Source: Candidatus Nealsonbacteria bacterium RIFOXYB1_FULL_40_15 (lineage in GTDB: Bacteria > Patescibacteriota > Minisyncoccia > Minisyncoccales > GWA2-38-27). From it: DNA of 53,135 nucleotides. The notes under the pieces were generated by a model. That model did not search any database and was not told the origin of the DNA. It saw only the letters and a list, made by a program, of their open reading frames with translations. Position 1 is the first letter of the stretch; each line of letters opens with the position of its first letter. Where the stretch lies: positions 1 through 53,135 of the forward strand of contig MHMM01000006.1 in assembly GCA_001821555.1 (NCBI GenBank), in the 5' to 3' direction. Both the position numbers and the translations under genes were made by a program. Of this stretch, positions 1-53,135 are shown piece after piece.

Positions 1-94
1 ACGGCAGGCCGAGAAAGACCCTTAAATGGCAGACCCCTTATGAGGTTTTCAAAAAACTGTTGCGTTAAAAGGTTGAATCTAGTTTAGCTTACTT

Positions 95-646
95 TTAGCT
101 GGTTGGCATAGGGAGGTATTTTTCGTAATCTTTGATATAGAATCTGAGTTTTCTTCTGGACCAGTAGGGTCCTGCATAATCTATTCCGATTCTAGGGCTC
201 GAAGCTATAGAATAACGGTTTCTAGAATCCTCAAACCAAATTCTGCCACTTTCGGCAACGTCTTCTCCGTAAAAAGAATTATCCAACCCTAAATGCCTGC
301 AAAGCTTGCCGGGCCCATTTGTCTTCTTTATGTCCCCTCCGCAATCCAAAGCCCGTATCAAAAAACAGCCCGGATACCCTTTTCCATCCGTAGTTATGTT
401 TAACTGCCAATACATTCCGTAAACCAGGTAAATATAGACAAATCCTCCCTCAAGATATTCTACTCTATTCCTTTCGGTCACCTTTCCTCCGAAGGCATGG
501 GAAGCTTTGTCCTGGGGGCCTATGTAGGCTTCTGTTTCAACAACCATGCCCCTATTTTCTCCGACAGCAATAAATTTACCCAAGATATCTTTTGAAACCT
601 GGATTGAGGGACGGCAGAAAAAGTCTCTCCCGAGCCTATTCATCAT
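95..646 (-). CDS. mpg: DNA-3-methyladenine glycosylase (MPG/AAG family)
   Basis: Motifs IVETEAYxG-D-ASHA, YIYLVYGMYW, LIRAL, TNGPGKLC, PRIGI and LRFY, typical of the MPG family. Confidence 0.93.
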   Translation of the reverse strand: MMNRLGRDFFCRPSIQVSKDILGKFIAVGENRGMVVETEAYIGPQDKASHAFGGKVTERNRVEYLEGGFVYIYLVYGMYWQLNITTDGKGYPGCFLIRALDCGGDIKKTNGPGKLCRHLGLDNSFYGEDVAESGRIWFEDSRNRYSIASSPRIGIDYAGPYWSRRKLRFYIKDYEKYLPMPTS

Positions 647-1064
647 CTCTTTTTTTAATAGATTCGTGCTTCTTTTTAAGATCTTCGGATATTTCTTTTC
701 CTGTATTTTTATAATAATCGTAAACAGCTTCAGACAAAGCGTCTATGGCAAGAAGAGAGCAGTGCACCTTTATATTCGGCAATCCTCCCAAGGAGTCAAC
801 TACGTCTTTAGCGTTTATTTTCAGGGCATCTTCAATGCTTTTTCCTTTTGCAAGATCAGTAACGACACTGCTTGTGGCAATGGCGGCTGCGCACCCAAAA
901 GTTTCAAACTTTATATCCTCAATAGCATCTCCTTTTAATTTGATATAAAGTTTCATTATGTCCCCGCATTTCATATTCCCCACCTCTCCTATTCCGTCAG
1001 GATTTTCAATTCTGCCGTAGTTATGGGGATTCTGGAAATGTTCAATTACTTTTTCTGAATACAT
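636..1064 (-). CDS. iscU: Fe-S cluster scaffold, IscU/NifU-N family
   Basis: YSEKVIEHFQNPHNYG, CGDIM, FETFGCAAAIA and KVHCSLLA carry the three scaffold Cys; overlaps iscS. Confidence 0.93.
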   Translation of the reverse strand: MYSEKVIEHFQNPHNYGRIENPDGIGEVGNMKCGDIMKLYIKLKGDAIEDIKFETFGCAAAIATSSVVTDLAKGKSIEDALKINAKDVVDSLGGLPNIKVHCSLLAIDALSEAVYDYYKNTGKEISEDLKKKHESIKKRDDE

Positions 1065-2185
1065 AGAGGCGATATTTTTCTTAATTTATTAACTGATTCT
1101 TTAAGTTTATCAACGAAATAATCTATCTCTCCTTCTGTGGTATTTCTTCCCAGAGAAACTCTCAAAGATCCATGGGCCTGCTCATGTTCTAAACCCATTG
1201 CGATAAGAACATGGCTCGGCTCCAAACTCCTTGAAGAGCAGGCCGATCCGGTTGAGACAGCTATTCCCTCAAGATCAAGAGAAAGAACCAAAGACTCTCC
1301 CTCAATGAAAGAAAAGTAAAAGCTTGCAATATTCTTCAGTCTTTTTTCGGGATGCCCCGTAAGATAAACGTTATCTATCTTCAAAACTTCCTGAACAAGC
1401 TTTTTGAACAATCGGGAAATCTTCTCTAAATCTTTTTCCATTCTTTCTTCTGCGATTTGACAGGCCTTGGCAAATCCTACAATAGAAGGAACATTTACAG
1501 TTGAAGATCTCAACCCCTCCTCCTGCCCCCCTCCATGAATCAGAGGAGTTAAGTCTACTCCTTTTCTCTTGAAGATAATGCCCGCTCCTTTGGGTCCGTA
1601 TATTTTATGGGAACTTGCAGAGAGAAGGTCAATATTTTCAACATCTATTTTTATCTTTCCAAAAGTCTGGGAAGCATCAGTATGAAAAAGAACATTCTTT
1701 TCCCTGCAGATTCTTCCTATTTCTCCTATGTCCTGGATAGTCCCGACCTCGTTGGATCCGTGGATTATAGAAACCAGAGCAGTATCTTTGGTAATTGCTT
1801 TTTCAATATCTAAAGGATTCACCAGGCCGAATTTGTCCACGGGTATCCTAGTAACCCTTGCCCCTTGCTTTTCAAGCCATAAAGCAGACTCCATAATGCA
1901 GGCATGCTCTATGGATGATATTACCATATGAGATCCTTTTATCCCCTTTAATATCGTGTTGTTGCTTTCGGTTGCAGAAGAGGTAAAGAATATTTCTTCA
2001 GGGTCTGCGGAAATCAAGCTGGCGATCTTTTTTCTTGACTCTTCAAGATCTTTTTTGGCTTCTCTTCCCAAAGAATAAAGAGACATGGTGTTTCCAAACT
2101 TATCGGAGAAATAAGGAGCCATCTCTTTGACAGCTAAAGGGTCAACCGGAGTTGTGGCCACATAATCCAAATACACTTTCTTCAT
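1046..2185 (-). CDS. iscS: Cysteine desulfurase, IscS/NifS class
   Basis: YLDYVATTP, PLP lysine in SSHKIYGPKG, catalytic STGSACSS. Confidence 0.95.
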   Translation of the reverse strand: MKKVYLDYVATTPVDPLAVKEMAPYFSDKFGNTMSLYSLGREAKKDLEESRKKIASLISADPEEIFFTSSATESNNTILKGIKGSHMVISSIEHACIMESALWLEKQGARVTRIPVDKFGLVNPLDIEKAITKDTALVSIIHGSNEVGTIQDIGEIGRICREKNVLFHTDASQTFGKIKIDVENIDLLSASSHKIYGPKGAGIIFKRKGVDLTPLIHGGGQEEGLRSSTVNVPSIVGFAKACQIAEERMEKDLEKISRLFKKLVQEVLKIDNVYLTGHPEKRLKNIASFYFSFIEGESLVLSLDLEGIAVSTGSACSSRSLEPSHVLIAMGLEHEQAHGSLRVSLGRNTTEGEIDYFVDKLKESVNKLRKISPLCIQKK

Positions 2186-2556
2186 TTTATTAAATCTTTT
2201 AATGTTTTAGAATAAAGAGTTTCTTGCAAAGAGTCTTTGACATCATCCCAGATATTCTTGCTTGAGCAGATTCTTGCCATCTGGCAACCTTCGCATTCAA
2301 CGGGAACTATGCCTTCTAGCGTCTCCACTATCTCCCCTGCATATATCTTTTCTGGTTTTCTTGCCAAAGAGTATCCTCCCGAAGATCCTTTTTTGGAAAC
2401 TAAAAGGCCGTTAGACTGCAGGTCTTTTAGTATCTTTTCAAGGAAATCAACAGAAATATTCTCTGCTTTTGCTATTTCTTTCAGAGATTTCTTTCCGTTC
2501 TTGGCTATATGTATCATAGCCCTCAATCCATATTGGGTTTTCTTTGATATTCTCAT
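2182..2556 (-). CDS. iscR: Rrf2-family regulator, IscR-like
   Basis: KTQYGLRAM, wing KKGSSGGYSL, three Cys (CEGCQMARIC); first gene of the isc operon. Confidence 0.85.
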   Translation of the reverse strand: MRISKKTQYGLRAMIHIAKNGKKSLKEIAKAENISVDFLEKILKDLQSNGLLVSKKGSSGGYSLARKPEKIYAGEIVETLEGIVPVECEGCQMARICSSKNIWDDVKDSLQETLYSKTLKDLIK

Positions 2557-2579
2557 AACCGACTTGATTAGTCGGTTTT
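2555..2579. promoter_or_regulatory. Type-1 IscR-like operator
   Basis: AACCGACT-TGATT-AGTCGGTT inverted repeat (2557-2577) matches the GACT-N5-AGTC type-1 IscR consensus and sits directly upstream of the iscR ATG. Confidence 0.75.
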
Positions 2580-2580
2580 A

Positions 2581-2609
2581 ATAATATCAGGTAAAGAAAA
2601 AGCGGTCAA
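2581..2609 (-). promoter_or_regulatory. Sigma70 promoter of iscR-iscS-iscU
   Basis: TTGACC, 17-nt spacer, TATTAT with extended TGn. The -35 lies inside hairpin GCGGTCA-N5-TGACCGC, which has a minus-strand U tract. Confidence 0.65.
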
Positions 2610-2688
2610 TAGATGACCGCCAAATAGCCATCCTCGGCCAAGACAAACGAGACACTAAAACAGGGTCTCGCCGCCCCGTCTAATATTC

Positions 2689-3096
2689 CTATTTCAACCC
2701 CAGTTTTTCTTTAAGAAGAGGTATAAGCTTATTGGGAGTCCATACGGTTTTGACAAGATATTCCTTGGCATCCAAATCCTTTGTCATTTTATCTTCCATC
2801 TGCTCTCCTGCATAATTAGTTAACACAAATACAGGAATGTTTTTGGTAGCCGGCATCTCTCTTATCACTTCACAAACTTTGTCGCCGTTTACATCCGGCA
2901 AAAGAAGATCAAGCATTATTAAATCCGGCTTTTCTGCCTTGCCCGCCTGGATTTCTTTCATTCTATCTATGGCTTGCTGGCCAAGCTGCATAAACTCAAC
3001 CTCTGCACCCTTAATCTCTTTAATTAATTCAGTATAAAGATCTATTAACATTTGTTCATCTTCAACCCATAAAATCTTCTTAGTTGTTTTTGCCAT
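2689..3096 (-). CDS. Single-domain response regulator (receiver)
   Basis: ILWVEDE, phospho-Asp in IMLDLLLP, LTN and YLVK receiver motifs. Confidence 0.9.
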   Translation of the reverse strand: MAKTTKKILWVEDEQMLIDLYTELIKEIKGAEVEFMQLGQQAIDRMKEIQAGKAEKPDLIMLDLLLPDVNGDKVCEVIREMPATKNIPVFVLTNYAGEQMEDKMTKDLDAKEYLVKTVWTPNKLIPLLKEKLGLK

Positions 3097-3108
3097 ATTT
3101 TTATATAA

Positions 3109-5412
3109 TTATGACTTGGTTATTAATTTGCCGTTTGCCAAAGAAATCGGCTTTTTGTTTGCAAAAGGAGTAGCGTCCACGGGAAGCTCAATATTAAAGG
3201 TGCTTCCCTTTCCTCTGCCTGCAGAGTCCGCCTTAATGTCGCCTCCGTGAGCTTTGATTATTTGAGCTGAAAGATAAACGCCAATCCCCTTGCCGGTTGC
3301 GTTGGCGGACCAGGCCTCTTCGCTTCGTTGAAATGGTTTTTCAAACAGATATTTTTTGTCGTTCTCGTCCATGCCTATTCCCGTATCTTTGACTTCTATG
3401 TTTATTCTATCATTTTCCAAATTAATTTTTACGACTACACCGCCCTTTTTTGTATATTTTATTGCGTTGTCCACTATGTTTTGCAGGGCCATTTTAATTT
3501 GCTTTCGGTCAACCGTAATTTCGGGAATGTCGTCTTCGGATTCAAATTTAAGATAAATTTCCTTCTTCTCGGCTACGGGCACCAAGTCGGCTACAATTTC
3601 TTCGAGCATGTTTCTTATCGGAATACATGGTTGAAGCTGGACGTATCCGTGGCCGAGCTGAAATGCGGATACATTTAGCAAATCGTCAACTACTTCTATT
3701 TCTTTTTGAATTGACTGTTGTGATTTTTGGATTGTCTCAAGAACTTTCTTTGGCATTTTGCCAAAATGCCCGCCTAACAAAAGATCCAGAAACCCCATCG
3801 TAATACTTAATGGGGTTCTTAAATGGTGCTGGGTAACAAGCATAAAATTAGTTTTGGCTTCGTCCAATTTCACCAAATCTTCGTGTGCCTGTTTTTCAAT
3901 CTGATAGGCTTTTTCAACTTCTTCTTTTTGCTGTCTTATCTCTTTTGTCTGCTCATCAACTTTTTGCTCCAATGTTTTGCTAAATTCTTGCACTTTCTTG
4001 TAGAGATTGGCGTTTTCTATGGCAGTAGCCGCCTGATTGGAAAGCATTTCCAATAATTGCAAATCTTCCTTGCTATAGGCGTCTCCCGAAAGCTTGGAGC
4101 CCAAAACTATTATTCCGATTAACTTTGCTCCAGATATTAGAGGAAGACAAAGAGATGCTTCTATCTTCTCCATGTTCTTTTCCAGTTTTTGGAAATTTTG
4201 CTTTTCTGTTATCTTGTTTGTTTCTTTGATCAAAATAGATAGCTCCTCTCTTATCAACGTCTTTCTTGTTTTCTGCAGATGCTGGGTCAAAAAGCTATCT
4301 TTAACCAGACTTATGCCATTTGTTTCGTCAAATCCGATAACCTTGGCTATCTTGTAATGCACCTTTCCTTGATCTTCACCTATCAAAAGAACTCCAGCCC
4401 TATTCAACTGCATTGTATCTTTTATGGTATTAACTATGGAATTTACTATTTTGTCCAAGTCAATACTGTCATTTAATTCTCCAGCCAGATTCGCTATGGT
4501 ATTTTGATAATTGTATAGACTAAAAAATAAATATTTATTGGCAAAAATCCGTATCCATTTACTTAATAAATTAAATACCCCTACAAACAAGGGAGCAACG
4601 ATTAATCCAATCAAATATGTTTTTGTATTATATGATCCTCCTAAAAACTTATTGTAGGACCAATTAATTAAATAATAAGCTCCATAAACAATGCCGGCCG
4701 TTCCGACAAAAATAATAAATTTTTGAATTACAACCCTGATATCCATTAATCTGTATTTCGCCATTGCATAAAAAAGAATAATTGTATAAAGAGCAACCAA
4801 AACATTTCCGATCGGAAGAATCGGAACATCATACCAGAGAAAGAAATTTGTCGCGCCACCGATAAAACTTATAAATGTGGCTAGAATTATATATTTTATT
4901 TGATAGCGGATGACTCCTTTTCTTTTATAATAACTTCTAATTAACTCTATTAATCCATAACCTATCAAACCAACATAAGAAAAAGCTAAATAGACACCAT
5001 ATAATGGCCCTGCTTTCGGCCAAAATTTGAAATTGAGCTCTTGCGTTATTTCTTTTACAAACAAATCGGAAAAAGAAAAGTATAAAAAAACGGCCGTTAT
5101 AAGATAGCCGAAAATTAATAAAGCCAATCTTTTCTTGTCTTTCAATAACCCCAGAACCAATAAAATCCATTGCAGATAGAGAATTGGTATTAAAGTAGAA
5201 CCTATTGAAAGCATTCTTGTCCAAAAAAGAGCCGCATCATAGTTATCCGAGATTTGCCATAAAAAATAAGCCAGTGACCAGACGGCTATTGATATTGTGA
5301 GGATAAAAAAAGAAATATTGATTGCTTTTTTGGGATTTTTGAAAAAAGCAAATCCTCCAAGGATTAAACTTGTCGCAAGATTAATTAATGCAGAAATCGC
5401 ATAAAAATTCAT
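3109..5412 (-). CDS. Sensor histidine kinase: N-terminal 7TM-type region, GAF, HisKA, HATPase
   Basis: About 220-aa multi-TM N-terminus, GAF (LIGIIVLGSK...YSKEDLQLL), H-box HHLRTPLS, N-box NIVDNAIKYT, G boxes DTGIG and GKGIG. Confidence 0.9.
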   Translation of the reverse strand: MNFYAISALINLATSLILGGFAFFKNPKKAINISFFILTISIAVWSLAYFLWQISDNYDAALFWTRMLSIGSTLIPILYLQWILLVLGLLKDKKRLALLIFGYLITAVFLYFSFSDLFVKEITQELNFKFWPKAGPLYGVYLAFSYVGLIGYGLIELIRSYYKRKGVIRYQIKYIILATFISFIGGATNFFLWYDVPILPIGNVLVALYTIILFYAMAKYRLMDIRVVIQKFIIFVGTAGIVYGAYYLINWSYNKFLGGSYNTKTYLIGLIVAPLFVGVFNLLSKWIRIFANKYLFFSLYNYQNTIANLAGELNDSIDLDKIVNSIVNTIKDTMQLNRAGVLLIGEDQGKVHYKIAKVIGFDETNGISLVKDSFLTQHLQKTRKTLIREELSILIKETNKITEKQNFQKLEKNMEKIEASLCLPLISGAKLIGIIVLGSKLSGDAYSKEDLQLLEMLSNQAATAIENANLYKKVQEFSKTLEQKVDEQTKEIRQQKEEVEKAYQIEKQAHEDLVKLDEAKTNFMLVTQHHLRTPLSITMGFLDLLLGGHFGKMPKKVLETIQKSQQSIQKEIEVVDDLLNVSAFQLGHGYVQLQPCIPIRNMLEEIVADLVPVAEKKEIYLKFESEDDIPEITVDRKQIKMALQNIVDNAIKYTKKGGVVVKINLENDRINIEVKDTGIGMDENDKKYLFEKPFQRSEEAWSANATGKGIGVYLSAQIIKAHGGDIKADSAGRGKGSTFNIELPVDATPFANKKPISLANGKLITKS

Positions 5413-5426
5413 ATTCTTGCAAAAAA

Positions 5427-5476
5427 GAAGCCCGAATGCTTAAGCTTCTTTTATTATAGCATAGCATTCGGGCTTC
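5427..5476 (-). terminator. 14-bp stem terminator with an internal extended -10 element
   Basis: GAAGCCCGAATGCT / AGCATTCGGGCTTC perfect inverted repeat, minus-strand TTTTTT after the stem; the loop reads TGCTATAAT on the minus strand. Confidence 0.6.
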
Positions 5477-5482
5477 ACATAG

Positions 5483-6451
5483 TCACTCAGATTTTTCCGC
5501 AACCACCACCCCGTGTATTTTTAGGGGCTCATAAACAATACGGTATGCATCGAAACCTGACTTCTCAATCACCTCCGCCAAATCGGCAGGAGAGCGGTAG
5601 ACCATATTCCAGTCAATAACCCAGCGAACAAAATACTGTTCTGAATTATTGCGGATATTGCAGGTCAGAAATACTCCTCCAGGTATCAATCCTTTGTTTA
5701 TACTCGATATCAGACGGACAGCGTTTTCCCTTGGAAGATAATCCAGCAATCCGAGCATCTCCACAATATGAGGACTGAACCCTCGGATGATTCTGGCTGT
5801 CTGGCAAGCATTGGCCTTGATTATTTGAACCTGATCCCTTACTCCATTTTTTTGTGCCAGATTCTCGGCATAATCAAGCGCTTCCTGCTCAACATCGATC
5901 AGCAATGCCTTAACCCTGACCCCCTTTGTTTTGAGTTCGGCTATCACTTCCAGTATAGCCTGGGCGGAACCGCAAGCTAGGGAAATGAGCCGGACTTCCT
6001 GGCCGTTTTCGCCGAAATGCAGAATCGCTCTCCTCACCTCCTGTTTCACCAGCTTGAAACGGTTTCTTACCGCCTGGCAGTTCTGAGAAAACCACCAAAA
6101 CTCATCGATCCATGTGCTGGGATTGATTGTTAGCTCGAAAGGGTGATTGTAAATAACATCCAGCGCCTTCCATGAGGCCGCCCCCTCTTTTACCTTTCTA
6201 CTGTACAGACCCAGACCGTCGAAAAAAATGGAATTGATTTTCGGCCTGGAGCCAAAAATCAATTTCCACAATGCTTTCTTTGCCAGAACATAGCCGATAA
6301 GCAGCCACATTGCCGGGAGAAGATGCAAGTAAGGAAATCTTCTTTTTTCGAAAACATTGCTTTTGATTATCCGTTTTGAATCGGTTGTTTCTCTCTCCGA
6401 CCTTTCGGTCAGATCAAGGACGCTGATGGTTTCTATCGCTTGTCCATTCAT
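5483..6451 (-). CDS. Class I SAM-dependent methyltransferase, PhcB/YnbC-C-terminal-like
   Basis: AVRNR, motif I SLACGSA, LLIDVE, LGLLDYL, GGVFLTCN, WNMVYRS. Start placed at the ATG 6451 behind an AGGAGG-like RBS (ORF track opens at 6490). Confidence 0.8.
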   Translation of the reverse strand: MNGQAIETISVLDLTERSERETTDSKRIIKSNVFEKRRFPYLHLLPAMWLLIGYVLAKKALWKLIFGSRPKINSIFFDGLGLYSRKVKEGAASWKALDVIYNHPFELTINPSTWIDEFWWFSQNCQAVRNRFKLVKQEVRRAILHFGENGQEVRLISLACGSAQAILEVIAELKTKGVRVKALLIDVEQEALDYAENLAQKNGVRDQVQIIKANACQTARIIRGFSPHIVEMLGLLDYLPRENAVRLISSINKGLIPGGVFLTCNIRNNSEQYFVRWVIDWNMVYRSPADLAEVIEKSGFDAYRIVYEPLKIHGVVVAEKSE

Positions 6452-6563
6452 GAAATTCCCTCCTTTTCTTTTTTGTAGGGATTGGTTCATCTTGCACTTA
6501 TTTTACCGCTTTTCGGTCATTATTCAATTATCAACGCCAGGCACAACTCCTGACACTGGCTAT

Positions 6564-6592
6564 ATTATAGCAAAATACAATATATTCGTCAA
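6564..6592 (-). promoter_or_regulatory. Consensus sigma70 promoter of the methyltransferase gene
   Basis: TTGACG, 17-nt spacer, TATAAT with TGn. Confidence 0.75.
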
Positions 6593-6731
6593 ATTTCCTT
6601 CTTGAGAGAAGACGCTCCCGAAGAAAAAAGAGGGCTTCTTAGCTCTCTGAAAAACAAGTTAGTATTAAAAGACAAAACCTTATCACTACTAAGTAATTGA
6701 TAAAAGTTGAGGAAAATACTAAAATGAAAAC

Positions 6732-7199
6732 ATGATTTTAGTATCAGCCTGTTTATTGGGTATAAACTGCCAATATAACGGAGAAAATGATTTGACGGAA
6801 AAACTTTTGGAATTCCTTAAAGATAAGGGGACATTTATTGCTATGTGTCCTGAAGTTTGGGGAGGACTGCCCATTCCTAGAGATGCCAGCCAAATTGTTG
6901 GTGGAACTGGAATAGATGTTGTCGGGGGTAAAGCAAAAGTTATGTCTATTAAAAACAAAGATGTAACTAATGAATTTATAACTGGAGCAGAAAGAATTTT
7001 ACAAATCGCGAAAGAAAACAATGTTGAGCTCGCCATTCTTAAAGCTAAAAGTCCCTCGTGTGGAGTTGGCAAAATTTATGACGATCTTGCATCGCGTCAT
7101 TTAATCGATGGCGATGGTGTAGCAGCTGCACTATTAAGAAAAAACGGAATTAAGGTGATGACTGAAAAAGATTTGATAGCCGGCAACTGGCCGAAGTAA
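6732..7199 (+). CDS. DUF523 / TudS-like thiouracil desulfidase family protein
   Basis: VSACLLGINCQY, CPEVWGGLPIPR, LKAKSPSCG, GDGVAAALL. Confidence 0.88.
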   Translation: MILVSACLLGINCQYNGENDLTEKLLEFLKDKGTFIAMCPEVWGGLPIPRDASQIVGGTGIDVVGGKAKVMSIKNKDVTNEFITGAERILQIAKENNVELAILKAKSPSCGVGKIYDDLASRHLIDGDGVAAALLRKNGIKVMTEKDLIAGNWPK

Positions 7200-7206
7200 A
7201 AAAAAG

Positions 7207-7228
7207 AAGAGCGTCGCCAAACGCTCTT
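7207..7228. terminator. Bidirectional terminator between convergent DUF523 genes
   Basis: AAGAGCGT-N6-ACGCTCTT flanked by A and T tracts. Confidence 0.6.
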
Positions 7229-7241
7229 TCGATTGTTTTAT

Positions 7242-8102
7242 TTACAGGAGATGGACTGTTATGCCTGCCTCCTCAAGCATTTTTCTCATGATTCCGCCCA
7301 CTCCGCAGGAAGGAGAGCCCTTTTTAAGATAGGCCCTCTTTATGCCAACCATTTTGGCGAAGTCGAGAACGAGAGACGCTCCCGATCTGTATGGCTGAGT
7401 GTAATCCTTGCCGTCTTTGCCGATAACTCGGCCTCTTTCTAAACGACAGGCCACCCGTGGCGTGGGCATTCCCCCGAGCTGTTCAGGGCAAAGCGGACAG
7501 AGAGTGTACTTCTCCTTCAGCTTGGCAATGAAGCTCTTCCTTGAAAATGAGCGCGCGCGATATTGGCATGGAATACCGAGGCCGCACATGCTGATCAGGA
7601 CGAGTTCTTTTTTGTTTTTTGAGTGCTTGACTTTCAGGCTCTCAAAAAACTTATCATCTGCCAAGGTTTCTTCGGGATAAACTGCAACACCCTCTTTTTT
7701 GAGCAAAGCTGTTGCGACACCGTCGCCCTTGATTCTGGTTGGCTCAAACAAGCCACCCAGTGTCCGGCCACAGCCGCACGACGGGCTGTCCTGTTTCAGA
7801 ATTACAGTGTCAATTCCGAGCAGACGCAAAACTTTCAAAGTAAGCTCGGCACCTCTCAGAAACTGTTTGGCAACATCTCTACCGTCGGCTGTGAGTAGTC
7901 CTTTTTTCCGATCCAGAACTGCGTAACCGTCGCCCTCCACAATCCTTGTTCGGCTTCTCGGAATTGGTAGTCCACCAAGAACTTCCGGGCAAACGGGAAA
8001 AGCCAAGCCATCCTTGATGAGAGTGATGACTCGTTCGTCTGGCGTTGCTTCGCCGGCGTAGTTGCAGGGAATTCCTGCTAAACATGCTGAAACTATAATC
8101 AT
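7242..8102 (-). CDS. Tandem double-DUF523 (TudS-like) protein
   Basis: Two repeats, each with S(A/M)CxxGIPC, CPE(V/Q)LGG(L/M)PxPR and SPSCG. Confidence 0.85.
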   Translation of the reverse strand: MIIVSACLAGIPCNYAGEATPDERVITLIKDGLAFPVCPEVLGGLPIPRSRTRIVEGDGYAVLDRKKGLLTADGRDVAKQFLRGAELTLKVLRLLGIDTVILKQDSPSCGCGRTLGGLFEPTRIKGDGVATALLKKEGVAVYPEETLADDKFFESLKVKHSKNKKELVLISMCGLGIPCQYRARSFSRKSFIAKLKEKYTLCPLCPEQLGGMPTPRVACRLERGRVIGKDGKDYTQPYRSGASLVLDFAKMVGIKRAYLKKGSPSCGVGGIMRKMLEEAGITVHLL

Positions 8103-8117
8103 AGCTTTTACCTCCTT

Positions 8118-9068
8118 TCAAAACTTCTTGATAAAGGGTTTAAAGCCCGGATAGAGCTCCTCCCTCTGGTTCCTCGGCCTGTGTTTCAACGTTCCGTCAT
8201 CGTTGACATTGAACATCACAAGCCTGAAAAGGAAATCTTCGATTTCAGGGTCAGCCGCGATCCGTTTGTACAGATCTCGCTGCGACAGAAGCCTGAACGG
8301 CCACGGCATCTTTTCGCGCCACGTGCAGTTCGTGCTGGTGTGAGGATAGTGGCCGGCGAACGTCGCAATATCCCGTTCCTTCACTTCGGCAAGTGGACGA
8401 ATCAGACGGACACCGTCGCTAATGTTCTCAACTGGGGGATCGTCGGTGGTCGCACGGCCATCTTTGGCCATTTCCTCAACATACTGCAAGTCGATGGTGC
8501 TGGACGCGATGAAGTCTGCCATCTTGTAGCCGTCGTAGGCAATACCTTGCGGCTTCGTGAAGGCGGAAAAATACTTCTCGGTCCAATAGCACTTCATCAA
8601 AGTGGTCAGCATGTCGGCAAGGTGTTGACCGATGACGAACGCTTCTGCTCCGCAACTCCGGGCGTATGCAATCAACGCTGTCGTTCTTGCATTATAGCAC
8701 GGAGTGCACATCGATTCATTTACGCCGAGATTGTCGACGCGGTGCAAACAGGTTCTGATTTGCTCCGCTTCAGCAGTTTTGATGCCAGGCAGAGATGCTT
8801 GGTTGCGCAGATGTAGAACATCGGCGTCCAAGCCCTTACGAACCCTTAGGGCTTCCGCGATTTGGCTTGGCTGAAAGGCCGGGTCATCGCCCCTGTTGGC
8901 TATAACAGGCCTAACATCGTACCCGAGTTCACGAAGGATAAGAATCGCAGTCAGGCTGTCTTTCCCGCCAGAAAACGCAACGGGCACTGGTTGTTTCTTG
9001 TTAGAAACCATAGAATACTTCTCAATAGTTAAAGCTGTGGCAGTGATAATAGTACCTCTATCAAACAT
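8118..9068 (-). CDS. TtcA-like PP-loop ATPase (tRNA thiolase family)
   Basis: PP-loop FSGGKDS, CTPC, IGQHLADM (GHH..D-like), LIRPLAEVKERDI, downstream Cys in TNCTW. Confidence 0.72.
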   Translation of the reverse strand: MFDRGTIITATALTIEKYSMVSNKKQPVPVAFSGGKDSLTAILILRELGYDVRPVIANRGDDPAFQPSQIAEALRVRKGLDADVLHLRNQASLPGIKTAEAEQIRTCLHRVDNLGVNESMCTPCYNARTTALIAYARSCGAEAFVIGQHLADMLTTLMKCYWTEKYFSAFTKPQGIAYDGYKMADFIASSTIDLQYVEEMAKDGRATTDDPPVENISDGVRLIRPLAEVKERDIATFAGHYPHTSTNCTWREKMPWPFRLLSQRDLYKRIAADPEIEDFLFRLVMFNVNDDGTLKHRPRNQREELYPGFKPFIKKF

Positions 9069-9233
9069 GTCTATCTCCTTTCTCTTTTTATTAAGTTGTT
9101 AAAGCCAAAATCTACATCTGGCGAACTGCAATTAATTTATATCATATTTACAATCCAGTCAAACAAAAAATGGCTCTGGGATCAGAACCGTTTTTGAATA
9201 GACTTAGGTCTCGCTCGATACTGTGCTGACTCG

Positions 9234-9311
9234 TGCTGGCGTGTTAGGATTCGAACCTGTAACCTTTTCGTTTTAAAAACGAAATACTCTAACCAGTTGA
9301 GCTACACGCCC
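9234..9311 (-). tRNA. Degenerate tRNA-like gene (anticodon TTA, or Lys-TTT with a 2-nt loop insertion); probable pseudo-tRNA
   Basis: GGGCGTG-TA-GCTC-AACTGGTTA-GAGT...GGTTCGAATCC...CACGCC. It has a G1:A72 mismatch, two T-stem mismatches and a GCA end. Confidence 0.6.
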
Positions 9312-9329
9312 GAAACAAAGAACAAATAT

Positions 9330-9373
9330 GGAAGAGAGAGGACACGCATTACACTCTTCGTCCTCTCTCTTCC
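9330..9373. terminator. 14-bp perfect hairpin, probable terminator of the ABC operon
   Basis: GGAAGAGAGAGGAC-N16-GTCCTCTCTCTTCC followed by a U-rich run on the minus strand. Confidence 0.5.
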
Positions 9374-9507
9374 CGTTTATCAGCAGATCAGGATCTTTTT
9401 TGAACCTCTTTCTGCATTTGCAGGAGCCGACCCCTTCGGGCCATAGAGATTCCGTCCTGATGTGCCGTATGAGTTTCTTTTATCAGAAGCTTGAAACCAT
9501 GTCAATG

Positions 9508-10719
9508 CTATTCGTAGCGGAGGGCTTCCACAGGGCTCATTTTGGCCGCCGAACGCGAGGGCAGATAGCCGGCGATACAGCCGACCAAAAATGAAAAAAT
9601 AAGGCCGAATATAACAAGCTGGGGAGTTATAGACGCCTTCAAATACATTGAGCCTGTGGCTCTTATCGCCAATTCAGCCCCTTTGGCAGCAACAAGACCC
9701 AAAATAATGCCCCCTAGCCCTCCAAACAAACCGAAGAATCCTGACTCTATCAGAAATATGGTTGTTATCGCTTTGTTTTTAGCGCCAACAGCTTTCATAA
9801 TGCCTATTTCCTTTATTCTTTCGTGCACCGAAGTATACATAGTATTCATTATTCCTATGCCTCCGACTATTATAGCAATGGAAGCAAAGCCAATTATAGC
9901 TATCTGGATGATTCCTAAGATATTATCAACTATACCTGTCACTTTTTCAGAACTTAAAACGGAAAAAGAAGGAGAATCCTGCCCTCTGACTCTTTTTCTT
10001 GTTTCAAACAATTCTCCCTTTATATTCTCCACCACCCTTTCGGTATCATATCCTGCTTCTGCTTTGGCAATCAGCATCTTAGCCCCTTTTCTTTCTCCGG
10101 TAATATCTTTAAACATATCAAGATCAACCGTTATAGTAGAATCGTCCTGTTTGTTTCCGACTGACTTTAAGATTCCAGAAACTCTGAATTTTTTGCCATT
10201 AACATTTATTTCGTCTCCGGGCTTCATGCCTGAAAATATTTCTGAAGGAACGGCATTCCCAACAACGGCTTCTTTTTTTCCCAAAGAAGGCCATCTTCCC
10301 TGCTCCAAATTCCAGCCAAAATCGTTTTCAAGAACATCCAGTCCGTCTTCTAAAGAAACCCCGTTTATAAGGACGGTTTTTACCTTGCCCTGATGCCTCA
10401 CTGTCTCCGCCTTGTAATTCATTGGAACTATGGATTCCACTCCTTCCGCTTTTTTTACCGCTTTTATATCGTCTTCTGAAAGCTCCAGCCCGCCCCCGAA
10501 AGTTGTTGCAAAATCATTTATTTCTCCCGGAAAAACCATTATTAGGTCCTTGCCCATCATTCTTAACTGGCTCATCATAGCTCCCTTTATTCCTTCAGAA
10601 AGCGACATCAAAGAAATAATCAGAAAAACGCCTATGACCACGCCTATCATTGTAAGCCAGCTTCTCATAGGCCTTGTTCTCAAGCTCTTTGCGGCTATTT
10701 TTAAAAACTCTTTAATCAT
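9508..10719 (-). CDS. ABC transporter permease, MacB/FtsX family
   Basis: RSWLTMIGVVIGV, GGIGIMNTMYTSVHERIKEIGIMKAVGA, PSRSAAKMSPVEALRYE. Confidence 0.93.
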   Translation of the reverse strand: MIKEFLKIAAKSLRTRPMRSWLTMIGVVIGVFLIISLMSLSEGIKGAMMSQLRMMGKDLIMVFPGEINDFATTFGGGLELSEDDIKAVKKAEGVESIVPMNYKAETVRHQGKVKTVLINGVSLEDGLDVLENDFGWNLEQGRWPSLGKKEAVVGNAVPSEIFSGMKPGDEINVNGKKFRVSGILKSVGNKQDDSTITVDLDMFKDITGERKGAKMLIAKAEAGYDTERVVENIKGELFETRKRVRGQDSPSFSVLSSEKVTGIVDNILGIIQIAIIGFASIAIIVGGIGIMNTMYTSVHERIKEIGIMKAVGAKNKAITTIFLIESGFFGLFGGLGGIILGLVAAKGAELAIRATGSMYLKASITPQLVIFGLIFSFLVGCIAGYLPSRSAAKMSPVEALRYE

Positions 10720-11390
10720 TGGATCTTCCCGTCTTTAATATGGATAGTTTTTTCTGCCAGTTTGGCTATGTTCGGATCATGGGTTACCAAAATCAAGGTT
10801 TTCCCTTCTTCTTTGTTTAGAGTTCTCAAAACTTCCATTATCTTTTTTCCGGTTTCAGAATCTAGGTTTCCCGTAGGTTCATCCGCAACTATTATTTCAG
10901 GATCATTTGCAAGAGCCCTCGCTATGGCTATTCTTTGCTTTTCTCCTCCAGAAAGCTCTGCCGGCCTATGATGTATCCTGTCTTCAAGCCCTAGAGAAAA
11001 TAAAAGTTCTCTGGCCCTTTTAACCCTTTCTTTTTCTGGAGATTTCTGGAAAACCATAGGCAAAATCACATTCTCCTGGGCGGTAAGATTAGGAAAAAGA
11101 TTAAATTGCTGGAAAACAAAACCAATGTTCTTGCCTCTTATTCCGGCAAGTTCGTCTTCGGAGTATCTGGAAATATCTTTCCCTGCAATATACACTTTTC
11201 CTTTAGTCGGAGTATCCAAAGCTCCTATCATATGGAGCAAAGTGGATTTTCCTGATCCTGAAGGACCCATGATTGCCACAAAAGATCCCTTATCCACGCT
11301 AAAACTTATTCCCTTCAATACGGCGAGAGATGTTTGGCCAAACTCATATATTTTCCAGATATCCTCCAGTCTTAAAATATCTTCTGCCAT
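10716..11390 (-). CDS. ABC transporter ATP-binding protein, MacB/LolD family
   Basis: Walker A GPSGSGKST, LSGGEKQR, Walker B IIVADEPTGNLD, VTHD. Confidence 0.95.
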   Translation of the reverse strand: MAEDILRLEDIWKIYEFGQTSLAVLKGISFSVDKGSFVAIMGPSGSGKSTLLHMIGALDTPTKGKVYIAGKDISRYSEDELAGIRGKNIGFVFQQFNLFPNLTAQENVILPMVFQKSPEKERVKRARELLFSLGLEDRIHHRPAELSGGEKQRIAIARALANDPEIIVADEPTGNLDSETGKKIMEVLRTLNKEEGKTLILVTHDPNIAKLAEKTIHIKDGKIQ

Positions 11391-11392
11391 AG

Positions 11393-12982
11393 CTAAATTT
11401 CTACTTTTTCCCCCTCGGAAATTCCAGAAATGACCTCTACATAATCTTCCCCAAAGAGTCCTGTTTTTATTTGTCTTTCTTCTATTCTCCCATTGACGTT
11501 CACCCTGACCTTGGTTATTCCCCCTTCAATTTTTAATGCGCTTCTGGGAACAACCAAGACATTCTCTTTCTTTAGCGTTTGTATTATTACGTCCGCTGTC
11601 ATTCCGGGTTTCATATTTTCTTCCGGCTGATCAAGGTCAATTTTTATTCTATAATAAACAACTCCGTCAATAAGCTTTTCTGCAGGATCAATAGAAACAA
11701 CTCTTCCTAAAAAGTCTTTTCCTGGAAAAGCTGGTATATTTATAACAGCAGGGTTCCCCTCTTCTACCTCCACTATATCTTCTTCGTAGATATCTACCTC
11801 AACCTGGAATGGCCCTGAAGGCATAATTGAAACTATGTAGTCTGTCGGCTGCGCTATTTCCCCTATCCTTTTATTTACCTCAACTACCTTTCCATCCGCA
11901 GGACTTCTTAATTCGCCATCTCCTAATTTATTCTGGAGCAGAAGCGTTCTGGCTTCTGCCTGGCTTATCTTAGCAATATACAAAGACTTTGATTCTTCGG
12001 TTGGGTTAGCTTCTGTAAGCAAAAGCTGGTATTTTGCCGTGTTTAGAGTCGCCTCCGCAGAATCCACGGCCGATTTGGCTGTATTTATGCTTTTAGTATT
12101 AGATACTTTAACCGCAGAAATATCCTGCTGGGCGGATATAATATTGTTTCTGGCTGTATTTAAATATGCTTTATGATTATCCAAAGATGTCTTATATGCG
12201 CTTGAAACTACATTCCTGTATTTTACCGTTTCACTCATTGCCCTGATTGAATCAAGGTTTCCTGAAATATCAAAAAGAAAGGTCCTTGCGTCTAAAAGAC
12301 TCTTTTCAACATCGTTAAAAGATCCTGTCTCGGATATTGAAACTGAAGCAGAAAGACTGTTATAGAGCTTCTGGATACTAGCAAAGTTTTCTAAAACAAC
12401 AAGACTTTCCTGATCATCATAAAAGAAATAATTAAGCTTTACTTCTTTGGCGACAACAAGAGCGTTGTAGGTTTTGAGCTCTGCGTCTTCTAAATCGTCA
12501 ATGGCGTTTTCGTAAGCGTTTTCCGTGTCTTCTTTGGCCGAAGACTCTATATCAGCCAAACTTTGTTTGGCATTGGCGAAAGATTTTTCCGCATTTGAAA
12601 CAGCGACCAAGGCCAAGTTTCTCTCTTCTCCGGATGACCCGGCCAAAAGTTTAAGATAGTCCGCCTTTGCTATTTCAAGAGCTGCCCTCGCTTCGTTTAA
12701 CTCTATAGCGATCTGATCCGAATCCAAAGAGGATATCCTTTGGCCTTTTCTAACGCTGTCCCCCACTTTGACATCTATAGTTTTTACTCTGCCTGAATTC
12801 TTGAATCCTACATTAATCTTTTCAGAAACTTTAACAGTTCCCGTTTCAGAAATCTCTCTCGCCACAGAGCCTTTTTTTACTTCCCATAATTCAGGTTCTG
12901 ATCCTTTGTTTCTAAAGACAAAATAAAGAACAGCTCCGGATAAAATTACTATTCCCAGTATGATTAATGCTATTTTTTTCAT
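11393..12982 (-). CDS. Periplasmic adaptor (MacA/HlyD-like membrane fusion protein)
   Basis: N-terminal TM, lipoyl-like motif VKVGDSVRKGQ, long coiled coil, C-terminal MKPGMTADV and VEVISGISEGE. Confidence 0.88.
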   Translation of the reverse strand: MKKIALIILGIVILSGAVLYFVFRNKGSEPELWEVKKGSVAREISETGTVKVSEKINVGFKNSGRVKTIDVKVGDSVRKGQRISSLDSDQIAIELNEARAALEIAKADYLKLLAGSSGEERNLALVAVSNAEKSFANAKQSLADIESSAKEDTENAYENAIDDLEDAELKTYNALVVAKEVKLNYFFYDDQESLVVLENFASIQKLYNSLSASVSISETGSFNDVEKSLLDARTFLFDISGNLDSIRAMSETVKYRNVVSSAYKTSLDNHKAYLNTARNNIISAQQDISAVKVSNTKSINTAKSAVDSAEATLNTAKYQLLLTEANPTEESKSLYIAKISQAEARTLLLQNKLGDGELRSPADGKVVEVNKRIGEIAQPTDYIVSIMPSGPFQVEVDIYEEDIVEVEEGNPAVINIPAFPGKDFLGRVVSIDPAEKLIDGVVYYRIKIDLDQPEENMKPGMTADVIIQTLKKENVLVVPRSALKIEGGITKVRVNVNGRIEERQIKTGLFGEDYVEVISGISEGEKVEI

Positions 12983-13009
12983 CTAACAAATATTATCATT
13001 TTTTTCTGA

Positions 13010-13738
13010 TTAAAACAACCCCAGAAGAAGCATTATGCAAATTCCCGATAAAAAGGCGAAAAAATGAGGAACAGAAGTTTTAAGCCCGCACCTGTTTTTA
13101 ATCTCGGGTATTAAGTCTGCGGATGATATATAGATAAAACCGCCTGCGGCAAACGGGATAAAATTCTCAACGGAATATCCTTTGTTATAAAGGTAAAATC
13201 CTGCGATTCCTCCCAGAACAGCCGTTATCCCCGACAAGAAATTGAATATGAGAGCTGTTGTCTTCTTAAATCCTCCGTAAACAAGGACTCCGAAGTCTCC
13301 TATTTCCTGCGGAACTTCGTGCAAAATCACAGCCATCGTAGTGGCGATTCCCAAAGGAATAGAAACTATGAAAGAAGCTGCTATTATGGCTCCGTCTATT
13401 ATGTTATGAATAGCATCCGAAAAAAGAATCAGGTATGAAAAGGGGGCTAGATGAACAGTCTTGTGGCAGTGATGCCAGTTTATAAACTGTTCTAAGACGA
13501 AAAATCCGCAGAATCCCAAAAGAATAAAAAAGGAAACCTTAAAAGCGCTTTCTGCTTCCTGGAAAGATTCGGGGATAAGATGAAAAAAGGCTCCTCCCAG
13601 TAAAGCGCCCGCCGAAAAAGCGACCAAAAAAAGATTGATCTTGGCTAGGATGTTTTCTTTTAAAATAAAAGCTAGTATCCCCGTAAAGGATATTAAAGAA
13701 ACAATAAAAGTAGAAGTTATTATGTAAAGCAGGATCAT
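13010..13738 (-). CDS. ZIP-family metal transporter
   Basis: His-rich loop WHHCH, DAIHNIIDG, HEVPQEIGDFG, multi-TM. Confidence 0.9.
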   Translation of the reverse strand: MILLYIITSTFIVSLISFTGILAFILKENILAKINLFLVAFSAGALLGGAFFHLIPESFQEAESAFKVSFFILLGFCGFFVLEQFINWHHCHKTVHLAPFSYLILFSDAIHNIIDGAIIAASFIVSIPLGIATTMAVILHEVPQEIGDFGVLVYGGFKKTTALIFNFLSGITAVLGGIAGFYLYNKGYSVENFIPFAAGGFIYISSADLIPEIKNRCGLKTSVPHFFAFLSGICIMLLLGLF

Positions 13739-14316
13739 AAAAACTGTTTCAAAATTTTAAAGTCTTCTTCTAGGGTTTTCTTCATATTTCCGTTGTAAAT
13801 AGCCACTGCAGGATGATAAAGCGGGATAAATGCAAAGCTTTCTGCTTGGAATAGCTTGCCGTGTATCCTGCTTATTGAATCAAGCTCTTTTTGAAGCCTA
13901 TATTTTTCCATAATAAATTTCATTGAGTGCCTGCCCAAGGCGCAGACTATCTTTGGTTTTATTATCTCAATCTGCCTTACCAAATATGGACTGTAAGAGC
14001 AGATTTCCTGTTCTTCAGGATCTCTATTTTCAGGAGGCCTGTCTTTTACAATATTAGTGATATATACAGATCCTCTTTCCAATCCTATTGTTTTTAAAAG
14101 ATTGTCCAGCATTTTTCCCGCCGATCCGCAGAAAGGCCTGCCCTGCTTGGCCTCATTCCGCCCGGGGGCTTCCCCCACAAACATAACTTCAGCGTCATGG
14201 CTCCCCTCTCCTATAACCGGAAAATAACTGTTTTCTATTCTGTAATTATAAAGAGGGAGGTCTTTTGACGCAATAATCTCCTCTTTTATCTTTCTTAATT
14301 CTTCAGTCTTATCCAT
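13735..14316 (-). CDS. Uracil-DNA glycosylase, family 4
   Basis: [31 protein letters not shown]. Confidence 0.9.
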
Positions 14317-14360
14317 ATATTTTATTTTACCCTATCCGGCCAAAACAAAAAAGCCCATTT

Positions 14361-14433
14361 AAAAAATGAGTTAAAAAATGAGCCTGGCTCATCGAAAAAT
14401 GAGCGAGGCTCATTTTTTATAGGCTCATTTTTT
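14361..14433. repeat. Cluster of ATGAGCC-N-GGCTCAT palindromic units (REP-like)
   Basis: AAAAAATGAG, AAAAAATGAGCCTGGCTCAT, AAAAATGAGCGAGGCTCATTTTTT and AGGCTCATTTTTT in tandem; the same unit occurs at 30847-30884. Confidence 0.75.
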
Positions 14434-14479
14434 ATATAAGGCAGGGCTTAGACTAAAAACAGACGAGGAAAGAAAGGTT

Positions 14480-15613
14480 TTAGATCAGATTAAAAAGGTA
14501 GTAAGCTCCGAGAATAAATAGAATAACAGCTTCGGCCAATGCCGCCCATGTTACAACTTTGCTTGATGCAAGCCATATCTTCATAGAGAAAAAGGCTATC
14601 AAAAAGACTATGATTTCGTCCAGCATATAAAAAAGGACGAAAATAGAAATATAGGCAATATATTGAAAAGTTGAAAGCCCTGCCTGAGCCAAAACCCCCG
14701 CAAAAGCAACTGGCACTACCGCAGAGCAGGGAAACTCAATGATCGTGATTATTCCTGCGAATAAAAGCACTAATGCCAAAAGAAAAACAATGCTCCCTGA
14801 TTCTTTGAAAAGATTTTGGAATCTTAATGTAATTTTAGATATAAGGCCTATTTTTGAAACTTCGCAGGCAGGCCCATGCTTTCTGAATTTTAAGAAAGCA
14901 TTTAAAAAATATGCTCCTCCTATAATCCCCAAAACACCGACTAAAAACTGCATCAGCTTCATATACGGGACGAAAAGAGCAAATATTTTATACCAAGCCA
15001 CTATTAAAAGTCCGTAAATAAGAGCCGTTGTAAAAATGAAAAGTCCTCCGAAAAGAAGCACTCTTTTCCTAGACTTAAAGGCCAAAACAAGCCCGAGTAT
15101 CAAGACTAGGGCGCCCAAAGAGCAAACGTTGAATCCGTCCAAGGATCCTAAAATAACGGCGAGAAGCGGTAAGGAATAGTTCTTTGTATTTATCGTTCCT
15201 AAAAAAGGAATTCTTACATTCCCCTCCATATCAATAGCAGTGGTTTTATCTCCCGAAACTCCGTCTTTATAGCATATGTCGTCCAAACAGCTCTTTATGT
15301 CTTTTGCCACCTGTCCGTCAAATCCTACGAAATATCTGGCTTTAGTAAATGTGGCAGGAACCATGCCGTGGTAATATTCGGGCACGTTATAGTCATGGTA
15401 ATACTGCTTCAGCTTGCCTATGTTTTCCGATTCTGCGACAGAATACCTGTTTATAACAAGATCTGGATAGTCCTTTTCAAGCTGATCCAGAAACTTTTTC
15501 TCCTCTGCGCAATGGGGGCATGTGGGGCTGTAAAAAAAATCAATCGTTGCCTCTTTTGCAAAAACAAAAAGGGGCAAGAAAAACAATAAAAAACAGAATA
15601 AGATCTTTTTCAT
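14480..15613 (-). CDS. Thioredoxin/glutaredoxin domain fused to a DsbD/CcdA-like membrane domain
   Basis: Signal peptide, FYSPTCPHC, membrane Cys pair DGFNVCSL ... EFPCSAVVP. Confidence 0.78.
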   Translation of the reverse strand: MKKILFCFLLFFLPLFVFAKEATIDFFYSPTCPHCAEEKKFLDQLEKDYPDLVINRYSVAESENIGKLKQYYHDYNVPEYYHGMVPATFTKARYFVGFDGQVAKDIKSCLDDICYKDGVSGDKTTAIDMEGNVRIPFLGTINTKNYSLPLLAVILGSLDGFNVCSLGALVLILGLVLAFKSRKRVLLFGGLFIFTTALIYGLLIVAWYKIFALFVPYMKLMQFLVGVLGIIGGAYFLNAFLKFRKHGPACEVSKIGLISKITLRFQNLFKESGSIVFLLALVLLFAGIITIIEFPCSAVVPVAFAGVLAQAGLSTFQYIAYISIFVLFYMLDEIIVFLIAFFSMKIWLASSKVVTWAALAEAVILFILGAYYLFNLI

Positions 15614-15625
15614 GGGATATAAAAA

Positions 15626-16300
15626 TTATAGCAAAACAAAATCATTAATAACTAAGCCGAAATTGTATCCCAAATATTCTGCGGCCCTCCTGCAGAGAAC
15701 CATTCTGTCCGTAAATATCTCAAAGTATTCCATCACTGGGCAAAAGTTCGTATCTATTTTCAAGGCAAGTATTATCCTTTTCTTTTCTTTGTCTATTCTT
15801 AAGTCGGCTTTTTCGGTCGCATAGTTTACTCTGTCATGTATATCTTTTCTCACATCTTCTGTCCGGTTGGAAGAAACTCTTGACCTATGGACATCCGCCT
15901 TATCAGCCAGAATAACTACCGCAGAAGCAGGATTAGTCAGAGCAAGCTCCCTTACCTTCTCGTCATGATAGGATATGGCTTGCATAATTTTGGTAATCTG
16001 GACTGCATCCGATTCTTTCTGAAAAACCTGATGAAAAAGGATAGCCGCCGTGTAATTATGAAACGGCCTGCCTATGAAATTGCCCATGTCATGGCAAAAA
16101 GCGGCTATTCCAGCTGCTTCTTGGTCTTCTTTGGACAATTCCAACTCTTTTGCTATAGCAAGAGCCCTGTCAGAAACTACAGCAGAATGCCTTAAGCCGT
16201 GATCGGTATAGGCCAGCTTCTTCAGTGCGGCTTCTGTTTTGTTTATAAACTCCAATATCTGCTTGTTTTTCTTAACCTTGGCTAATGTTATCATTAGCAA
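15626..16300 (-). CDS. HD-domain phosphohydrolase
   Basis: DHGLRHS ... CHDMGN ... HD ... LADKAD. Confidence 0.85.
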   Translation of the reverse strand: MLMITLAKVKKNKQILEFINKTEAALKKLAYTDHGLRHSAVVSDRALAIAKELELSKEDQEAAGIAAFCHDMGNFIGRPFHNYTAAILFHQVFQKESDAVQITKIMQAISYHDEKVRELALTNPASAVVILADKADVHRSRVSSNRTEDVRKDIHDRVNYATEKADLRIDKEKKRIILALKIDTNFCPVMEYFEIFTDRMVLCRRAAEYLGYNFGLVINDFVLL

Positions 16301-16311
16301 GATTATACCAT

Positions 16312-16860
16312 TTATCCCATTGCAGATTCAAGCCGCTCGCCTGCTTTATCCCAATTCGCGATATTCCAAAAGTTCTCTACGAATTTTGCCTTCTCATTCT
16401 TATAATCAAGGTAATAGGCATGCTCCCAGACGTCCAAAATAAGAAGGATTTTTGATTCGGGATACAAAAATAGATTATGTTTTTCTATCTGCTCTAAAAG
16501 GAGTTTTCCTGAAAATTTCTCATAAACAAGAACTGCCCAAGCCGAACCTTCTGCTGAAACTGCGGTTTCAGAGAATAGTTTTTTGAAATTTTCAATGTTT
16601 CCAAAGTTCTTTTCAATCTCTTCTTTTATCCTGCCTTCAGGATCGCCCGACTCTTTTCTCATATTTTCCCAAAAAAGAGAATGCAGGATATGTCCTGCCA
16701 GATTGAAAGAAAGAGGCTTTGAGACGCCTTTGTCCAGAAGACTGTTCGCCTTATCCACATATCCTTTGTGATGCTTTGTGTGATGGATAAAAAGCTGTTC
16801 TTCTGAAATGTAGGGCTCCAAGTCTTTATACCCGTAAGGAAGCTTAGGCAGACTATACAT
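16312..16860 (-). CDS. sod: Fe/Mn superoxide dismutase
   Basis: YSLPKLPY, HHTKHH, GHILHSLFW, DVWEHAYYLDY; start set at MYSLP (ORF track opens at 16914). Confidence 0.93.
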   Translation of the reverse strand: MYSLPKLPYGYKDLEPYISEEQLFIHHTKHHKGYVDKANSLLDKGVSKPLSFNLAGHILHSLFWENMRKESGDPEGRIKEEIEKNFGNIENFKKLFSETAVSAEGSAWAVLVYEKFSGKLLLEQIEKHNLFLYPESKILLILDVWEHAYYLDYKNEKAKFVENFWNIANWDKAGERLESAMG

Positions 16861-17131
16861 GTTCTTCTGCTTCTTTTCTGCCTTTTTCAAGCTCTTCACC
16901 CTGTTCCTGGTCAAGCCTTAATAACAATGTTTGGAATTCCCCCACGTGGGTTTTTTCTTCTCTCGCCACATCCAGAAGGATTTCTTTAAGCGACTTGTCA
17001 GTCGCAAGTTCGGCCATTTGTTCATAAAAATTAACAGCGTCTAGCTCTGCTATCATCCCCGCTCTAAGGATTTCCTGATTTAGTTTTTCTTTGGGAACTT
17101 TATCTATGTTTGTTGGAAGTTGAGATAACAT
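16853..17131 (-). CDS. Short ferritin-like protein, encapsulated-ferritin (EncFtn/Flp) type
   Basis: ILRAGMIAELDAVNFYEQMA ... LLDVAREEKTHVGEF: two helices with ferroxidase E/H motifs. Confidence 0.8.
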   Translation of the reverse strand: MLSQLPTNIDKVPKEKLNQEILRAGMIAELDAVNFYEQMAELATDKSLKEILLDVAREEKTHVGEFQTLLLRLDQEQGEELEKGRKEAEEHV

Positions 17132-17140
17132 ATGTTTGAA

Positions 17141-17398
17141 TTAAATATTTTGTTTATACTCTTTTCTTTCAGAATACTCCTGTTTTTTCCCTATATGCCA
17201 CTGGCCCACCGGCCTTATATACCCCACGATCCTAGAATAAACTTCGCATTTCCTGAAATTTGAAAGGGAGGTATTTTTCTTATAGCACTCTTTGCATTTG
17301 TAAACAGTAATCTTTTTCCCGGAATCGTCGTAAACAAGAGTAAGGCCGTCCTCAAGTTCTTTTTTGCAGTCGTAGCATGCAATTTTTGCATTTTCCAT
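17141..17398 (-). CDS. Stand-alone NrdD C-terminal domain (Zn ribbon plus glycyl-radical loop)
   Basis: CYDC ... CKEC, then EVYSRIVGYIRPVGQWHIGKKQEY, the C-terminal motif of class III ribonucleotide reductases, in only 85 aa. Confidence 0.8.
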   Translation of the reverse strand: MENAKIACYDCKKELEDGLTLVYDDSGKKITVYKCKECYKKNTSLSNFRKCEVYSRIVGYIRPVGQWHIGKKQEYSERKEYKQNI

Positions 17399-17747
17399 AA
17401 AAATGTATATTATAGTAGTTTATTTTTCCGACCTTTAGTTTTTTGTTCTTTAATATTCCGCATTTTGAGCAGATTCCAGAAACATCTATTACCTTTCCGC
17501 AAGCTTCGCATATAAAATGAGAGTGGGGAGACGTGTCTGCGTCAAAATGTACAAAACCTTTGGTTAAAATTGCCTTAATATCCCCCCTCTTCTTCAGCTC
17601 CCCCAATATTCTGTAAACAGTCCCCCTGCTTATTTTGGGCATACTTCTTTTCGCCGCTTCATACACCTCTTCTGCGGTAGGGTGAGTTTTTACATTCCTA
17701 AGATAAGAGATTATAAAAGTTTTTTGGGGAGTTATCCTTTCTTTCAT
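17352..17747 (-). CDS. Fur/PerR-family transcriptional regulator
   Basis: HPTAEEVY, ISRGTVYRIL, HSHFICEACG, CKNC; start set at MKERIT. Confidence 0.88.
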   Translation of the reverse strand: MKERITPQKTFIISYLRNVKTHPTAEEVYEAAKRSMPKISRGTVYRILGELKKRGDIKAILTKGFVHFDADTSPHSHFICEACGKVIDVSGICSKCGILKNKKLKVGKINYYNIHFYGKCKNCMLRLQKRT

Positions 17748-17749
17748 AA

Positions 17750-17764
17750 TAGTAATCATTACTA
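17750..17764. promoter_or_regulatory. Fur-family 7-1-7 operator
   Basis: TAGTAAT-C-ATTACTA perfect inverted repeat immediately upstream of the regulator start; same geometry as Fur/PerR/Zur boxes. Confidence 0.7.
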
Positions 17765-17814
17765 ATTATATTCTTTCTGGAGCATAGGTCAACTGTGGAA
17801 AAGTAAGGGGCTCG

Positions 17815-18159
17815 TCATAAGACGAGCCCATTGACCCATGCTTCGGCCATATCCTTCAGGTTGATTCCGCTAAAGGATATAGACCTTTCGTCCAAGAAAG
17901 CTACGGTTTGGCCCGGAAGCTCCTCTCTCCATTTTATTTCTATTCCCAAGGCATCTTTCATAGCTTTTGCTAAAGCTTCGCGAGGATCAGTTTCGCTGCA
18001 ACCAGCTCCCCTTCTGCAGTCCGAAAGTTCCAGAGCAACGGTGCACAATGAATTTGTTTGAGCCATTTGGAACTTTGCAAGCTTCAGCGCTGGATCTTCG
18101 GTTTCACTTTCGTCGTACTTGTAGCCCAGCTCTATTTTCTCCATTACAGCAGCGTCCAT
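17815..18159 (-). CDS. Hypothetical protein
   Basis: ORF with RBS AAGGAG ahead of ATG 18159 and a downstream hairpin GGGCTCGTC-ATAA-GACGAGCCC; no recognisable motif. Confidence 0.65.
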   Translation of the reverse strand: MDAAVMEKIELGYKYDESETEDPALKLAKFQMAQTNSLCTVALELSDCRRGAGCSETDPREALAKAMKDALGIEIKWREELPGQTVAFLDERSISFSGINLKDMAEAWVNGLVL

Positions 18160-18192
18160 GATTCTCTCCTTTCCAAAGAACAATGAATGAAC

Positions 18193-18219
18193 AAAAAGCT
18201 CCTCCCTTCAAGGAGGAGC
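18193..18219 (-). terminator. Leader terminator upstream of the hypothetical gene
   Basis: Minus strand GCTCCTCC-TTGAAG-GGAGGAGC-TTTTTGTT. Confidence 0.65.
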
Positions 18220-18238
18220 CGGATTTCTCAAGAAAATC

Positions 18239-18301
18239 TCAAGCGCGCCTCCTAAAGGAGAGTTCCGATAAATTAAGCAATAGGATTTGCGCGTTCATCA
18301 T
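18239..18301 (-). CDS. Putative leader peptide MMNAQILLLNLSELSFRRRA
   Basis: 20-codon ORF starting 7 nt after the -10 box; Leu codons CTA TTG CTT, TTA, CTC and Arg AGG AGG CGC; ends 19 nt before the terminator. Confidence 0.5.
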   Translation of the reverse strand: MMNAQILLLNLSELSFRRRA

Positions 18302-18307
18302 ATTATA

Positions 18308-18336
18308 ACTATATCATTTCAGAAAAATAATAGCAA
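18308..18336 (-). promoter_or_regulatory. Sigma70 promoter of the leader
   Basis: TTGCTA, 17-nt spacer, TATAGT with TGn. Confidence 0.6.
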
Positions 18337-18369
18337 TTAATAGGTTAACATTTGCTGAAAATGCGTAAA

Positions 18370-19497
18370 TTATAGTCTTCCAGTCTTGATATCATTCCTT
18401 ATTTTTTCCACATAAGAATTAAAATAATATAGATTATGAAAAGTGGCAAGACTGGCAGCTGCCATTTCTTTTGCCCTAAAAAGATGGCATATATAGCTTC
18501 TTTTGTGAGTTTTGCAGACAAAACAACCGCATTTTTTATCTAACGGCTTTTGATCTTTTAAAAATAATCTTTTGTTTAGATCCAGTCTTCCTTCTGATGT
18601 AAAAGCTATTCCATGTCTTGCAAATCTTGTCGGGACAATGCAGTCAAAGGTGTCAATTCCCTCTTTTACAACAGGTAAGATATCTTCTAAATACCCTATT
18701 CCCAAGAGATGTCTCGGCTTTTCGTCCGGCAATTCTTTGACCACCCACCTTATCATATCAGCCATTTTCTTTTTATTGCTTCCAAACTCGCCCCCTATTC
18801 CAAATCCATCAAAATCAAGGGAGGATATAAACTTTGCGCTTTTTTTTCTAAGATCTTTAAACCTCCCTCCCTGAACAATTCCGTAAAGCGATTGATTGGT
18901 CTTCTTCGCCCCTAAGCAGGCGCTAGCCCATTTATGAGTCCTCTCAAGAGAATTTTCCACGTATTCTTTTTCTGCCAAGGGAGAGGTACATTCGTCAAAT
19001 GCAAAAATAATATCTGCTCCAAGCATTTCCTGTATTTTAATGGATTCTTCCGGGCCCAAAAAAAGCTTTTTTCCGTCAACAGGAGATTTAAAAAAGACTC
19101 CCTTCTCCATTATTTTAACGTTTTTCGGAGTTGAAGAGGTGCTCAATATTTTTTTGTTTTTTAAAATCTTTCCGACATTTTGATCTCTTCCGAAGCCAAG
19201 AGAAAAAACCTGAAATCCTCCGGAATCAGTCATAAACGGCCGATTCCACCCAGAAAATTTATGCAGGCCTCCTGATCTTTGCACTAGAGCCTCTCCGGGC
19301 TTTAAATGAAGATGAAAAGTATTGGCGATCAGTATCTGGGTTTTTGTTTCTTCAACCCTTTTAAAATCAAGGGACTTCAAAGAGGCCTGGGTTGCAACGG
19401 GAACAAGGCAGGGAGTTTCTACCACTCCGTTTTCTGTTTCAATCAACCCAAGCCTGGCTTTATTTTTTTTAGAGCTTTTCAGGACCGAAAACTTCAT
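18370..19497 (-). CDS. tgt: Queuine/preQ1 tRNA-ribosyltransferase
   Basis: NTFHLHLKPG, TDSGGFQVFSL, FDEC, GIVQGG, PRHLLGIG, Zn site CGCFVC...H. Confidence 0.95.
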   Translation of the reverse strand: MKFSVLKSSKKNKARLGLIETENGVVETPCLVPVATQASLKSLDFKRVEETKTQILIANTFHLHLKPGEALVQRSGGLHKFSGWNRPFMTDSGGFQVFSLGFGRDQNVGKILKNKKILSTSSTPKNVKIMEKGVFFKSPVDGKKLFLGPEESIKIQEMLGADIIFAFDECTSPLAEKEYVENSLERTHKWASACLGAKKTNQSLYGIVQGGRFKDLRKKSAKFISSLDFDGFGIGGEFGSNKKKMADMIRWVVKELPDEKPRHLLGIGYLEDILPVVKEGIDTFDCIVPTRFARHGIAFTSEGRLDLNKRLFLKDQKPLDKKCGCFVCKTHKRSYICHLFRAKEMAAASLATFHNLYYFNSYVEKIRNDIKTGRL

Positions 19498-19539
19498 GCC
19501 CTGATTCTAACAAAAAAATTCTGATTTGGGGAGAGGGTT

Positions 19540-19974
19540 TTATTCTCTGGTGTATAAACCCAAAAGTTCTGATTGCGCCAGGATTCGCCCTTCCATCGCA
19601 AAGATAAGGTCCTGCTTTGACGACTTGGGATGCAGTTTAAGCTCGGTATCTAAAGCGTAGAGATTAAATCTGTAATGATGAGCGCCCGAGGGCGGACAAG
19701 GCCCGCCGTAAGAATCCTTGGCAAAACTATTTTCAAGCTGAATGCCAGGGACAGAATCTTCCTCTATTATATTTGTATCCGGCTTTATATTATATACAAG
19801 CCAGTGATCCCAGACTCCGGTCATCGCATCGGGATCATCTACGATCAAAACATAGCTTTTCGTTCCTTCAGGGGCGTCAGTTATTTCAAGGGGAGGATTT
19901 ACGTCTTTTCCGTCGCAGGTATATTTCTGCGGAATAAAGTCATTGTTTTCAAAAGCGGGGCTGGATAGCTTCAT
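19540..19974 (-). CDS. YbhB/YbcL (PEBP/RKIP-like) protein
   Basis: DPDA, WDHW, YGGPCPPSGAHHYRF. Confidence 0.92.
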   Translation of the reverse strand: MKLSSPAFENNDFIPQKYTCDGKDVNPPLEITDAPEGTKSYVLIVDDPDAMTGVWDHWLVYNIKPDTNIIEEDSVPGIQLENSFAKDSYGGPCPPSGAHHYRFNLYALDTELKLHPKSSKQDLIFAMEGRILAQSELLGLYTRE

Positions 19975-19997
19975 AACTTTATTTTACTTTTTAAAAA

Positions 19998-20831
19998 TTA
20001 AAATAGTTTTAAAAACTTCTCCTTTGATCCGCCAAAAGCATAGCATATCTCTCTAAAGTCGCAGTGGGAACAGAACCTGCCGGGTTTTGCCGGAAATTCT
20101 TTGGTCTTATTTATTTCCTTTATTTTTTCCATTATTTTATTTCTAATATCTTTTGATTTGATTCCTTTTATATTTACATCCTTTATTTTCTTATTAAAAA
20201 GATAATAGAAGCTGGCCTGCTCAACTTTCCTGCCAAAATTCATTTCTGCAAGAAGCTTATACACCTCAAGCTGAAAAGGGCTTGATTTGCTTTTTCCTGT
20301 TTTAAAATCAATAACCTTCAGCCCGCCCCCTTCCGTCTCGTCTATCCTGTCAAATTTGCCTGAAATCAGATATTTGCCGCCTATGGGCTGAATCATTTTT
20401 TCGTAGTCTTCAAACGACTCCCTTATATTCCTGACCGGAACATAAAAAAGATTGGGATTCTGGCTTTCCAAATTAAAAAAGTTCCGGAGAAGAATCAGAG
20501 ATTCTTTGTAAGACTTTCTTTCGTGAAGCAAGTCTTTAAATCCCCCGACCTCTCCTAAGGGGGGTGGTTTTGATGCGTCCTTTTCAGAATACCAGGCTTT
20601 CTTCAGGCATTTTTTAAGATTTGAAAATGTTCTTTTTTTATTGGGATAATAATAAAAAAGGGTTATAGCTCCATGCACCGCCTGGCCTTTTGTAGTATAG
20701 TCTCTGGGCTTAAAAAACTGCTTTCTTATAGGAGAAATATCGGGGTCAAGATAATTAAAAGAATACTGCTGTTTGCACTTGTCAAACGTATCAAGCTTGG
20801 AGAAAGAATATACCTTTGAATAATCAGCCAT
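19998..20831 (-). CDS. PD-(D/E)XK nuclease, RecB/AddB/Cas4-like, with Fe-S Cys set
   Basis: SFSKLDTFDKC, GQAVH, GKFDRID, VIDFKTG, QLEVY, CSHCDFREIC. Confidence 0.88.
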   Translation of the reverse strand: MADYSKVYSFSKLDTFDKCKQQYSFNYLDPDISPIRKQFFKPRDYTTKGQAVHGAITLFYYYPNKKRTFSNLKKCLKKAWYSEKDASKPPPLGEVGGFKDLLHERKSYKESLILLRNFFNLESQNPNLFYVPVRNIRESFEDYEKMIQPIGGKYLISGKFDRIDETEGGGLKVIDFKTGKSKSSPFQLEVYKLLAEMNFGRKVEQASFYYLFNKKIKDVNIKGIKSKDIRNKIMEKIKEINKTKEFPAKPGRFCSHCDFREICYAFGGSKEKFLKLF

Positions 20832-21450
20832 TTTTTCTGAAAGAAAAATAGGAATAAACTACAGAAGCGACAGAAGCCGATATCGCCGATGCCACAAGGA
20901 GAATATAGGGAAAAGGAGTAAAAATCCCAAAAAAAGAAATTATCCCCGCAGCTATAAAGAGCTTTCCTGAAAAGTTGTGCGTTTCTTCCCAGCTCCTGTC
21001 CGACTGTATGGTCCAGGGAGTTCTAATGCCCACAAACCAGTTTTTTTTAATGCGGGGAAGAAATATCCCTATGACTGCAAAAAGCAGGGATATTAAAGGA
21101 ATTATTAAATAATTGATATTAAACCTGTATCCTATTCCATAAGATAAAACAAATCCGTGCAGAAGCAGAAAAAATACTATCATTGAGGATCTTATCCAGA
21201 AATAAGCGTTTTCAAAGCTCTCGTAATTTTTCTTCAAAGGATCTATTTTTGGCAATAAGAACATTAACAGATAAACTGCGAGAGAAAGAACCGGCAAGAA
21301 AAATGTCCCGAATTCTTTGGATCCGAAATCATCGGGTTGGCCCGAAGCGTTCCAGTGGATAGGAATCCTGTCCGGAAGGACAGGATAAAGAAAAAACGCG
21401 GCTGCAAAAGATATGATGATTAAAAAGATGAGAACGAGTTCTTTTTTCAT
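20824..21450 (-). CDS. SdpI-family membrane protein (DUF1648 plus SdpI)
   Basis: LPDRIPIHWNASG, NWFVGIRTPWT, WEETH. Confidence 0.88.
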   Translation of the reverse strand: MKKELVLIFLIIISFAAAFFLYPVLPDRIPIHWNASGQPDDFGSKEFGTFFLPVLSLAVYLLMFLLPKIDPLKKNYESFENAYFWIRSSMIVFFLLLHGFVLSYGIGYRFNINYLIIPLISLLFAVIGIFLPRIKKNWFVGIRTPWTIQSDRSWEETHNFSGKLFIAAGIISFFGIFTPFPYILLVASAISASVASVVYSYFSFRKNG

Positions 21451-21758
21451 ATGAATTCAACAGGCCATCTGGGAATAAACTTTCGTCCTGTCGGCCTGGC
21501 TTTTTTAATTTTTGAAAAAATAAAAGAGCTGCAATGATTGGATCCGACGTTAGAAGCATTCAGGATATGCCCCGGACTCACAATTTCTTTGCTCAAAACT
21601 AAATGCTCCCCTTCTCTGCCAACATCCGTAGAAATGCTGTAGGGCTCAACCTCTCTCCAGCCCTCTCCGCTGTTTTCTGTCTTAGGATAATAAATTTCAA
21701 CGGTTTCCTTTTTGGAGGCGGCGATCACTATAACATCTAGGATATCTTCAAACTCCAT
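21447..21758 (-). CDS. Stand-alone WYL-domain-like protein
   Basis: VEIYY ... GWREVEPY ... ILNA ... SFIFSKI ... TGRKFIPRWP follows the WYL SH3-like pattern. Confidence 0.65.
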   Translation of the reverse strand: MEFEDILDVIVIAASKKETVEIYYPKTENSGEGWREVEPYSISTDVGREGEHLVLSKEIVSPGHILNASNVGSNHCSSFIFSKIKKARPTGRKFIPRWPVEFI

Positions 21759-21779
21759 ATATCCATAATAACAGCTTTT

Positions 21780-22652
21780 TTACAGGCCGGGAAGGACGCT
21801 TCCTTCGTACCATTTTTTGATCTCATCTATGGTGATTATATATCCTATGCTTTCTGCGGCACCCGAAATTATCCAGGCAGGGATTCCAATAAGTTCATTT
21901 TTATCGTTCAGGGCGGCTCCGCCGGAATTACCGGCATCTATTTTTGCGTCTGTTTTCAAGATAAATTCACCGAGCTTCCCTGAAATTATTCCTTGGGTAT
22001 AATTCCAAGTTCCCGCCCCTATGGCAGGATATCCTATAATTGAAACTTCGTCTCCCGGGAAAAGGGATGAAGAGTTTCCCATCTCAACGTAAGGAAATTC
22101 TTCGGGAAAGGACTCTTCCCCGGCGCAGTAAACGCATGCCTCTGTGATTTTTAACACAGCCACGTCAAAACTGAAAACTCCTGGAGAAGCGGGTGAAGAA
22201 GCTATTATGTCTGCAGTATACTTAAAATCAACGGGCTTTGATATATCTTCTGTCACCCCCACATAGCAGGCAGGAGAAGACCTTATGACCGTTGCATCCT
22301 GGTTCAGGACAACATGCTTGTTTGTAAGGATTATGCCATCCGAGCTTATTATTGTCCCCGATCCTATATTCACGAAAGCGTTCTGCTCATAATTATCATC
22401 CGGACACCACAGCTTGACTACAGCAGACGCTTGGTCCGATTCAAAGGATCCTCCTCCCAATTCTCTTTCTATCTGGGAAATTCTTTTGAAAGATTCTTTC
22501 TCCCTCAAAGAGAGCTGATCCTCAACCGAATATTTATCCTGCCAAACAATATTTTCAGCTGAAACAGAGTAAACAAAGAGAAGGACAAGAAAACCCACTA
22601 AAATAATCAGCGTCAAAGATAAAACCCATATAACGGAAAAACCTCTTTTCAT
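21780..22652 (-). CDS. Membrane-anchored trypsin-like (S1C) serine protease without PDZ
   Basis: GSGTII, ILTNKHVV, DVAVLK, IDAGNSGGA. Confidence 0.9.
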   Translation of the reverse strand: MKRGFSVIWVLSLTLIILVGFLVLLFVYSVSAENIVWQDKYSVEDQLSLREKESFKRISQIERELGGGSFESDQASAVVKLWCPDDNYEQNAFVNIGSGTIISSDGIILTNKHVVLNQDATVIRSSPACYVGVTEDISKPVDFKYTADIIASSPASPGVFSFDVAVLKITEACVYCAGEESFPEEFPYVEMGNSSSLFPGDEVSIIGYPAIGAGTWNYTQGIISGKLGEFILKTDAKIDAGNSGGAALNDKNELIGIPAWIISGAAESIGYIITIDEIKKWYEGSVLPGL

Positions 22653-22694
22653 ACTTATATTGTATAAAAAGAAGTTTGTATTTTTAATTAAAAA

Positions 22695-22787
22695 CTAGAT
22701 CACCTGCCAAATAACCAGCCCTCCCGCCACAATTGAACAGGCGAGAATGATTACGATGGCCAGACTTGTTGGAATTTGTTTGTTCAT
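22695..22787 (-). CDS. 30-aa single-TM micro-ORF (signal-anchor-like)
   Basis: MNKQIPTSLAIVIILACSIVAGGLVIWQVI, same orientation as its neighbours; below the ORF-track cut-off. Confidence 0.4.
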   Translation of the reverse strand: MNKQIPTSLAIVIILACSIVAGGLVIWQVI

Positions 22788-22800
22788 CTTATTAAGACCC

Positions 22801-23541
22801 TTAATATATTTCGTAAGTAATTACGGCTGTGACCTGAATTTTATTCTCTCCAGGCTCTATTTCGGGAGCATAGCTTGATTCAGACGACATGTTAGCATAA
22901 TCCCTATAATACGGAACATAGTTGTTTTCAGAGTATGCAATAATTTTCCCGAGTTTTACATCCAAAGCGCCGGCCAGCTCTTCTGCTTTTTCTTTGGCTT
23001 TTTTAACTGCTTCTTCCCTTGCGATTTTTTCAAATTCTTCCTGATTTTCAATTATCAAGCTTAAGCTACTCACCTCGTTTGCCCCCCTTGAAACCGCCAT
23101 TTCTATAGCAGATCCTATTTTAGAAATATCTCCCAGCTTCACCTGAAGCTCGTTTCTGGCTTCGTATCCAGCCAGAACTCTTGTTCCCTTAGATGCATAG
23201 TCAATATAGTCATATTTCGGGTAAATATTAAAGGAGGATGTTTTAAGGTTTTTTTCTTCTACCCCTATTTCCTTAAGGGATTCTATAATATTGTTCATTT
23301 TCTCTGAATTTTTCTCTAGAGCATCAGAAACATCCTTTGATTCAGTAATAACCGAAAAAGAAATCAGGGCTGTGTCTGGCTTTGCATATATCTCCCCTAC
23401 CCCCGAAGAAGAAATCTCTGATTTGGAACGCAATTCCTTTGTTTTGCTATAAGCCCATATAGAAGAAGATATTATAAGGGCTATGACAAAAACCGAAAGA
23501 ACCGCTAGGAAAAGAGACGTTAGTTTTCTATTTTCAAACAT
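22801..23541 (-). CDS. SIMPL (DUF541) domain protein
   Basis: ISSSGVGEIYAKPD, GYEARNEL, AREEAVKKAKEKAEELA, IEPGE. Confidence 0.9.
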   Translation of the reverse strand: MFENRKLTSLFLAVLSVFVIALIISSSIWAYSKTKELRSKSEISSSGVGEIYAKPDTALISFSVITESKDVSDALEKNSEKMNNIIESLKEIGVEEKNLKTSSFNIYPKYDYIDYASKGTRVLAGYEARNELQVKLGDISKIGSAIEMAVSRGANEVSSLSLIIENQEEFEKIAREEAVKKAKEKAEELAGALDVKLGKIIAYSENNYVPYYRDYANMSSESSYAPEIEPGENKIQVTAVITYEIY

Positions 23542-23543
23542 AA

Positions 23544-24068
23544 TTAAAAATATTTATTTATATTGTTTATTAAAGTTTTTGTAATTTCTTCCACAGAAAG
23601 TTCGGGGTCGCACCCTTGATCCCACGTCATTGAAACAGTAAAGTCATATCCCTCGCGATAGAGAGAAGACATTTTCCTACCCGCGTCTATCTGGTAAAAA
23701 GTATTGCCTTGCTTTAAAATAACTTCGATTTTTTCCTTCTTCTGTTTTTGGTTGAATTTTAAATTCCAGTATTCTGCCCACTCTCCGTAATCTCTAGCCA
23801 GGGCTGCTATTTCCACCCTAGCAGAGCATTTCTTCGCGGTTCCCGAACACCAAGTCCTCCCCGCAGATTCTTTGCATTCTTTTGCAAAGTCAAGAGCATC
23901 CTTAAAGGTCTCGTTCACAATCACTTTCGCTTTTTCAAGAGAAAAATCAAGAATCTCGGAATCTGAGACTTCGCTATTTTCAATTTTTTCTGGCTCTCTT
24001 TTGTATAAAAAAATGAGAAAAAGAATCACCGCCAGAACAAATAAAATAATTATAGCGCTCTTTCCCAT
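23544..24068 (-). CDS. Hypothetical membrane-anchored protein
   Basis: N-terminal TM and Cys-containing exported domain; no family recognised. Confidence 0.65.
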   Translation of the reverse strand: MGKSAIIILFVLAVILFLIFLYKREPEKIENSEVSDSEILDFSLEKAKVIVNETFKDALDFAKECKESAGRTWCSGTAKKCSARVEIAALARDYGEWAEYWNLKFNQKQKKEKIEVILKQGNTFYQIDAGRKMSSLYREGYDFTVSMTWDQGCDPELSVEEITKTLINNINKYF

Positions 24069-24173
24069 AGATAATAACGAATAGCTTGTTATTTCGTTTC
24101 AATATTCCAAACCATTCCCGGATCGACAATGATAAGCATCGCGGGAATTCGTAGAATATAACTCATATTTTTA

Positions 24174-25376
24174 TTATAGCATCTTAAAATAGCTTTGGGA
24201 AACCCATGTCAAGAGAGTTCCGACATCTTCAGCCAAATTTTCGGATTCTGAAAGTATGATAGCTATTTTTTTATCTTTTACGCCAAACACAAAGATGCCT
24301 TCTCCAGAACTTGATTCTCCGCCAATAAAAGAACTGTTGTCCGGAAAAAGGTTGTTGCTTTTAAAATCCTTAAGATTTGAAGATACGCCCGCAACCCCAT
24401 CTCCTTTTGTTATTTTCCAGATAAGAGGCTTGGTATTAGTTATATATTTTGCAAGCCGAAATGCATCTTCTGAATCTTTAATATTTTTTATAAGAAGGGA
24501 CTCTGATTTATCATTGATAAGTTTTGGCAACCTTTTCTCTCCTAAAAAAGATTTGAAATGCTCAGCTGGATATGCCTGCCCCGAAAAAAGAGGATAAAGC
24601 AATTCTAAGACAGTGTATCCTCCTAGGATTCTTTCAAGATCTATAACCTCAACCGCTATAACTGCGGTCATCAGCCGGTCAAAAGAATAGGAAGAAAAGG
24701 ATTTATTTTTATTTTTTTCTGCTAGAATTTTGCCAGAACCTATGTCTGCAACCAAAAAAACATCTGCTGAAATATCGCCCATGGGAATTTTCTCTCTCTT
24801 AAAAGAAAAGTCTTCTTTTTTGCTGTCTATAACCAAAACCGGCATATTCAGCTCTGACATTTTATATATTTCTTCGGCATCTTTATCCTTTAATCTTAAA
24901 CATCCTCCCGAATAAACAGATTTGAGCTTCTCTCTTGAAGGATAGTACGGCTCTCCGTGAATGTAGTATTTCCCAAAATAATGAAGAGCATACGGCATAA
25001 AGACTTTTGCTATATTTGAGAAGCTGGCCTTATTCCCAGATAATATTTTATGGATTCCGGCGGCTGATTCCCCCCATGTCTTTGGATTTCCCTTTGCTAT
25101 GATTTCAGCTTCTTTAATAATTTTTCCTTCCTTATAAAGCATCACTTTCATCTCTAAAAGATTGGCTTCTATAAAATCCGTTCCGTTTTCAATAAACTCA
25201 ATTTTCACATCCTCAAAGGTTTTAACTATTTTAGGGTTTCTTTTTAGATTGATATGTTCTGCGGGATTATAAGATATGCTTTCTACTGCCTCCAAAGAAT
25301 AAATAAAAGATTTTCCTATGACAAGGGCTGAAAAAAATAAAAATAAAATAAATGCGAAAAAACCTTTTTTATTCAT
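24174..25376 (-). CDS. L,D-transpeptidase (YkuD) fused to a degenerate S11 D,D-carboxypeptidase domain
   Basis: YYIHGEPY...YSGGCLRL (His/Cys); C-terminal half LVADIGSGKILAEKN...YSFDRLMTA. Confidence 0.75.
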   Translation of the reverse strand: MNKKGFFAFILFLFFSALVIGKSFIYSLEAVESISYNPAEHINLKRNPKIVKTFEDVKIEFIENGTDFIEANLLEMKVMLYKEGKIIKEAEIIAKGNPKTWGESAAGIHKILSGNKASFSNIAKVFMPYALHYFGKYYIHGEPYYPSREKLKSVYSGGCLRLKDKDAEEIYKMSELNMPVLVIDSKKEDFSFKREKIPMGDISADVFLVADIGSGKILAEKNKNKSFSSYSFDRLMTAVIAVEVIDLERILGGYTVLELLYPLFSGQAYPAEHFKSFLGEKRLPKLINDKSESLLIKNIKDSEDAFRLAKYITNTKPLIWKITKGDGVAGVSSNLKDFKSNNLFPDNSSFIGGESSSGEGIFVFGVKDKKIAIILSESENLAEDVGTLLTWVSQSYFKML

Positions 25377-26022
25377 TCTTGATTATCAAAACAAATTCAC
25401 CCCTAGTTTCTCCCTGAGATAAAGCATGCTTCACTTCTTCTAAATTTCCCCTTAAAACAGTTTCAAATTTCTTTGTAAGTTCTCTGCCTAGGACGATTTT
25501 GGGATTGCCCTGGATATCTCCCAATGTCTTTATTATCCTGTGAGTAGATTCGTATATTATAACCGGGTACTTTGAAGATCTTACATCTTCAAAAAACTTT
25601 TTTCTTTTGTTTTTTGAGGGAGGAAAACCCAGAAAAATAAATTTGTCCATGCTAAAACCAGCTATACTTGCTAGCGCCGTCAGAGCCGAAGGCCCCGGAA
25701 TAGGAATTATTCTTGCCAATCCTGATGCTTTTTCCACAAGCATGTTGCCGGGATCGGAAATTCCCGGAGTTCCGGAGTCAGACACCAAAGCCAGCTTATT
25801 CCCTTTTTTCAAGAGATTTAGGATATAGGATGTTTTTTCATCTTTTGTATGCTGATGATAACTGATAATTTCTTTTTTTATCCCAAATTTATCCAGTATC
25901 CTTGATGTCACTCTGGAGTCCTCGGCAAGTACAAAATCAGCTTCTTTCAGAACCTCCAAGGATCTCAAGGTTATATCTTTTAAATTTCCTATTGGGGTTG
26001 CCACTATGTATAATTCGCCCAT
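25369..26022 (-). CDS. rsmI: 16S rRNA C1402 2'-O-methyltransferase
   Basis: LYIVATPIGNLKDIT, AEDSR, SDSGTPGISDPG, RELTKKFE, RGEFVLII. Confidence 0.95.
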   Translation of the reverse strand: MGELYIVATPIGNLKDITLRSLEVLKEADFVLAEDSRVTSRILDKFGIKKEIISYHQHTKDEKTSYILNLLKKGNKLALVSDSGTPGISDPGNMLVEKASGLARIIPIPGPSALTALASIAGFSMDKFIFLGFPPSKNKRKKFFEDVRSSKYPVIIYESTHRIIKTLGDIQGNPKIVLGRELTKKFETVLRGNLEEVKHALSQGETRGEFVLIIKNE

Positions 26023-26096
26023 AAATTTATTCCATATTAGCAGAAAATCTGCAATTAAAAAAGAAGCTCAAAAAAGCTTCTTTCTTAATAAGCGGC

Positions 26097-26300
26097 TTAT
26101 TTCTTGCCCAGCTTGAATGAAACCACAGCTACGTAGATCGCAGCAAGTCCGACCAAAGCATAAACTATGCTGGAGATCACAGTCTCTCCGAAAATCGCAG
26201 AGACCAAGTTAAAATCGGCAAGGCCGACCAACCCCCAGTTCAATCCTCCTATAACCACTAAAATTACTGCGATTGCGTCAAGAACGTTTAAGTTTTTCAT
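26097..26300 (-). CDS. DUF378 small membrane protein
   Basis: LVVIGGLNWGLVGLADFNLVSAIFG...VYALVGLAA. Confidence 0.9.
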   Translation of the reverse strand: MKNLNVLDAIAVILVVIGGLNWGLVGLADFNLVSAIFGETVISSIVYALVGLAAIYVAVVSFKLGKK

Positions 26301-26376
26301 ATATTAAAAAGGATTTAGAAAAGACGACCTTTTTTAGGTATTTTACCATAACTAGAGAATATGCCTGTGGAAAACT

Positions 26377-27417
26377 TTATAGATTTATAAATCTCTCTCT
26401 TATCTCGTCGTATTTATTGTCTGTGACCGCTTTGGTTACAATTCCGTTTTTTACTGATATATTTATTCTATGATCCACAATGACTTGCGCAAGACTTTCC
26501 CCCTCTCTGTCGCCATACCCTGCATTTCTTGAAGAAAAGCTATACTCCGCCTCAAAGCAATTTGCGCATTCTCCGGTTTTGGTTATCTTTTCAAATTTAA
26601 GATTCATCCCGTCAAATTTATAAGTCGGAGCGCTGTTTCTTATCCATGCCTCTGCTTTGGATTTAGCAAGATCTTCCCGGCTTGAATCTATTTTAAAAAC
26701 AACGGGAACTTCAACCGTTCTGGCATTTTCTTCTAGGCCCGACGGATTCGCTTTTTCAAAAATAATTTTTCCGGTTTCAGAATTGGGAGAAAACTCCGGA
26801 GTCGCAGAAAAAGGAACAAAATCTTCTGTCATCCAGTCGCCCTGGGCCGAAGCAGGTTTTTGATCTAAAACCTCTCCATCTTCATTTACTATCTTCACCG
26901 GAAAATCTGCCTCAAAAAACCACCCCCCCCTTGCTTCGCCTTTGATATCAACTGAATTTTCAACTTCCTGGCCGGAATAAGGAGAAAAAATCCTGATATC
27001 TCCCGAAAGAATATGCCAATCGGAGGGGTTTACTCCGGAAATAGTTTTATCCGGCAAAACTTGCGTTTCTTTTATATCATGCGAACCGCATCCCTCTTCC
27101 ATTCCGCAAGCCGCCAATTCCGTATAATATCCTTTAAATTCCGAACCGGGATAAAAAGCTATAATCCTGTAGCTTCCTTCAGGAACTTCTATTCTGTAAT
27201 TTCCTGCCCCGTCAAAGCAAAATTCTTTCTCATTTTCTAAATTAATAGCGCAAACCTTAAAACCCTCCGGTGCATCTCCTTGAGGGTATTCCGCCTCTCC
27301 TTCTATAAAGCCCGTTTTAGAGGCCAATCCGGGCTCCGTCCAATAGTAATAAGCTGTTATTCCTGCAACTATCAAAACAAAAACGATGACTATAAAAATT
27401 GCTGTTTTGGTATTCAT
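26377..27417 (-). CDS. Exported protein with Gmad2 Ig-like domain
   Basis: GEARGGWFFEADFPV ... GDWMTEDFVPF ... KANPSGL, N-terminal TM. Confidence 0.78.
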   Translation of the reverse strand: MNTKTAIFIVIVFVLIVAGITAYYYWTEPGLASKTGFIEGEAEYPQGDAPEGFKVCAINLENEKEFCFDGAGNYRIEVPEGSYRIIAFYPGSEFKGYYTELAACGMEEGCGSHDIKETQVLPDKTISGVNPSDWHILSGDIRIFSPYSGQEVENSVDIKGEARGGWFFEADFPVKIVNEDGEVLDQKPASAQGDWMTEDFVPFSATPEFSPNSETGKIIFEKANPSGLEENARTVEVPVVFKIDSSREDLAKSKAEAWIRNSAPTYKFDGMNLKFEKITKTGECANCFEAEYSFSSRNAGYGDREGESLAQVIVDHRINISVKNGIVTKAVTDNKYDEIRERFINL

Positions 27418-27421
27418 ATGT

Positions 27422-27640
27422 TTAAAAATTAGTATCTATATAAAATTGGGCGCTTTCCAAAGCAAATCCTTCTGCTTTTGGCCTATCTTCAAACTTTTCT
27501 GAAAGCCATACAAGGGGGCTCTCCTCTATGTTTTTAGATCCGTCTATCGGAGAAATTTCTGCTCTTGGAACCCATTTCCCTTCTTCGTCTTGATACGCGT
27601 CCGCTTTAATTTGATAACCTTTGTGGTTTATTTCCCGCAT
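27422..27640 (-). CDS. Small hypothetical protein
   Basis: 72-aa ORF in operon orientation; no confident family. Confidence 0.6.
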   Translation of the reverse strand: MREINHKGYQIKADAYQDEEGKWVPRAEISPIDGSKNIEESPLVWLSEKFEDRPKAEGFALESAQFYIDTNF

Positions 27641-27675
27641 AATGCAAGTTTAAACCATGAAAAGTTAACAAATCA

Positions 27676-28146
27676 TTAAATCCTTCTTAACAAAAAATGG
27701 GCGGCGGTTCCCCCTCCCAAGGCAGTCGCTATCTGAAGCCAGAGCATTGCTGGGGGAAGTCCCGGTTGCCCCACAAAGATTACCATAAAATAGGAGGAAA
27801 TGCAAAGAAACCCAAATTTCGCCAACCCGGCAGGAACAAAACCCCATTTTTTTCCAATAAGACCGAAAGAAACAGCTAAAATGGCATTTGACGCTATAAT
27901 ATACGGGATAAAAGGCGTAAGGGGCGCAAAACCCACGAATCCCGAAACAATGCTCGGCATAAATCCCAAAAGAACTCCGGCCTCAATCCCCAGAAGAGAA
28001 ACCGAAAGGAATAAAACCATATTTACAATAGTCCCGGTTATGAGCTGTATTTTTATAAAAGGAGCTAAAATTGCCATTGATAGAAAAAATAGAAACAAGG
28101 CCGTTTTCGTCCAGACCCTATCAAGAGTTAAAATTGATGACTTCAT
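27676..28146 (-). CDS. ECF S-component-like membrane protein
   Basis: About six TM helices, QLITGTIVNMVL, PFIPYIIASN; start overlaps the hydA stop. Confidence 0.55.
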   Translation of the reverse strand: MKSSILTLDRVWTKTALFLFFLSMAILAPFIKIQLITGTIVNMVLFLSVSLLGIEAGVLLGFMPSIVSGFVGFAPLTPFIPYIIASNAILAVSFGLIGKKWGFVPAGLAKFGFLCISSYFMVIFVGQPGLPPAMLWLQIATALGGGTAAHFLLRRI

Positions 28147-29831
28147 ATTATCTTATTTTTATTCTTAAATTCTTTATCATGATAAGTATGGAAGATTTTT
28201 CTGCTTAAATTTTCCTTTAAGATTTCTTTTACGATCGGATTTTCATGGGCTCTTCTGATCTTTTTATGCCGATCTAGAGAATAAAGCGATTCTGATCTTT
28301 TTTGCCTTATCCGATCATTTACCGGCATCGGCTGGCCTCCCCCGCCTATGCATCCTCCAGGACAAGCCATAACTTCTATGCAGGTATATTCTAATGCTTT
28401 ATTAAGAATTTCTTTCACGTTTCCCAATCCTGACACAACGGCTATTTTCTTAATATCTTTGCCTATTTTAATCTCCGCTTCTTTTATCCCTTTCAATCCC
28501 CTTGCTTTTATAAAGTTTACGTCTTTTAATTTTTTTCCCGAAAGCTTTTCGTATGCTGTTCTAAAAGCCGATTCCATAACTCCGCCGGAAGCTCCGTAAA
28601 TAATTCCGGCTCCCGAAGGATCCCCAAAAACATTATCAGCTTTTTTGGGCTTGAGGTTTTTGAAATCTATCTTTTTTGATTTTACCAGTCTTGAAAATTC
28701 TCTGGCAGTTAAAACATAATCAACGGGCTTAAACCCTTTTATTTTAAGCCTTGGTTTTAATATTTCATATTTCTTGGCGACACACGGCATTATTGAAATA
28801 ACTATTATGTCTTTAGGGCTTATTTTATTCTTTTCGGCCCAATATGTTTTTATAAGCCCTCCTAAAATAATATGAGGAGATCTTGCGGTAGAAAGATTCT
28901 TGATCAGCTTGGGATAATGAAGTTCCACATACCTGACCCAGGCAGGACAGCACGAGGTGAGAACTGGCAAATTTTTGTTCTTTTTAATCCTTTCTACCAC
29001 CTCTTTTGCCTCAAAAACTGTAGTGAAATCTGCTCCGACTGAAATATCAAAAACCTTATCAGCCCCCAACTTTTTGAGAGCTGAAACTATCTTACCCGTA
29101 ACAACTGATCCTTCTTTCATCCCGAATTCTTCTCCTATGCTGGATCTTACTGCGGGAGCAAACTGAAAGATAATCTTTTTGCTTTTGTTTTTTAATGGCT
29201 CTTCTATTTCTTCAAATTCCCCCTTTGCTTCAAATGCCCCTGCCGGGCAATGCGTTATGCACTGGCCACAATAAATACAATCAACATTCCACTTAGAAGA
29301 GGGGGAAACCTGGTTGAAGCTTTTGTTATTTTTCTTTTCCAAGAAGCCCACCCCCTGCATCTTGCAAACTTCAATGCAGTTTCCGCAGTCTATGCATTTT
29401 GAACTGTCAAATTGGATAATCTGTCCAAACTGATAAACAGGAAATTTCTGTTTTCTGTCTTTAAATTTATTTATTCTGACTTTGTTTTCTTCGGCTATTT
29501 TGAGAAGATCGCATGCCCCGTTCCAGACGCAGTCATGGCATTCTTCCGCATGCTGCGCAAAAAGAAGCTCAAGATTGGTTTTTCTTGCTCTTTTTACTTT
29601 TTCAGAATCAGTGGACACTTTCATCCCCTCCGAAACATTTGTAGAGCAAGCAGGCACAAGCTCTCCTAAAACTTCCACACAGCAGATTCTGCAGTTTGCT
29701 TTTACTTTAAGATCGGAGTGGGAGCAAAGAGCCGGAATATATATTCCGTTTTCTTCGGCTGATTCCAGAATAGTCTTTCCCTCAAAGGTGGGAATCTTTT
29801 TTCCGTTGATTGTTATATTTATCTTTTTCAC
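28143..29831 (-). CDS. hydA: Group A [FeFe] hydrogenase catalytic subunit
   Basis: H-cluster motifs TSCCPAW, MPCVAKKYE, EVMACPGGCIGGGGQP; N-terminal 2Fe-2S, HxxxCxxCxxxxxC and two CxxCxxCxxxC ferredoxin motifs. Confidence 0.92.
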   Translation of the reverse strand: MKKINITINGKKIPTFEGKTILESAEENGIYIPALCSHSDLKVKANCRICCVEVLGELVPACSTNVSEGMKVSTDSEKVKRARKTNLELLFAQHAEECHDCVWNGACDLLKIAEENKVRINKFKDRKQKFPVYQFGQIIQFDSSKCIDCGNCIEVCKMQGVGFLEKKNNKSFNQVSPSSKWNVDCIYCGQCITHCPAGAFEAKGEFEEIEEPLKNKSKKIIFQFAPAVRSSIGEEFGMKEGSVVTGKIVSALKKLGADKVFDISVGADFTTVFEAKEVVERIKKNKNLPVLTSCCPAWVRYVELHYPKLIKNLSTARSPHIILGGLIKTYWAEKNKISPKDIIVISIMPCVAKKYEILKPRLKIKGFKPVDYVLTAREFSRLVKSKKIDFKNLKPKKADNVFGDPSGAGIIYGASGGVMESAFRTAYEKLSGKKLKDVNFIKARGLKGIKEAEIKIGKDIKKIAVVSGLGNVKEILNKALEYTCIEVMACPGGCIGGGGQPMPVNDRIRQKRSESLYSLDRHKKIRRAHENPIVKEILKENLSRKIFHTYHDKEFKNKNKII

Positions 29832-30790
29832 ATCAGCTTATTAATTATATCCCTGAACGGCCCGGGGGCATTTTTCCCCAAGGGGCAGAAAGAAGTATTT
29901 TCCATGGCAAAGAAAATATCTTCCAGGGTTTTTTTATCCAGCTTCTTAGAGCTAATCATTTCTTTTATCCTAAACATCCCTTCTCTGCACGGAGCGCACT
30001 TATCGCAGTTTTCATCAAGCACGAACTGTGCCCACTTTTTCATAAGCTTTATGGGGTTGGTTCTTTTTTTGTCATAAACAATAATACAGCCTAAGCCCTC
30101 TATTTTTTTATCCAGCTCATTTTTAAGCAGGATTTCAGAGCCTGCCCTTGCAAAGAAATCAAATGTAGGATAGTTTTTGGTCTTTTCCAGAATTTCCTTT
30201 ACAGCTGAATCTTTGTCCAGCATGAACACGCCCTTTTTTGGGACTTTTCCTGTTACAGTAAAAAATCTCTCATTCTTATACTCCCCCCTGGCTATTTTCC
30301 CTGCGCAATAAAAGGTTTCTACATTGTTTACAAGAGTAGGACATTCCCAAAGGCCTGATTCTGAAACAAAAGGAGGCCTTTGCCTTGGTTCTATCTCTTT
30401 TCCTTCTATGGCTTGGCAAGCAACTGTTTCCTCCCCTGCCAGATATCCTCCTTTCTTCTTAATAACAGCTATAGGAAGGCCCTTGGCTAACTTCCTTAGC
30501 TTGGGAGCAAAAAACCAATAATAGTCTTTCCTTAAATAGATAAATGCTTCAGAGTTTTTTATTTCCTTCAGGGCCTGTTTTATTCCTTCAACTACATATT
30601 CAGGATAGTATTTCAAAATATGGCCGTCTTTTAAGCTGTAGGGCTCTCCTTCAGATCCATTGCAGATTATATACCTTTTAGAACCCTTGGCCTTTTTTAC
30701 CTTTTCCCATTTTTCAGCCGAAGGATAACAGCATCCAGATCTGCCGAGTATTTTATGCTTTTTCAACCCCTCTATAATGCTCTTTGCCAT
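29828..30790 (-). CDS. Short NuoF/HydB-like flavin subunit
   Basis: LGRSGCCYP..KW, ICNGSEGEP, GGYLAGEET, NNVET, CDKCAPCREG...CPLG. Confidence 0.82.
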   Translation of the reverse strand: MAKSIIEGLKKHKILGRSGCCYPSAEKWEKVKKAKGSKRYIICNGSEGEPYSLKDGHILKYYPEYVVEGIKQALKEIKNSEAFIYLRKDYYWFFAPKLRKLAKGLPIAVIKKKGGYLAGEETVACQAIEGKEIEPRQRPPFVSESGLWECPTLVNNVETFYCAGKIARGEYKNERFFTVTGKVPKKGVFMLDKDSAVKEILEKTKNYPTFDFFARAGSEILLKNELDKKIEGLGCIIVYDKKRTNPIKLMKKWAQFVLDENCDKCAPCREGMFRIKEMISSKKLDKKTLEDIFFAMENTSFCPLGKNAPGPFRDIINKLM

Positions 30791-30846
30791 TAAGATATTT
30801 TACCACAAAATCTTAACAGTCAACTGTGAATAATAAAAGCTCCTCT

Positions 30847-30884
30847 AAAAATGAGCCTGGCTCACATGAGCCAGGCTCATTTTT
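30847..30884. repeat. Perfect palindrome of two ATGAGCC(T/A)GGCTCAT units
   Basis: AAAAATGAGCCTGGCTCA-CA-TGAGCCAGGCTCATTTTT; followed by a second IR AAGTAAGCT...AGCTTACTT. Confidence 0.75.
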
Positions 30885-30918
30885 AAGTAAGCTTAGTTAA
30901 AGTAAGTTTAGCTTACTT

Positions 30919-31530
30919 TTAGGATATCATGGCTTTTATCTTGATGCGGGTGATTTTTTCAAATCTTTCATTCTCGTCTAATTTCGCAGAAATGTATTTT
31001 ATATTCCTCCTTATTTCAGGAATTATGATATATTCTAGGGCATTCACTCTTCTTCTTGTTTTTTCTATTTCAAAAGAAAGAAGTCTTGCTGTATGCTCAA
31101 TATTCGCCAATTCAAGCATCACCCTTGAAGCATCTTTATATTTATTTACGCTCTCTTCCATTCCCATCGGAAAGGAAATATACGAATACCCTTGTTCTTT
31201 TTCTTTTATTTCAAAAGAAAATCTGGGAGTTTTCACACCCATTATGTTTTCTTCTTTGAAAGAAACTTCCGCCTCAACAGTCGGGATAAGAAAAAACTGT
31301 TCAACCTCCTTCTGCATCAAAGGAGATGAAATTATCGCAAAGTTCCGGGAAGCATCCGAAAGCTTTTCTTCCATTTCTTTCCTTTTGGACTTTGCTTCTT
31401 TTATAATCTCCATAAACTTCTTCATCAGGCCATCCCTCTTTTCCTTCAAAAGTTTGTGGCCCCTTAAAGAAGTTTTCAGTTTTCTTTTGAGCTTGATAAG
31501 CTCAATTCTAGTCGGCTTTATTTTTTGCAT
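30919..31530 (-). CDS. ntpD: V-type ATPase subunit D
   Basis: [30 protein letters not shown]. Confidence 0.95.
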
Positions 31531-32884
31531 ACTTTGCGATATGTTCTTCTTTGACTCTTTTCATTTCCTCTTTGGGCAGGATAGAAATAAGCTCCCATCC
31601 TAAAATAAGAGTTTCTTCTATGGATCTGTCTTCTAAATATCCTTGGGAAACAAATCTTTTTTCAAATTCATCCGCAAATTTCAGATATTTCCTGTCCACT
31701 TCGGTTAGGGCTGATTCCCCCAAAACCAAAGCAAGCTCTCTCACCTCCCTGCCTCTTGCATAAAAAGCGAAAAGCTGGTTTAAAACCCCGGAATGGTCTT
31801 CTCTTGTTTTTCCCTCGCCTATTCCTTTATCTTTGAGTCTGGATAAAGAAGGAAGAACATCCACGGGAGGATATATCCCTTTGTTGTGGATTTCTCTGGA
31901 CAAAAGTATCTGGCCCTCTGTGATATATCCCGAAAGATCTGGTATGGGATGCGTAATATCGTCATCGGGCATTGTTAATATTGGAATCTGGGTAATTGAT
32001 CCTTTTTTATTCTTTATCTTCCCCGCTCTTTCGTAAAGAGTGGAAAGATCGGTATAGAGATAACCAGGATATCCTCTTCTCCCCGGAACTTCTTTTCTGG
32101 AAGCCGAAACTTCTCTCAATGCTTCGCAGTAATTTGTCATGTCGGTAAGAATCACAAGAACATGCATGTCTTTTTCAAAGGCCAAAAATTCAGCCGCAGT
32201 CAATGCTATTCTGGGCAAAGTGATTCTTTCTATAACAGGGTCGTCCGCCAGATTTATAAACAAAACTGATTTTGACAACACTTTTGTTTTTCTGAATTCT
32301 GAAATAAAGAATTCTGCCTCCTCAAAAGTTATTCCCATCGCCCCGAAAACAATAGAAAATTTCTCTCCCCCCCTAACCTTGGCCTGCCTTGCAATTTGAG
32401 AGGCGAGCTTGGAATGAGGAAGTCCTGCTCCGGAAAATATTGGAAGTTTTTGGCCCCTCACCAAAGTATTTAATCCGTCTATTGTAGACACTCCCGTCTG
32501 GATAAAATCTTCAGGATACTCTCTGGCATAAGGATTAATAGGAGACCCGTTAATATCAAGGTATTTTTCTACAATTACTTCCGGCCCTCCGTCTTTCGGC
32601 TCTCCGGCCCCGTCAAATATTCTGCCCAAGACATCCGAGGACAATCCGAACTTCATTGTTCTGCCCAAAAACTTTGCCTTGGAGTTTTTTAAATTCATCC
32701 CGCGGGTGTCTTCAAATACCTGCACCACAGCTCTGTTTTTTGCGGCCTCCAAAACCTTGCCCCTCTTTATGGATCCGTCTTGAGTCTCTATCTCAACCAA
32801 CTCGTCGTATTTGACTCCTTCCCCCCCGTCCACCACCAGCAAGGGTCCGGCCGATTCTGTTATTGTCTTATATATCTTAAGCAT
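31508..32884 (-). CDS. ntpB: V-type ATPase subunit B
   Basis: [40 protein letters not shown]. Confidence 0.96.
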
Positions 32885-32885
32885 T

Positions 32886-34595
32886 TTACTTTATTAAATT
32901 AAATTGTTCTAAATTATCCTCTTTCACAAGCTTCATTTTAGAAACCTTTTCTTTTAAGGCACGGCCTAGAATATCTGCTATTTTCTTTCCCTGCTCTATT
33001 TCTTTCAATCCGGATTCATATATTTCTATAATAGTTTTTATCATGAAATACTGTTTTTTCAGAGAAGTAAAAGAATCTACGTCCAAAAATGCGTTTTGAT
33101 GCAAGAAGTCCTCTCTGATGATTTTGGCTATTTCAAGAAGGAACTGGTCTTTTAAAGACAATGCGTCCACTCCAACCAGTCTCACTATTTCTTCAAGAGC
33201 AGATTCTTTCTGGAGTATTCCCATAGCTTTGGCTCTGTAATCATTAAATCCAGAGCCCCCTTCTTTCTCCAAAAACTCTCCGATATTCTGATCGTACAAA
33301 GAGTAAGAATTAAGCCAGTTTATCGCCGGAAAATGCCTCTTATAAGCAAGAGAGGAGTCCAGGGCCCAAAATACCTTAGTGACTCTTAGCGTATTCTGGG
33401 TGACCGGCTCTGATAAATCCCCTCCCGGAGGAGAAACCGCTCCCACAACAGTGAGATATCCCTTTCTATCGTCAGAACCCTGGCATTTGAAGCATCCTGC
33501 TCTTTCATAAAAAGCTGCTGTTCTGGATCCTAGGTAAGCAGGATATCCTTCGTCTCCGGGCATCTCTTCCAAACGGCCCGAAATTTCTCTTAAGGCTTCC
33601 GCCCATCTGGAAGTGGAATCAGCAAGCAACGCTACCGAATAGCCCATATCTCTAAAGTATTCGGCTATGGTTATCCCTGTATATATGGAGGCCTCTCTGG
33701 CGGCAACCGGCATATTTGAAGTATTTGCTATTAAAACCGTTCTTTCCATTAGGGGCCTGCCTGTTTTGGGATCTTTGATTTCGGGAAACTCGGTCAAAAG
33801 ATCTGTCATCTCATTTCCCCTCTCCCCGCATCCGATGAAAATTATAACGTCAGCATCGGACCATTTGGCAAATTGATGCTGGACAACCGTTTTTCCGGAG
33901 CCGAAAGGCCCGGGAACGCATCCTGTTCCTCCTTTTGCCACGGGGAAAAATGTATCTATGACTCTCTGCCCGGTTATAAGAGCAGTGCTGGGAATTAATT
34001 TCTCTTTGACCGGCCTGGGATCTCTGATAGGCCATTTATGCGACATCTTTATCTCCTCTTCCCCTGCCTTGGCAATAACATCTTCAATAGTATAGTTTCC
34101 GGCTTTAGCGATAAAAGACAATTTCTCTCCTTTTAAATACGGGGGAGCCATTATCTTATGCAGAAAGTTCGGAGTTTCCTCTACCGTTCCCAAAATATCT
34201 CCCGGAACTATTTTATCCCCCTCCTTTTTTGAAGGAACAAACTTCCACTTCTTATCAGGATCCAAAGCTCTTGCCTCAATTCCACGCCCAATAAAAGCTC
34301 CTGATTTTTCCATAAGACTTTTTAACGGCCTCTGTATGCCATCGTAAATCCCCGAAAGAAGACCCGGGCCAAGCTCTACAGCCAATGGCTGGCCTGTTAG
34401 AAAGACTGGCTCTCCGGGGCCTACCCCGGAAGTATCTTCATAAACCTGGATAAAGACTTCTTCTCCCTGGATTCTTATTACCTCTCCTATTATTTTATCT
34501 TCCCCCACCTTGACCACTTCGTACATTTTAACATCTTCAAGCCCTTCAGCTACAACTAGAGGGCCTGTGACTTTCTTGATTTTTCCTTTTTCCAT
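32886..34595 (-). CDS. ntpA: V-type ATPase subunit A
   Basis: Walker [34 protein letters not shown]; no intein. Confidence 0.96.
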
Positions 34596-34599
34596 AATT

Positions 34600-34905
34600 T
34601 TATATGTTTAATTCAGAGCCAAGCGCTCTTTCTATTATTTTTTTGAGACTGTTTTTTCCCGCTTCAGAGGACTTTTTAGCCCCTGGAATTATTAAAACTG
34701 CGGGAAGGGTTCTTGAATAAAGATCTTCAACTTCTTTTTGATATTTTTCTTGTATGTCTTCTGTTATAAAAATTATTGCGTATTCCTCCAATCTGGACTT
34801 TATCTTCCTGAATTCTTCTTCGGTATCCACACCCAAGGCATCCACGCCCAAAGAATTAAAGATAAGTATTGACTTCTTTTCTCCTATAACTCCTATCTTT
34901 TTCAT
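34600..34905 (-). CDS. ntpF: V-type ATPase subunit F
   Basis: KIGVIGE, AIIFITE, LIIPG, IERALG; operon position. Confidence 0.88.
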   Translation of the reverse strand: MKKIGVIGEKKSILIFNSLGVDALGVDTEEEFRKIKSRLEEYAIIFITEDIQEKYQKEVEDLYSRTLPAVLIIPGAKKSSEAGKNSLKKIIERALGSELNI

Positions 34906-35816
34906 AAAGGAAGAAGGTTCTGTTTAACCTCGTCTATGGACAAACCCGACTCTTTTGAAAATAAAATCAGCCTGATATTGGAATAACAGTTCATTTTTTT
35001 ATAAAAATAAGCTATTATTTTATCCAACCCCGATCCTCTCTCGGCTTCTGCCTCAAAAACCTTGCCTGCGATATAAGAATCAAGCTCTTTCTCCAGCTTA
35101 GATTCTGATCTGTGATTTTTATATCTTTTTAAGATAAGCTCCAAATCAAACATCTCCAAGAATTTATCCACATTGCTCTCTCCGATTTCTTTTCCTATGT
35201 CCAGTATGCCCTTGATTTCGTCTTCCGAAAAATTGCCTCCTTTTAAAAAGGTCTTTTCTTTTTTGATTTTATTTTTTATATTCGCCACGTCTATTTCCAG
35301 CATTGCTGTTTCCAAGGCCAACCCGCCTATTTTTTTTGCAAGATCCATCTTTGTTTCCAAATAAGCTATGTCAACGGAAGATTCTATAGAAAATAAGTCG
35401 GTTTTTCCGTTCAGCATCAAAACAGCTTTTTGAAAAAGCTTTTCTGAAAAAGGGTTTTTGAATTCTCTTTTTTTAAACTGATCTTCCGAAGCAATCGCGC
35501 ATTTGAAAAATATATCGGTTTTTCCTTTCAGCGCAATTTTTAGGTTCAGGGCGTCAAATTTCAGAAATAAAAAATAGGAAATAAATTCATTCTCATCTCT
35601 AGAAATCTGGTCTACGAGGCCATTAAGAATCAAAAGATCTTTTTCTATTATTTTTTCAATATCTTTTTCATCCAAAGCCGTTTGGCCCATATCGGTGTCA
35701 AAGAGAACCTTAAAGGCCTCTTCTTTTGACGGAGAGTTTAACATCCTTTCCTGGTCGGTTTTATCAAATATATTCTTTTCTTTTACGTCCAATACCCCAA
35801 TAGCATATTCAAGCAT
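34902..35816 (-). CDS. ntpC: V-type ATPase subunit C (AC39/d-like)
   Basis: ERML..SKEEAFKVL.DT, LKFDALNLKIALK, NIRLIL; operon position. Confidence 0.8.
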   Translation of the reverse strand: MLEYAIGVLDVKEKNIFDKTDQERMLNSPSKEEAFKVLFDTDMGQTALDEKDIEKIIEKDLLILNGLVDQISRDENEFISYFLFLKFDALNLKIALKGKTDIFFKCAIASEDQFKKREFKNPFSEKLFQKAVLMLNGKTDLFSIESSVDIAYLETKMDLAKKIGGLALETAMLEIDVANIKNKIKKEKTFLKGGNFSEDEIKGILDIGKEIGESNVDKFLEMFDLELILKRYKNHRSESKLEKELDSYIAGKVFEAEAERGSGLDKIIAYFYKKMNCYSNIRLILFSKESGLSIDEVKQNLLPL

Positions 35817-35820
35817 ATTT

Positions 35821-36375
35821 TCAGGAAAAAATTATCTTGACTATTTCCGGATCCGCCTTTTGTCTTATAAATTTCAAGATGCCGGAGATCCTGAAATCAA
35901 ATTCTACGCTTTCACCGATAACCACAAATCCTTCTTCTCCCAGGCCGGCATCCACAGGAACATTTTTGGCCAGTTTCTTAAGAATGGGGGCCGTTTTTTT
36001 GCCGGCTGATATTTTCATAGACTTTAATTCGGGAACCTTTTTGAACAGAGCTGAAATTACGGCCTCAAATTCTTTGTCCGAGAAAGACAGTAATTTATCT
36101 TCGGCTTTTTTGTAGGCCTCTGACAATATCTCTCTTTTTGCTTTTTGAAAAGCAAAGCCTGCTTCGGATCTTTTTCTGGCCTCAAAGTCATCAAGAATGC
36201 TTGAGAATCTCTTTTCTAAGGATTTTCTTTTTTCCTCTTTTGCTATCTTGAGATCCAACTCAAAATCTCTTTCAGCTCCTCTGATTTCCTGCTCTTTGTT
36301 TTTTTCAATCTCTCTAAGCTCCAACTCCGCTCTTTCTTCTATGTTTTTTATTATCTCTCTTACCATTTTATACAA
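35821..36375 (-). CDS. ntpE: V-type ATPase subunit E
   Basis: N-terminal coiled coil, C-terminal globular domain with G..GF; operon position. Confidence 0.72.
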   Translation of the reverse strand: MYKMVREIIKNIEERAELELREIEKNKEQEIRGAERDFELDLKIAKEEKRKSLEKRFSSILDDFEARKRSEAGFAFQKAKREILSEAYKKAEDKLLSFSDKEFEAVISALFKKVPELKSMKISAGKKTAPILKKLAKNVPVDAGLGEEGFVVIGESVEFDFRISGILKFIRQKADPEIVKIIFS

Positions 36376-36841
36376 TATTAATTCCCTGTATTAGAAGAAT
36401 TGTTGCAAGCAAACCCAAAACCGCATATGTCTCCACCATAGCCGCCAAAATAACTCCCTTTCCTGATTCCTGCGGTCTTTTTGCCACTATGTTCATTCCT
36501 GAAACCGAAACCATGCCCTGGAAAATTCCGGAAGCCAATCCCCCTATGGCAATAGGAAGGCATGCAAAACATATGGCTAATCCCGTTTGCCAGGAAATAA
36601 AAGGAATCTGGCCGGAAAGAAGCCCTAGTTTTAAAATAACCCAGAATGCTCCAATAAACCCGTAGATACCCTGGGTTGAAGGCAATGCCTGTAAGAGCAA
36701 AAGCTTTCCGAACTTTTCAGGTTCTTCTGAAACTATGCCAGAAGCCGCTCTTCCGGCTTTTCCTACCCCTATTACAGAACCTACTCCTGCCAGAGAAACC
36801 GACAGGACAGCTCCTAAAACTGATAAAGCTAATCCCAACAT
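36368..36841 (-). CDS. ntpK: V-type ATPase rotor subunit K (4 TM), Na+-type
   Basis: LPSTQGIYG, GIFQG, AMVETYAVLG. Confidence 0.92.
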   Translation of the reverse strand: MLGLALSVLGAVLSVSLAGVGSVIGVGKAGRAASGIVSEEPEKFGKLLLLQALPSTQGIYGFIGAFWVILKLGLLSGQIPFISWQTGLAICFACLPIAIGGLASGIFQGMVSVSGMNIVAKRPQESGKGVILAAMVETYAVLGLLATILLIQGINIV

Positions 36842-36880
36842 TTTTTTGTGCCGGCAATCCTATTAAGACTGACTGGCAAA

Positions 36881-38758
36881 TTAATTTATTTCTATATACT
36901 TTAAATCGGGCCCCAGGGGTTTTAGTCTTCTCCCCCCTCCTTCAAGGAACTTAGGGAAAAACTCCACAAACTGAAGACGGGCGGAATGAATAAATCCACC
37001 CAGGGCGTTTATGCCTAAATTAAAAATGTGGCCTCCTACTAATATCAAAGCCGCCACAATCCAGCCAAAATAAGGAATCATATCTTTAAAAAGAAATGCT
37101 ATCTGGTTGACTATCAGAGCTATTACCCCTGTTCCCAGGCCCAGAGCCATAAGTCTGGAATATGACAATATATCAGAGGCGGTTCCTATCATTCCCTGCA
37201 AAATCTTAATGGCGCCTATCAATGGCCTTAAGAATATCTTTTGCCCTCTTGATTCTTCCCACAAAAGAAAAGCCAGAGACGAGAAAATAAATATAGGAGC
37301 TATAACCCCGAGAAAGGCGAACTTAAAAGATAAAACATAGAGCCCGAAAGAAAGATAGAGGAGGATCCAAGAAATTCCTCCTAAGATAGAATCTGCGTCC
37401 TTAAATTTCAGCCCCTTTATTATTTTAACTATCTGCGAAAAGCATATCTGGATATATCCCAGAGCAAAAGAAACGCCCATAAAAAGAACCGTGTCTTTTA
37501 TAGGATCTATTACTTTTAATCTTTCCATAAAAGAAATCCTCAAAGAAGAGGGGCTTGTTCCAAAATAACTTCCGAAGAGAACCCCCATTACAAAGGTAGA
37601 TATCCCCCCATAAAAGAGAAGTTTTAAAAGCTTGTTTTTCCCAAACCTCTTTTTAAAAAATAACAGAGGGATAAGGGAAAAAATAGCCAGCATCAGTCCG
37701 TATGCGGCATCCGTTATGCAGATCCCAAAGTAAATTATAAAGAAAAAGGCAAGATAGGGCGTAGGGTCAATCTCATTTTCAGCAGGAAGGCCGAAAATAT
37801 CCGTAACCGATTGGAATGGAGCTATCCATCTGTTATTCTCAATCGCAACGGGAGGCTTGTCCTGTTCTTCCAGCTTAAGATCGGCTATCCTTATATCCCT
37901 TGAAATCCTTGCGCATTTTAATTCAAGCTCTTTTTTTTCTTTTTCTAGCGCCCAAAAAATCATATAGTTTAAAATTCCGGTTTTTCCTGTTTTTCTTCCC
38001 GCCTCCGCCTGTCTTCTTTCAAGGCAAAGAACATCATGATATATTTTGAAATCGTTATAAGAGAGAGCTATTTTGGCTATTTCTTTCTTTATTTCATCCT
38101 CTCTTTTTTTTATCTTTCTTATTTCCTCAAGGCATTTTTTCTTCTGCAAAGAAGGAATTTCTGGAAATCTATAATCTACAATCTCTCCCCTGCTTTCTTC
38201 TATGAATTTAAGAAAGTCTTGTTCTTTTTCTTTCAGCAAAAAAGCTTTATAAAAAAGCGCGTTGATAGGTTTGATATAAAATTTAGATTCGCTCACTTTT
38301 TTTTCTTCCAGCTTTAAAATAAAAGAACGGGAAAATTCGGTTTCCCGGGGAATAAAATCAAGTCCCTCAAACATTTCAATCTCTTTCAAGTCGGAGTTGT
38401 GATTTTTAAGTTCTTTGTTTTGAGAACTTAGCTCTTTCTCAAGCTCTATGACTTTCTGGACCATTTCATTGAGCTTGCCAGGATTCTTGAATTTAGCCAC
38501 ATCCTCTTTTTTTACTTGGATTTTAGGATTGTTCAATTTGTAAATAAAGGACTCTTTTTTTGCGAAAGACGAAAGAAAATTTACCGCAAAACTGGCAGAG
38601 GATATCAGATAGTCTATATTCTGAATATTCTCGTCAGTCCCTTCCTTTTGGAAATTAGATTCTATTTCAATGCCTTCAGAATCTTTTATCAAATCTAAAA
38701 CGCTCTCTTCTTTGTCTTTTGGAAATGCTATTATGTATTTTTTTGCAACCTTAAGCAT
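36881..38758 (-). CDS. ntpI: V-type ATPase subunit I
   Basis: EIDPTP, DAAYG, essential Arg in LSYSRLMALGL, HSARLQFVEFF. Confidence 0.93.
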   Translation of the reverse strand: MLKVAKKYIIAFPKDKEESVLDLIKDSEGIEIESNFQKEGTDENIQNIDYLISSASFAVNFLSSFAKKESFIYKLNNPKIQVKKEDVAKFKNPGKLNEMVQKVIELEKELSSQNKELKNHNSDLKEIEMFEGLDFIPRETEFSRSFILKLEEKKVSESKFYIKPINALFYKAFLLKEKEQDFLKFIEESRGEIVDYRFPEIPSLQKKKCLEEIRKIKKREDEIKKEIAKIALSYNDFKIYHDVLCLERRQAEAGRKTGKTGILNYMIFWALEKEKKELELKCARISRDIRIADLKLEEQDKPPVAIENNRWIAPFQSVTDIFGLPAENEIDPTPYLAFFFIIYFGICITDAAYGLMLAIFSLIPLLFFKKRFGKNKLLKLLFYGGISTFVMGVLFGSYFGTSPSSLRISFMERLKVIDPIKDTVLFMGVSFALGYIQICFSQIVKIIKGLKFKDADSILGGISWILLYLSFGLYVLSFKFAFLGVIAPIFIFSSLAFLLWEESRGQKIFLRPLIGAIKILQGMIGTASDILSYSRLMALGLGTGVIALIVNQIAFLFKDMIPYFGWIVAALILVGGHIFNLGINALGGFIHSARLQFVEFFPKFLEGGGRRLKPLGPDLKYIEIN

Positions 38759-39064
38759 TTATTTGAACAGGATTTTAATTATATGCTCCACCGCCTTATT
38801 AAGGTTATTTTTTTTCTTTTCCCCGATCTTTTCAAGATCTTTTTTCAGCTCTCTTTGAATTTCAGACTCTATTTCAATCATTTTCTTTTTTGTAGAATCG
38901 TCCAGTTTTTTGATTTCGTCTTCCGAAACTTCAGATTTCTTTTCAAGAGCCGAAAAAAGCTCTGTTTTTCTTTTTAAAACTTCTTTTTGGGCCTTTTCTC
39001 TTGCCTCTGAAATCCTGCCCTTATTCAGATCTTCACAATTAAGTATTTGGTTTAATTCGTTCAT
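38759..39064 (-). CDS. V-type ATPase subunit G/H-like
   Basis: Charged coiled coil, first gene of the operon, ends NLNKAVEHII. Confidence 0.6.
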   Translation of the reverse strand: MNELNQILNCEDLNKGRISEAREKAQKEVLKRKTELFSALEKKSEVSEDEIKKLDDSTKKKMIEIESEIQRELKKDLEKIGEKKKNNLNKAVEHIIKILFK

Positions 39065-39141
39065 AATTTAAAAAATTAAAATACAGTCTATTGTATACAG
39101 CAATAACAAAAAAGTCAATGATTTTTGGAAATAGTCCAACT

Positions 39142-39167
39142 AAAAAAGAGCCCTCTCGGGCTCTCTT
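39142..39167 (-). terminator. Intrinsic terminator upstream of the V-ATPase operon
   Basis: AGAGCCC-TCTC-GGGCTCT with a minus-strand U tract. Confidence 0.6.
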
Positions 39168-39168
39168 G

Positions 39169-39651
39169 TTAATTTATCACCGTAATTTCTATATCCTCTA
39201 TTCCGGGAAACTGTTTCAGAGTTTGCTCTATCTGGGATTTTATCATAGCTTTAGAGCATAAACCCCCTAGGTCGGGCATAGGATCTGAAGAAAGCCGGAT
39301 CTTGGCAGTTTTACCATCTATTAAAAACTCCTCTAGCTGAACTCCTTTTTTAATAGCGCTGAAATATCCGTTTTTTTCTTCTTCCCCCGAAGGGCCTCCC
39401 AAAAGCTCTTCTAAGGATGATCTTTCTGATTTCTCCTTTACTTCTCTTTCAACCGGATAAACCCAGCCGCAGTCAATGGGAAGATCCATTTTCCGGCTGT
39501 TTCCGAAATAAAGGGCTAGAGTTTCTATATCTTCCCTTCTTGTTTGCTCTCCTTCTACAAATTCTTCTTTCGTGTCAGATGCTGTGTAAACAGCCCATAA
39601 AACAATGAGGATGGCGATTATAATTAAGAAACCTACTAAAAATTTATTCAT
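39169..39651 (-). CDS. GerMN-domain membrane-anchored protein
   Basis: LYFGN, VYPVER, LEELLGGPS.EE..GYFS, GGLCS...QIEQTLKQFPGI. Confidence 0.85.
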   Translation of the reverse strand: MNKFLVGFLIIIAILIVLWAVYTASDTKEEFVEGEQTRREDIETLALYFGNSRKMDLPIDCGWVYPVEREVKEKSERSSLEELLGGPSGEEEKNGYFSAIKKGVQLEEFLIDGKTAKIRLSSDPMPDLGGLCSKAMIKSQIEQTLKQFPGIEDIEITVIN

Positions 39652-39654
39652 ATT

Positions 39655-39996
39655 TTAGAATACGGCGTCAACTATAGCTATAGTTAATGCTAATATTATG
39701 CTGAAGATAACAGCCCACCAGAAATTCTTTACTTCAAATCCGGGAATGATATAGCTTGCAAGCATAATCAGGAGGGCGTTTATAACAAAGGTAAATAATC
39801 CCAAGGTAAGTATATTTATTGGAAGCGTAAGAAGAATAAGAACCGGCCTCACAAGAAGATTCAATACCCCCAGAACTAAAGCCACAAGAAGAGCAGTGGT
39901 AAATCCCGCCACCTGTATGCCTGGCAGTACAAATGCCACAACTAGAATCACCAATGTTGTTATTATCCAGTTGATTATTATGTCCATAAAATTCAC
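39655..39996 (-). CDS. YvlD-like 4-TM phage-holin-family (DUF360) protein
   Basis: LGVLNLLVRPVLILLTLPINILTLGLFTFVINA. Confidence 0.9.
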   Translation of the reverse strand: MNFMDIIINWIITTLVILVVAFVLPGIQVAGFTTALLVALVLGVLNLLVRPVLILLTLPINILTLGLFTFVINALLIMLASYIIPGFEVKNFWWAVIFSIILALTIAIVDAVF

Positions 39997-40223
39997 AGCA
40001 TTTTATTGTAAAGAGAAACTGTCGCATAAACGAGTATCCAAACTATAACAGACGAGATCACAAGCCCCAAGATAAGATAACCCCAATTTATCTCTTCTGA
40101 AACAAATCCTCCGGGAGTCATAACCGCCAAATCCGGAATGATAGAAGCAATGATAAGAAGGACTATAAAATAAGCAACAAATACTACTGTGGCCGCATTC
40201 GCCAGTTTTATTGGATGAAGCAT
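39993..40223 (-). CDS. Small two-TM membrane protein
   Basis: 76 aa, two hydrophobic segments, overlaps the neighbour start by 4 nt. Confidence 0.65.
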   Translation of the reverse strand: MLHPIKLANAATVVFVAYFIVLLIIASIIPDLAVMTPGGFVSEEINWGYLILGLVISSVIVWILVYATVSLYNKML

Positions 40224-40235
40224 GGCAATTATTAT

Positions 40236-40694
40236 TTAATAAATAATATCTCTGATTCTGTAGCCCTCTGCAACCGGAGAAAGCACAATCTCCCCCACTC
40301 TCCGCCCTAAAAGGGCTCTTCCAAATGGGGACTCGTCCGAAATCTTGCCTTTGTCAGGATCTGTTTCGGCGGTTCCCACCAGCCATATCTTCTGGATTCC
40401 CTTTTTCCCCTCAAGGAGAACCTTCGCTCCCAGCTGGACTATATTCCGCCTTTTCTCGGGAGGAGTCTCTATGACTTTCGCATTCTTGATTATCTGCTCC
40501 AGTTCTTCAATTTTTTTCTCAAGAATTCCAAGCTCTTCAAGAAAAAAGAGGTAATCGGAATTAACCGCATCCGACTCAAAAGAAGGAGGAATATCCTCTT
40601 TTGCCCTGACAAGCTTTTTTCTTAAAAAGGTGTATTGTTTTTTTATTCTGTTAAACCCTGATGAAGTAAGATAAAATATTTTTTTTGTTTCCAT
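40236..40694 (-). CDS. GreA/GreB-family factor (divergent acidic loop)
   Basis: YLT..G, NSDY, VQLGAKV, LVGTAETDP..GKISDESPFGRALLGR. Confidence 0.85.
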   Translation of the reverse strand: METKKIFYLTSSGFNRIKKQYTFLRKKLVRAKEDIPPSFESDAVNSDYLFFLEELGILEKKIEELEQIIKNAKVIETPPEKRRNIVQLGAKVLLEGKKGIQKIWLVGTAETDPDKGKISDESPFGRALLGRRVGEIVLSPVAEGYRIRDIIY

Positions 40695-40736
40695 ATGCGA
40701 ATATTATCCCAGACGCAGAATTAAAAAGATATTAAA

Positions 40737-40762
40737 AAACCCGCTTTCCGGCGGGTTTCTTT
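40737..40762. terminator. Intrinsic terminator after the response regulator
   Basis: AAACCCGC-TTTCCG-GCGGGTTT with flanking A/T tracts. Confidence 0.6.
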
Positions 40763-41458
40763 TCAAGATATTTGGATATGCTCTTTAGATTCTATTTTGT
40801 ATCCTTCTCCATGCATTGTTTTTATAACCTGCTTGTCCTTGCCGTCTCCTATCTTTTTTCTCAACCTGCTCACATATACATCTACGATGTTGCTAAAAGA
40901 ATCAAAGTTGAAATCCCAGACCTTGCTTGCTATATCTTCTCTCTTTACCATTTGATCGGGATGGCGCATAAGATATTCCAAAAGCCTGTATTCTGTAAGA
41001 GTAAGCTTTATCTCTTTTTTTCCTATTCTGACTGTTTTATTTGACGGATCCAGTTCAAGCCCCGAAAGGGAAAGCTTTGAAGGGAGAACGATTTTGGGCC
41101 TTCTTGAAACCGCTCTTATTCTTGCCACCAATTCCTGGAAGCTGAACGGCTTTACAAGGTAATCATCCGCTCCCGCATTAAGCAATGACACTTTGTCTTC
41201 TTCTGAGTCTTTTGCGGTAAGAACAAGTATGGGAATTGAGATCCCTAGTTTTCTTATATTTTTGCAAACTTCAAATCCGTCTCTTTTGGGAAGCATCAAA
41301 TCCAGCACCACCAAATCATAATCTTTATGATGAACTTCTATTCTGCGCTGGCCGACTTCTCCGTCGCCCACATAATCAACCGTATATCCTTCTTTTTTAA
41401 GAGCATCTCTTAAAAGTTTGGCTAAATTCTCTTGGTCTTCAACAATTAGTATTTTCAT
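40763..41458 (-). CDS. OmpR/PhoB-family response regulator (no adjacent kinase)
   Basis: IVED, DLMLP, LTAK, GADDYLVKPF, LTLTEYRLL, VDVYVSRLRKK. Confidence 0.95.
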   Translation of the reverse strand: MKILIVEDQENLAKLLRDALKKEGYTVDYVGDGEVGQRRIEVHHKDYDLVVLDLMLPKRDGFEVCKNIRKLGISIPILVLTAKDSEEDKVSLLNAGADDYLVKPFSFQELVARIRAVSRRPKIVLPSKLSLSGLELDPSNKTVRIGKKEIKLTLTEYRLLEYLMRHPDQMVKREDIASKVWDFNFDSFSNIVDVYVSRLRKKIGDGKDKQVIKTMHGEGYKIESKEHIQIS

Positions 41459-41578
41459 ATATTATAAATATTATATATGTAAGATTAAAAAACTATTACA
41501 ATCTCTGTTTATCAGAAAAACAATAAGGAAGCAATCTTTAATTGTTTTTTAACGGCTTATTTCGTATATTTTATCCAT

Positions 41579-41710
41579 ATGAAAAACGAAGCTATCCTCT
41601 GGATCGTGGACACCGATACCAAGGTAATGAATAAATTCAAGAAAAAACATTTTTCGCTGGCTGTTTCTATTCTGTTTCTGGCCGGTCTCTTTGCTTTTCT
41701 TATCTCCTGA
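41579..41710 (+). CDS. 43-aa micro-ORF with a C-terminal TM helix
   Basis: MKNEAILWIVDTDTKVMNKFKKKHFSLAVSILFLAGLFAFLIS; overlaps the ECF sigma 3' end by 11 nt. Confidence 0.4.
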   Translation: MKNEAILWIVDTDTKVMNKFKKKHFSLAVSILFLAGLFAFLIS

Positions 41711-42239
41711 TTATCACTTCTAATTTCTGAATGGCTCTTCTATTTCTCGCAGAAATATTCTTAACAGTCGTATTGCATGCTTCGGCTATCTCTTTGAGTT
41801 TCATATTTTCAACATATCTCATTACAAGAACATCCTGGTAAATCCTGGGAAGTTTTTGCATAATCTCAAATACCCTTCTTGCCAAATCGTTATTTTCAAA
41901 CAGCTCTTCTTGCCTATAAGAAAGCTTTGCGGCTTTTTTGCTGCTTAAAATTTCTTCCAGACTTCGCCTATCCGTAAATTTCTTCTTCCTGTATAAATCT
42001 ATGATAAGATTTTTTGCCACTCTGTAAAGAAAGGGGCGCATTTCTCTGACGGTCCTTCCTTGCTTCATATACTTCCAGGTTTTTGTAAATGTTTCTTGGG
42101 TTATATCTTCGGCTATATCGGCAGAATACACCCTGTAAAAACTATATCTGTAGATTGAATCTGCGTATCTATCGTATATTTCCGAGAATTCTTTCTTCTT
42201 TTCATAGATTTCTTTGTCTTTTCCGTAGCTCCTTGACAA
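41700..42239 (-). CDS. ECF RNA polymerase sigma factor
   Basis: Region 2 AEDITQETFTKTW...FLYRVAKNLIID and region 4 LP..YQDVL.MRY...EIAE; TTG start uncertain. Confidence 0.88.
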   Translation of the reverse strand: MSRSYGKDKEIYEKKKEFSEIYDRYADSIYRYSFYRVYSADIAEDITQETFTKTWKYMKQGRTVREMRPFLYRVAKNLIIDLYRKKKFTDRRSLEEILSSKKAAKLSYRQEELFENNDLARRVFEIMQKLPRIYQDVLVMRYVENMKLKEIAEACNTTVKNISARNRRAIQKLEVIIRR

Positions 42240-42302
42240 AACTGTTTTATTAAAATAATATTAAAAGCAAATTTTGTTTAATTAAAACCAAAATTATTAT
42301 AC

Positions 42303-43448
42303 ATGAAAATACATAAAGATACTCTTAAAAAATCCTTTATAGCTTCGCTAATTATCATTTTCTCGGTCGCCCTCTATTCTTCAGCCGTTCTAGCGCCCGA
42401 AAGATTCAACGCAGTTCCTAAAAAAACAATTAGCTTAGAAGAAATATTGCAAATCCTTCCGGTAGAATCTGTAAAAGAAAGCCTGGTCCAGAATTCCTGG
42501 GCCACGGCTATTTTTTTGCCGCAAACCCACCAACAACCGGGAAGTTCAGCTAAGAGTTTAGTAAATGACGAAGCCGAGCTTGTCCAGAACCAGATCTACG
42601 AAGTGCTTTCTTATCTCTCTCAATCAGGAACAGATTTTATAATGACAGAGGGAGAACTATATGGGCCGGTTGAGGAGGAAAAGATAAATAATCTAGAAAA
42701 TCTAATCAAACTAAGGGAATCTTTTGCTTCTCAATCGGAAGAAATAAAATCTTTGATTTCAAACCCCGAAGACTACGGCCATTTTTCAAAGAGCGCTGAT
42801 GCCTATCTCTCTCTCTTAGACAGGGAAATAACCCTTGCCGGAGCAGCCAGTATGCTCAAAGCAAAAAATGAGCATGTATGCCTTTATGGATCGGAGGTTA
42901 AGAAAACCCAGGATGAGTCGGCCGAAATAGTCAGAAACTATATATATTTGGAGGATCGCAAGGATCAGCTTTCGGGAAACAGCAGTAAAAACAGCGCATT
43001 ATCCGCCCTGCAAATCATAGGCGGCTTCCAGGACACTCCGGAAAAATCGCTGGAAAACGATATACACCTTATGCTTTCCTGCCCTAATTTTACGTTAAGG
43101 CAAGAAGCCGGAGAGCTTGAGCAGATGTATGGAAAAATTGAAGGATTAAGATCGAATAAAACAGTTTCTTCAAACCCTAAAAGAACTGATAATCCATATA
43201 AAAACATTTATTCCATAGATAAGATAGACTTGCTGTTATCCGAAACAGAATCTGATATTAACAATGTTGTTGTTGTCAAAAGAAATAAAGAAACTGCCGA
43301 AAACTTTGCCAGGGCATTAAAAGAAAACGATCTTAACGAAGGCATTATTCAATTCGGAGCCGGCCACGAAGAAGGACTTGTAGAAGAGCTCAACAAGCTC
43401 GGGATAAGTGTAATTACCGTAAAAGTAAAAGGCGGGAAACAGAATTAA
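42303..43448 (+). CDS. Exported hypothetical protein, possibly TraB/Tiki/ChaN-like fold
   Basis: Signal/TM, then IFLPQTH, FIMTEG, KRN, IQFGAGH spaced around helical inserts. Confidence 0.55.
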   Translation: MKIHKDTLKKSFIASLIIIFSVALYSSAVLAPERFNAVPKKTISLEEILQILPVESVKESLVQNSWATAIFLPQTHQQPGSSAKSLVNDEAELVQNQIYEVLSYLSQSGTDFIMTEGELYGPVEEEKINNLENLIKLRESFASQSEEIKSLISNPEDYGHFSKSADAYLSLLDREITLAGAASMLKAKNEHVCLYGSEVKKTQDESAEIVRNYIYLEDRKDQLSGNSSKNSALSALQIIGGFQDTPEKSLENDIHLMLSCPNFTLRQEAGELEQMYGKIEGLRSNKTVSSNPKRTDNPYKNIYSIDKIDLLLSETESDINNVVVVKRNKETAENFARALKENDLNEGIIQFGAGHEEGLVEELNKLGISVITVKVKGGKQN

Positions 43449-43500
43449 TTTCCCGCTACATATATTTACGACGGGTCTTAAAAAGAAATTCTAAAACCAA

Positions 43501-43525
43501 AAGGCGGCCCTTTTTGAACCGCCTT
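43501..43525. terminator. Hairpin between convergent genes
   Basis: AAGGCGG-N11-CCGCCTT. Confidence 0.45.
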
Positions 43526-43536
43526 CCTCATCCTCC

Positions 43537-44139
43537 TTAGTCAAATATTCCGCCGCTGCCGCCGAATAATTCATTGAGAATTATCAACTGCCCCAAATCT
43601 CCTCCAAAAATCCCTCCGTTGGAGCCGTTAAACAGATTGCCTGTTCCGTTCCCAAAGAGAGACTGGAGTATAAATAGATCTCCCAAATCCGTATCGCCCC
43701 CTCCTAGAATATCGCCGCCGCCAAACAGTTCGCTCAAGATGAACAAATCTCCCAGATTGTTTCCTCCGTTGAATATTCCCTCCGAAGATCCTATCCCTGC
43801 TGTCGGAAGAGCAAGCACTTGTCCCGGAAAGATAAGATCGGGATTTGCGAGATTGTTCTGGCTAGCTATAGACGGCCACAAATTAGCGTTCCCCAGATAA
43901 ACAGCTGCTATTCCCGAAAGCGTATCCCCCGGCTGGACAACTACAGTTCTGCCTGTTGAAGTTCCTCCGTTGAACACTCCCCCAGAAAAGAGCTGGTCTA
44001 AGATAATGAGATCTCCGAGATCCGTATCATCTCCGCTGCCAAATAAGGCAGCTTCTGTGGGAACTGCCGCTCCGGCGCCGACAACTACGACTCCGGCTAC
44101 AGCAAGACCTAGAGCAAATTTCTTTATTTTATTTTTCAT
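43537..44139 (-). CDS. Secreted LysM protein with four (D/N)LG(D/Q)L(I/F)IL..LF repeats
   Basis: Signal peptide ending AEA, LysM VQPGDTLSGIA...NPDLIFPGQVL, Gly-rich repeats. Confidence 0.85.
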   Translation of the reverse strand: MKNKIKKFALGLAVAGVVVVGAGAAVPTEAALFGSGDDTDLGDLIILDQLFSGGVFNGGTSTGRTVVVQPGDTLSGIAAVYLGNANLWPSIASQNNLANPDLIFPGQVLALPTAGIGSSEGIFNGGNNLGDLFILSELFGGGDILGGGDTDLGDLFILQSLFGNGTGNLFNGSNGGIFGGDLGQLIILNELFGGSGGIFD

Positions 44140-44469
44140 GTTTTTTAATTTTTACCTTTCCTACCCTCCTCCGGCCTTTTTGTGAGGGCCGCAAATACTA
44201 AGGAAGGTAGCTTATAATATCTCTGCAGCCCTCAATAATTTACGACGCGTTTTCCCTTTTTTTTCTACAAACTTGCCAGAAACGCTCAAAAATATATAAT
44301 AAAAAAATGGAAGAAAAAATAACCTGCCTCAAAACTTTCAAGGAGGCCTTAAAAAAGACGAAAAAATGCTGTTACTTCTGCGGAAAGAAAAAAATAAAGA
44401 AAATTATAATAGAGGACGGAAAAAAGCGGATAATAAAAAGCAGATCTTGAAAGATCGGCTTTTTTATTT

Positions 44470-44781
44470 TCATTCCGTATCTTCTAAGAGATCGTCAAAT
44501 TCTGATTCTACATCCGCAAGCTTGGGAAGATTCAAGGAATCCAGCTTCTCGTTTATTCCCTCCTCTGAAGTAAGATCTGAATGGAACTGATTAACCACTT
44601 CTTCGGACGAGACAAGCTTATGATACTTGTCTTTTTCTTTAGCGGCGAATTCTTTTACGCTTTCTAAGTTTCCCCTCTCTTCTTCAGAATAGTCCTCATC
44701 TGAAGATTCAAGTATCGGATCAAAAACATTTTCATCCAAAAACTTCAAAAGCTTATCTTTTTTATCTTCCTTTTTTGCCAT
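44470..44781 (-). CDS. Acidic hypothetical protein
   Basis: Likely start MAKKEDKK; helical and acidic; no family recognised. Confidence 0.65.
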   Translation of the reverse strand: MAKKEDKKDKLLKFLDENVFDPILESSDEDYSEEERGNLESVKEFAAKEKDKYHKLVSSEEVVNQFHSDLTSEEGINEKLDSLNLPKLADVESEFDDLLEDTE

Positions 44782-44922
44782 AGCTATTATTTTTAAAAGT
44801 TGATAATGCGACAACTAGATACTAATCCATGGTCTCTTAAAAAACTGTTAAACAAAAACGGCCTCAAAGCCGTTATTTCTGCTCTCTGATTTTTATCTTC
44901 TTTTTTAATTAATTCCTATATA

Positions 44923-44951
44923 TTGACTCTTCAAAATTAAGAATGTAGAAT
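44923..44951 (+). promoter_or_regulatory. Sigma70 promoter ahead of the tRNA 5' copy
   Basis: TTGACT, 17-nt spacer, TAGAAT; predicted TSS a few nt before 44962. Confidence 0.7.
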
Positions 44952-44959
44952 ACAAATAC

Positions 44960-45010
44960 ATTCCGCGGTAGCTTCAGCCAAAGGCTGATCCGCCTCCGGC
45001 GGACAATGGT
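44960..45010 (+). repeat. Duplicated 5' end of tRNA-Asn interrupted by a 30-nt double hairpin
   Basis: ATTCCGCGGTAGCT + [TCAGCC-AAA-GGCTGA, TCCGCC-TCC-GGCGGA] + CAATGGT versus ATTCCGCGGTAGCTCAATGGT at 45246-45266. Confidence 0.85.
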
Positions 45011-45257
45011 TATGTTCTTTGTATATATTTTAAAAAGTTTAAAAAATGGCAAAAGATATATTGGTTGCACAGGAAAAGAACCAGAGATCAGAATAATAGA
45101 GCATAATTCTGGTTGCAATAAGTGGACTAGAGTAAATAAGCCCTTTAAGCTTATTTATAAAGAATTATATAATAGTAAAACGGAGGCACTAAAAAGAGAG
45201 AACTTTTTAAAATCTGGCCAAGGAAGAAAATTCATTGATCAACATATTCCGCGGTAG
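45006..45257 (+). CDS. Stand-alone GIY-YIG nuclease
   Basis: FVYIL...RYIGCT, R..EHN, T....P, EAL.RE..LK; start and stop codons both lie inside tRNA-derived sequence. Confidence 0.9.
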   Translation: MVMFFVYILKSLKNGKRYIGCTGKEPEIRIIEHNSGCNKWTRVNKPFKLIYKELYNSKTEALKRENFLKSGQGRKFIDQHIPR

Positions 45258-45319
45258 CTCAATGGTGGAGCAAGAAGCTGTTAACTTCAAGGTTGCAGGT
45301 TCGAGTCCTGCCCGCGGAG
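45248..45319 (+). tRNA. tRNA-Asn(GTT)
   Basis: Acceptor TCCGCGG/CCGCGGA, D arm GCTC/GAGC, loop CT-GTT-AA, T arm GCAGG-TTCGAGT-CCTGC, discriminator G, no encoded CCA. Confidence 0.95.
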
Positions 45320-45391
45320 CCGAGATAGACGAACAGGAACAAAACCTCCTATTTTTCCTTTTTTCAAAAAGCCTAATTTCCTATTCAAAAA

Positions 45392-45508
45392 CTGTTTCCA
45401 TATTTTTATGTTTTGCCCGTTCTGGCCTTGACTTTTTAGATAAATAAGCGCATAATTTAGCTATTGTTAATTTGTACATTCAATCCCCTGCATAGATCGA
45501 AAGGAGAA
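45392..45508 (+). repeat. 117-bp promoter/RBS module, copy 1
   Basis: Identical to 52769-52885 except 3 substitutions; contains TTGACT-17-CATAAT (45428-45456) and ends at AAGGAGAA. Confidence 0.9.
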
Positions 45509-45511
45509 GTC

Positions 45512-46363
45512 ATGCCGAACGTAGAAATTCATGGAATGGGCAAACGAGAGGAAGCCAATCAATTGGCAGACAAGATCTTCCAACTTTTTGCCGACAAACC
45601 ATATGTCGATGAGATGGTTGTCACCATCTTCGACACGTTCGTCCGGGACAAGGAAGGAGATTCGCAGCCGTTCCTCCGTCTGGCAAATTCATGCCAAGAC
45701 CACACGACAGAAATTATCCAGAAACTCCGCCGATTGGGACTTGATGTCGAGCACGTTCAGCTCCAGGCATTCTACCCCAAGCAGACAATCATCGCGGTTT
45801 CAGTCAACGAACTTAATAAGTTCGGCTGCCCTCACTGTGGATATCGTTCGGGAGCAATGCCTGTTTCCGGCGGCGGATCGGGAGTATGGCAGTGTGGAGA
45901 GTGCGGAAAGACTTGCTGCGTTCTTGCTGAAGGTGTCGTCAAGTCGACAATCGGCTTCAATGGAGAGTATCCCGAATTGCAGTCGCATCCCCGACGCGGC
46001 ACGCCAGCGCATGGGCGACCTGACAACAAGCCGGATAGCGGAGGCGAATTCTTCCGTTCTCGTGGAATCGGGCTTGATGACTGCAGTTGTTTCGTTTGCG
46101 GCACGAAAGGGCATCCCATGCTTCACAACATTGCGGCTTTCGTGCAGTGCAAGGAAGCTGGCGAACGGGTAGTTACAATGATCGGGCAGGGTGCAGTCCT
46201 CGACTATCGTGAATACGAACCCGATCGCGTTCAGGTCAAGGTTGGTGCATGCGATGCTCACTATGCTAACCTCGAAGAGCTCGACAGATTGGTCAGTAGT
46301 GGCACCATCAGCACCAATGTGGTCAAAATGGCAAGGGATTTTTCCCTAACTCCCTCCAAGTAA
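45512..46363 (+). CDS. Hypothetical protein with multiple Zn-ribbon motifs
   Basis: Start MPNVEIHG after AAGGAG; CPHC, CGECGKTC, CSCFVC, CDAH. Confidence 0.75.
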   Translation: MPNVEIHGMGKREEANQLADKIFQLFADKPYVDEMVVTIFDTFVRDKEGDSQPFLRLANSCQDHTTEIIQKLRRLGLDVEHVQLQAFYPKQTIIAVSVNELNKFGCPHCGYRSGAMPVSGGGSGVWQCGECGKTCCVLAEGVVKSTIGFNGEYPELQSHPRRGTPAHGRPDNKPDSGGEFFRSRGIGLDDCSCFVCGTKGHPMLHNIAAFVQCKEAGERVVTMIGQGAVLDYREYEPDRVQVKVGACDAHYANLEELDRLVSSGTISTNVVKMARDFSLTPSK

Positions 46364-46384
46364 AATAGGGGCATTCTTGCTAAG

Positions 46385-46425
46385 GCGTGATTTTATCGGT
46401 AATACCGGTGATATCACGCTTTTTT
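46385..46425 (+). terminator. Intrinsic terminator
   Basis: GCGTGAT...ATCACGC followed by TTTTTT. Confidence 0.6.
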
Positions 46426-46454
46426 ATTTAATTAACAATATACTATGTAGGTTC

Positions 46455-46523
46455 TAACCCTTCAGTAAATTCAGGGTAAACCCCTTTCGGTGAACTCGGG
46501 TAAACGTCCCGCCCAAGGCGGGC
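46455..46523. repeat. Tandem imperfect repeat plus mini-hairpin
   Basis: CCCTTCAGTAAATTCAGGGTAAAC / CCCTTTCGGTGAACTCGGGTAAAC, then CCCGCC-CAA-GGCGGG. Confidence 0.55.
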
Positions 46524-46596
46524 AGGCGTCTATTGCACGGAGCAGTTAGTATTATAAAAAATCGCTTTTTAAGTGGTTTTTTGTTAGAATAAAATA

Positions 46597-47121
46597 ATGA
46601 AACCGAAAGCGAAAGTCTATATTGACGGGGCAAATATGTTTTACACTCAAAAGAAATTGGGTTGGTTTATTGATTGGAAAAAAGTAAAAGATTTTCTTCA
46701 AGAAAATCGAGAAATCTTAGAAATTCGTTATTATACGGGCCTAAAAGTTAACGATGAAAAGATGGCAAGCTTCCTTAGATATTTAGATAATATTGGAATT
46801 GCGCCATTTACTAAACCAGTAAAAGTTATTAAAGTTGGTAACGATCATCCTTCAAAAAAATTTTATAACTATTCAGAAATTTATAAATCCAACTGTGATG
46901 TTGAGATGGCAACAGATATTCTCTTGGAAAGAAAAGAAATAGATGAAATAATTTTATTTACGGGTGATAGCGACTTTCAATACTTAATAAAGAAATTGAA
47001 AGATATAGGCAAGAAGGTTGCAGTTTTTTCATCGAGAAAAACCATTTCTTGGGAAATAAAATTGGTAGTTACGAAATACATTTATTTAGAAGATATTAAG
47101 GATAAAATAATACGAAAATAA
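46597..47121 (+). CDS. NYN-domain (LabA/DUF88, PIN-like) ribonuclease
   Basis: YIDGANM, DVEMATD, FTGDSDF acidic triad, GKKV. Confidence 0.92.
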   Translation: MKPKAKVYIDGANMFYTQKKLGWFIDWKKVKDFLQENREILEIRYYTGLKVNDEKMASFLRYLDNIGIAPFTKPVKVIKVGNDHPSKKFYNYSEIYKSNCDVEMATDILLERKEIDEIILFTGDSDFQYLIKKLKDIGKKVAVFSSRKTISWEIKLVVTKYIYLEDIKDKIIRK

Positions 47122-47160
47122 AAACCGCTCCGATTTGCATCGGAGCGTACTGTAAAACTA
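47115..47160 (-). ncRNA. Predicted ~45-nt small RNA convergent on the NYN gene
   Basis: Upstream consensus promoter; hairpin CGCTCCGAT-N4-ATCGGAGCG with a U tract only on the minus strand. Confidence 0.5.
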
Positions 47161-47165
47161 TTTTA

Positions 47166-47193
47166 AGTATAGCAAATTAGATTTCATTGTCAA
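47166..47193 (-). promoter_or_regulatory. Near-consensus minus-strand promoter facing the NYN gene
   Basis: TTGACA, 16-nt spacer, TATACT with TGn. Confidence 0.7.
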
Positions 47194-47210
47194 TGGGATT
47201 ATCATCAAAT

Positions 47211-47657
47211 ATGCAAAAGGGAGTAGATTATGTCGGAGTAGGGGCAGGAGCTATGATTTTCAATAGAGATGGGAAAGTATTTCTCGCCAAGCGAGGCCCT
47301 AAAGCTCGCAACGAAGCTGGAAAATGGGATTTTCCTGGTGGTGGTGTTGAGTTTGGAAAAAGATGCGAAGATGCAGTTAAGAGAGAAATAAAAGAAGAAT
47401 TTAATATGGATATTGAGATTATCGAACTACTTGAGGTGGTAAGCCATATTTTGCCAGAAGAAAAGCAACATTGGGTTTCTCCTTCGTATATTGCCAAGTA
47501 TGTTTCAGGAGAGCCAAGGATTATGGAACCAGAAAAGACAGAAGAGATAAAATGGGTGGATATTTTAGAAATAAACCCGAATACTTTAACTCAACCAAGC
47601 AGATTTGATTTAGATACATTTAAGAAAAAATACGAAAATAATTATAAATTTAAATAA
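47211..47657 (+). CDS. Nudix hydrolase 1
   Basis: GVGAGAMI, WDFPGGGVEFG...REIKEE, HWVS, P.IMEPEK; start set at MQKG (track 47187). Confidence 0.9.
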   Translation: MQKGVDYVGVGAGAMIFNRDGKVFLAKRGPKARNEAGKWDFPGGGVEFGKRCEDAVKREIKEEFNMDIEIIELLEVVSHILPEEKQHWVSPSYIAKYVSGEPRIMEPEKTEEIKWVDILEINPNTLTQPSRFDLDTFKKKYENNYKFK

Positions 47658-47665
47658 TATAAATT

Positions 47666-48088
47666 ATGGAAAATAAAGAAAATAGGCCGAAGGTGGGTGT
47701 AGGGGTATTTGTTATCAAGGATGGAAAGGTGCTTTTGGGAAAGCGTAAGAATTCTCATGGGGCAGGTGCTTGGTGTTTTGCAGGGGGACATCTTGAATAT
47801 GGAGAATCTTGGGAAGAATGTGCTATCCGAGAAACAATAGAAGAAACAGGATTAAAGATAAAGAATATTCGTTTTGCTACTGCGACAAATGATATTTTTG
47901 AAAAAGAGAATAAGCACTATATTACCATATTTATGCTTGCAGATTATGATGGAGGAGAATTAAAAATTATGGAGCCAGATAAGTGCGAAAAATGGGATTG
48001 GTTTGAATGGAAAGAGGAAAAACTGCCCAAACCTTTGTTTATTCCTCAGCAAAATTTATTAAAACAGAAATATAGCCCATTTAAATAA
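47666..48088 (+). CDS. Nudix hydrolase 2 (NUDT15/MutT-like)
   Basis: PKVGVGV, LLGKRKNSHGAG.W, GGHLEYGE...RETIEETGL, MEPDKC..W.WF. Confidence 0.92.
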   Translation: MENKENRPKVGVGVFVIKDGKVLLGKRKNSHGAGAWCFAGGHLEYGESWEECAIRETIEETGLKIKNIRFATATNDIFEKENKHYITIFMLADYDGGELKIMEPDKCEKWDWFEWKEEKLPKPLFIPQQNLLKQKYSPFK

Positions 48089-48098
48089 AAGATTATTT

Positions 48099-48521
48099 AT
48101 GAAAAATGAATACGACCAGTTTCATGTAGGAATTCACGTTTTTGTAATTAGAGATAATAAGCTTCTTTTGGGCAAAAGGAAGAATGTTTATGGAGAAGGT
48201 TCTTGGGGTTTGCCTGGCGGACATTTGGAGCAAAAAGAGAAAATGCAAGATACTGCTAAAAGAGAACTTATGGAAGAAACGGGAATGACTGCAAATAACT
48301 TTGAATTTGTTTGTTTGGTAAATGATAATAGAGAAGACCAGCACTATATTCAAGTTGGGTTTATGGCAAAAGATGCAGGAGGCGAGCCAATCTTAAAAGA
48401 ACCAAATAAATGCGAAGAATGGAAATGGTTTGATTTAAACGATTTGCCTCAAGAAGTATTTGTTGGAGCGAAGGATATAATCAAAGCTTTCCAGAATAAA
48501 TTAAATTTTATTGATAGATAA
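48099..48521 (+). CDS. Nudix hydrolase 3 (NUDT15/MutT-like)
   Basis: LLGKRKN..G.GSWGLPGGHLE...RELMEETGM, EPNKCEEW.WF. Confidence 0.92.
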   Translation: MKNEYDQFHVGIHVFVIRDNKLLLGKRKNVYGEGSWGLPGGHLEQKEKMQDTAKRELMEETGMTANNFEFVCLVNDNREDQHYIQVGFMAKDAGGEPILKEPNKCEEWKWFDLNDLPQEVFVGAKDIIKAFQNKLNFIDR

Positions 48522-48613
48522 GCCGTGGCGTGCCTTTACTTTTTAAATAATTGTGGTAATATTTTTGTAGTTCTTAAAACACACTAAAAAATCTTTCCGA
48601 GAGGAGACATGCC

Positions 48614-49294
48614 ATGATAGACATACAAAAGTTTTGGGTAGCGATCTTCAATGGATTAGTGCAAGATTTTCCATGGCTGAAAGAAAGGCTAATTCCGCTC
48701 AAGAGCTGTGCAGCTAATCAATTAGAGGGAAGTGTTGTAGTTTTGTATGACAGCGACCAACATCGGATTCAGTATACTCCCGAATTCACGAGACGTTTTA
48801 GAAGAATGATTCGGGACGGAAACAGAAAAACTGGTATACATAAAATGCTGGAGATAATGTATCTGGTTATCCGTGAATGTGTTCGTGCAATGGCTTATTG
48901 CTCCAAGGAAGAAGGCAGGCAAGGAATTACTTTCACGAGAGAAGTTGATGGCGCTATTGCTTGCCAAAATGCTGTGCTCAACTCTGAGATAGTGGACTAT
49001 TTCACCTTTGAGATAATGCGGCAAGATAAGAGCTTAGGAAATACTCCTGAAATGGAGGAATTTCTTCGCCAACGCAGAAGCCGTATTAAATGGGCAGAAG
49101 AGTTGATAATGGCAAGTGGCATAGAATGCATAGATGAGGACATGAGGAGTATCCTTGGTTTGTCAATTAACCATGTCGGAGTGCAAACAGTAGCGAGATT
49201 AAACGGAATACAATGCCTGACGGAAGCCTACTTTAACGGAAAGATGGAAATGCTAAAAGGTGCTTATCTTGAAAGGATGATGTATGGCTTGTGA
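48614..49294 (+). CDS. Hypothetical protein
   Basis: RBS GAGGAG; helical; RECVRA ... LNSEIVDY resembles a degenerate zincin. Confidence 0.7.
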   Translation: MIDIQKFWVAIFNGLVQDFPWLKERLIPLKSCAANQLEGSVVVLYDSDQHRIQYTPEFTRRFRRMIRDGNRKTGIHKMLEIMYLVIRECVRAMAYCSKEEGRQGITFTREVDGAIACQNAVLNSEIVDYFTFEIMRQDKSLGNTPEMEEFLRQRRSRIKWAEELIMASGIECIDEDMRSILGLSINHVGVQTVARLNGIQCLTEAYFNGKMEMLKGAYLERMMYGL

Positions 49295-49607
49295 GATTTG
49301 CGGCAAAGACAGTTGCGATTGTTCCATGGAACAACGTGACATAACTACAGATGTTTCTCTTGCTGAAAGGGCCTCAAAGGAGACCTTAGCGGAAAAGATG
49401 AAATCATTTGGGGGAGATTTCGCTTGGAGTTCTGGGTTAGGAAGACATAGCTTCCGTTGCGTGGGAGAATGTGGCGCGAAGATTGAAGTGCAGGGAGATT
49501 CCATGGATGATGCGGTAAAGAAGGCGGTAAGCGGAGGATGGACGAAAAGGAAAAGGGGTCTTTCCTGTCCACGATATCCTCATTGTTTCGGTGGGGGTGC
49601 ACCATAA
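49284..49607 (+). CDS. Cys-rich hypothetical protein
   Basis: CEICGKDSCDC, CVGEC, CPRYPHC; overlaps the upstream stop. Confidence 0.6.
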   Translation: MACEICGKDSCDCSMEQRDITTDVSLAERASKETLAEKMKSFGGDFAWSSGLGRHSFRCVGECGAKIEVQGDSMDDAVKKAVSGGWTKRKRGLSCPRYPHCFGGGAP

Positions 49608-49627
49608 AACAACCCTTGTAAGTTGAG

Positions 49628-49657
49628 GTCCTGTGGTTCTAATGCCACAGGACTTTT
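49628..49657 (+). terminator. Intrinsic terminator
   Basis: GTCCTGTGG-N8-CCACAGGAC-TTTT. Confidence 0.7.
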
Positions 49658-49936
49658 CTTTATATATTTTTAACTAACTATGCTGAGAGTTTTTGCAACC
49701 TCTTTAATTTCACGTAATTTTTCTTTGATTTCGCATATATATTCGCGGTTTTCCAATAGATTTAGCATATTTATAAGAACCTGCTTTGCAGAACCTTGAT
49801 TCGTTAAGGTAATTATATAATCTTGAATTAATAATTTTTAAACTGGGGAGCCGTAATAATTTAAGCTCAAATTTGATAATCCGAATGGGACGTTATGACC
49901 TTTTGTATTCAAGGCATTTTTTGGTATCATAAACAT

Positions 49937-51316
49937 ATGATTCATGATTTTATAAAAAAGGAAGATTTGAATCTCATGGTTAGCGCTTCTCGCTTAACAT
50001 TGGGGGCTGTTTGGATTGAGGAAGAAATGGGAAATGTCTTGGGAAGTGTTGATGTTTTTGTTAGAGATTTGCCAGATAATAGAAATTATTTGGTTTTTGT
50101 TGGTTTAGAAAATGTTATTGATTATTTGCTTAATTTGAAATTCAGAAAAGAGCATTTGGATTTTTTTCAAAAACAGTATAACTTTTCTGCAAAAGTAAAA
50201 AATTTCTATAAAAAGTTTAGATTTACGGGTGATTTATACGCAATGCCCGAAGGATCAATCTTCTTTCCAAAAGAACCGGTTATCAGAATAACAGCACCTT
50301 TGGTAGAAATCCAGCTGATAGAACAGTTTATTATAAATACGGTGATGTCTATGAGTATGTTTGCTTCCAAGCTTTCCAGATTTGAGTCTGCTTGCACCGG
50401 AATAACAAACGGGTTAGCGCTTCAAAGGACTCATGGGTTTGATGCGATAATGAAGAATGTTAGAGCTGGTATTATATCGGGCATTGACAAGTTTCCTATG
50501 GCTTTAGCGTCGATGAAGTACAATTTTCCAGCAGAAGGAGGAATGTCAACCCACATCTTTGTGACTTCTTTTTCTTCAGAAATAGAAGCTTTTGAAAAAT
50601 ATGCAAAATACTTCCCGGAAAGAGCAATACTTTTAATAGATACTTACAATATTGACCATGGAATTAAAAGTTTTATCAAAGTTGCCAAAGAGGTTGAAAA
50701 AAGAAACAAAAAATTAAGGGCAATTGCTTTAGATAGCGGAGATGTGATAAGGGATAGCATTAAAGCGCGCAAGGCTCTCGATGCCGCTGGTTTAAAATAC
50801 GTCCAGATCGCCATTATGGGGAATATTGATGAATTTAAAGCCCAAAAATTAATCAAAAATAGAGCAAGCGTTGATTTAATTGTCGGAGGCACAGAATTAA
50901 CAACCTGCACCGATAAACCGCAACTTGAATTAGTGTTTAAGCTTTCGGAAATAATCAGAGATAAAAAATCTTATCCTAAAATGAAATTGTCTTCCGGAAA
51001 AATTTCATTACCAGGAAGAAAACAGGTTTACAGATACTCTTCGAATGAAAAATACCTCCACGATATTATTGGCTTAGAAAATGAAGATATTAAAGGAGCT
51101 CCGTTATTAAAACCATATATCAAGAACGGAAAGCTTATTAGAAAAATGCCAGATATAAAAAAAATAACAAAATATCATTTAACGGAAAAAGACAAATTCA
51201 GTAAAGAGTTAATGGATATTAACAAAAAGGCAAATTATAGGGTCAGTTTGAGTTCTAAATTGAAGGTTTTGACACAAAAAACAAAACAAGAAATTCAAAA
51301 AATGATTTCATCCTAA
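49937..51316 (+). CDS. Divergent nicotinate phosphoribosyltransferase (PncB/NAPRT family)
   Basis: FVRDLP..RNYLVF.GLE, YAMPEG, LIDTYN, LDSGD, GGTEL, VFKL, K..LPGRKQVYR; start set at MIHDF (track 49895). Confidence 0.85.
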   Translation: MIHDFIKKEDLNLMVSASRLTLGAVWIEEEMGNVLGSVDVFVRDLPDNRNYLVFVGLENVIDYLLNLKFRKEHLDFFQKQYNFSAKVKNFYKKFRFTGDLYAMPEGSIFFPKEPVIRITAPLVEIQLIEQFIINTVMSMSMFASKLSRFESACTGITNGLALQRTHGFDAIMKNVRAGIISGIDKFPMALASMKYNFPAEGGMSTHIFVTSFSSEIEAFEKYAKYFPERAILLIDTYNIDHGIKSFIKVAKEVEKRNKKLRAIALDSGDVIRDSIKARKALDAAGLKYVQIAIMGNIDEFKAQKLIKNRASVDLIVGGTELTTCTDKPQLELVFKLSEIIRDKKSYPKMKLSSGKISLPGRKQVYRYSSNEKYLHDIIGLENEDIKGAPLLKPYIKNGKLIRKMPDIKKITKYHLTEKDKFSKELMDINKKANYRVSLSSKLKVLTQKTKQEIQKMISS

Positions 51317-51620
51317 TGCCAGTCAAAACCGAGGGTTTTAAGCGGGTTAACTTTTATGTATTACTGACCTTACCCGGGTTTTCTGACTAAGGTTCCCTAA
51401 GGTTATACGATAGTAAGGTTTACTCAGGTTTTAAGACAAGGAATTAATGATTAGATAGAAAATCTGATATGCCCGAATATTTCAGCTCCTGCTGAATTTT
51501 GAACCAGTCCAATAATTTGAATGTACGTTAACTAACTATTTATTTACATTTTTCTATAATCGTGGTAATGTTTTTTCAGTTCTTGTGAATATGTACGTTG
51601 CCAATTTGAAAGGGATAGAG

Positions 51621-51902
51621 ATGAAGATATCAGGATTTGTGGCGGCAATGGAAAAGTTCTGGACAAGAGCCGGGATGTTTTTCCCGACGCAAGAGTTCAA
51701 AGACAAGGTTCTTGTATTATCGTATGAAGTAAAGCGTGCCTTGGCGGATCAACTCGGAATTGCCATTCCTGCTGATTACAGAGATTTTCCCCAAGACCGA
51801 AAAATGAGAGAAACCGCAGTTTCTGCGACAAGCGAACTCTGTCGTTATCTGGACGAACACGATCAAGGTGTTGGCTACCAAGCGATAGCAGAAAGGGGGT
51901 GA
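51621..51902 (+). CDS. Hypothetical protein
   Basis: Likely start MKISG behind GGGATAGAG (track 51585); 3 nt before the next gene. Confidence 0.6.
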   Translation: MKISGFVAAMEKFWTRAGMFFPTQEFKDKVLVLSYEVKRALADQLGIAIPADYRDFPQDRKMRETAVSATSELCRYLDEHDQGVGYQAIAERG

Positions 51903-51905
51903 GCA

Positions 51906-52547
51906 ATGAAGACGATTGCATTTTGTTCATATTTCGGAAACCCGGGCAAAGCAAGTTTGATCGCCCTCTGCGCGAAACAGCTTGCTGAAACTGGCAAAAA
52001 AGTGTTCATTTTGGACACGGATTTACAGGCACCGAGCTTGCAGTGCCAGCAGCTTCATGGAGCTGAGTTCAAGCTAAGTAGTCGTAATTTTCTGGATTAC
52101 CTTTTGGGATTCCAGGAAACCGGTCAGGCAAGCGATAGGCTTGAATGGTATTGTACCAAGATGGATGCCAATCGAACTTTGCTGGCTGCAGGAGACGCTC
52201 CGTCGGAGGATTACTTTGCTAAACTTCTTACCTTTGATTGGGGATTGTTGTTCCCAATTGATGGTCAACGTTCGGGAATTCTGTTATTCCTTCATCTTTT
52301 GAAGGTAATCGAAAAGGATTTTTCTGCAGACGTTCTCTTGATAAACAACCCCGCGGGAGTTACGCAGGTCAGTTGCGCGTGGACAGTCGATTGTGGGGCA
52401 ATGCCGATATGGCTGAGGGGTGATGCTGAAGGAGACGCAACAGATGTGATTGTGGAGGGTTTTCGGAAATCCGGTCGGGATGTGCTGATTGTAGAAAGAG
52501 ACATCTCTTTCGAAGAATCCGATTCCCTTATGTGCAAGCTGGGATAA
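51906..52547 (+). CDS. Degenerate, truncated ParA/MinD-like ATPase
   Basis: FCSYFGNPGKAS at the Walker A position, LDTDLQAPSL, FLDYL, LL.AG. Confidence 0.65.
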   Translation: MKTIAFCSYFGNPGKASLIALCAKQLAETGKKVFILDTDLQAPSLQCQQLHGAEFKLSSRNFLDYLLGFQETGQASDRLEWYCTKMDANRTLLAAGDAPSEDYFAKLLTFDWGLLFPIDGQRSGILLFLHLLKVIEKDFSADVLLINNPAGVTQVSCAWTVDCGAMPIWLRGDAEGDATDVIVEGFRKSGRDVLIVERDISFEESDSLMCKLG

Positions 52548-52566
52548 AGTCGCAACGCGACAAACT

Positions 52567-52600
52567 GCTCCTATAGGCGAGTGCTTATAGGAGCTTTTTT
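52567..52600. terminator. Intrinsic terminator
   Basis: GCTCCTATA-N10-TATAGGAGC-TTTTTT. Confidence 0.65.
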
Positions 52601-52778
52601 ATTGCGCCAATAACATTAACTCCTTAACTTCTCTCATTGCAAGCTCTGGAACGGGGATGGCCTTGAACCAATCATAAGTTCGAAAGCTGTCCTTCCATGC
52701 GAGCCAAACAGGACGAATCAAAACCTCGTTTATTGCGTTATTGTTTGTTTTTGTCATTGCTTTTTCTTCTGTTTCCAT
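52599..52778 (-). CDS. Possible 59-aa protein whose ATG lies inside repeat copy 2
   Basis: METEEKAMTKTNNNAINEVLIRPVWLAWKDSF...; the longer track ORF overlaps the opposite-strand gene. Confidence 0.35.
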   Translation of the reverse strand: METEEKAMTKTNNNAINEVLIRPVWLAWKDSFRTYDWFKAIPVPELAMREVKELMLLAQ

Positions 52779-52885
52779 ATTTTTATGTTTTGGCCGTTCT
52801 GGCCTTGACTTTTTAGATAAATAAGCGCATAATTTAGCTATTGTTAATTTGTACATTCGATCCCCTACATAGATCGAAAGGAGAA
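52769..52885 (+). repeat. 117-bp promoter/RBS module, copy 2
   Basis: Direct repeat of 45392-45508, offset 7377 bp; TTGACT-17-CATAAT at 52805-52833. Confidence 0.9.
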
Positions 52886-52890
52886 AACTG

Positions 52891-53135
52891 ATGGGAACAA
52901 CAGCAGAACTTTCCAAAACGAAGCCGTTCCATGAGTCCATCGTGGATGAAATTCGGAGAATGAATGAACTCTCCGAAGATGCCAAGCTCACGGGACTTGG
53001 TGTTCTGGCTCACCTGATCATGAGAACCAAGATCCCCAAAAACCACAATGCCATTGCCGAGGCGTGGAAGGACGTTTACGGAATGGACGACCTTGGTGTC
53101 GTCGACAGCTTGGAAGAACAGAAGAAGGCTGCCGA
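52891..53135 (+). CDS. Hypothetical protein, truncated by the window end
   Basis: ATG after AAGGAG; open frame MGTTAELSKTKPFHESIVDEIRR...TKIPKNHNAIAEAW... runs off the end. Confidence 0.7.
   Translation, partial: MGTTAELSKTKPFHESIVDEIRRMNELSEDAKLTGLGVLAHLIMRTKIPKNHNAIAEAWKDVYGMDDLGVVDSLEEQKKAA

Follow-up and report, generated by a model that had tools for sequence, protein, structure and literature searches.

What might a methyltransferase, a membrane-bound histidine kinase and a lone receiver accomplish when they are encoded side by side in a tiny patescibacterial genome? Such genes occur in Candidatus Nealsonbacteria bacterium RIFOXYB1_FULL_40_15, within the window, that is, the whole 53,135-nt stretch of contig MHMM01000006.1 analyzed here. 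Judged by its genes, the cassette looks like a make-and-sense unit for chemical signaling. We see an even chance that it is a three-gene signaling operon in which the enzyme makes a methyl ester, the adjoining kinase reads this ester and the receiver relays it. We infer the substrate class of the enzyme, its product, the identity of that product with the kinase ligand, and the output.

The operon and its products

The three co-oriented ORFs lie on the minus strand: the methyltransferase at 5483-6490, the kinase at 3109-5412 and the receiver at 2689-3096, with gaps of 70 nt between the first two and 12 nt between the last two. The operon thus reads promoter, methyltransferase, 7TM kinase, receiver-only protein, terminator. 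An earlier note had named the same three products (a methyltransferase, a 7TM-GAF-HisKA-HATPase kinase and a lone receiver), and both the ORFs and Pfam bear this out. It had also spoken of a perfect promoter. A putative sigma-70-type promoter is present (6592-6564, minus strand; TTGACG-17 nt-TGcTATAAT) and is the top-scoring site of the region in a consensus scan, but it is only near-consensus, matching 11/12 positions with an extended -10. As a class, promoter-like sites in this region are not enriched over shuffled sequence (11 observed vs 12.6 expected). The operon is closed by a terminator-like hairpin with a T-run (2601..2621, minus strand), 68 nt past the receiver stop codon; this hairpin overlaps a promoter-like site of the next operon, Rrf2-IscS-IscU.

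Since a strong Shine-Dalgarno sequence (AGGAGG; 6459..6464, minus strand) precedes the second in-frame ATG at 6451 by 7 nt, and since most relatives start at the equivalent methionine (alignment A1), the true start of the enzyme is probably ATG 6451, giving 322 instead of 335 amino acids. The resulting SAM-dependent methyltransferase (5483..6451, minus strand), assigned from PF12147, PhcB/YnbC homology, an AF2 model (pLDDT 86.7) and Foldseek, begins with a hydrophobic helix (aa 39-57, from hydropathy), followed by a YnbC-like cap and a class I Rossmann core. Its invariant residues are R129-N130-R131, G161, D186, E231, G234, D237-Y238, N269, E271, W281 and Y285.

The sensor histidine kinase (3109..5412, minus strand; 767 aa, from ORF and Pfam) starts with a membrane module of about nine TM helices (4528..5412), made up of HisKA_7TM (PF16927; aa 12-225; 65.5 bits against a cut-off of 28.6) plus two more helices. 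This module contains a conserved beta-hairpin (aa 119-134) with an invariant W131-P132; its AF2 model is confident (pLDDT 89.9), and a search of solved structures returned no significant match to the fold. A GAF domain follows (aa 318-467; 4012..4461; Pfam GAF, GAF_2 and GAF_3), as in 31/43 complete methyltransferase-linked kinases, and then the kinase core (3175..3855), comprising HisKA (aa 520-580, 30 bits, H-box HHLRTPLS) and HATPase_c (aa 635-746, 83 bits). The 135-aa response regulator (2689..3096, minus strand) carries Response_reg (aa 8-125, 57 bits) as its sole Pfam domain; it has no output or DNA-binding domain by Pfam, as the earlier note had stated. From the genes, kinase and adjoining receiver are predicted to form a two-component arrangement. 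A similar receiver follows 23/28 GAF-type linked kinases, as compared to 0/11 GAF-less ones.

Relatives of the methyltransferase

On sequence comparison, the enzyme is specifically related to PhcB and to the C-terminal domain of YnbC (PF12147). In the Ralstonia phcBSR system, PhcB is the methyltransferase that makes the quorum signal (PMC11960443, PMC8578825, PMC6989110). Our yardstick was the phc locus on pPHS1_P of Paraburkholderia graminis (L024), whose methyltransferase relatives are named 'EF 3-hydroxypalmitic acid methyl ester biosynthesis protein' and whose kinase relatives, Ralstonia members included, are named PhcS. At this genuine phc locus, the phcBSR order of methyltransferase, kinase and receiver was confirmed. 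The CPR-family profile A1 finds the PhcB ortholog with 72 bits (E 6.5e-21) as its sole match on this 494-kb replicon, which also encodes a CFA synthase; in E. coli it gives YnbC 44 bits and every other methyltransferase 15 bits or less. Conversely, the PhcB-family and the YnbC-family HMMs each match this methyltransferase alone across the 761-kb genome. Direct comparison with the PhcB ortholog yields 25% identity over 259 aa (BLASTP, E 3e-14). Each of the motifs quoted in the earlier note (AVRNR, ACGSA, GLLDY, CN, W.MVYR) is found in the translation, and the series is a real PhcB signature: outside the SAM-binding loop, RNR, GL-DY, N-x-E and W-x-x-IYR stand at matching positions and are conserved in the CPR and PhcB families alike.

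The two kinships differ in extent. Family-to-family alignment with PhcB (hhalign 99.1%, E 1.7e-18) covers PhcB residues 258-440 only: PhcB has about 465 aa, and the window enzyme lacks its N-terminal ~250 residues, carrying in place of that half the YnbC-like cap with its hydrophobic helix within the N-terminal 100 aa. Alignment with the YnbC family (99.4%) spans 274 columns, near full length and including the cap. PF12147 (Methyltransf_20) matches the enzyme with 47 bits over profile positions 69-309 of 309 (cut-off 21) and is carried by all 120 relatives listed, while PhcB itself falls outside this Pfam family. The match to the YnbC C-terminus that the earlier note had suspected thus stands at the level of profiles, but DY, N-x-E and Y285 are not retained in YnbC, and the pocket motifs are nearer to PhcB. 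Moreover, identity to YnbC is only 17-19%, and in YnbC the methyltransferase domain is joined to an alpha/beta hydrolase, whereas the window enzyme stands alone, as do PF12147 members of about 310 aa in Pseudanabaena and Moraxella. Clustering at 50% identity divides the family into at least 483 groups.

YnbC and the window enzyme probably have a lipid-type substrate in common, which brings in a possible, though on balance doubtful, alternative: lipid or fatty-acid handling under two-component control, with the methylated compound as a metabolic end product and not a message. Methylation of scavenged fatty acids or of a membrane lipid would serve to detoxify, to tune the membrane or to build the envelope; the 7TM kinase would sense membrane state or substrate, and the receiver would adjust the enzyme or the cell-wall and division machinery. 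As the receiver has no DNA-binding domain, such control would be post-translational. The full-length likeness to the YnbC methyltransferase domain argues for this alternative, and so does the company of YnbC relatives, which always lie in phospholipid operons (ynbABCD and related, beside CdsA, CDP-alcohol phosphatidyltransferase, acyltransferase and PAP2, with no kinase). Against it speak the greater resemblance of the pocket to PhcB, a known synthase of methyl 3-hydroxy-fatty-acid signals, and the surroundings of the window operon, which is not adjoined by phospholipid genes; nor are these among the recurrent neighbors of the CPR family.

Could the enzyme instead modify a protein? Chemoreceptors and CheR offer an analogy, in that a SAM methyltransferase is tied to a membrane sensor there as well. 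Here, the methyltransferase would modify the kinase or the receiver itself and thereby tune the sensor, adjacency reflecting a pair of enzyme and protein substrate. We regard this as improbable. The membrane-anchoring helix on the enzyme would suit it, as would weak CheR-type Pfam matches in the precomputed lists of a few relatives. However, homology is specific to PhcB and YnbC and not to CheR or other protein methyltransferases, neither the sequence nor the fold of the window enzyme shows specific similarity to CheR, and there is no CheB-type partner. The best 50 PDB matches of Foldseek to the model are small-molecule O- or C-methyltransferases, CFA synthase and one protein of unknown function (3ocj), with no RNA or protein methyltransferase among them. 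The predicted fold is accordingly grouped with small-molecule enzymes, and clustering with RNA or protein methyltransferases, which the earlier note had held to speak against its proposal, was not observed.

Pairing of enzyme and membrane sensor

The linkage on which the earlier note had staked its proposal is conserved. A 7TM kinase lies directly downstream of the methyltransferase in 6/6 other GTDB reference genomes and directly after it in 54+1 of 66 metagenome loci, with four more within 1-3 genes (59/66). Order and strand of adjacent pairs are fixed, and their gaps range from -20 to +134 nt. Dozens of lineages keep the pairing, and in several families and classes it survives where enzyme identity has fallen to 27-30%; two loci (L076 and L079) carry tandem double cassettes. 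The methyltransferase family is rare, occurring in ~2% of 401 genomes, whereas 7TM kinases are common (44%).

The sensors also belong together by descent. One clade (SH-aLRT 96) takes in all 60 methyltransferase-adjacent 7TM domains, and 31/41 others fall outside. Divergence of the enzyme follows that of the kinase's membrane half and not that of its catalytic core (Spearman 0.69 vs 0.23; partial Mantel 0.54, p 0.0005, vs -0.12 for the core). The 7TM-coding part is nearer to the methyltransferase gene than the core, and by itself this could favor joint inheritance.

Might the genes then merely travel together, inherited or transferred as a block with no shared function? The patchy presence of the cassette in the phylum would suit a mobile unit that has spread, and its surroundings vary between lineages. 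Yet adjacency at such low enzyme identity, fixed order and strand, minimal gaps, the dedicated sensor clade and the domain-specific co-divergence make mere co-location very unlikely indeed. For protein modification, by contrast, the same data cut both ways: gene overlaps of up to 20 nt and co-divergence with the membrane half would fit, but in ~10% of metagenome loci the methyltransferase has no 7TM kinase nearby, a shortfall that also tells against the signaling reading. More generally, adjacency and co-divergence would also be expected if the kinase regulates or physically binds the enzyme. The logic may run in either direction, with the kinase reading the product or the two-component system controlling the enzyme.

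Possible acyl substrates, known circuits and the CPR setting

Where would an acyl substrate come from? FabH, FabD, FabF, AcpP and PlsX were not found in the genome, which is thus without FASII and ACP, so any such substrate must be scavenged. A pure autoinducer reading is thereby weakened, since a fatty-acyl substrate is not self-made; for strict quorum sensing, the missing FASII speaks for an outside source of the carbon skeleton at least. Scavenged lipids would serve the end-product alternative as well, and the neighborhoods of other loci lend it further weight: 5 loci have a FadL/TodX channel gene immediately upstream and 7 have a FadD-like ligase nearby, and in many lineages the cassette sits inside the dcw cell-wall cluster, between ftsW and murG. 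The dcw setting would agree with an envelope function no less than with signaling. Elsewhere, a 4HBT thioesterase lies between methyltransferase and kinase; acyl-handling neighbors, FadL/TodX and FadD-like ones included, count for the signaling reading and speak against a protein substrate.

In the signaling reading, the enzyme would be a membrane-anchored PhcB-type O-methyltransferase that turns a hydrophobic carboxylate into a methyl ester. Its substrate would most likely be a fatty-acyl-type acid imported by the cell, given that the genome does not provide for fatty-acid synthesis. The ester would partition into the membrane and be sensed among the nine bundled helices of the downstream kinase, which would pass the signal through GAF to the HisKA/HATPase core and phosphorylate the bare receiver; the latter would act through protein-protein contact and not through DNA binding.

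How far does the phc analogy carry? In both operons a methyltransferase is followed by a multi-pass membrane histidine kinase and then a receiver, neither kinase has a large extracytoplasmic domain, and receivers without a DNA-binding domain recur in PhcQ and in the 134-aa receiver of the Paraburkholderia locus. The analogy holds for the specific PhcB homology and the conserved kinase linkage; it fails for the missing N-terminal half of PhcB, the lack of fatty-acid synthesis and the sensor. PhcS senses through MASE8 (PF20968, present in all PhcS relatives), the window kinase through nine-helix HisKA_7TM plus GAF, and homology between HisKA_7TM and MASE8 is not detectable (hhalign 0.1%). PhcS therefore offers no guide to the ligand. 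Unlike in the phc system, no PhcA-type LysR regulator or PhcR-type partner was seen, and the host belongs to a different phylum.

LuxM-LuxN, CqsA-CqsS and LqsA-LqsS each pair an autoinducer synthase with a neighboring multi-pass kinase that binds a hydrophobic signal within its helices. Such kinases have 6-9 TM helices, no periplasmic domain and a phosphorelay output. The window operon follows the same logic of synthase beside kinase, putatively with a hydrophobic ligand as well, but the synthase chemistries and sensor domains are unrelated. Kinases of the LuxN/CqsS/LqsS type are hybrids or feed LuxU/LuxO-type relays, and those systems are experimentally proven, whereas the window operon is known from its genes.

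Other CPR 7TM kinases have different small-molecule enzymes directly upstream, including FeeM/LuxI-like and ThiF-like proteins and decarboxylases. Enzymes as dissimilar as decarboxylases, N-acyl synthases and ThiF each go with their own sensor lineage, which is more easily explained by product sensing than by a shared sensor of membrane state. As a tentative and rather speculative extension, HisKA_7TM kinases might be what CPR bacteria generally build private small-molecule languages on, with every sensor lineage tied to an upstream synthase of its own kind (PhcB-like methyltransferase, FeeM/LuxI-like N-acyl synthases, ThiF-like enzymes or amino-acid decarboxylases). The window operon would then be a methyl-ester dialect that uses host fatty acid to report host contact or host lipid supply to the episymbiont, and the receiver-only protein would carry the message on to the machinery for division and the cell wall.

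In the literature searched, we found no published description of the cassette. A census of quorum-sensing genes in CPR makes no mention of PhcB and dismisses CPR 'PhcS homologs' as false positives (PMC7567580), and the only mentions found of HisKA_7TM name the domain and give no ligand (PMC5847659, PMC6944256). A large part of bacterial diversity belongs to the CPR/Patescibacteria, whose members attach to other cells or depend on them, yet their partner sensing is almost undescribed. Specific kin of a proven signal synthase, locked to a dedicated sensor lineage, offers a concrete, clonable entry point. If true, the signaling reading takes methyl-ester signaling beyond a few Burkholderiales into another phylum, where the receptor differs, and suggests ligands for the commonest sensor-kinase class of CPR, the one present in 44% of the genomes sampled.

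The three-gene operon and its methyltransferase

What does the operon encode? Read from the sequence, 2601-6592 (minus strand) is a single compact transcription unit in a genome of 761 kb (99% complete), a size typical for Patescibacteria. It opens with a promoter-like site featuring an extended −10 (6592-6564, minus; TTGACG-17-TGcTATAAT), which an earlier note on this DNA had called perfect, but which is only near-consensus (11/12 in a consensus scan); as a class, promoter-like sites showed no enrichment across the operon region. All on the minus strand, there follow the methyltransferase ORF (5483-6490; PF12147, Methyltransf_20, according to Pfam), after a gap of 70 nt a 767-aa kinase (3109-5412; HisKA_7TM, GAF, HisKA and HATPase_c), and after another 12 nt a 135-aa receiver (2689-3096). 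Pfam gives the last a receiver domain alone, in agreement with the claim that it lacks a DNA-binding domain. A terminator-like hairpin (2621-2601, minus) closes the unit. Since AGGAGG lies 7 nt 5′ of the second in-frame ATG of the methyltransferase ORF, at 6451, and most relatives begin at the equivalent position, the enzyme is probably 322 aa long.

The C-terminal half of E. coli YnbC (508 bits) is the archetype of PF12147, of which the window enzyme, at 47 bits and 17% identity to YnbC, is a distant member. PhcB proteins fall below the threshold of this Pfam family. An exact-pattern DNA search for the Ralstonia phc locus, using the first 21 nt of phcS (PMC11960443) and a diagnostic primer, gave 0 matches; our reference, rather than the Ralstonia locus, was a megaplasmid locus of Paraburkholderia graminis retrieved by tblastn with the window enzyme. 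It encodes, in this order, a methyltransferase (468 aa), a kinase (445 aa), a receiver (134 aa) and a response regulator (344 aa). Relatives of its enzyme (65–92% identity) are named ‘extracellular factor (EF) 3-hydroxypalmitic acid methyl ester biosynthesis protein’, and those of its kinase, including proteins of Ralstonia pseudosolanacearum and R. syzygii with ~50% identity in the sensor region, are named PhcS. These source names confirm it as a genuine phc locus.

BLASTP aligned the window enzyme with this PhcB ortholog at 25% identity over 259 residues (E 3e-14). In profile–profile comparisons, the enzyme's family from the candidate phyla radiation (CPR) matched the PhcB family over 172 core columns (99.1%, E 1.7e-18) and the YnbC family over 274 columns, nearly the full length (99.4%, E 5e-22), while PhcB and YnbC families matched each other at 93% (E 3e-7); the CPR family therefore bridges the two. 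On the 494-kb Paraburkholderia replicon, the CPR profile has the PhcB ortholog as its sole match (72 bits) and, as a specificity control, passes over a cyclopropane fatty acid (CFA) synthase gene just two genes away; on E. coli K-12 it finds YnbC at 44 bits, with the next methyltransferases at 15 bits. Conversely, the HMMs of the PhcB and YnbC families each match the enzyme gene alone in the 761-kb genome. The motifs quoted in the earlier note are all present, and its attribution of them to PhcB was right: R129-N130-R131, G234/D237-Y238, N269-x-E271 and W281/Y285-R286 are family-invariant outside the SAM loop and align with the same PhcB residues, of which YnbC retains only part. The CPR enzyme differs from PhcB in that the N-terminal half of the latter is missing; what it has at the N terminus instead, 100 residues with a hydrophobic helix at 39-57, resembles YnbC. 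The family is large, with at least 483 clusters (50% identity) at E ≤ 1e-30, and a domain scan of ten longer members revealed no fused enzymatic domain, only TPR and uncharacterised N-terminal extensions.

An AlphaFold2 model of the enzyme (pLDDT 86.7) had as its closest fold match 3ocj, an uncharacterised Bordetella protein (TM 0.62/0.66) with no sequence tie to the PhcB or YnbC family, followed by natural-product O- and C-methyltransferases, PKS C-MeT domains and cyclopropane fatty acid synthase. A PDB sequence search with the enzyme, the family profile, PhcB and YnbC reached 26 bits at best and returned no solved structure of either lineage. RNA, DNA or protein methyltransferases were absent from the top 50 structural matches and the homology to PhcB and YnbC is specific, so that the clustering with RNA or protein methyltransferases against which the earlier note had weighed its proposal was not seen. 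Methylation of the neighboring kinase itself by the enzyme is improbable.

A conserved pairing with one class of membrane sensor

Is the pairing of methyltransferase and kinase conserved? Among 401 Patescibacteria genomes, 13 have PF12147 matches, and 6 of those, besides the window's own genome, carry true homologs of the enzyme (29–57% identity), in each case (6/6) with a HisKA_7TM kinase as the next same-strand gene. Such kinases are themselves widespread, occurring in 175 of the 401 genomes, whereas the enzyme is rare. We rejected the PF12147 scan as a measure of true family frequency, for it missed divergent relatives 5′ of other 7TM kinases that the family profile found. Family alignment yielded 80 metagenome loci, in which 66 enzyme genes followed by 700 bp or more of sequence were counted. 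A 7TM kinase follows directly in 54 (gap −20 to +134 nt), overlaps the enzyme gene in one and lies one to three small genes away in four, leaving seven with no 7TM kinase downstream; where genes intervene, they encode a 4HBT thioesterase, or CoaC, CoaB and a transglutaminase-like protein. The linkage that the earlier note put up for checking is thus conserved. Complete linked kinases carry a GAF domain in 31 of 43 cases. The gene after the kinase encodes a receiver-only protein in 23 of 28 GAF-type cases but in 0 of 11 without GAF; the window operon is the full three-gene subtype.

Two metagenome loci hold tandem double cassettes (L076:5433-10915 and L079:5441-11139), each with one GAF-less and one GAF-type kinase, the copies belonging to different sub-clades of both enzyme and sensor. 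Elsewhere, kinase-less proteins of ~345 aa, consisting of the HisKA_7TM module only, are encoded just 5′ of the methyltransferase (L093:6069-7112, L099:5729-7834, L100:654-1703 and L070:7162-7863).

A tree built from 111 7TM domains places the 60 enzyme-adjacent ones without exception in one clade (SH-aLRT 96), which also takes in the domains of the nearby kinases and the kinase-less copies; 31 of 41 sampled other 7TM domains fall outside it. Across 43 non-redundant cassettes, enzyme distances followed those of the 7TM half (Spearman 0.69, partial Mantel r 0.54, p 0.0005), the corresponding values for the kinase core being 0.23 and −0.12. Such a pattern is consistent with a functional link between the enzyme and the kinase's membrane half; it does not prove one, since that half is also the part whose coding sequence adjoins the enzyme gene. 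That the genes are merely co-inherited strikes us as very unlikely.

What kind of sensor is this? Hydropathy indicates about nine hydrophobic segments, and a confident model of kinase residues 1-300 (pLDDT 89.9) has nine helices and a conserved hairpin with an invariant W131-P132. Foldseek returned no significant solved relative of the domain, the best hits being weak likenesses to eukaryotic 7TM receptors (E ≥ 1.6e-3, TM 0.4–0.5), which we took as generic helical-bundle likeness and did not accept as pointing to kinship or a ligand. Homology between the MASE8 domain of PhcS and HisKA_7TM was likewise rejected, the score (0.1%) being no better than a reversed control. Compared with phc, the window system has a homologous enzyme but an analogous, not homologous, sensor.

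Upstream enzymes and a possible substrate

How do other 7TM kinases compare? From genomes without a PF12147 match, we examined 40 together with their upstream DNA. Directly upstream of 6 lie divergent relatives of the enzyme family, overlooked by Pfam; most of the rest have a different enzyme there: ThiF-like or NAD-binding proteins (6), class I methyltransferases of other kinds (4), FeeM/GNAT/LuxI-like N-acyl synthases (4), SHMT (2), an Orn/Arg decarboxylase, a pyruvoyl histidine decarboxylase, UbiA and a nitroreductase. In these loci from other Patescibacteria genomes (L110-L149), HisKA_7TM kinases without this methyltransferase are thus mostly preceded, directly and on the same strand, by another small-molecule enzyme gene, which suggests a general module of enzyme and 7TM kinase. 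The window's own genome has a second such kinase on another contig (C10:82942-87822 region; 556 aa, no GAF). Its gene and a DUF362 gene overlap by a single nucleotide, and two genes beyond the latter, in the upstream direction, comes a radical SAM gene. The 7TM domain of this second kinase groups inside the methyltransferase-linked clade.

Used as local tblastn queries, E. coli PlsX, FabH, FabD, AcpP and FabF had no match in the window's genome, and FabG had only generic SDR matches; any fatty-acyl substrate would therefore need uptake. In other lineages, a gene for a FadL/TodX-type channel lies directly 5′ of the cassette at 5 loci and one for a FadD-like AMP-binding enzyme near it at 7, and a thioesterase occurs within the cassette. 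The channel genes, of the FadL/TodX/OMPP1 outer-membrane beta-barrel type, adjoin the methyltransferase upstream at L056:6639-7853, L055, L057 and two more loci; Patescibacteria are thought to lack an outer membrane, and such a gene is odd there.

We propose that a membrane-anchored O-methyltransferase of PhcB type would esterify a scavenged hydrophobic acid, that the cognate kinase would read the ester within its bundle of nine helices, and that the signal would be relayed to the receiver-only protein, which would act on other proteins. Taken as a whole, this reading of methyl-ester synthase, cognate 7TM kinase and receiver-only output has, on the comparisons made here, about an even chance of being right. 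The main rival, possible though rather unlikely in our judgment, makes the enzyme a step in lipid or fatty-acid handling, controlled by a two-component system that senses membrane state or substrate. YnbC-type relatives always lie among phospholipid genes, and many cassettes sit inside a division and cell-wall cluster (Mur ligase, FtsW, MurG, MraY and D-Ala-D-Ala carboxypeptidase); in the window, no such genes flank the operon. FtsW is immediately 5′ of the cassette in many lineages, for example at L088:6810-7898, L067:5835-7181 and L064:9134-10252.

Our literature search found no mention of PF12147 or Methyltransf_20 and no description of the methyltransferase–7TM kinase cassette. Two papers name the HisKA_7TM domain but assign it no ligand (PMC5847659, PMC6944256), and PhcB is absent from a census of CPR quorum-sensing genes, which also discounts ‘PhcS homologs’ (PMC7567580). 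What appears to be new, then, is the setting of a PhcB-type enzyme: another phylum, another class of receptor and another output.

Features around the operon

The genome's sole response regulator with an output domain, OmpR-type and DNA-binding, is encoded at 40763-41458 (minus); the other 5 receivers are stand-alone domains, against 6 kinase cores. Immediately downstream of the signalling operon lies another (636-2556, minus) for an Rrf2-type regulator, an IscS-like cysteine desulfurase and an IscU-like scaffold, and its promoter-like site overlaps the signalling operon's terminator. A segment at 6001-10000 is richer in GC than its surroundings (0.44–0.47 versus 0.37–0.40) and contains two DUF523-like ORFs (6732-7199, plus; 7242-8102, minus) and a PP-loop ‘SGGKDS’ ORF (8118-9068, minus). 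At ~44800-46600, with no dnaA seen nearby, GC skew and gene orientation both switch at the cumulative-skew minimum, and a GC-rich, cysteine-rich ORF (45464-46363, plus) is located at this switch.

Follow-up and report, generated by a model that had tools for sequence, protein, structure and literature searches.

Why should an operon of antioxidant genes carry, as a separate gene, the radical-bearing tail of an anaerobic ribonucleotide reductase (RNR)? The window analysed here is a stretch of 53,135 nt of contig MHMM01000006.1 (assembly GCA_001821555.1), and all coordinates are positions within it. Sequence inspection together with Pfam and NCBIfam scans showed a single transcription unit on the minus strand, in which a promoter with a 7-1-7 box is followed by six open reading frames and a terminator (Table 1). 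The six overlapping or closely spaced genes listed in the earlier note are all present on this strand, as judged from their Pfam and NCBIfam matches and motifs. The Fur/PerR gene and the small gene behind it overlap by 47 nt, and the remaining junctions are either gaps of 9-12 nt or overlaps. The sequencing runs that contain the locus are DNA metagenomes only.

Table 1. Features of the operon and its control region, with positions in the 53,135-nt window.
Feature	Position	Strand	Evidence
Terminator-like hairpin, just upstream of promoter	17829-17808	-	Hairpin scan
Sigma-70-like promoter, TTGACC-16 nt-TATAAT	17765..17792	-	11/12 matches, best in scanned region
Fur/PerR-type 7-1-7 operator (predicted), TAGTAATGATTACTA	17750..17764	-	Perfect palindrome directly abutting the -10 hexamer
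Fur-family regulator, PerR-like, 131-135 aa	17352..17759	-	Pfam FUR, E 3.4e-22
Stand-alone NrdD glycyl-radical domain, 85 aa	17141..17398	-	Pfam NRDD (PF13597), positions 511-562
EncFtn-like or rubrerythrin-like ferritin-fold protein, 92 aa	16853..17131	-	Pfam EncFtn-like, E 1.5e-8; NCBIfam EncB_fam, E 6.6e-18
Fe/Mn superoxide dismutase (SOD), 195-200 aa	16312..16914	-	Sod_Fe_N, E 2.2e-22; Sod_Fe_C, E 2e-32
HD-domain protein, 222-224 aa	15626..16300	-	Pfam HD, E 7.8e-5, barely past cut-off
Membrane protein, 377 aa	14480..15613	-	N-terminal Trx-like CPHC; CcdA/DsbD-like transmembrane cysteines
Terminator-like hairpin closing the operon	14377..14393	-	Hairpin scan

The start of the regulator is placed at 17747 by the gene callers, giving the 131-aa form. 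Its top NCBIfam matches are PerR models (84.8 and 69.8 bits; Fur, 42 bits), and none of these scores reaches its equivalog cut-off. The genes found in the homologous operons speak for PerR, whose signal would be peroxide rather than iron or zinc. Encapsulin, searched for as a partner of the ferritin-fold protein, was not found in the assembly. The 377-aa membrane protein has a weak NCBIfam Trx match (E 1.1e-5) and no Pfam match, so its DsbD-like label is motif-based only. A homologue of the HD-domain protein lies 3' of the small gene in one further locus (L037).

The 7-1-7 box described in the earlier note was recovered at the promoter as a perfect palindrome, and the placement of the two elements suggests that the box is positioned for repression. 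The sequence TAGTAATGATTACTA is the sole copy at up to one mismatch across the whole 761-kb assembly, and the PerR regulon here appears to comprise this one operon only. A single-mismatch box inside comEC on contig L015 was put down to chance. A related box, TAGGAATNATTAYTA, is located 5' of PerR in 27 of the 28 homologous loci. The PerR regulons of anaerobic Firmicutes contain rubrerythrin, desulfoferrodoxin and SOD. The arrangement described here resembles them in its Fur-family repressor, in the AT-rich 7-1-7 palindrome over the promoter and in the same antioxidant set in the homologous loci, and differs from them in its apparently single operon and in its first structural gene, an RNR radical domain.

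The identity of this small gene product follows from its domain matches. The 85-aa protein scores 40 bits against Pfam NRDD (cut-off 26.2) over the model positions given in Table 1, as expected from the earlier reading of its two CxxC pairs and SRIVGYIRPV as an NrdD radical domain, and four NrdD models of NCBIfam match it over their last 45-60 positions. The cysteines C8xxC11, C35xxC38 and C51 are followed by the radical loop SRIVGYIRPV with Gly59 and then by the residues ...W..GK..E...R. C8, C11, C35 and C38, a putative Zn site, are invariant in 35 of 35 family sequences and likewise in subfamily 2. S55, R56, V58, G59, Y60, R62 and P63 are invariant across the alignment of the small-protein family, and the pattern EVYSR-VGY-RP...K..E...R is constant family-wide; the tail is more conserved than the ribbon. 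No match was found to NRDD profile positions 1-510, and the ten-stranded barrel and the catalytic Cys loop are absent; by its predicted content, the protein is a domain and not a reductase. A scan at E up to 0.01 returned NRDD only and no match to Pfam Gly_radical, the C-terminus of pyruvate formate-lyase (PFL). By this assignment the protein lies outside the GrcA family, which it would resemble in function.

In the assembly, the small gene is the only NRDD match, neither NrdG nor a class I or II RNR was found, and the radical-SAM proteins are MiaB-like, SPASM-type, ELP3-like and B12-type only. The nrdD and nrdG genes are missing because contig C10 breaks off 5 kb before either is reached. C10 98670-109468 is matched at 99.5-100% identity by three contigs of the same species (L015, L017 and L019), which run on past the C10 end and carry there nrdG, for a protein of 227 aa, and a complete nrdD, for one of 701 aa. 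The absence of the two genes, which the earlier note had named as refuting its reading, was rejected as an argument against a link to RNR, since synteny with family relatives and the conspecific contigs point to an assembly break. Thus, the full-length nrdD and nrdG that the earlier note had called for are seen in the organism, although absent from the assembly itself; the link is made through conspecific contigs rather than within one closed genome. The encoded NrdD consists of an ATP-cone and NRDD positions 1-562 and retains its own C-terminus, a Gly tail with an intact motif. The gene is therefore not split in this genome, a possibility that had been raised earlier.

Comparison of the two proteins showed 62% identity between residues 33-82 of the small protein and residues 655-697 of the resident NrdD (~90% over 33 residues); the 3' part of the small gene is 87% identical in DNA to the 3' end of nrdD. 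The ribbon of the small protein is family-specific, being longer than that of NrdD and having an extra beta-hairpin; NrdD sequences align to the small-family profile at positions 61-96 only. The amino-acid identity of the small-protein tail is higher to the NrdD of its own genome than to the NrdDs of other genomes (0.84 vs. 0.75), and so is the identity of synonymous codons (0.61 vs. 0.44; permutation, 0/10000 for each comparison). Where the residue is shared between the two genes of this genome, 19 of 25 codons are the same, against an expectation of 11 (P ~8e-4). Codon bias was rejected as the source of the synonymous excess, the codon-usage expectation being 0.44 against 0.61 for all pairs and 0.76 for this genome. 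By these measures, the tail of the small protein undergoes concerted evolution with that of the resident NrdD.

The distribution of the small gene was surveyed in 251 genomes of the order, in which 59 copies were found in 58 genomes, 50 of these with a complete NrdD that has its own tail. Among the ~43 genomes without NrdD, the small gene occurs only in this assembly and in one 87%-complete genome; of the 193 genomes without the small gene, most have NrdD. In the neighbourhood survey suggested by the earlier note, the antioxidant setting recurred: 28 of the 59 copies lie directly 3' of PerR, followed by genes for SOD, rubrerythrin, desulfoferrodoxin, 1-Cys peroxiredoxin, EncFtn or hemerythrin, and about eight further copies adjoin rubrerythrin, SOR or SOD genes. 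Fifteen of the 59 copies are in the order nrdD-small-nrdG, and 16 are in neither the PerR nor the nrdD-nrdG context. An exhaustive search with an E-value limit of 1e-10 yielded 385 representative clusters, the top 150 being short proteins throughout, and at least 135 clusters at 90% identity have open frames with the invariant motif residues. The family ranges over Patescibacteria, Desulfobacterales and phages; no conserved neighbour genes were found around the Desulfobacterales and phage relatives. On the small-protein tree, copies that share a context group together, with several switches between contexts, and the deep branches are not resolved.

These data bear on two explanations that would deny the protein a role in RNR. 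Its shortness and the DNA identity to the nrdD 3' end could point to a decaying, functionless fragment of a duplicated nrdD. This is most improbable, as the number of clusters with open frames and an invariant motif already contradicts decay, the family-specific Zn ribbon is no copy of the NrdD ribbon and the genomic context is conserved. The two CxxC pairs beside SOD and a rubrerythrin-like gene recall the rubredoxin-rubrerythrin-SOR operons of anaerobes, and the protein might be a rubredoxin-like metal or redox stress protein whose NrdD-like tail is an evolutionary leftover without a link to RNR. Such a role is very unlikely given that conservation is highest in the tail rather than in the ribbon, that the tail changes in concert with the resident nrdD down to synonymous sites, and that the family, with the two exceptions above, is not found without NrdD and has 15 members within nrdD-nrdG.

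How the small protein might act together with NrdD is indicated by six genomes of one family (f21), in which NrdD ends right after the Zn ribbon (...CPNCKIK.PKK.IK*) and has lost the Gly loop. Class I and II RNRs are absent from these genomes, and the small gene carries their sole Gly loop; therefore the small protein most probably works in trans there. Judged from its sequence, the f21 core is the genetic equivalent of an O2-truncated NrdD, and the truncated core and its tail offer a natural, ready-made assay system. If this reading is correct, f21 represents a glycyl-radical enzyme that has evolved into a two-polypeptide form with a detachable cofactor subunit. The small protein might likewise be a constitutive second subunit elsewhere, normally supplying the radical loop while the NrdD tail is secondary, which would make the system a split enzyme rather than one of repair. 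The arrangement would then be exactly that of f21, and the 15 loci with the small gene between nrdD and nrdG would suit it. However, the tail of the resident NrdD is complete with an intact motif, the small gene is absent from 193 of the 251 genomes although most of these bear NrdD, and the gene at the present locus lies away from nrdD under a PerR-type operator with antioxidant genes, so that a constitutive subunit is quite unlikely here.

The reading that we favour, with a probability of roughly 0.6, is that the product of the 85-aa gene is an autonomous version of the glycyl-radical domain (GRD) of class III RNR, built of a Zn ribbon and, behind it, the buried Gly loop, and that it replaces the O2-cleaved tail of NrdD. 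It is taken as a spare part because only the oxygen-fragile radical tail is copied and because the copy lies in a peroxide-stress operon. Comparative genomics supports this interpretation, in which the domain would serve repair. To our knowledge, oxygen destroys all glycyl-radical enzymes in one way, and cleavage at the radical Gly is established for E. coli NrdD. In the proposed sequence of events, PerR would repress the operon through the 7-1-7 box abutting the -10 hexamer until peroxide or oxygen stress lifts the repression, and the GRD would be made together with SOD, the ferritin-like protein and the thiol-redox membrane protein. Since the GRD would be insensitive to oxygen until it bears a radical, it could accumulate during stress, while O2 would cleave radical-bearing NrdD at its own Gly. 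Once anoxia returns, NrdG would charge Gly59 of the small protein with a glycyl radical; the loop around this residue would then dock into the barrel of the truncated NrdD and restore dNTP synthesis, for which the cell would have to make 85 residues rather than the 701 of a whole new enzyme. Three steps of this scheme are inferred, namely the induction by stress, the charging of the small protein by NrdG and its docking to the cleaved enzyme.

Several points speak against the spare part. PerR-type induction would time the synthesis to the presence of oxygen, to which accumulation of the unactivated form may be the answer. In addition, the Zn ribbon of NrdD would survive O2 cleavage, and a second one would have to be fitted in; the f21 cores keep theirs too. 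Against it also count the 16 of 59 copies outside both contexts, the relatives in Desulfobacterales and phages around which no conserved neighbours were found, the link to nrdD and nrdG by way of conspecific contigs and the low confidence of the modelled tail. The same stress setting would also suit a decoy or brake on NrdG, which in oxidative stress would compete for the activase or take the radical and thereby spare NrdD irreversible cleavage. The Zn ribbon and the Gly loop, all that NrdG should recognise, are retained, the gene is co-regulated with stress genes, and co-evolution with the NrdD tail would be expected of a competitor. A decoy is nevertheless unlikely, because the same family would have to be catalytically productive in f21, and because a decoy could do without the C-terminal residues in contact with the NrdD surface, yet these are conserved and co-vary with NrdD. 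The decoy and spare-part roles are not mutually exclusive.

As a spare part, the 85-aa protein is comparable with the autonomous glycyl radical cofactors of PFL, GrcA/YfiD (E. coli) and Y06I (phage T4). Each is a short protein that reproduces on its own the C-terminal radical domain of a larger glycyl-radical enzyme and is found alongside that enzyme and the activase. Both kinds have relatives on phages, and the expected role, by analogy, is to replace the O2-cleaved domain once the activase of the parent has charged the spare. If so, phages would carry the small gene to sustain the dNTP supply of the host, as T4 does with Y06I for PFL. Unlike GrcA, the 85-aa protein is homologous to NrdD and not to PFL, carries a predicted Cys4 Zn ribbon in place of a disordered N-terminus, and is encoded either among antioxidant genes behind a PerR-type operator or between nrdD and nrdG. 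The protein is a concrete candidate for a spare domain of the enzyme by which strict anaerobes make their DNA precursors, and its predicted regulation ties it to peroxide stress. A spare tail may explain the recovery of DNA synthesis after oxygen pulses in ultra-small, ribosome-poor groundwater symbionts, and separable radical domains could aid the engineering or stabilisation of glycyl-radical enzymes. Whether class III RNR has a widespread system of this kind, in which NrdG charges autonomous NrdD radical domains that then enter damaged or naturally tail-less NrdD, we regard as an even bet. According to a 2026 review, spare parts are known for formate-lyases only (PMC13450708). The 85-aa protein is probably the first such replaceable part among glycyl-radical enzymes outside PFL.

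In P. copri NrdD, the GRD (residues 676-739) is a 64-residue module of Zn site and Gly loop that becomes mobile (PMC11226230). The 85-aa protein shares with the GRDs of the P. copri, T4 and T. maritima NrdDs the structural Zn site, the R-x-x-G-Y loop and the W-N-x-G-K-x-x-E...R tail, and differs from them in being separately encoded, without the barrel and the catalytic cysteines. Its AF2 model has a mean pLDDT of 63, with values of 77-81 in the ribbon and below 52 in the tail, which is disordered. Searching solved structures with the profile gave no match other than the tail of T. maritima NrdD (E 0.02).

Activated NrdD is cleaved by O2 at the radical Gly, and the earlier note proposed that the 85-aa protein is a spare part for class III RNR, replacing the cleaved NrdD tail. 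Comparative genomics supports this reading. The 85-aa protein matches the Pfam NRDD profile above the gathering score, over the last 52 positions and no others. Its elements, in order, are C8xxC11, a beta-hairpin, C35xxC38, C51 and the loop EVYSRIVG59YIRPVGQWHIGKKQEYSERKEY. A word-indexed search returned at least 135 related clusters (79-131 aa) from sources named Nealsonbacteria, Portnoybacteria and Patescibacteria, and an alignment of 35 of the cluster sequences showed that the five cysteines, E52-V-Y-S-R-x-V-G-Y-x-R-P, K71, E74 and R78 are invariant. The AF2 model has moderate confidence for the ribbon and an unstructured tail, as would be expected if the loop needs a partner around it to fold. 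One clade (loci L070-L072, L074, L075 and L078), in which the gene order is nrdD-small-nrdG and NrdD is complete, has Thr or Ala in place of the fifth cysteine, C51, immediately ahead of EVYSR. The position is Cys in all other small-protein sequences and in NrdD itself.

The gene lies in a compact unit of six genes in the window, headed by a promoter and a 7-1-7 palindrome and closed by a terminator-like hairpin. The operon claimed earlier (7-1-7 box, Fur/PerR, 85-aa protein, EncFtn-like protein, SOD, HD protein and Trx-DsbD) was confirmed, all on the minus strand.

Features of the PerR operon in the window
Feature	Position	Strand	Remarks
Terminator-like hairpin	17829-17808	-	closes the preceding gene
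Promoter	17792-17765	-	near-consensus, TTGACC-16-TATAAT
Palindrome TAGTAATGATTACTA	17764-17750	-	perfect 7-1-7, directly after the promoter
Gene 1, Fur-family regulator		-	top NCBIfam matches are PerR models
Gene 2, 85-aa ORF	17141-17398	-	47-nt overlap with the regulator gene
Gene 3, EncFtn-like ferritin-fold protein	16853-17131	-	
Gene 4, Fe/Mn SOD		-	
Gene 5, HD-domain protein		-	
Gene 6, 377-aa membrane protein		-	thioredoxin CPHC motif, CcdA/DsbD-like transmembrane cysteines
Terminator-like hairpin	14393-14377	-	end of the unit

The palindrome is single-copy at ≤1 mismatch in the 761-kb assembly, so the operon is probably the whole PerR regulon. The operon recurs in at least 10 independent assemblies of the same groundwater organism. 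Despite the EncFtn-like gene, an encapsulin shell gene (PF04454) was not found in the assembly, and the EncFtn-like protein may be a free ferroxidase. Between tgt and the operon lies a 122-aa ORF (17815-18183, minus strand) with its own terminator-like hairpin, for which no Pfam match and no homologue among the related loci were found.

Apart from the small gene, no NRDD match was found in the 21 contigs of the assembly, which is 99% complete by marker genes. Neither class I or II RNR nor NrdG was found there, and none of its four radical-SAM proteins is a plausible activase. The earlier note had named the absence of nrdD and nrdG as a refutation, but here the absence traces to a contig break. 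Five genomes of the organism's family share a conserved block that contains nrdD-nrdG and ends at a glycosyltransferase gene. In GCA_001821555.1 this glycosyltransferase gene closes contig C10, 84 nt from the contig end (end region 108623-109468). An exact-protein look-up with this glycosyltransferase reached conspecific contigs (NCBI, ENA, JGI) that are 99.5-100% identical to the final 10.8 kb of C10. Beyond the C10 end these contigs (L015-L019) add ~10 kb, absent from the assembly, with four genes, nrdG (227 aa; Radical_SAM and Fer4_12), nrdD (701 aa; ATP-cone and NRDD 1-562), an 89-aa gene, ftsZ, ftsA and ybeY. The full-length genes whose confirmation had been proposed thus exist in the organism, and its NrdD is not a split gene. 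Because the conspecific contigs run on into nrdG and nrdD, the organism's class III RNR is complete and keeps its own Gly tail, and the missing genes are an assembly gap; the loss of core genes thus goes unseen in the 99% completeness estimate. C10 also encodes a protein in which VGSLKTD is repeated six times in tandem (106932-107336); its length is 113, 127, 134 or 155 aa in different conspecific assemblies.

Profile searches were compared over 251 genomes of the order Minisyncoccales. Small-gene matches (E ≤ 5e-32, full profile covered) were cleanly separated from NrdD tails (~1e-17, positions 61-96 only). NrdD is present in 208 genomes and the small gene in 58, of which 50 also have NrdD with its own tail and six, all of the related family f21, have a tail-less NrdD. 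The remaining two, GCA_001821555.1 and one 87%-complete genome, have no NrdD match and were the only NrdD-less genomes of the order in which the small gene was found. Sampling 401 genomes across the phylum added only one further genome with the small gene.

The six f21 genomes (loci L031, L036, L043, L045, L055 and L068) belong to three genera and are 100% complete. Their NrdD stops just past its own Zn ribbon (...CPNCKIK.PKK.IK*), with no Gly loop, and is followed ~20-100 nt later by the small gene and then by nrdG. Since NrdD has no Gly loop and no class I or II RNR was found in these genomes, the sequences indicate that the tail-less core must receive its radical loop from the small protein, unless no dNTPs are made. 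Such a core is the genetic equivalent of O2-truncated NrdD. Its retained ribbon is compatible with a history in which a spare came first and NrdD could then do without its own loop; the order of events is left unsettled by the tree. The NrdD genes of many relatives (L072, L031, L043 and others; ORFs of 1026-1979 aa) carry up to four large in-frame insertions per gene, which by eye look like inteins with homing-endonuclease parts.

The neighbourhoods of 59 small-gene copies were surveyed for sod, ferritin and perR, as the earlier note had suggested. A PerR homologue lies directly upstream in 28 copies, with a box of consensus TAGGAATNATTAYTA upstream of PerR in 27 of these 28 loci. The variable downstream genes include SOD, rubrerythrin, desulfoferrodoxin, 1-Cys peroxiredoxin, EncFtn-like, hemerythrin/DUF438 and P-type ATPase. 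About 8 further copies adjoin rubrerythrin, SOR or SOD genes, where PerR was not detected, and 15 have the order nrdD-small-nrdG. Thus, the family is tied to both the RNR genes and the oxidative-stress response, the pairing predicted for a spare part. One genome (G158) has the PerR-small gene pair twice on contig C2 (L023, L044), at sites separated by 49 kb and with different downstream genes.

Tails were compared between small protein and NrdD over a 29-residue window in 49 genome pairs. Amino-acid identity is 0.84 with the NrdD of the same genome vs. 0.75 with that of other genomes (0/10000 permutations), and synonymous-codon identity is 0.61 vs. 0.44 (0/10000 permutations), reaching 0.78 for adjacent small/nrdD pairs and 0.56 for distant ones. 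The two proteins also have lineage-specific oddities in common; examples are YTRIVGYHRPVNQFN in one genome and IRPVGQWH in Candidatus Nealsonbacteria bacterium RIFOXYB1_FULL_40_15. In this organism BLASTP aligned small-protein residues 33-82 with NrdD 655-697, and where the residue is the same, 19 of 25 codons match exactly vs. 11 expected from codon usage (P ~8e-4). The two tails appear to be kept interchangeable by gene conversion or tight co-adaptation. Unlike the tails, the Zn ribbons of the two proteins are distinct.

The GRD of P. copri NrdD is a 64-residue module with a Zn site and the Gly loop, and can become mobile (PMC11226230). Cleaved PFL is rescued by GrcA once PFL-AE has activated GrcA (PMC8683613; PMC13450708). 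The 85-aa protein has no PFL homology and is therefore not a GrcA-family member, but it would act in like manner: stress would induce the operon, NrdG would activate the small protein, and the small protein would dock onto NrdD. No account of a stand-alone NrdD domain turned up in full-text literature searches.

An exhaustive HMMER search gave 385 representative clusters at E ≤ 1e-10, the best 150 of which are all short proteins. Stand-alone NrdD radical domains also form a second subfamily, of ~115 aa, with an extra N-terminal helix and the same invariant residues. Its members are orphan genes in at least 25 species genomes of Desulfobacterales and Thermodesulfobacteriota and also occur in one Methanophagales MAG (genome contigs, L132-L159) and in ~35 viral contigs (IMG/VR, L212-L237), where phage lysozyme, D5 primase, YopX and RusA genes lie next to them. 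A search for conserved neighbours across L132-L159 and L212-L237 gave none. The viral copies recall Y06I of phage T4, an autonomous glycyl radical cofactor of PFL.

Follow-up and report, generated by a model that had tools for sequence, protein, structure and literature searches.

A candidate leader-peptide attenuator on a leaderless mRNA upstream of an orphan gene in a Candidate Phyla Radiation bacterium

The 210-nt gap between tgt (18370-19497) and an open reading frame for a protein of 114 amino acids (17815-18159) in the DNA of Candidatus Nealsonbacteria bacterium RIFOXYB1_FULL_40_15 may act as a ribosome-mediated (i.e., leader-peptide) transcription attenuator on a leaderless mRNA. From the arrangement of its sequence elements, we consider this reading evenly poised between right and wrong, and leucine as the specific signal a tentative proposal that would sooner fail than hold. 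Positions refer to the 53,135-nt stretch of DNA that was analysed (the window), in which the feature lies on the minus strand. The promoter, ATG, short open reading frame (sORF), pairings, terminator and 114-aa gene described in an earlier, sequence-only reading were all present on this strand where that reading had placed them. No element was individually significant except the ATG 6 nt past the -10 box, and the order of promoter, sORF, terminator and gene is itself suggestive of regulation. The elements, in the direction of transcription, are as follows.

18331-18336, minus strand: -35-like hexamer TTGCTA (9/12 match in the promoter scan; TG precedes the -10 box)
18308-18316, minus strand: TG-extended -10 element TGATATAGT (promoter scan; 17-nt spacer from the -35 hexamer)
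18239-18301, minus strand: predicted leaderless sORF of 20 codons, MMNAQILLLNLSELSFRRRA, plus TGA (ATG 6 nt past the -10 box, no Shine-Dalgarno sequence)
18281-18293, minus strand: 5' arm of a long-range helix, P1 (CGCGC..UCCUA), candidate anti-antiterminator (RNAfold)
18269-18283, minus strand: Leu cluster CTA TTG CTT (AAT) TTA, codons 7-9 and 11 (enrichment p about 0.01-0.05)
18257-18262, minus strand: segment 1, CUCUCC (hairpin with GGAG)
18243-18254, minus strand: segment 2, AGGAGGCGCGC, 3' arm of P1 and 5' strand of the putative antiterminator (within sORF codons 17-20)
18221-18242, minus strand: spacer that can fold into a small hairpin, with copies of CTTGAGA at 18243-37 and 18232-26 as a direct repeat, CTTGAGA-N4-CTTGAGA (sequence and fold)
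18197-18220, minus strand: stem-loop of terminator T1, GGCTCCTCCTTGAAGGGAGGAGCT (10 bp, loop UGAA, about -17.9 kcal)
18189-18196, minus strand: U-rich tail TTTTGTTC, or TTTTTGTT including the last T of the stem (sequence)
18164-18172, minus strand: ribosome-binding region AAAGGAGAG of the 114-aa gene (AAGGAG at 18171-66, 18 nt past TTTTGTT; ATG at 18159)
17815-18159, minus strand: 114-aa orphan gene, its product acidic with three Cys (codon log-odds)
17808-17829, minus strand: T2, a hairpin resembling a terminator, which overlaps the stop codon of the 114-aa gene

According to the proposed mechanism, transcription would start at the A of the ATG at 18301, 6 nt past TGATATAGT, and a 70S ribosome would translate the 20-codon sORF. 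A ribosome that reached codons 13-21 or the stop would cover AGGAGGCGCGC, the sole upstream partner of the T1 5' arm, whereupon T1 would form and transcription would end 38 nt before the 114-aa gene. A ribosome lingering at codons 2-12 would leave AGGAGG(CGC) paired with (GC)CCUCCU; with the antiterminator kept, T1 would be blocked and RNA polymerase would read into the 114-aa gene. The putative signal for this putative switch would be Leu, residues 7, 8, 9 and 11 forming the only amino-acid cluster in the zone of codons 2-12.

The source genome (761 kb in 21 contigs, 39.6% G+C) is of the ultra-small Candidate Phyla Radiation (CPR)/Patescibacteria type, and its relatives are Parcubacteria/Patescibacteria metagenome-assembled genomes. 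Leaderless starts 6 nt past the -10 box are the rule in this genome. Thus, an ATG stood at exactly that distance after the motif TGnTAnnnT at 51 of the 483 non-coding sites found genome-wide as compared with about 5 at other offsets, and 42 of these 51 ATGs opened ORFs of at least 60 codons. An independent count made from gene starts gave the same peak, 6-8 nt after the -10 box. The first of the two successive ATGs of the sORF, at 18301, lies exactly 6 nt (TATAAT) past the -10 box, so that the leaderless start proposed earlier fits the genome's own rule. Such a start is credible at the level of sequence, with transcription predicted to begin at the A of this ATG. Short ORFs at the same spacing were also enriched (8-9 against a background of about 2.4-3.9), an excess that includes some RNA genes and may be due in part to A being preferred at +1. 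A second, overlapping and perfect TATAAT occurs at 18307-18302, with a poor -35 box and no TG, and could place the transcription start inside the sORF.

The codons of the sORF, the translation of which is predicted, are ATG ATG AAC GCG CAA ATC CTA TTG CTT AAT TTA TCG GAA CTC TCC TTT AGG AGG CGC GCT TGA, with TGA at 18241-39. In agreement with the sequence-only reading, the five Leu codons are all different (CTA, TTG, CTT, TTA and CTC) and are followed by AGG AGG CGC. Chance tests gave p=0.055 for five or more Leu, p=0.022 for three Leu in succession and p=0.011 for both jointly. Leu is the commonest amino acid encoded by the genome (9.2% of codons), and a cluster of five identical residues in eight was matched by several other sORF-terminator pairs among the 149 identified genome-wide. 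The Leu enrichment of the sORF is modest and, among these 149 pairs, unexceptional. Ten contigs of the population, which derive from groundwater metagenomes, were 99.9-100% identical at the locus, i.e., near-clonal, and the one leader variant among them (contig L003) carried Leu11 to Ser and Ser12 to Ala. The codon score of the sORF (-0.11) was uninformative. The Leu codons use four of the five tRNA-Leu species of the genome, an observation that we regard as neutral.

Both pairings on which an attenuator would depend were present, but they did not stand out from those of shuffled sequence. The sequence CUCC (18260-57) can form a 5-bp hairpin with GGAG (18252-49; -4.9 kcal), while AGGAGG (18253-48) can pair with CCUCCU (segment 3, 18216-11), which belongs to the T1 5' arm. 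The resulting antiterminator, AGGAGG(C)GC with GC(U)CCUCCU, comprises 6 contiguous bp and 2 additional G-C pairs and has an energy of -14.9 kcal including the inner hairpin, as compared with about -17.9 kcal for T1. Against dinucleotide shuffles, p was 0.30 for the energy gain of -5.4 kcal, 0.16 for the energy of the nascent RNA and 0.14 for the length of the complement (6 nt), and the antiterminator pairing is thus no stronger than that of shuffled sequence. The sequence-only reading was borne out as to the existence of the pairings, the strength of which was not above chance (p=0.14-0.30). At equilibrium without a ribosome, the antiterminator was favoured over T1 (-23.0 vs -17.6 kcal), as was likewise the case in the two control leaders at the PDT locus considered below.

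These controls came from a search of the whole genome for strong intergenic terminators just upstream of a co-directional gene, which yielded three positive controls outside the window, PDT-1, PDT-2 and a T-box. The genome demonstrably uses terminator/antiterminator control. The T-box (RF00230; 43 bits, E=3.5e-8) precedes a gene for Asp/Asn-tRNA synthetase. The leaders PDT-1 and PDT-2 (contig L063, 1065-1185 and 1768-1890), at the prephenate dehydratase (PDT) gene, make convincing pheL-pheA-like attenuators with aromatic leader peptides. In PDT-1, a terminator separates a leaderless sORF, MKCSSGKIYYFLNFFWREAGLC, from the prephenate dehydratase gene (PF00800, E=5e-43), which lies 21 nt further on; the antiterminator has an energy gain of -12.2 kcal (p=0.01) and a perfect complement of 8 nt (p=0.002), and the aromatic cluster contains 6 residues in a window of 8 (p=0.001). 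Metagenome relatives with 62-71% identical PDT carry different, equally aromatic sORFs (MRQINPDRFYFFNFFWKK.., MKQTSPRFNFFFTFFARR.., MGQISLNFNFSFFAFFEK.. and MIKTMQKTYFWFSFYFRL..), and wherever upstream sequence was available for these related leaders, a -10 box lay 5-9 nt before the ATG with no Shine-Dalgarno sequence. The RNAalifold consensus of six PDT-1-type leaders was the antiterminator, with compensatory changes in 9 of 24 pairs. Sub-threshold matches to the Rfam Phe_leader family (RF01859) were noted for PDT-2 (L063 1768-1884) and, among the related leaders, for L090 and L068, with none for PDT-1 itself. The sORF of PDT-2, MNIKQNSFWFYFYFFRERG, overlaps the PDT stop codon, its antiterminator is a 12-nt perfect complement with a gain of -19.9 kcal (p<0.001), and the gene that follows encodes a 98-aa protein that is itself an orphan. 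In related contig L120, a promoter-like TTGACA-16-TATTCT is followed after 6 nt by a leaderless sORF, MHRKQIQVVVLNLLITSGGGSACL, rich in Val and Leu, and then by a terminator before a gene for a 130-aa protein. The earlier description of the organism as one that probably lacks amino-acid biosynthesis is not fully right, since the genome keeps a prephenate dehydratase under attenuator control.

The consequences of ribosome position were modelled on nascent RNA before emergence of the terminator 3' arm, with the ribosome as a mask. When the A site was at codons 2-12, 8-9 nt of the T1 5' arm stayed paired upstream, whereas with the A site at codons 13/14-21 the arm was freed. Leu7, 8, 9 and 11 are therefore the last cluster in the read-through zone, and the aromatic codons of PDT-1 and PDT-2 took the same place in the model, as the last codons of their read-through zones. 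For the idea of a Leu sensor, the location of Leu7-11 is thus favourable while the modest Leu bias and the replacement of Leu11 by Ser in the natural variant are not. Leu14 and Arg17-19, by contrast, fall in the termination zone; a ribosome halted at Arg17-19 would occupy AGGAGG and so promote termination, and the Arg sensor offered earlier as an alternative therefore does not fit.

The layout of the locus matches that of the PDT controls, and its own signals are much weaker. Thus, the sORFs of PDT-1 and PDT-2 have 19-22 codons with the antiterminator strand in the last 4-5 codons and a stop codon 18-26 nt before the terminator, as compared with a spacer of 21 nt between the sORF stop and T1; PDT-1 shares the leaderless start 6 nt past the -10 box, and PDT-2 gates an orphan protein, as the present leader would. 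In contrast with the 6 bp found here (p=0.14-0.30), the control antiterminators have 8-12 contiguous bp and are significant against shuffles (p at most 0.01), and their clusters contain 6-8 aromatic residues in 8 as opposed to a Leu enrichment with p=0.011-0.055. PDT-1, moreover, is kept in relatives with compensatory changes, and blastn-short searches of the tgt loci of 50 relatives gave no match to the present leader. The firmer results are those concerning the genomic context (i.e., the T-box, the aromatic attenuators PDT-1 and PDT-2 and the rule for leaderless starts), and the locus alone is weakly supported.

The codon log-odds of the 114-aa ORF was 0.32, compared with -0.19 to -0.92 for the other five frames and a mean of 0.285 for long genes, and the ORF is a real gene with a native coding signature. 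The U-tailed terminator that had been placed before the ribosome-binding site of this gene was confirmed as T1 (10 bp, about -17.9 kcal), a strong terminator that is followed directly by TTTTGTT and lies 38 nt from the ATG. In form, T1 is like the terminators that stand 0-30 nt past gene ends throughout the genome. The promoter scan detected no promoter-like site between T1 and the ribosome-binding site of the 114-aa gene, which must therefore be transcribed through T1. The 114-aa protein had no match in Pfam, NCBIfam, PHROG or PADLOC and no significant match in the PDB. A word search of 5.8e9 proteins returned the protein itself and one chimeric contig, a HMMER search of 1.8e9 representatives and a search of the genomes of 60 relatives gave no homologue, and the AlphaFold2 single-sequence model (pLDDT 44) was too poor for a fold search. 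Nor did the protein resemble the 98-aa (L063) and 130-aa (L120) proteins, the other small proteins gated by attenuators. Its earlier label as a starvation-response protein is purely inferential.

In the databases and relatives searched, the 114-aa gene and its leader were confined to the one near-clonal population. The corresponding slot between tgt and fur in relatives, bounded by a fur/nrdD-like/EncFtn/SOD cluster, was empty or occupied by unrelated genes, and the gene and leader are therefore lineage-specific. The occupants in relatives were a 189-aa protein with four Cys, which we take to be QueH-like, an 83-aa Cys-rich ORF or a 294-aa protein. Control of the leader by Fur/PerR was considered and rejected, as the leader does not contain the 7-1-7 box present in the fur promoter.

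The alternative that survives best, although we hold it unlikely, is that T1 is an unregulated, leaky terminator of the tgt operon and/or of transcripts from the promoter-like site. Read-through would then give low constitutive expression of the 114-aa gene, and the sORF, its Leu codons and the pairings would have arisen by chance in an AT-rich gap that adjoins a CCUCC/GGAGG hairpin. In line with this explanation, the alternative pairings were indistinguishable from shuffles and Leu11 was lost in the natural variant. Promoter-like matches, moreover, were common in the AT-rich stretch (5 vs 2.2 expected per kb), and about 20 ATGs were expected by chance 5-8 nt after -10-like motifs as compared with 21 short ORFs seen. 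The position of T1 argues otherwise. Terminators of this genome usually stand 0-30 nt past a stop codon, T1 stands 150 nt past that of tgt, and tgt is without a terminator in most relatives; T1 was accordingly judged unlikely to be a plain tgt terminator. The succession of promoter, sORF, terminator and gene would also be wasteful if unregulated, and chance is unlikely to have combined an ATG at exactly 6 nt, a run of Leu codons in the right zone and a frame whose end would let a ribosome at the stop codon mask the antiterminator strand. Pure chance is therefore unattractive in view of the order of the elements, the 150 nt between tgt and T1, the lack of a separate promoter downstream and the control-like layout.

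An improbable second alternative is a switch that no ribosome reads. The choice between the AGGAGG:CCUCCU pairing and T1 would be made by a protein, small molecule or trans-acting RNA bound to the leader, with P1 or the CTTGAGA repeat as candidate sites, or else the product of roughly 110 nt that would extend from the promoter to T1 would be a small RNA. P1, which had escaped the sequence-only reading, joins CGCGC..UCCUA (18293-81) to UAGGA.GCGCG (18254-44) with an RNAfold energy of -13.3 kcal, sequesters AGGAGG and surrounds the Leu codons and a large loop (a 30-nt internal loop); against shuffles, P1 was not above chance (E_up p=0.22). The 7-nt direct repeat CTTGAGA recurs with an 11-nt period. 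A stretch of the leader (18262-18254) is a 9-nt perfect complement of the ribosome-binding region AAAGGAGAG (p=0.008; p=0.08 for the duplex energy), and both leader SNPs of the population sit in an unpaired loop outside all helices. Against these observations, Rfam searches of 17700-18500 with a limit of E<=10 revealed no family of leaders, T-boxes, riboswitches or sRNAs and, at gathering score over the whole window, no match to a leader family (Leu_leader, leu/phe leader, Phe_leader, others or T-box). In addition, the overall fold of the leader was weakly better than that of shuffles (z=-1.96), the leader had no second copy and no relative in the searches, and in a genome with a habit of translating leaderless mRNAs, an RNA that begins with AUG is less likely to stay untranslated.

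A third alternative, in which the sORF and T1 form a separate gene for a small protein and the peptide rather than the act of translation is functional, recalls several 'leader terminators' of the genome that proved to end unannotated genes of 26-47 aa and the leaderless small ORFs with the same 6-nt spacing found elsewhere in the genome, but is very improbable in view of a 20-aa product with no hydrophobic stretch of transmembrane length that is unconvincing as a protein, its uninformative codon score, two adjacent non-synonymous changes within a near-clonal population and a real downstream gene that would be left promoterless.

If the attenuator reading is correct, the locus would add a case of classical ribosome-sensed attenuation in the Candidate Phyla Radiation, wired to an orphan rather than a biosynthetic gene; no description of leader-peptide attenuation in CPR/Patescibacteria was found in the literature searched. 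Such control would provide a functional handle on lineage-specific 'dark' proteins ('induced when Leu-tRNA runs short') and would bear on how obligate symbionts sense amino acids supplied by the host. A wider proposal, which we put forward as doubtful, is that this ultra-small, largely auxotrophic CPR bacterium may use a mostly leaderless set of attenuators as read-outs of tRNA charging, each amino-acid class having its own (aromatic twice, Leu here), with fast-evolving orphan small proteins as starvation-induced cargo, the 114-aa protein being a Leu-starvation effector in a variable slot beside a Fur/PerR oxidative-stress operon.

Leader-peptide attenuation of the type described by Yanofsky (leuL-leuABCD and the trp/phe/his/thr/ilv class) is textbook knowledge. 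The present locus resembles leuL-leuABCD in that successive Leu codons, the rare CUA and CUC among them, occur in a short ORF and that an intrinsic terminator stands before the gene; in both, an upstream strand can pair with the 5' arm of the terminator and would be masked by a ribosome at the stop codon. The locus differs from leuL-leuABCD in being leaderless, with no Shine-Dalgarno sequence, in using five different Leu codons instead of one rare codon repeated and in having an antiterminator of 6+2 bp that is favoured in nascent RNA even without a ribosome. Its target, moreover, is an orphan and not a gene of the Leu pathway, and it matches no Rfam leader model. Stalling leaders of the ermC/cat type also make a functionally unrelated gene depend on the translation status of a leader ORF; unlike the present locus, which has no arrest motif and no resistance gene, these sense drug-stalled ribosomes by means of arrest peptides and act mostly on translation.

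Closer precedents for the leaderless arrangement are the 14 predicted leaderless leader peptides of Deinococcus deserti (PMC4007540) and the leaderless polycysteine sORF attenuators of mycobacteria (bioRxiv 10.1101/834739), and a related case is that of the leader peptides before trpE, leuA, ilvB and aroF in Corynebacterium glutamicum (PMC3890552). In the D. deserti and mycobacterial leaders, as predicted here, transcription begins at the AUG of a short ORF in which one amino acid is abundant and which precedes the regulated gene. The operons controlled by the leaders of all three groups are those for aminoacyl-tRNA synthetases, amino-acid biosynthesis or cysteine-related functions, and the evidence for these leaders includes mapped transcription start sites or reporters, whereas the present putative leader precedes an orphan. 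At best, then, the locus is an attenuator of a familiar type whose target, an orphan, is unusual.

Leaderless mRNAs appear from sequence statistics to be the rule in this genome. An ATG was located exactly 6 nt past the motif TGnTAnnnT at 51 of the 483 non-coding motif sites of the whole genome, approximately 10 times background, and 42 of these 51 ATGs opened ORFs of at least 60 codons. A GGAG-type Shine-Dalgarno (SD) sequence was noted in only about 38–47% of called genes. Examples of leaderless starts in the window occur at 24166 (minus strand), 40694 (minus strand) and 46597 (plus strand). Leaders and leader-like elements identified elsewhere in the genome and on related metagenome contigs were as follows.

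L063:1005-1200 (same species), equivalent to genome contig C10 about 106960-106770, minus strand of C10: PDT-1, aromatic leader before the prephenate dehydratase (PDT) gene
L063:1768-1890: PDT-2, aromatic sORF MNIKQNSFWFYFYFFRERG with antiterminator and terminator
L120:2105-2300: TTGACA-16-TATTCT, 6 nt, sORF MHRKQIQVVVLNLLITSGGGSACL, strong terminator, 130-aa gene without known function
L143:338-487 (same species): T-box leader (RF00230) with terminator
Genome contig C12 about 3540-3250 (outside the window), minus strand: structured, G+C-rich leader (length approximately 200 nt; terminator of -30 kcal)
L030:4174-4270: TTGACA-17-TATTAT followed at once by a terminator-like hairpin, AAGCTAAGCACCTTGCTTAGCTTTTG, and then an RBS

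PDT-1 (TTGACT-17-TACAAA, 6 nt, sORF MKCSSGKIYYFLNFFWREAGLC, terminator, prephenate dehydratase gene) is a convincing Phe/Tyr/Trp leader-peptide attenuator, in which the terminator 5' arm can pair with the 3' end of the sORF. Relatives from metagenomes (L064, L068, L070, L086, L090 and L091) retained this attenuator with compensatory changes and with aromatic peptides that differed in sequence, and wherever upstream sequence was available, each relative had a -10 box 5–9 nt upstream of the ATG and lacked an SD sequence. In PDT-2, the ATG of the sORF overlaps the PDT stop codon and the antiterminator, GGGAAAGGGGCU, is perfect over 12 nt. PDT-2 is predicted to gate a 98-aa protein (L063:1927-2223) that belongs to no family and had no homologues among 5.8e9 proteins. 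The leader of L120, a related contig of higher G+C, reads as a branched-chain-type leaderless leader upstream of an uncharacterised protein.

Within the sORF of the main leader, CUCUCCUUU (window 18254-18262) is a perfect 9-nt complement to the RBS region of the 114-aa gene, AAAGGAGAG (18164-18172). In comparisons with shuffles, p was 0.008 for this complement and 0.08 for duplex energy; the complement may act as an additional translational mask in read-through transcripts. Four SNPs were seen in 4.6 kb of a near-clonal population. Two of them, on contig L003, were inside the sORF and 2 nt apart (window 18268 and 18270), changing TTA TCG to TCA GCG (L11S and S12A). Both positions are unpaired and belong to the loop enclosed by the long-range helix. 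The L030 hairpin stands before the gene that fills the same tgt-fur slot in a relative, and no sORF accompanied this promoter-proximal hairpin within L030:4174-4270.

Additional elements were noted in the window.

17750-17764: perfect 7-1-7 inverted repeat, TAGTAAT-G-ATTACTA, overlapping the Fur/PerR gene start
9235-9311, minus strand: tRNA with anticodon UUA ("tRNA-Stop"; ARAGORN call, Rfam tRNA 45 bits)
14377-14414 and 30850-30881 (also genome C4 42696, C8 4780 and C8 8453): repeated palindromic element AATGAGCCTGGCTCA..TGAGCCAGGCTCATT

The 7-1-7 repeat, which comes directly after TTGACC-16-TATAAT and has no second good copy in the window, is probably an autoregulatory operator. The UUA-anticodon tRNA is either suppressor-like or the product of a misread anticodon loop. 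The C12 leader, which may be a riboswitch or other structured RNA, precedes an 87-aa gene with a weak match to EF-Tu domain 2. The L143 T-box, a match of 43 bits (E=3.5e-8) below the Rfam gathering score, lies upstream of a class II Asp/Asn-tRNA synthetase gene. The palindromic element folds into hairpins of -23 to -26 kcal; T tracts occur on each strand, and in form the element resembles a REP-like, dispersed bidirectional terminator.

Follow-up and report, generated by a model that had tools for sequence, protein, structure and literature searches.

Closest described systems

The genes of single-domain GIY-YIG proteins of the Ssn type are flanked by hairpin repeats; the proteins bind these repeats and cut single-stranded DNA (ssDNA) beside them on one strand, and the authors who described the proteins noted a 'repeat-gene-repeat' layout like that of insertion sequences (IS) (PMC11893778). 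SegB, a GIY-YIG homing endonuclease encoded in the tRNA gene cluster of T4, is inherited preferentially, because it cuts DNA that is without its gene and recombination then copies the gene in (PMC2330249). Ssn nuclease/hairpin pairs, together with free-standing homing genes of the GIY-YIG type (T4 SegB among them), are the closest known kinds to a cassette found in the genome of Candidatus Nealsonbacteria bacterium RIFOXYB1_FULL_40_15, within a stretch of 53,135 nucleotides that was analysed as a whole (contig MHMM01000006.1, positions 1 to 53,135; the window). The cassette is a 290-bp insert between a promoter-side stub of tRNA-Asn and the intact tRNA-Asn gene. It contains one GIY-YIG gene of 81 residues and one 30-nt double hairpin, H, and nothing else.

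The Ssn proteins, exemplified by SsnA of Neisseria meningitidis (CDD cd10448), resemble the cassette nuclease in being single GIY-YIG domains of about 80-95 residues (about 90-100 as the Ssn family is defined) without a DNA-binding domain, and both systems have GC-rich, directional hairpin repeats (NTS/SRM in Ssn) beside the gene together with extra genomic copies. They differ in that tRNA is never mentioned in the description of Ssn (PMC11893778), whereas the cassette hairpin lies inside a tRNA stub and its gene between that stub and an intact tRNA. H also falls outside the published SRM consensus (HGTCWY..YYVSBRH..WNVSBRG..RNCYNB), which has no matches in the window and three in the genome, compared with one to three in shuffled sequences. 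The free-standing GIY-YIG genes of T-even phages (SegB) share with the cassette the lack of an intron and a place among tRNA genes, and they show a presence/absence polymorphism, as do the paralogous cassettes at tRNA-Gln, Ser and Lys, but they have no hairpin module, tRNA duplication or stub, and they reside in phages rather than in cells. Seg proteins are larger than 200 residues and multi-domain, with DNA-binding domains; in the cassette, unlike in homing endonucleases, the nuclease domain is not joined to a domain that reads DNA sequence.

Other mobile elements share some of these properties. IS200/IS605 elements and REP/RAYT systems are also very small, with hairpin ends recognised on one strand, ORF-less hairpin copies (REP/BIME-like) and a strand bias, but their HUH Y1 transposases cut and rejoin DNA and they produce no target duplication. 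A GIY-YIG nuclease only hydrolyses, so for the cassette rejoining must come from host repair. Islands and prophages with integrases likewise keep the tRNA gene at their landing site functional, by supplying or duplicating part of it, and have a partial tRNA repeat at the other end. They are, however, kilobases long, encode a recombinase of the tyrosine or serine type and in most cases duplicate the 3' end, whereas the cassette measures 0.29 kb, has no recombinase and belongs to a family in which the duplicated part may be 5' or 3'. Transposons and IS encode a transposase and have terminal inverted repeats (TIRs) and a duplication of fixed length, which in the cassette family varies from 8 to 35 nt. 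An earlier note on this DNA had stated that the element fits no standard IS, intron or island type. No transposase, TIRs or intron core were found at the tRNA-Asn locus. No description of tRNA-lodged mini GIY-YIG cassettes was found in the literature, and the family is widespread and apparently unpublished.

Structure of the tRNA-Asn cassette

The tRNA-Asn(GUU) gene at 45248..45321 on the + strand (ARAGORN; Rfam, 66.5 bits) is the single tRNA-Asn of the source genome (761 kb, 39.6% GC), and the cassette with its flanking features occupies 44923-45321 on the same strand. It begins with a promoter-like site, TTGACT-17-TAGAAT (44923..44951), which matches the consensus at 10 of 12 positions and is putatively functional. 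Four matches of this quality occur in the region, compared with 3.3 expected by chance, and this is the sole one upstream of both the cassette and tRNA-Asn. Its -35 and -10 elements are kept in an orthologous locus, L065, where the sequence further upstream is unrelated. At the position where tRNA-Asn would begin after its promoter lies stub A (44960..44973), ATTCCGCGGTAGCT, which corresponds to tRNA nucleotides -2 to 12 and is an exact 14-nt direct repeat of 45246-45259. By our own arithmetic, about 0.001 occurrences of an exact repeat of this length are expected by chance in 800 nt. H (44974..45003) follows, between tRNA nucleotides 12 and 13 of the stub, and consists of two hairpins of 6 bp with 3-nt loops: TCAGCCAAAGGCTGA at 44974-44988 (stem TCAGCC/GGCTGA, loop AAA) and TCCGCCTCCGGCGGA at 44989-45003 (stem TCCGCC/GGCGGA, loop TCC), both recovered by ssDNA folding (z -2.29). 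The stub then continues with CAATGGT (B, 45004..45010), identical to tRNA-Asn nucleotides 13-19 and present as the same 7 nt in L065. The GIY-YIG gene (45012..45257) ends with a TAG stop at 45255-45257 that is also T8-A9-G10 of the tRNA, and its last three codons and stop all lie within tRNA nucleotides 1-10.

When 44600-45700 was re-read, the order of promoter, stub, H, CAATGGT, ORF and tRNA given in the earlier note was correct base for base. The 83-residue frame that it started at the D-loop ATG (45006) is present, but the conserved start is the second in-frame ATG at 45012, giving 81 residues, as 32 of 32 aligned homologues have M-F-x-V-Y there. Its description of a minimal GIY-YIG unit that sits in a tRNA gene, regenerates the tRNA and lacks a recombinase is also supported. 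A scan of 44700-45500 with Rfam by E-value returned the tRNA alone and no group I intron core, and a Pfam scan of the four neighbouring genes (LysM, an unknown protein, a weak Zn-ribbon protein and NYN) found no integrase or transposase among them. The downstream 283-aa ORF gave a weak, below-cut-off Pfam match to an IS1595-type Zn-ribbon. The whole arrangement was recovered in contigs of several independent groundwater and soil runs and is therefore not an assembly artefact.

Because no other promoter-like site precedes tRNA-Asn, the tRNA would have to be transcribed through the cassette. The cassette lies downstream of this one site, in keeping with the earlier proposal that it uses the tRNA promoter, and it presumably has no promoter of its own and is co-transcribed with tRNA-Asn. 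The stretch had no matches in three metatranscriptomes from one of the studies. With a complete copy of the tRNA beside the stub, the host retains its only tRNA-Asn.

The GIY-YIG protein

The predicted protein matches the GIY-YIG family (Pfam PF01541, E 1.4e-14) with 54.6 bits against a cut-off of 22.6. The catalytic set of Tyr (GIY), Tyr (YIG), Arg, His/Asn and Glu is complete; all 32 homologues have Y5, Y16, R27, H31 and E63, and conservation of N32 and R62 is 90% or higher. The GIY-YIG fold, a three-stranded sheet with helices, is borne out by an AlphaFold (AF2) model of the 81-aa protein (pLDDT 96.1) and by Foldseek, in which the best structures were the UPF0213 proteins BH0048 and EF2693, the Slx1 nuclease domain (TM 0.65-0.69), the I-TevI catalytic domain and UvrC-N. 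By sequence, the closest PDB entries are likewise UPF0213 (YhbQ-like) proteins (1ywl, E 8.6e-6; 1zg2), and NCBIfam assigned no family to the protein. No function is assigned to UPF0213 in PDB entries 1ywl and 1zg2; Slx1 cuts branched or structured DNA but, unlike the cassette nuclease, carries a RING domain and needs Slx4.

Judged by codon substitutions relative to L065 (dN 0.11, dS 1.37, dN/dS 0.08), the 81-aa ORF is under purifying selection. All 81 residues fall within the GIY-YIG domain; a second or DNA-binding domain is absent and there is no room for one. A protein of this kind is ill suited to recognise an intact tRNA gene in double-stranded form, and classical homing by a sequence-specific cut in double-stranded DNA is doubtful for it. 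The Ssn nucleases, its only stand-alone relatives that have been characterised, cut ssDNA beside their own hairpin and not at an empty site. The intact tRNA also persists in the occupied allele, so a simple logic of cutting the empty allele and sparing the full one fails. The nuclease activity of the protein and its substrate are inferred.

The hairpin element

In 5' and 3' stubs alike, all 16 distinct 30-nt H units share one polarity with respect to the sense strand of the tRNA (16/16), marked by an A-rich first loop, a T/C-rich second loop and a T immediately 5' of the unit. The possibility that H is inverted in the T-loop stubs was ruled out, as loop composition gave one polarity throughout. 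Among instances of C-N-GCC-NNN-GGC-N-G the variable positions are complementary in 69 of 79, with four pair types, a count that is unbiased in not being restricted to perfect stems. The H units of the cassette and of L065 differ at 3 of 30 positions, two of which form a compensatory change from A:T to C:G.

The exact motif TCCGCCNNNGGCGGA is present in 26 of 61 relatives, compared with 2 of 61 for a reversed control, and is associated with the presence of GIY-YIG genes (17/27 versus 9/34 genomes; OR 4.7, p 0.0085). The source genome has 25 strict hairpin units; seven hairpin units lie within 150 nt of tRNAs where 0.5 would be expected, a 15-fold enrichment. In contigs from public sequencing runs H reaches 5-100 times the depth of its flanks and has many different neighbours and sharp ends at 44974 and 45003-45007, which mark it as a discrete high-copy unit in these communities. 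Sequence comparison thus supports H as a selected, conserved functional cis element. The earlier note had taken the twin hairpin for a cis recognition or self-immunity mark, and it is a real, strand-polar element under selection that recurs at many tRNAs. A part in self-immunity is conjectural, and the occupied allele retains the intact tRNA copy.

The cassette family

Four further clear GIY-YIG paralogues, about 35-43% identical, are encoded in the source genome, which repeats the layout of the tRNA-Asn locus at other tRNA genes. At tRNA-Gln(ttg) a promoter is followed by tRNA nucleotides 1-11, an 18-nt perfect palindrome, nucleotides 12-30, an ORF and the intact tRNA. tRNA-Ser(gga) is preceded by a stub of nucleotides 1-10, GC hairpins and an ORF, and it is followed by hairpins and a second ORF. 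At tRNA-Lys(ttt) a stub of nucleotides 1-12, H, CAATGGTA and 35 nt precede the intact tRNA without an ORF; this H is 29/30 identical to that of tRNA-Asn (one loop base differs) and occupies the same position between nucleotides 12 and 13. Mirror-image arrangements occur at tRNA-Arg(gcg), Pro(ggg) and Leu(caa), where H separates T55 from C56 in the T loop of a 3' stub downstream of the tRNA, again without an ORF. The paralogues are scattered over the family tree, on which at least 20 switches of tRNA partner are needed among 47 labelled tips, compared with 31-35 in the ten shuffles listed.

GIY-YIG homologues are patchy and multi-copy, occurring in 27 of 61 relatives. In these genomes 12 of 27 homologue loci lie within 300 nt of a tRNA, all on the same strand (12:0) and including two at tmRNA. 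Among metagenomic homologue loci 47 of 80 have a tRNA within 300 nt, again without exception on the same strand (47:0), the tRNA being downstream of the ORF in 36 and upstream in 11. The five closest homologues with a called tRNA (78, 70, 65, 63 and 62% identity) are all at tRNA-Asn. The closest of these, L065, has an identical layout of stub 1-12, 30-nt H, CAATGGT and an ORF ending at the tRNA TAG. Sequence common to L065 and the window is confined to a block that starts at the promoter and stops about 45 nt beyond the tRNA. The tRNA-Asn of L065 shows compensated stem changes relative to that of the source genome, and its stub carries the change G7->A that is found in its own tRNA.

The earlier note proposed a search of CPR genomes for small GIY-YIG genes flanked by tRNA 5' duplications. 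Among loci with a downstream tRNA, 19 of 34 repeat the 5' end of that tRNA in front of the ORF, exactly and over at least 7 nt. GC hairpins lie just after the stub copy in 16 of the 19, often measuring exactly 30 nt, and the tRNA sequence that resumes after H (B) is mostly 4-9 nt long. The note's claim that tRNA 5' ends are targeted does not survive this comparison, since the site of H differs across the family and may be nucleotides 8/9, the D arm, the anticodon arm or the T loop; even among tRNA-Asn cassettes H follows nucleotide 8 in one (L066) and lies in the anticodon stem at about nucleotide 29/30 in another (L071). The proposed target duplication is seen as a duplicated stretch of tRNA, but one that runs from an end of the tRNA to the point where H lies, is variable in length (8-35 nt) and may be the 5' or the 3' part.

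A variant seen in relatives holds the ORF inside terminal inverted repeats of about 15-20 bp. In L122 the order is tRNA-Ala 1-11, TIR-ORF-TIR and then tRNA-Ala 1-76, and L143 has an added ORF-less TIR copy, each unit being flanked by the same 11 nt. Tandem or nested copies (L143, L070) are each flanked by the same tRNA stub. No RNA genes were found near the members of a clade without tRNAs, which is the TIR-bounded variant. A group I intron considered for the tRNA of L067 was rejected, as Rfam gave no match at gathering level.

Presence, absence and age

The closest genome available, G022 (rpoD about 87% identical in translation), was compared whole with the source genome. Orthologous genes lie upstream of tRNA-Gln(ttg), Ser(gga) and Lys(ttt) in the two genomes, and the inserts of about 305, 330 and 73 nt are absent from G022. 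The reverse case involves tRNA-Tyr and tRNA-Thr, which are separated by 6 nt in the source genome; in G022 the interval holds long AT-rich hairpins, a GIY-YIG gene and other genes. A comparison with relatives for empty sites, as the earlier note had proposed, therefore yielded syntenic empty sites for the Gln, Ser and Lys cassettes but none for tRNA-Asn. The tRNA-Asn of G022 has a plain promoter and no cassette; it was rejected as a syntenic empty site because it follows rpoD and the source genome has no tRNA after rpoD, so that the two sites are not comparable. The tRNA-Asn genes of the two genomes are 74/74 identical at these non-syntenic loci, and the median identity of tRNAs between them is about 72%. 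The tRNA-Asn gene itself may have been exchanged recently, on this one data point.

Eight public DNA runs were searched as Logan contigs, which drop rare variants, and in these neither an empty allele of tRNA-Asn nor a circle or deletion joint could be assigned to the organism. The joints listed in the search all came from short-sided pieces or from runs without the organism's own flanks. The cassette form was present at the depth of its flanks, and the tRNA-Asn copy is not visibly polymorphic in the contigs of the eight runs. The lack of an empty allele in the population suggests that this copy may be old, and the L065 orthologue with the same layout at a dS of about 1.4 suggests that it may be long-resident. 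An identical layout at 78% protein identity and this dS is accounted for equally well by long vertical residence, perhaps with some use to the host, and by repeated homing.

Probable nature and proposed movement of the cassettes

From the genome comparisons it is highly probable that these are selfish cassettes gained and lost at tRNA genes. On balance, we also think it probable that the family consists of tiny selfish cassettes lodged in tRNA genes (sometimes beside tmRNA) of Patescibacteria-like bacteria, each a GIY-YIG gene with its cognate H, which spread by copying that the nuclease starts. The putative route would depend on host recombination. A break would be made in or beside tRNA-gene DNA, and the retained left half of the cut target, keeping tRNA nucleotides 1 to p, would become the stub. 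The right end would copy the cassette and the 5' part of the tRNA from an occupied copy, giving the product stub-cassette-tRNA. Conserved tRNA sequence would serve as portable homology arms, stub A on the left and the rest of the tRNA on the right, and the tRNA duplication would keep the host alive. Such a route, which we infer, would account for the variable length of stubs and for their start at the first base of the tRNA, for tandem units that each have the same stub, and for the identity of stubs with their own tRNA. H would be the structure held by the small nuclease, as in the Ssn pairs, probably on ssDNA of one strand, and its fixed polarity fits Ssn-like cutting of one strand beside a hairpin. 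If the enzyme is Ssn-like, a cut beside H would place the break in the occupied allele, and spread would then proceed via recombinogenic ends or single-stranded intermediates and not by classical homing.

The strong purifying selection on the ORF, an H conserved over a dS of about 1.4, the unchanged layout in L065 and the lack of an empty tRNA-Asn allele in the population contigs would all suit a domesticated or host-serving Ssn-like nuclease/hairpin pair that is now immobile, cuts ssDNA beside H and modulates recombination or DNA uptake at tRNA loci, the stubs being old scars; Ssn modulates natural transformation in Neisseria (PMC11893778). We regard domestication as unlikely, given that presence and absence at syntenic sites differ in both directions between close genomes, that the distribution is patchy and multi-copy with partner switching and tandem copies, and that stubs stay identical to their tRNA instead of decaying.

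It seems less probable still that H and the gene are two independent things, H being a REP/MITE-like repeat that inserts alone into tRNA-like DNA and survives only in non-functional stubs, and the GIY-YIG gene a separate selfish gene whose adjacency is secondary. Genomes with the hairpin but no GIY-YIG match (nine) or the reverse (ten) would be explained in this way, as would the solo H modules at tRNA-Lys, Arg, Pro and Leu and the varying position of H among related tRNA-Asn cassettes (12/13, 8/9 and about 29/30). Yet ORF-less, non-autonomous copies are expected for any mobile family, and independence sits poorly with the association of hairpin and GIY-YIG gene across genomes (OR 4.7), with hairpins just after the stub in 16/19 loci, mostly with 4-9 nt of further tRNA before the ORF region, with the single polarity of H relative to both ORF and tRNA, and with a TIR variant that encloses the ORF. 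A role in RNA would have the hairpins selected as RNA, the stub and hairpins forming a structured 5' leader through which the nuclease mRNA/tRNA transcript is controlled in its stability, its processing by RNase P or its translation. It could draw on H keeping one polarity on the sense strand that is transcribed, on the stem covariation and on an ORF stop placed inside the tRNA, from which RNase P cleavage would leave a non-stop mRNA. This is very improbable, as H also occurs where there is no ORF that it could regulate, in 3' stubs that follow tRNAs, no Rfam family matched, and the duplication, empty sites and tandem copies are left unexplained.

Several points count against the preferred reading of selfish cassettes spread by nuclease-started copying. 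It does not explain how a matching stub arises at the first insertion into a new tRNA; the eight runs gave no empty tRNA-Asn allele and the three metatranscriptomes no match; L065 keeps the layout at a dS of about 1.4; the protein lacks a DNA-binding domain; the intact tRNA persists in the occupied allele, where an Ssn-like enzyme would cut; and H does not fit the SRM consensus. A bolder version of it, to which we give little credence, is that the cassette, at about 290 bp and without transposase or recombinase, is the smallest self-contained mobile DNA yet seen. Its nuclease would use H as a portable handle on ssDNA. Where tRNA genes are heavily transcribed, it would attack their folded, loop-exposing sense strand in a D, anticodon or T loop, and host repair would copy the cassette in with homology inside the tRNA.

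Implications

For annotation, the stubs could be mistaken for pseudo-tRNAs, and the only tRNA-Asn of this organism would depend on transcription through a foreign gene. If the ssDNA reading of the 290-bp unit were true, the tRNA would be the target and also the vehicle by which the cassette spreads across species, with a homogenisation of tRNA genes between lineages as a by-product. The reading of the family as selfish cassettes, if it holds, would explain why these genomes hold many tRNA fragments and many unannotated 'GIY-YIG nuclease family protein' genes, and it would give a role in mobility to the newly described single-domain, hairpin-guided nucleases. The family would also be a source of small nuclease/hairpin pairs with differing specificities, and the tRNA genes of ultra-small bacteria would host a large, unrecognised population of minimal selfish elements.

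Genomic setting of the tRNA-Asn cassette

Comparison of all tRNAs shared by the genome holding the window (G000) and the closest genome available (G022) gave 74/74 nt identity for tRNA-Asn and 72/74 nt for tRNA-Ala(ggc), with the remaining 26 at 56-90%. Synteny is absent between the two tRNA-Asn loci. In the window, the gene is followed closely at its 3' side by a 283-aa ORF (45512-46363, forward strand) that looks foreign; its GC content is 50-57%, compared with 39.6% genome-wide, and its sole family match is a weak Zn-ribbon under the Pfam cut-off. Downstream of this ORF lies a solitary hairpin (CCCGCCCAAGGCGGG, 46508-46522) resembling H, the 30-nt double hairpin of the cassette. Elsewhere in the window, ARAGORN called a tRNA with anticodon UUA ('tRNA-Stop') at 9235-9311 on the reverse strand. 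Such an anticodon would pair with the stop codon UAA, and the call may reflect a suppressor, unusual decoding or an error of tRNA prediction.

Arrangement of homologous loci

Metagenomic locus L070 contains a cassette unit in tandem array (1-480), in which a single GIY-YIG ORF is flanked by a tandem duplication of a tRNA-Pro(cgg)-like 3' part, with H in the D loop of both copies. At L068 (1141-1570), and also at L069, a tRNA (GGGCGGTTAGCTCAGTT...) appears to be a gene split around the GIY-YIG ORF. Nucleotides 1-17 of this tRNA, H and GGTTAG precede the ORF, and a full tRNA-Val(tac) and then the 3' portion of the first tRNA (...GGAAGTTCGAGTCTTCCACCGCCCA) follow it. The tRNA-like gene 3' of the cassette at L067 (1440-1640) is normal up to the anticodon loop, beyond which at least 170 nt of GTTCAGAGACTA-like sequence are found. 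A group I intron was suspected here, but there was no Rfam match at gathering level, and the locus may truncate the gene.

A large clade of homologues (L094, L103, L105, L115 and about 30 further loci) has no tRNA nearby. Its units, roughly 330 bp long, are sited between protein genes and bounded by terminal inverted repeats of about 18 bp (CCCCCACACCAxAACGAGC ... GCTCGTTTGGTGTGGGGG).

A second class of hairpins

Two contigs of G000 (C4:108200-108980 and C17:40200-40300) and two of G022 (C6 and C20) carry a second class of hairpin, which is long, AT-rich and CG-clamped (CACGTAATAAATTT...AAATTTAAACGTG). These hairpins are paired and lie immediately 3' of tRNA ends (tRNA-Ser(tga); tRNA-Tyr in G022), upstream of another GIY-YIG paralogue, which suggests nuclease lineages with different cognate hairpins.

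Follow-up and report, generated by a model that had tools for sequence, protein, structure and literature searches.

A predicted NYN ribonuclease gene and its convergent small RNA gene form a candidate RNA-antidote cassette in Patescibacteria

What is made by a near-consensus promoter that points back at the 3' end of a ribonuclease gene, and what might its product do to the nuclease? The locus that raises this question lies in a stretch of 53,135 nucleotides (hereafter the window), which comprises positions C6:1-53135 of the 761-kb, 21-contig genome of Candidatus Nealsonbacteria bacterium RIFOXYB1_FULL_40_15. A preliminary description of the DNA had proposed that an NYN-domain gene and a short convergent RNA make up a two-component RNase/small RNA module, possibly of the RNA-antitoxin kind. 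Close relatives of the gene come from Patescibacteria (Staskawiczbacteria and Roizmanbacteria), which are ultra-small and mostly uncultured bacteria, and the DNA runs that contain the sequence are groundwater, soil and sediment metagenomes.

The NYN gene (46597-47121, plus strand) encodes a protein of 174 amino acids with a LabA-like NYN domain of PIN-like fold. Its match to the Pfam profile PF01936 (NYN) covers residues 5-165 (E = 3.1e-25; 89.8 bits versus a cut-off of 24.2) with the catalytic acidic residues intact, and residues D10, N13, D101, D124 and D126 are invariant in 13 of 13 RNA-linked NYN homologs. An AlphaFold2 model of the protein (mean pLDDT 93.5) was aligned by Foldseek with the LabA-like protein VPA0982 (2QIP; E = 3.6e-11, TM 0.78-0.84), which is also the sole solved relative by sequence, and with the NYN endoribonuclease domain of MARF1 (E = 3e-5); model and matches together point to the PIN-like alpha/beta fold. 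Both the fold and the catalytic residues are shared with VPA0982, cyanobacterial LabA and MARF1 NYN (COG1432, LabA-like). No functional name was gained from searches of NCBIfam and PHROGs with the protein. We predict that it is a catalytically competent LabA-type endoribonuclease.

Upstream of the gene, a T-run and an extended −10 promoter occupy 46557-46596 (plus strand), the promoter consisting of TG at 46582-46583 and TAGAAT at 46585-46590 (TGtTAGAAT, 46582-46590). This −10 ends 6 nucleotides before the ATG, and a Shine-Dalgarno (ribosome-binding) sequence is missing, from which we predict an NYN mRNA with no leader or almost none; the promoter is probably weak. The same hairpin-TTTTGTGTTAGAATAAAATAATG arrangement also precedes both NYN paralogs on contig C5 and many orthologs. 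A G+C-richer stretch farther upstream (46440-46556), considered as a possible part of the module, was discarded, being neither conserved in orthologs nor unusually structured.

Downstream of the gene the preliminary description had noted a 9-bp hairpin whose U tract is on the opposite strand and, aimed at it, a TGn-extended TTGACA/TATACT promoter. Gene and hairpin proved correct to the base by sequence, profile and fold, and the promoter lies where it had been drawn, on the minus strand (47193-47166). This near-consensus sigma-70 promoter comprises TTGACA (47193-47188), a 16-nucleotide spacer, TG (47174-47173) and TATACT (47171-47166), and agrees with consensus at 11 of 12 positions in addition to the TG of the extended −10. 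Eighteen nucleotides separate the end of its −10 from the start of the stem. The predicted transcript, about 42 nucleotides long (41-45, in line with the roughly 45 first suggested) and running from 47158 to about 47117 on the minus strand, is delimited by promoter, terminator and a covariance model, and would read (A)GUUUUACAGUA + hairpin + U-run. Its conserved single-stranded 5' tail, GUUUUACAGUA, is 11 nucleotides long (47148-47158, minus strand). The hairpin, CGCUCCGAU-GCAA-AUCGGAGCG (minus strand, 47147 to 47126), has a 9-bp stem and a GCAA loop, and is followed by the U-run GUUUUUAUUUU (47115-47125, minus strand); C47147, the conserved twelfth base of the RNA, makes the closing C-G pair of the stem. 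The predicted minus-strand fold has a free energy of −17 kcal/mol (z = −4.07), a stability reached by 0 of 200 shuffled sequences.

The two genes meet tail to tail. The hairpin begins 4 nucleotides past the NYN stop codon, and the U-run complements those 4 nucleotides, the stop codon, the last codon and 3 nucleotides of the codon before it, so the small RNA would overlap just the end of the NYN gene, as had been described; how far it overlaps the NYN mRNA depends on where that mRNA ends. In its plus-strand version the hairpin forms a weaker fold and leads into GUACUGUAAAAC, with no U-run. The promoters are also unequal, the RNA gene having a consensus −35 and −10 and the NYN gene an extended −10 only, and from this asymmetry we predict an excess of the RNA over the enzyme.

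The transcript is most simply read as non-coding, as first proposed: a 14-codon ORF (MQIGAVFIFVLFYP), the sole short ORF within the RNA, can be drawn in the window, but in L002, an ortholog from a sister genus, it has no ATG. Rfam, including the DUF3800 motifs, gave at its gathering thresholds and at E-value thresholds no match to the small RNA, the best sub-threshold match being SpF11 (24.4 bits versus 54). A covariance model built from 15 orthologs, the window's own sequence among them, found the small RNA with 62.1 bits (E = 6.6e-11) as the only match within the window. Of the sampled sequence words, none was present in the metatranscriptome runs listed.

Could such a layout arise by chance? 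The canonical promoter form in this genome is ATTGACA-N-TGnTAnAAT, and over both strands of the 761 kb we counted 101 promoters that are comparably strong. By a strict rule, just three of these 101 have a terminator in the 90 nucleotides that follow, and two of the three units lie directly against an NYN stop codon (C6:47193 and C5:16867); the other, on contig C10, is unrelated. Another NYN paralog (C5:21649-22113) is laid out in this way too, with a hairpin that is longer and that the strict rule overlooked. A convergent promoter-to-terminator unit is thereby found at three of the four NYN genes of the genome and is absent from the fourth, a gene on contig C9 beside rpsO. A chance origin of the NYN/RNA layout is excluded.

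Searches of metagenome and genome contigs returned 59 loci, of which 57 (L031-L087) carry orthologs with 49-85% protein identity; the other two hold distant NYN genes (25-27% identity) without such a promoter. Alignment of the 3' flanks bore out the expectation that reverse promoter and hairpin are conserved: promoter, 12-nucleotide segment, hairpin and U-run are all kept in 55 of 55 ortholog loci with an intact 3' flank, and likewise in L002 (63% identity). The ortholog promoters have a −35 of TTGAC(A/G/T), a spacer of 16-18 nucleotides whose sequence is unrelated, and TAnnnT, usually with TG before it; 4-7 nucleotides past this −10 comes the near-invariant 12-nucleotide 5' segment, which in the window is GUUUUACAGUAC and which follows the consensus GUUU(U/A)ACA(G/C)(U/A)AC in 57 of 57 loci with flank. 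Stem lengths differ between the ortholog RNAs.

Conservation starts at the predicted transcription start (+1), and the tail stays fixed while promoter spacer, stem and synonymous sites of the NYN gene all vary. Since synonymous NYN codons vary freely, the 12-mer is more constrained than the coding sequence. The stem, in turn, changes in a manner that preserves pairing. In an equal-geometry alignment of 15 sequences, compensatory changes were found in eight of the nine stem pairs and 98.5% of cells are paired, a score that 0 of 500 shuffles reached; shifting the partner column by 1-3 positions lowers pairing to 33-51%. The direction of the asymmetry points to the minus-strand product. Among 34 unique ortholog RNAs there are 23 G-U pairs, each of which would turn into a C-A mismatch in a plus-strand transcript; in 34 of 34 the minus sense gives the more stable fold (mean −16.5 versus −12.4 kcal/mol), and a U-run lies 3' of the hairpin in all 34. 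These comparisons show that the small-RNA gene is real and under selection as an RNA. They also suggest that the tail is read by its sequence and point to a factor acting in trans, because the tail is near-invariant among proteins of about 50% identity, which antisense action in cis alone would not need. We asked separately if the tail mimics a site in the NYN mRNA (GUUUUACA, where M-F-Y-T is encoded) and rejected the idea: most orthologs use TAT for this Tyr, which makes the likeness seen in the window a coincidence.

The same alignments define the borders of the unit. DNA homology with orthologs starts at 46557-46590, 10-40 nucleotides 5' of the ATG, and stops inside the RNA promoter at 47175-47194, at its −35. 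With its limits at the two promoters, the homology describes a cassette of about 640 bp (46557-47194), of which the NYN promoter region forms the left end and the small-RNA promoter the right. It covers the NYN and RNA genes only and includes no gene for a protein partner. Duplicate contigs aside, almost every ortholog has unrelated genes beside it, judged by the longest flanking ORFs. The Nudix genes, whose upstream region the RNA promoter had been noted to overlap, are a case in point: among the orthologous loci compared, a Nudix neighbour is shared with one close relative only (L031), and the overlap is incidental.

Relatives carry up to six NYN matches per genome, the housekeeping copy included. 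In at least six cases an NYN gene of the window's type is disrupted beside an intact RNA gene, either by a premature stop (L002, at codon 23, and L075, L077, L086 and L087) or by an internal deletion (L071), and L002 and the ortholog L009, which has a different RNA type, are interrupted at the same conserved Trp codon, by TAG and TGA respectively; some of these apparent pseudogenes could be metagenome assembly errors. The covariance model also found a lone intact RNA of the window's type at L014 in genome G009, with no cognate NYN gene adjoining, and when G009 was searched for NYN genes, none of the window's type came up. Taken together, the comparisons show that the two genes travel as a mobile cassette and that the RNA is obligatorily linked to the NYN gene. 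Multiple copies, disrupted NYN genes, a lone RNA and shifting neighbours are signs of the behaviour of a selfish or conflict element.

The association extends well beyond the orthologs. Two other NYN paralogs of the genome and 30 further loci in relatives have a convergent RNA of their own, and over the NYN homologs sampled from this genome and its relatives the unit is present in 35 of 50. In a first set of relatives, all 17 non-housekeeping NYN homologs (L001-L015, L017 and L020) possess it in the form of a short RNA that would start from a TTGACA-16/18-TGnTAnnnT promoter and end in a terminator located at the stop codon; a further set contributed 15 of 20 loci. Loci without the unit hold rpsO-linked housekeeping genes, a small clade (L107-L109) or genes that are not NYN genes.

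The RNAs fall into at least nine sequence types, for example GUGAURRCAC plus hairpin, GUAACGCUAC plus hairpin, a type with two hairpins (AUGCGGAUAAGAAAUUAUCUGU-UAUCAAC-terminator) and one that is about 75 nucleotides long. In a maximum-likelihood tree of 50 NYN proteins, types t1, t2, t4, t5, t6, t7 and t9 are each matched by a single NYN clade (support 97-100%), whereas t8 and the unclassified RNAs are not confined to one clade. The genes that have no RNA are the short-branched, single-copy rpsO-linked clade (12 rows of the tree) and one small clade. Differing types coexist in multi-cassette genomes (t4, t7, t9 and one other in G012; t2, t6 and t7 in G018), and the source genome has three different RNAs. 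Across these sequences RNA type tracks NYN clade, a pattern that simple co-inheritance would equally produce. Among organisms that can be cultivated, rhizobia and Methylorubrum have plasmids with NYN genes of about 30% identity; a single 3' flank, from Sinorhizobium meliloti, was inspected, and it has no obvious convergent promoter and terminator.

How, then, might the RNA act on the nuclease? On balance we lean towards a toxin-antitoxin-like cassette in which the RNA serves the nuclease as its cognate antidote or regulator. Gene 1 would supply a LabA-type NYN endoribonuclease from an extended −10 promoter only, probably on a leaderless mRNA; gene 2, convergent with it, would supply an RNA of about 42 nucleotides with an 11-nucleotide conserved 5' tail, a G+C-rich hairpin that abuts the NYN stop codon and a U-run. 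The RNA would restrain the nuclease as in a toxin-antitoxin pair; here we infer that the NYN protein is toxic, that the RNA neutralises it, and how the RNA does so. The likeliest mode would be direct binding to the protein, which the RNA would inhibit or engage as a pseudo-substrate in the shape of a 5' flap on a hairpin, and antisense pairing with the 3' end of the NYN mRNA may add to the restraint. Direct recognition by the protein is favoured since a near-invariant tail beside drifting stems is not needed for antisense action in cis. In the literature searched, no toxin role has been demonstrated for NYN/LabA proteins.

The strongest competitor, a serious one though less probable in our estimation, is that such antisense action is all there is: as in type I systems, the RNA would pair with the 3' end of the NYN mRNA, and the duplex would lead to decay by RNase III or block the 3' end. 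The genes are convergent and the RNA overlaps the NYN stop codon. The weaker plus-strand hairpin, lacking a U-run, means that NYN transcripts should run across the full complement of the RNA, and both RNase III (signature NERLEFLGDA) and RNase Y are encoded in the genome. The layout also resembles that of the Bacillus subtilis pairs txpA/RatA, bsrG/SR4 and yonT/SR6, which are type I systems with a convergent, 3'-overlapping antisense RNA (PMC6562991, PMC5848175). However, pairing in cis is perfect whatever the sequence, which leaves the near-invariant 12-nucleotide tail beside drifting stems unexplained; G009 keeps a lone, intact RNA gene of the window's type although no cognate NYN gene lies close to it; and the toxins of type I systems are small peptides of the membrane rather than enzymes of 174 amino acids.

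The constraint on the tail would suit a different proposal, which we consider unlikely, namely that the RNA is a cofactor or specificity subunit whose tail guides the NYN protein to a conserved cellular or invading RNA such as the anticodon loop of tRNA-Tyr. The tail is more conserved than the protein, as a conserved target in trans would lead one to expect. Its segment UUUUACAG is an exact 8-nucleotide complement of C32-A39 (CUGUAAAA), the anticodon loop and A39, in the tRNA-Tyr of the genome (shuffle P = 0.0125, uncorrected), and a variant tail, GUUUAACAGAAC, complements the tRNA-Asn loop CUGUUAA. The anticodon-loop test was, however, post hoc, and for types t3, t4, t6, t7, t8 and t9 the complementarity to anticodon loops is not above that of shuffles. 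Tail variants with G9 changed to C would break the pairing with tRNA-Tyr, and the complement of the tail has no other match in the genome at up to one mismatch. As a general rule, then, the tail as an anti-anticodon was set aside: t1 matches tRNA-Tyr (P = 0.0125) and L015 tRNA-Arg (P = 0.03), and most types match nothing above shuffles. We give equally little credence to the broader idea that Patescibacteria possess a family of small mobile RNA-guided RNases in which a clade-specific tail picks the target RNA.

Least probable of all is that the RNA has no function and that the promoter and terminator act as an insulator or by transcriptional interference (collision or occlusion) on the NYN gene, for although a strong convergent promoter does lie directly 3' of a weakly promoted gene and the hairpin terminates the minus-strand transcript only, interference needs neither a near-invariant transcribed 12-mer nor clade-specific RNAs, and the transcript ends before entering the NYN coding region, so that collisions within the gene would be limited.

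If the RNA is an antidote, to which known class would the cassette belong? In type III toxin-antitoxin systems the antitoxin RNA consists of tandem direct repeats encoded 5' of the toxin gene on the same strand, with a terminator between the two; the RNA acts by binding the toxin protein and inhibiting it, and is itself processed by the toxin. Blower and colleagues are said to have described these systems in 2012 (ToxIN, CptIN, TenpIN and AbiQ/antiQ) as compact mobile cassettes of several non-cross-reacting families. Like them, the NYN cassette is compact and mobile and would join a predicted endoribonuclease to a dedicated cognate small non-coding RNA, here proposed to neutralise it. Unlike them, it has a single RNA unit, with its own strong promoter, downstream of the nuclease gene and convergent with it; no tandem repeats were found in 46200-47500. 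The nuclease has an NYN/PIN-like fold and does not belong to the ToxN/AbiQ, CptN or TenpN toxin families. Of the RNase/small RNA module first put forward, the module itself is strongly upheld by linkage, covariation and the match of RNA type with NYN clade; the defining type III features fell away with the missing repeats and the missing ToxN-like fold.

The resemblance to the 3'-overlapping type I systems consists in a strongly promoted convergent RNA gene that overlaps the 3' end of a putative toxin gene in a genome with RNase III. The cassette departs from them in that the partner is predicted to be a soluble nuclease of 174 amino acids and not a small hydrophobic membrane-active peptide, and in that the RNA is only about 42 nucleotides long with an unpaired tail whose sequence is conserved across lineages. 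For VapC, a PIN-like toxin, the neutralising antitoxin is a protein whose gene precedes that of the toxin in a shared operon (PMC5499597). With VapBC and other PIN-domain pairs the cassette shares a PIN-like nuclease, a conserved acidic active site and multi-copy mobile loci; it differs from VapBC in that no protein partner gene accompanies the NYN gene. We have filed the cassette as an RNA-antitoxin-type variant outside types I and III, because it has neither the repeat array, upstream RNA and ToxN-type toxin that define type III nor the peptide toxin that defines type I.

Looking beyond toxin-antitoxin systems, the DUF3800, drum and skipping-rope motifs are conserved, terminator-ended RNAs tied to one nearby protein domain in either orientation (Weinberg et al. 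2017, PMC5737381), and the DUF3800 motifs in particular comprise many unrelated RNA structures that occur with the same protein family and have no known function (PMC5737381). Among published cases, the DUF3800 motifs come closest to a family of unrelated RNAs that end in terminators and accompany a single domain; the partner domain here is NYN, which Weinberg et al. 2017 (PMC5737381) do not mention. Bacterial NYN proteins have been tentatively linked to tRNA and rRNA processing in a classification of PIN-like domains that notes a lack of functional studies (PMC5499597). The rpsO-linked NYN gene on contig C9, which has no RNA, is a better counterpart for such a role than the NYN gene of the window. 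Full-text literature searches returned no paper that ties NYN/LabA proteins to an RNA antitoxin or a partner RNA.

Two observations bear on a role in defence. In PADLOC, a model library that covers both established and candidate proteins of anti-phage defence, the NYN protein matches the 'NYN' (2.6e-20) and HEC-09 (1e-8) models, both of NYN type, and no models of other kinds. In addition, the lone RNA at L014 sits between an NYN cassette of type t6 and a reverse transcriptase that matches models of defence-associated reverse transcriptases (PADLOC RT, E = 4e-51; Pfam RVT_1). These matches and the reverse transcriptase neighbour, at one locus, weakly suggest an anti-phage role for the cassette. 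In IMG/VR we found 22 matches to the RNA pattern, about the number expected by chance and all without hairpin and U-run, and neither IMG/VR nor GenBank phages contained relatives of the NYN protein.

Bacterial LabA-type NYN proteins are abundant and have essentially no assigned function, and Patescibacteria are almost unexplored for small RNAs and conflict systems. If the RNA is indeed an antidote, NYN nucleases would gain a testable role as RNA-controlled toxin or defence modules, and the cassette would represent an RNA-antidote architecture outside both type I and type III, a single convergent, terminator-ended unit with a sequence-specific tail. At about 640 bp it would also be minimal and movable into laboratory strains. 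The several RNA types, the majority of which belong to one well-supported NYN clade each, offer a natural set for the study of RNA-protein specificity.

Two further NYN cassettes lie outside the window in the same genome, at positions 16312-16867 and 21649-22199 of contig C5. The two are separated by 5 kb and share a common 5' end (hairpin-TTTTGTGTTAGAAT...ATG), and the convergent small RNA of each is different. Apart from these NYN-linked units, the genome contains a single other strong promoter-to-terminator mini-unit, which spans about 55 nt (contig C10, positions 15482-15575) and points, in convergent orientation, at the 3' end of a gene encoding a non-NYN, peptidoglycan-binding-type protein.

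Loci from relatives include cases in which the small-RNA gene is found beside a disrupted NYN gene or without its cognate NYN gene. In two independent NYN genes, those of loci L002 and L009, the LGW motif has lost its conserved Trp codon to an in-frame stop (TAG at codon 23 in L002 and TGA at the aligned position in L009), and in both loci the partner RNA gene is still intact. At a third locus, L014 (positions 282-1470; contig C19 of relative genome G009), a small-RNA gene of the same type as that in the window is intact, scores 55.6 bits with the covariance model R1 built from 15 orthologs, and stands without a cognate NYN gene. Convergent with this RNA gene is a gene encoding a 353-aa reverse transcriptase that matches the defence-associated reverse transcriptase models of PADLOC, a library of models for known and candidate anti-phage defence proteins (PADLOC RT, E 4e-51). 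An NYN cassette belonging to another type starts about 10 nt away from the −35 element of the RNA gene.

Within the window, a G+C-richer stretch (46440-46556) occupies the interval between the upstream terminator and the NYN cassette. It displays no conservation among orthologs of the cassette; its plus strand has no significant predicted structure (z −0.29), and its minus strand gives a z of −2.1. Further to the left, at approximately 44000-45500, GC skew changes from negative to positive at about the same place as the coding strand switches. Either the origin or the terminus of replication could lie here, or the skew change could just follow the switch in gene strand. At 9235-9311 on the minus strand, ARAGORN calls a tRNA (45.3 bits as a tRNA with Rfam) whose anticodon loop reads UUUUAAA. 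Its UUA anticodon would decode the stop codon UAA, and the tRNA looks like an ochre suppressor. A G+C-richer stretch at 7-9 kb adjoins this tRNA.

To the right of the cassette are three tandem plus-strand Nudix hydrolase genes (47187-48521), all three of which match the PADLOC defence candidate PDC-S07. No Shine-Dalgarno sequence precedes the first of these genes (ATG at 47211), and the GGGAG at 47230 precedes an ATG in another reading frame. Since a promoter-like sequence, TTAGAT-17-TATCAT, ends 5 nt upstream of the ATG at 47211, the arrangement suggests that this Nudix mRNA is leaderless, as is also predicted for the NYN mRNA.
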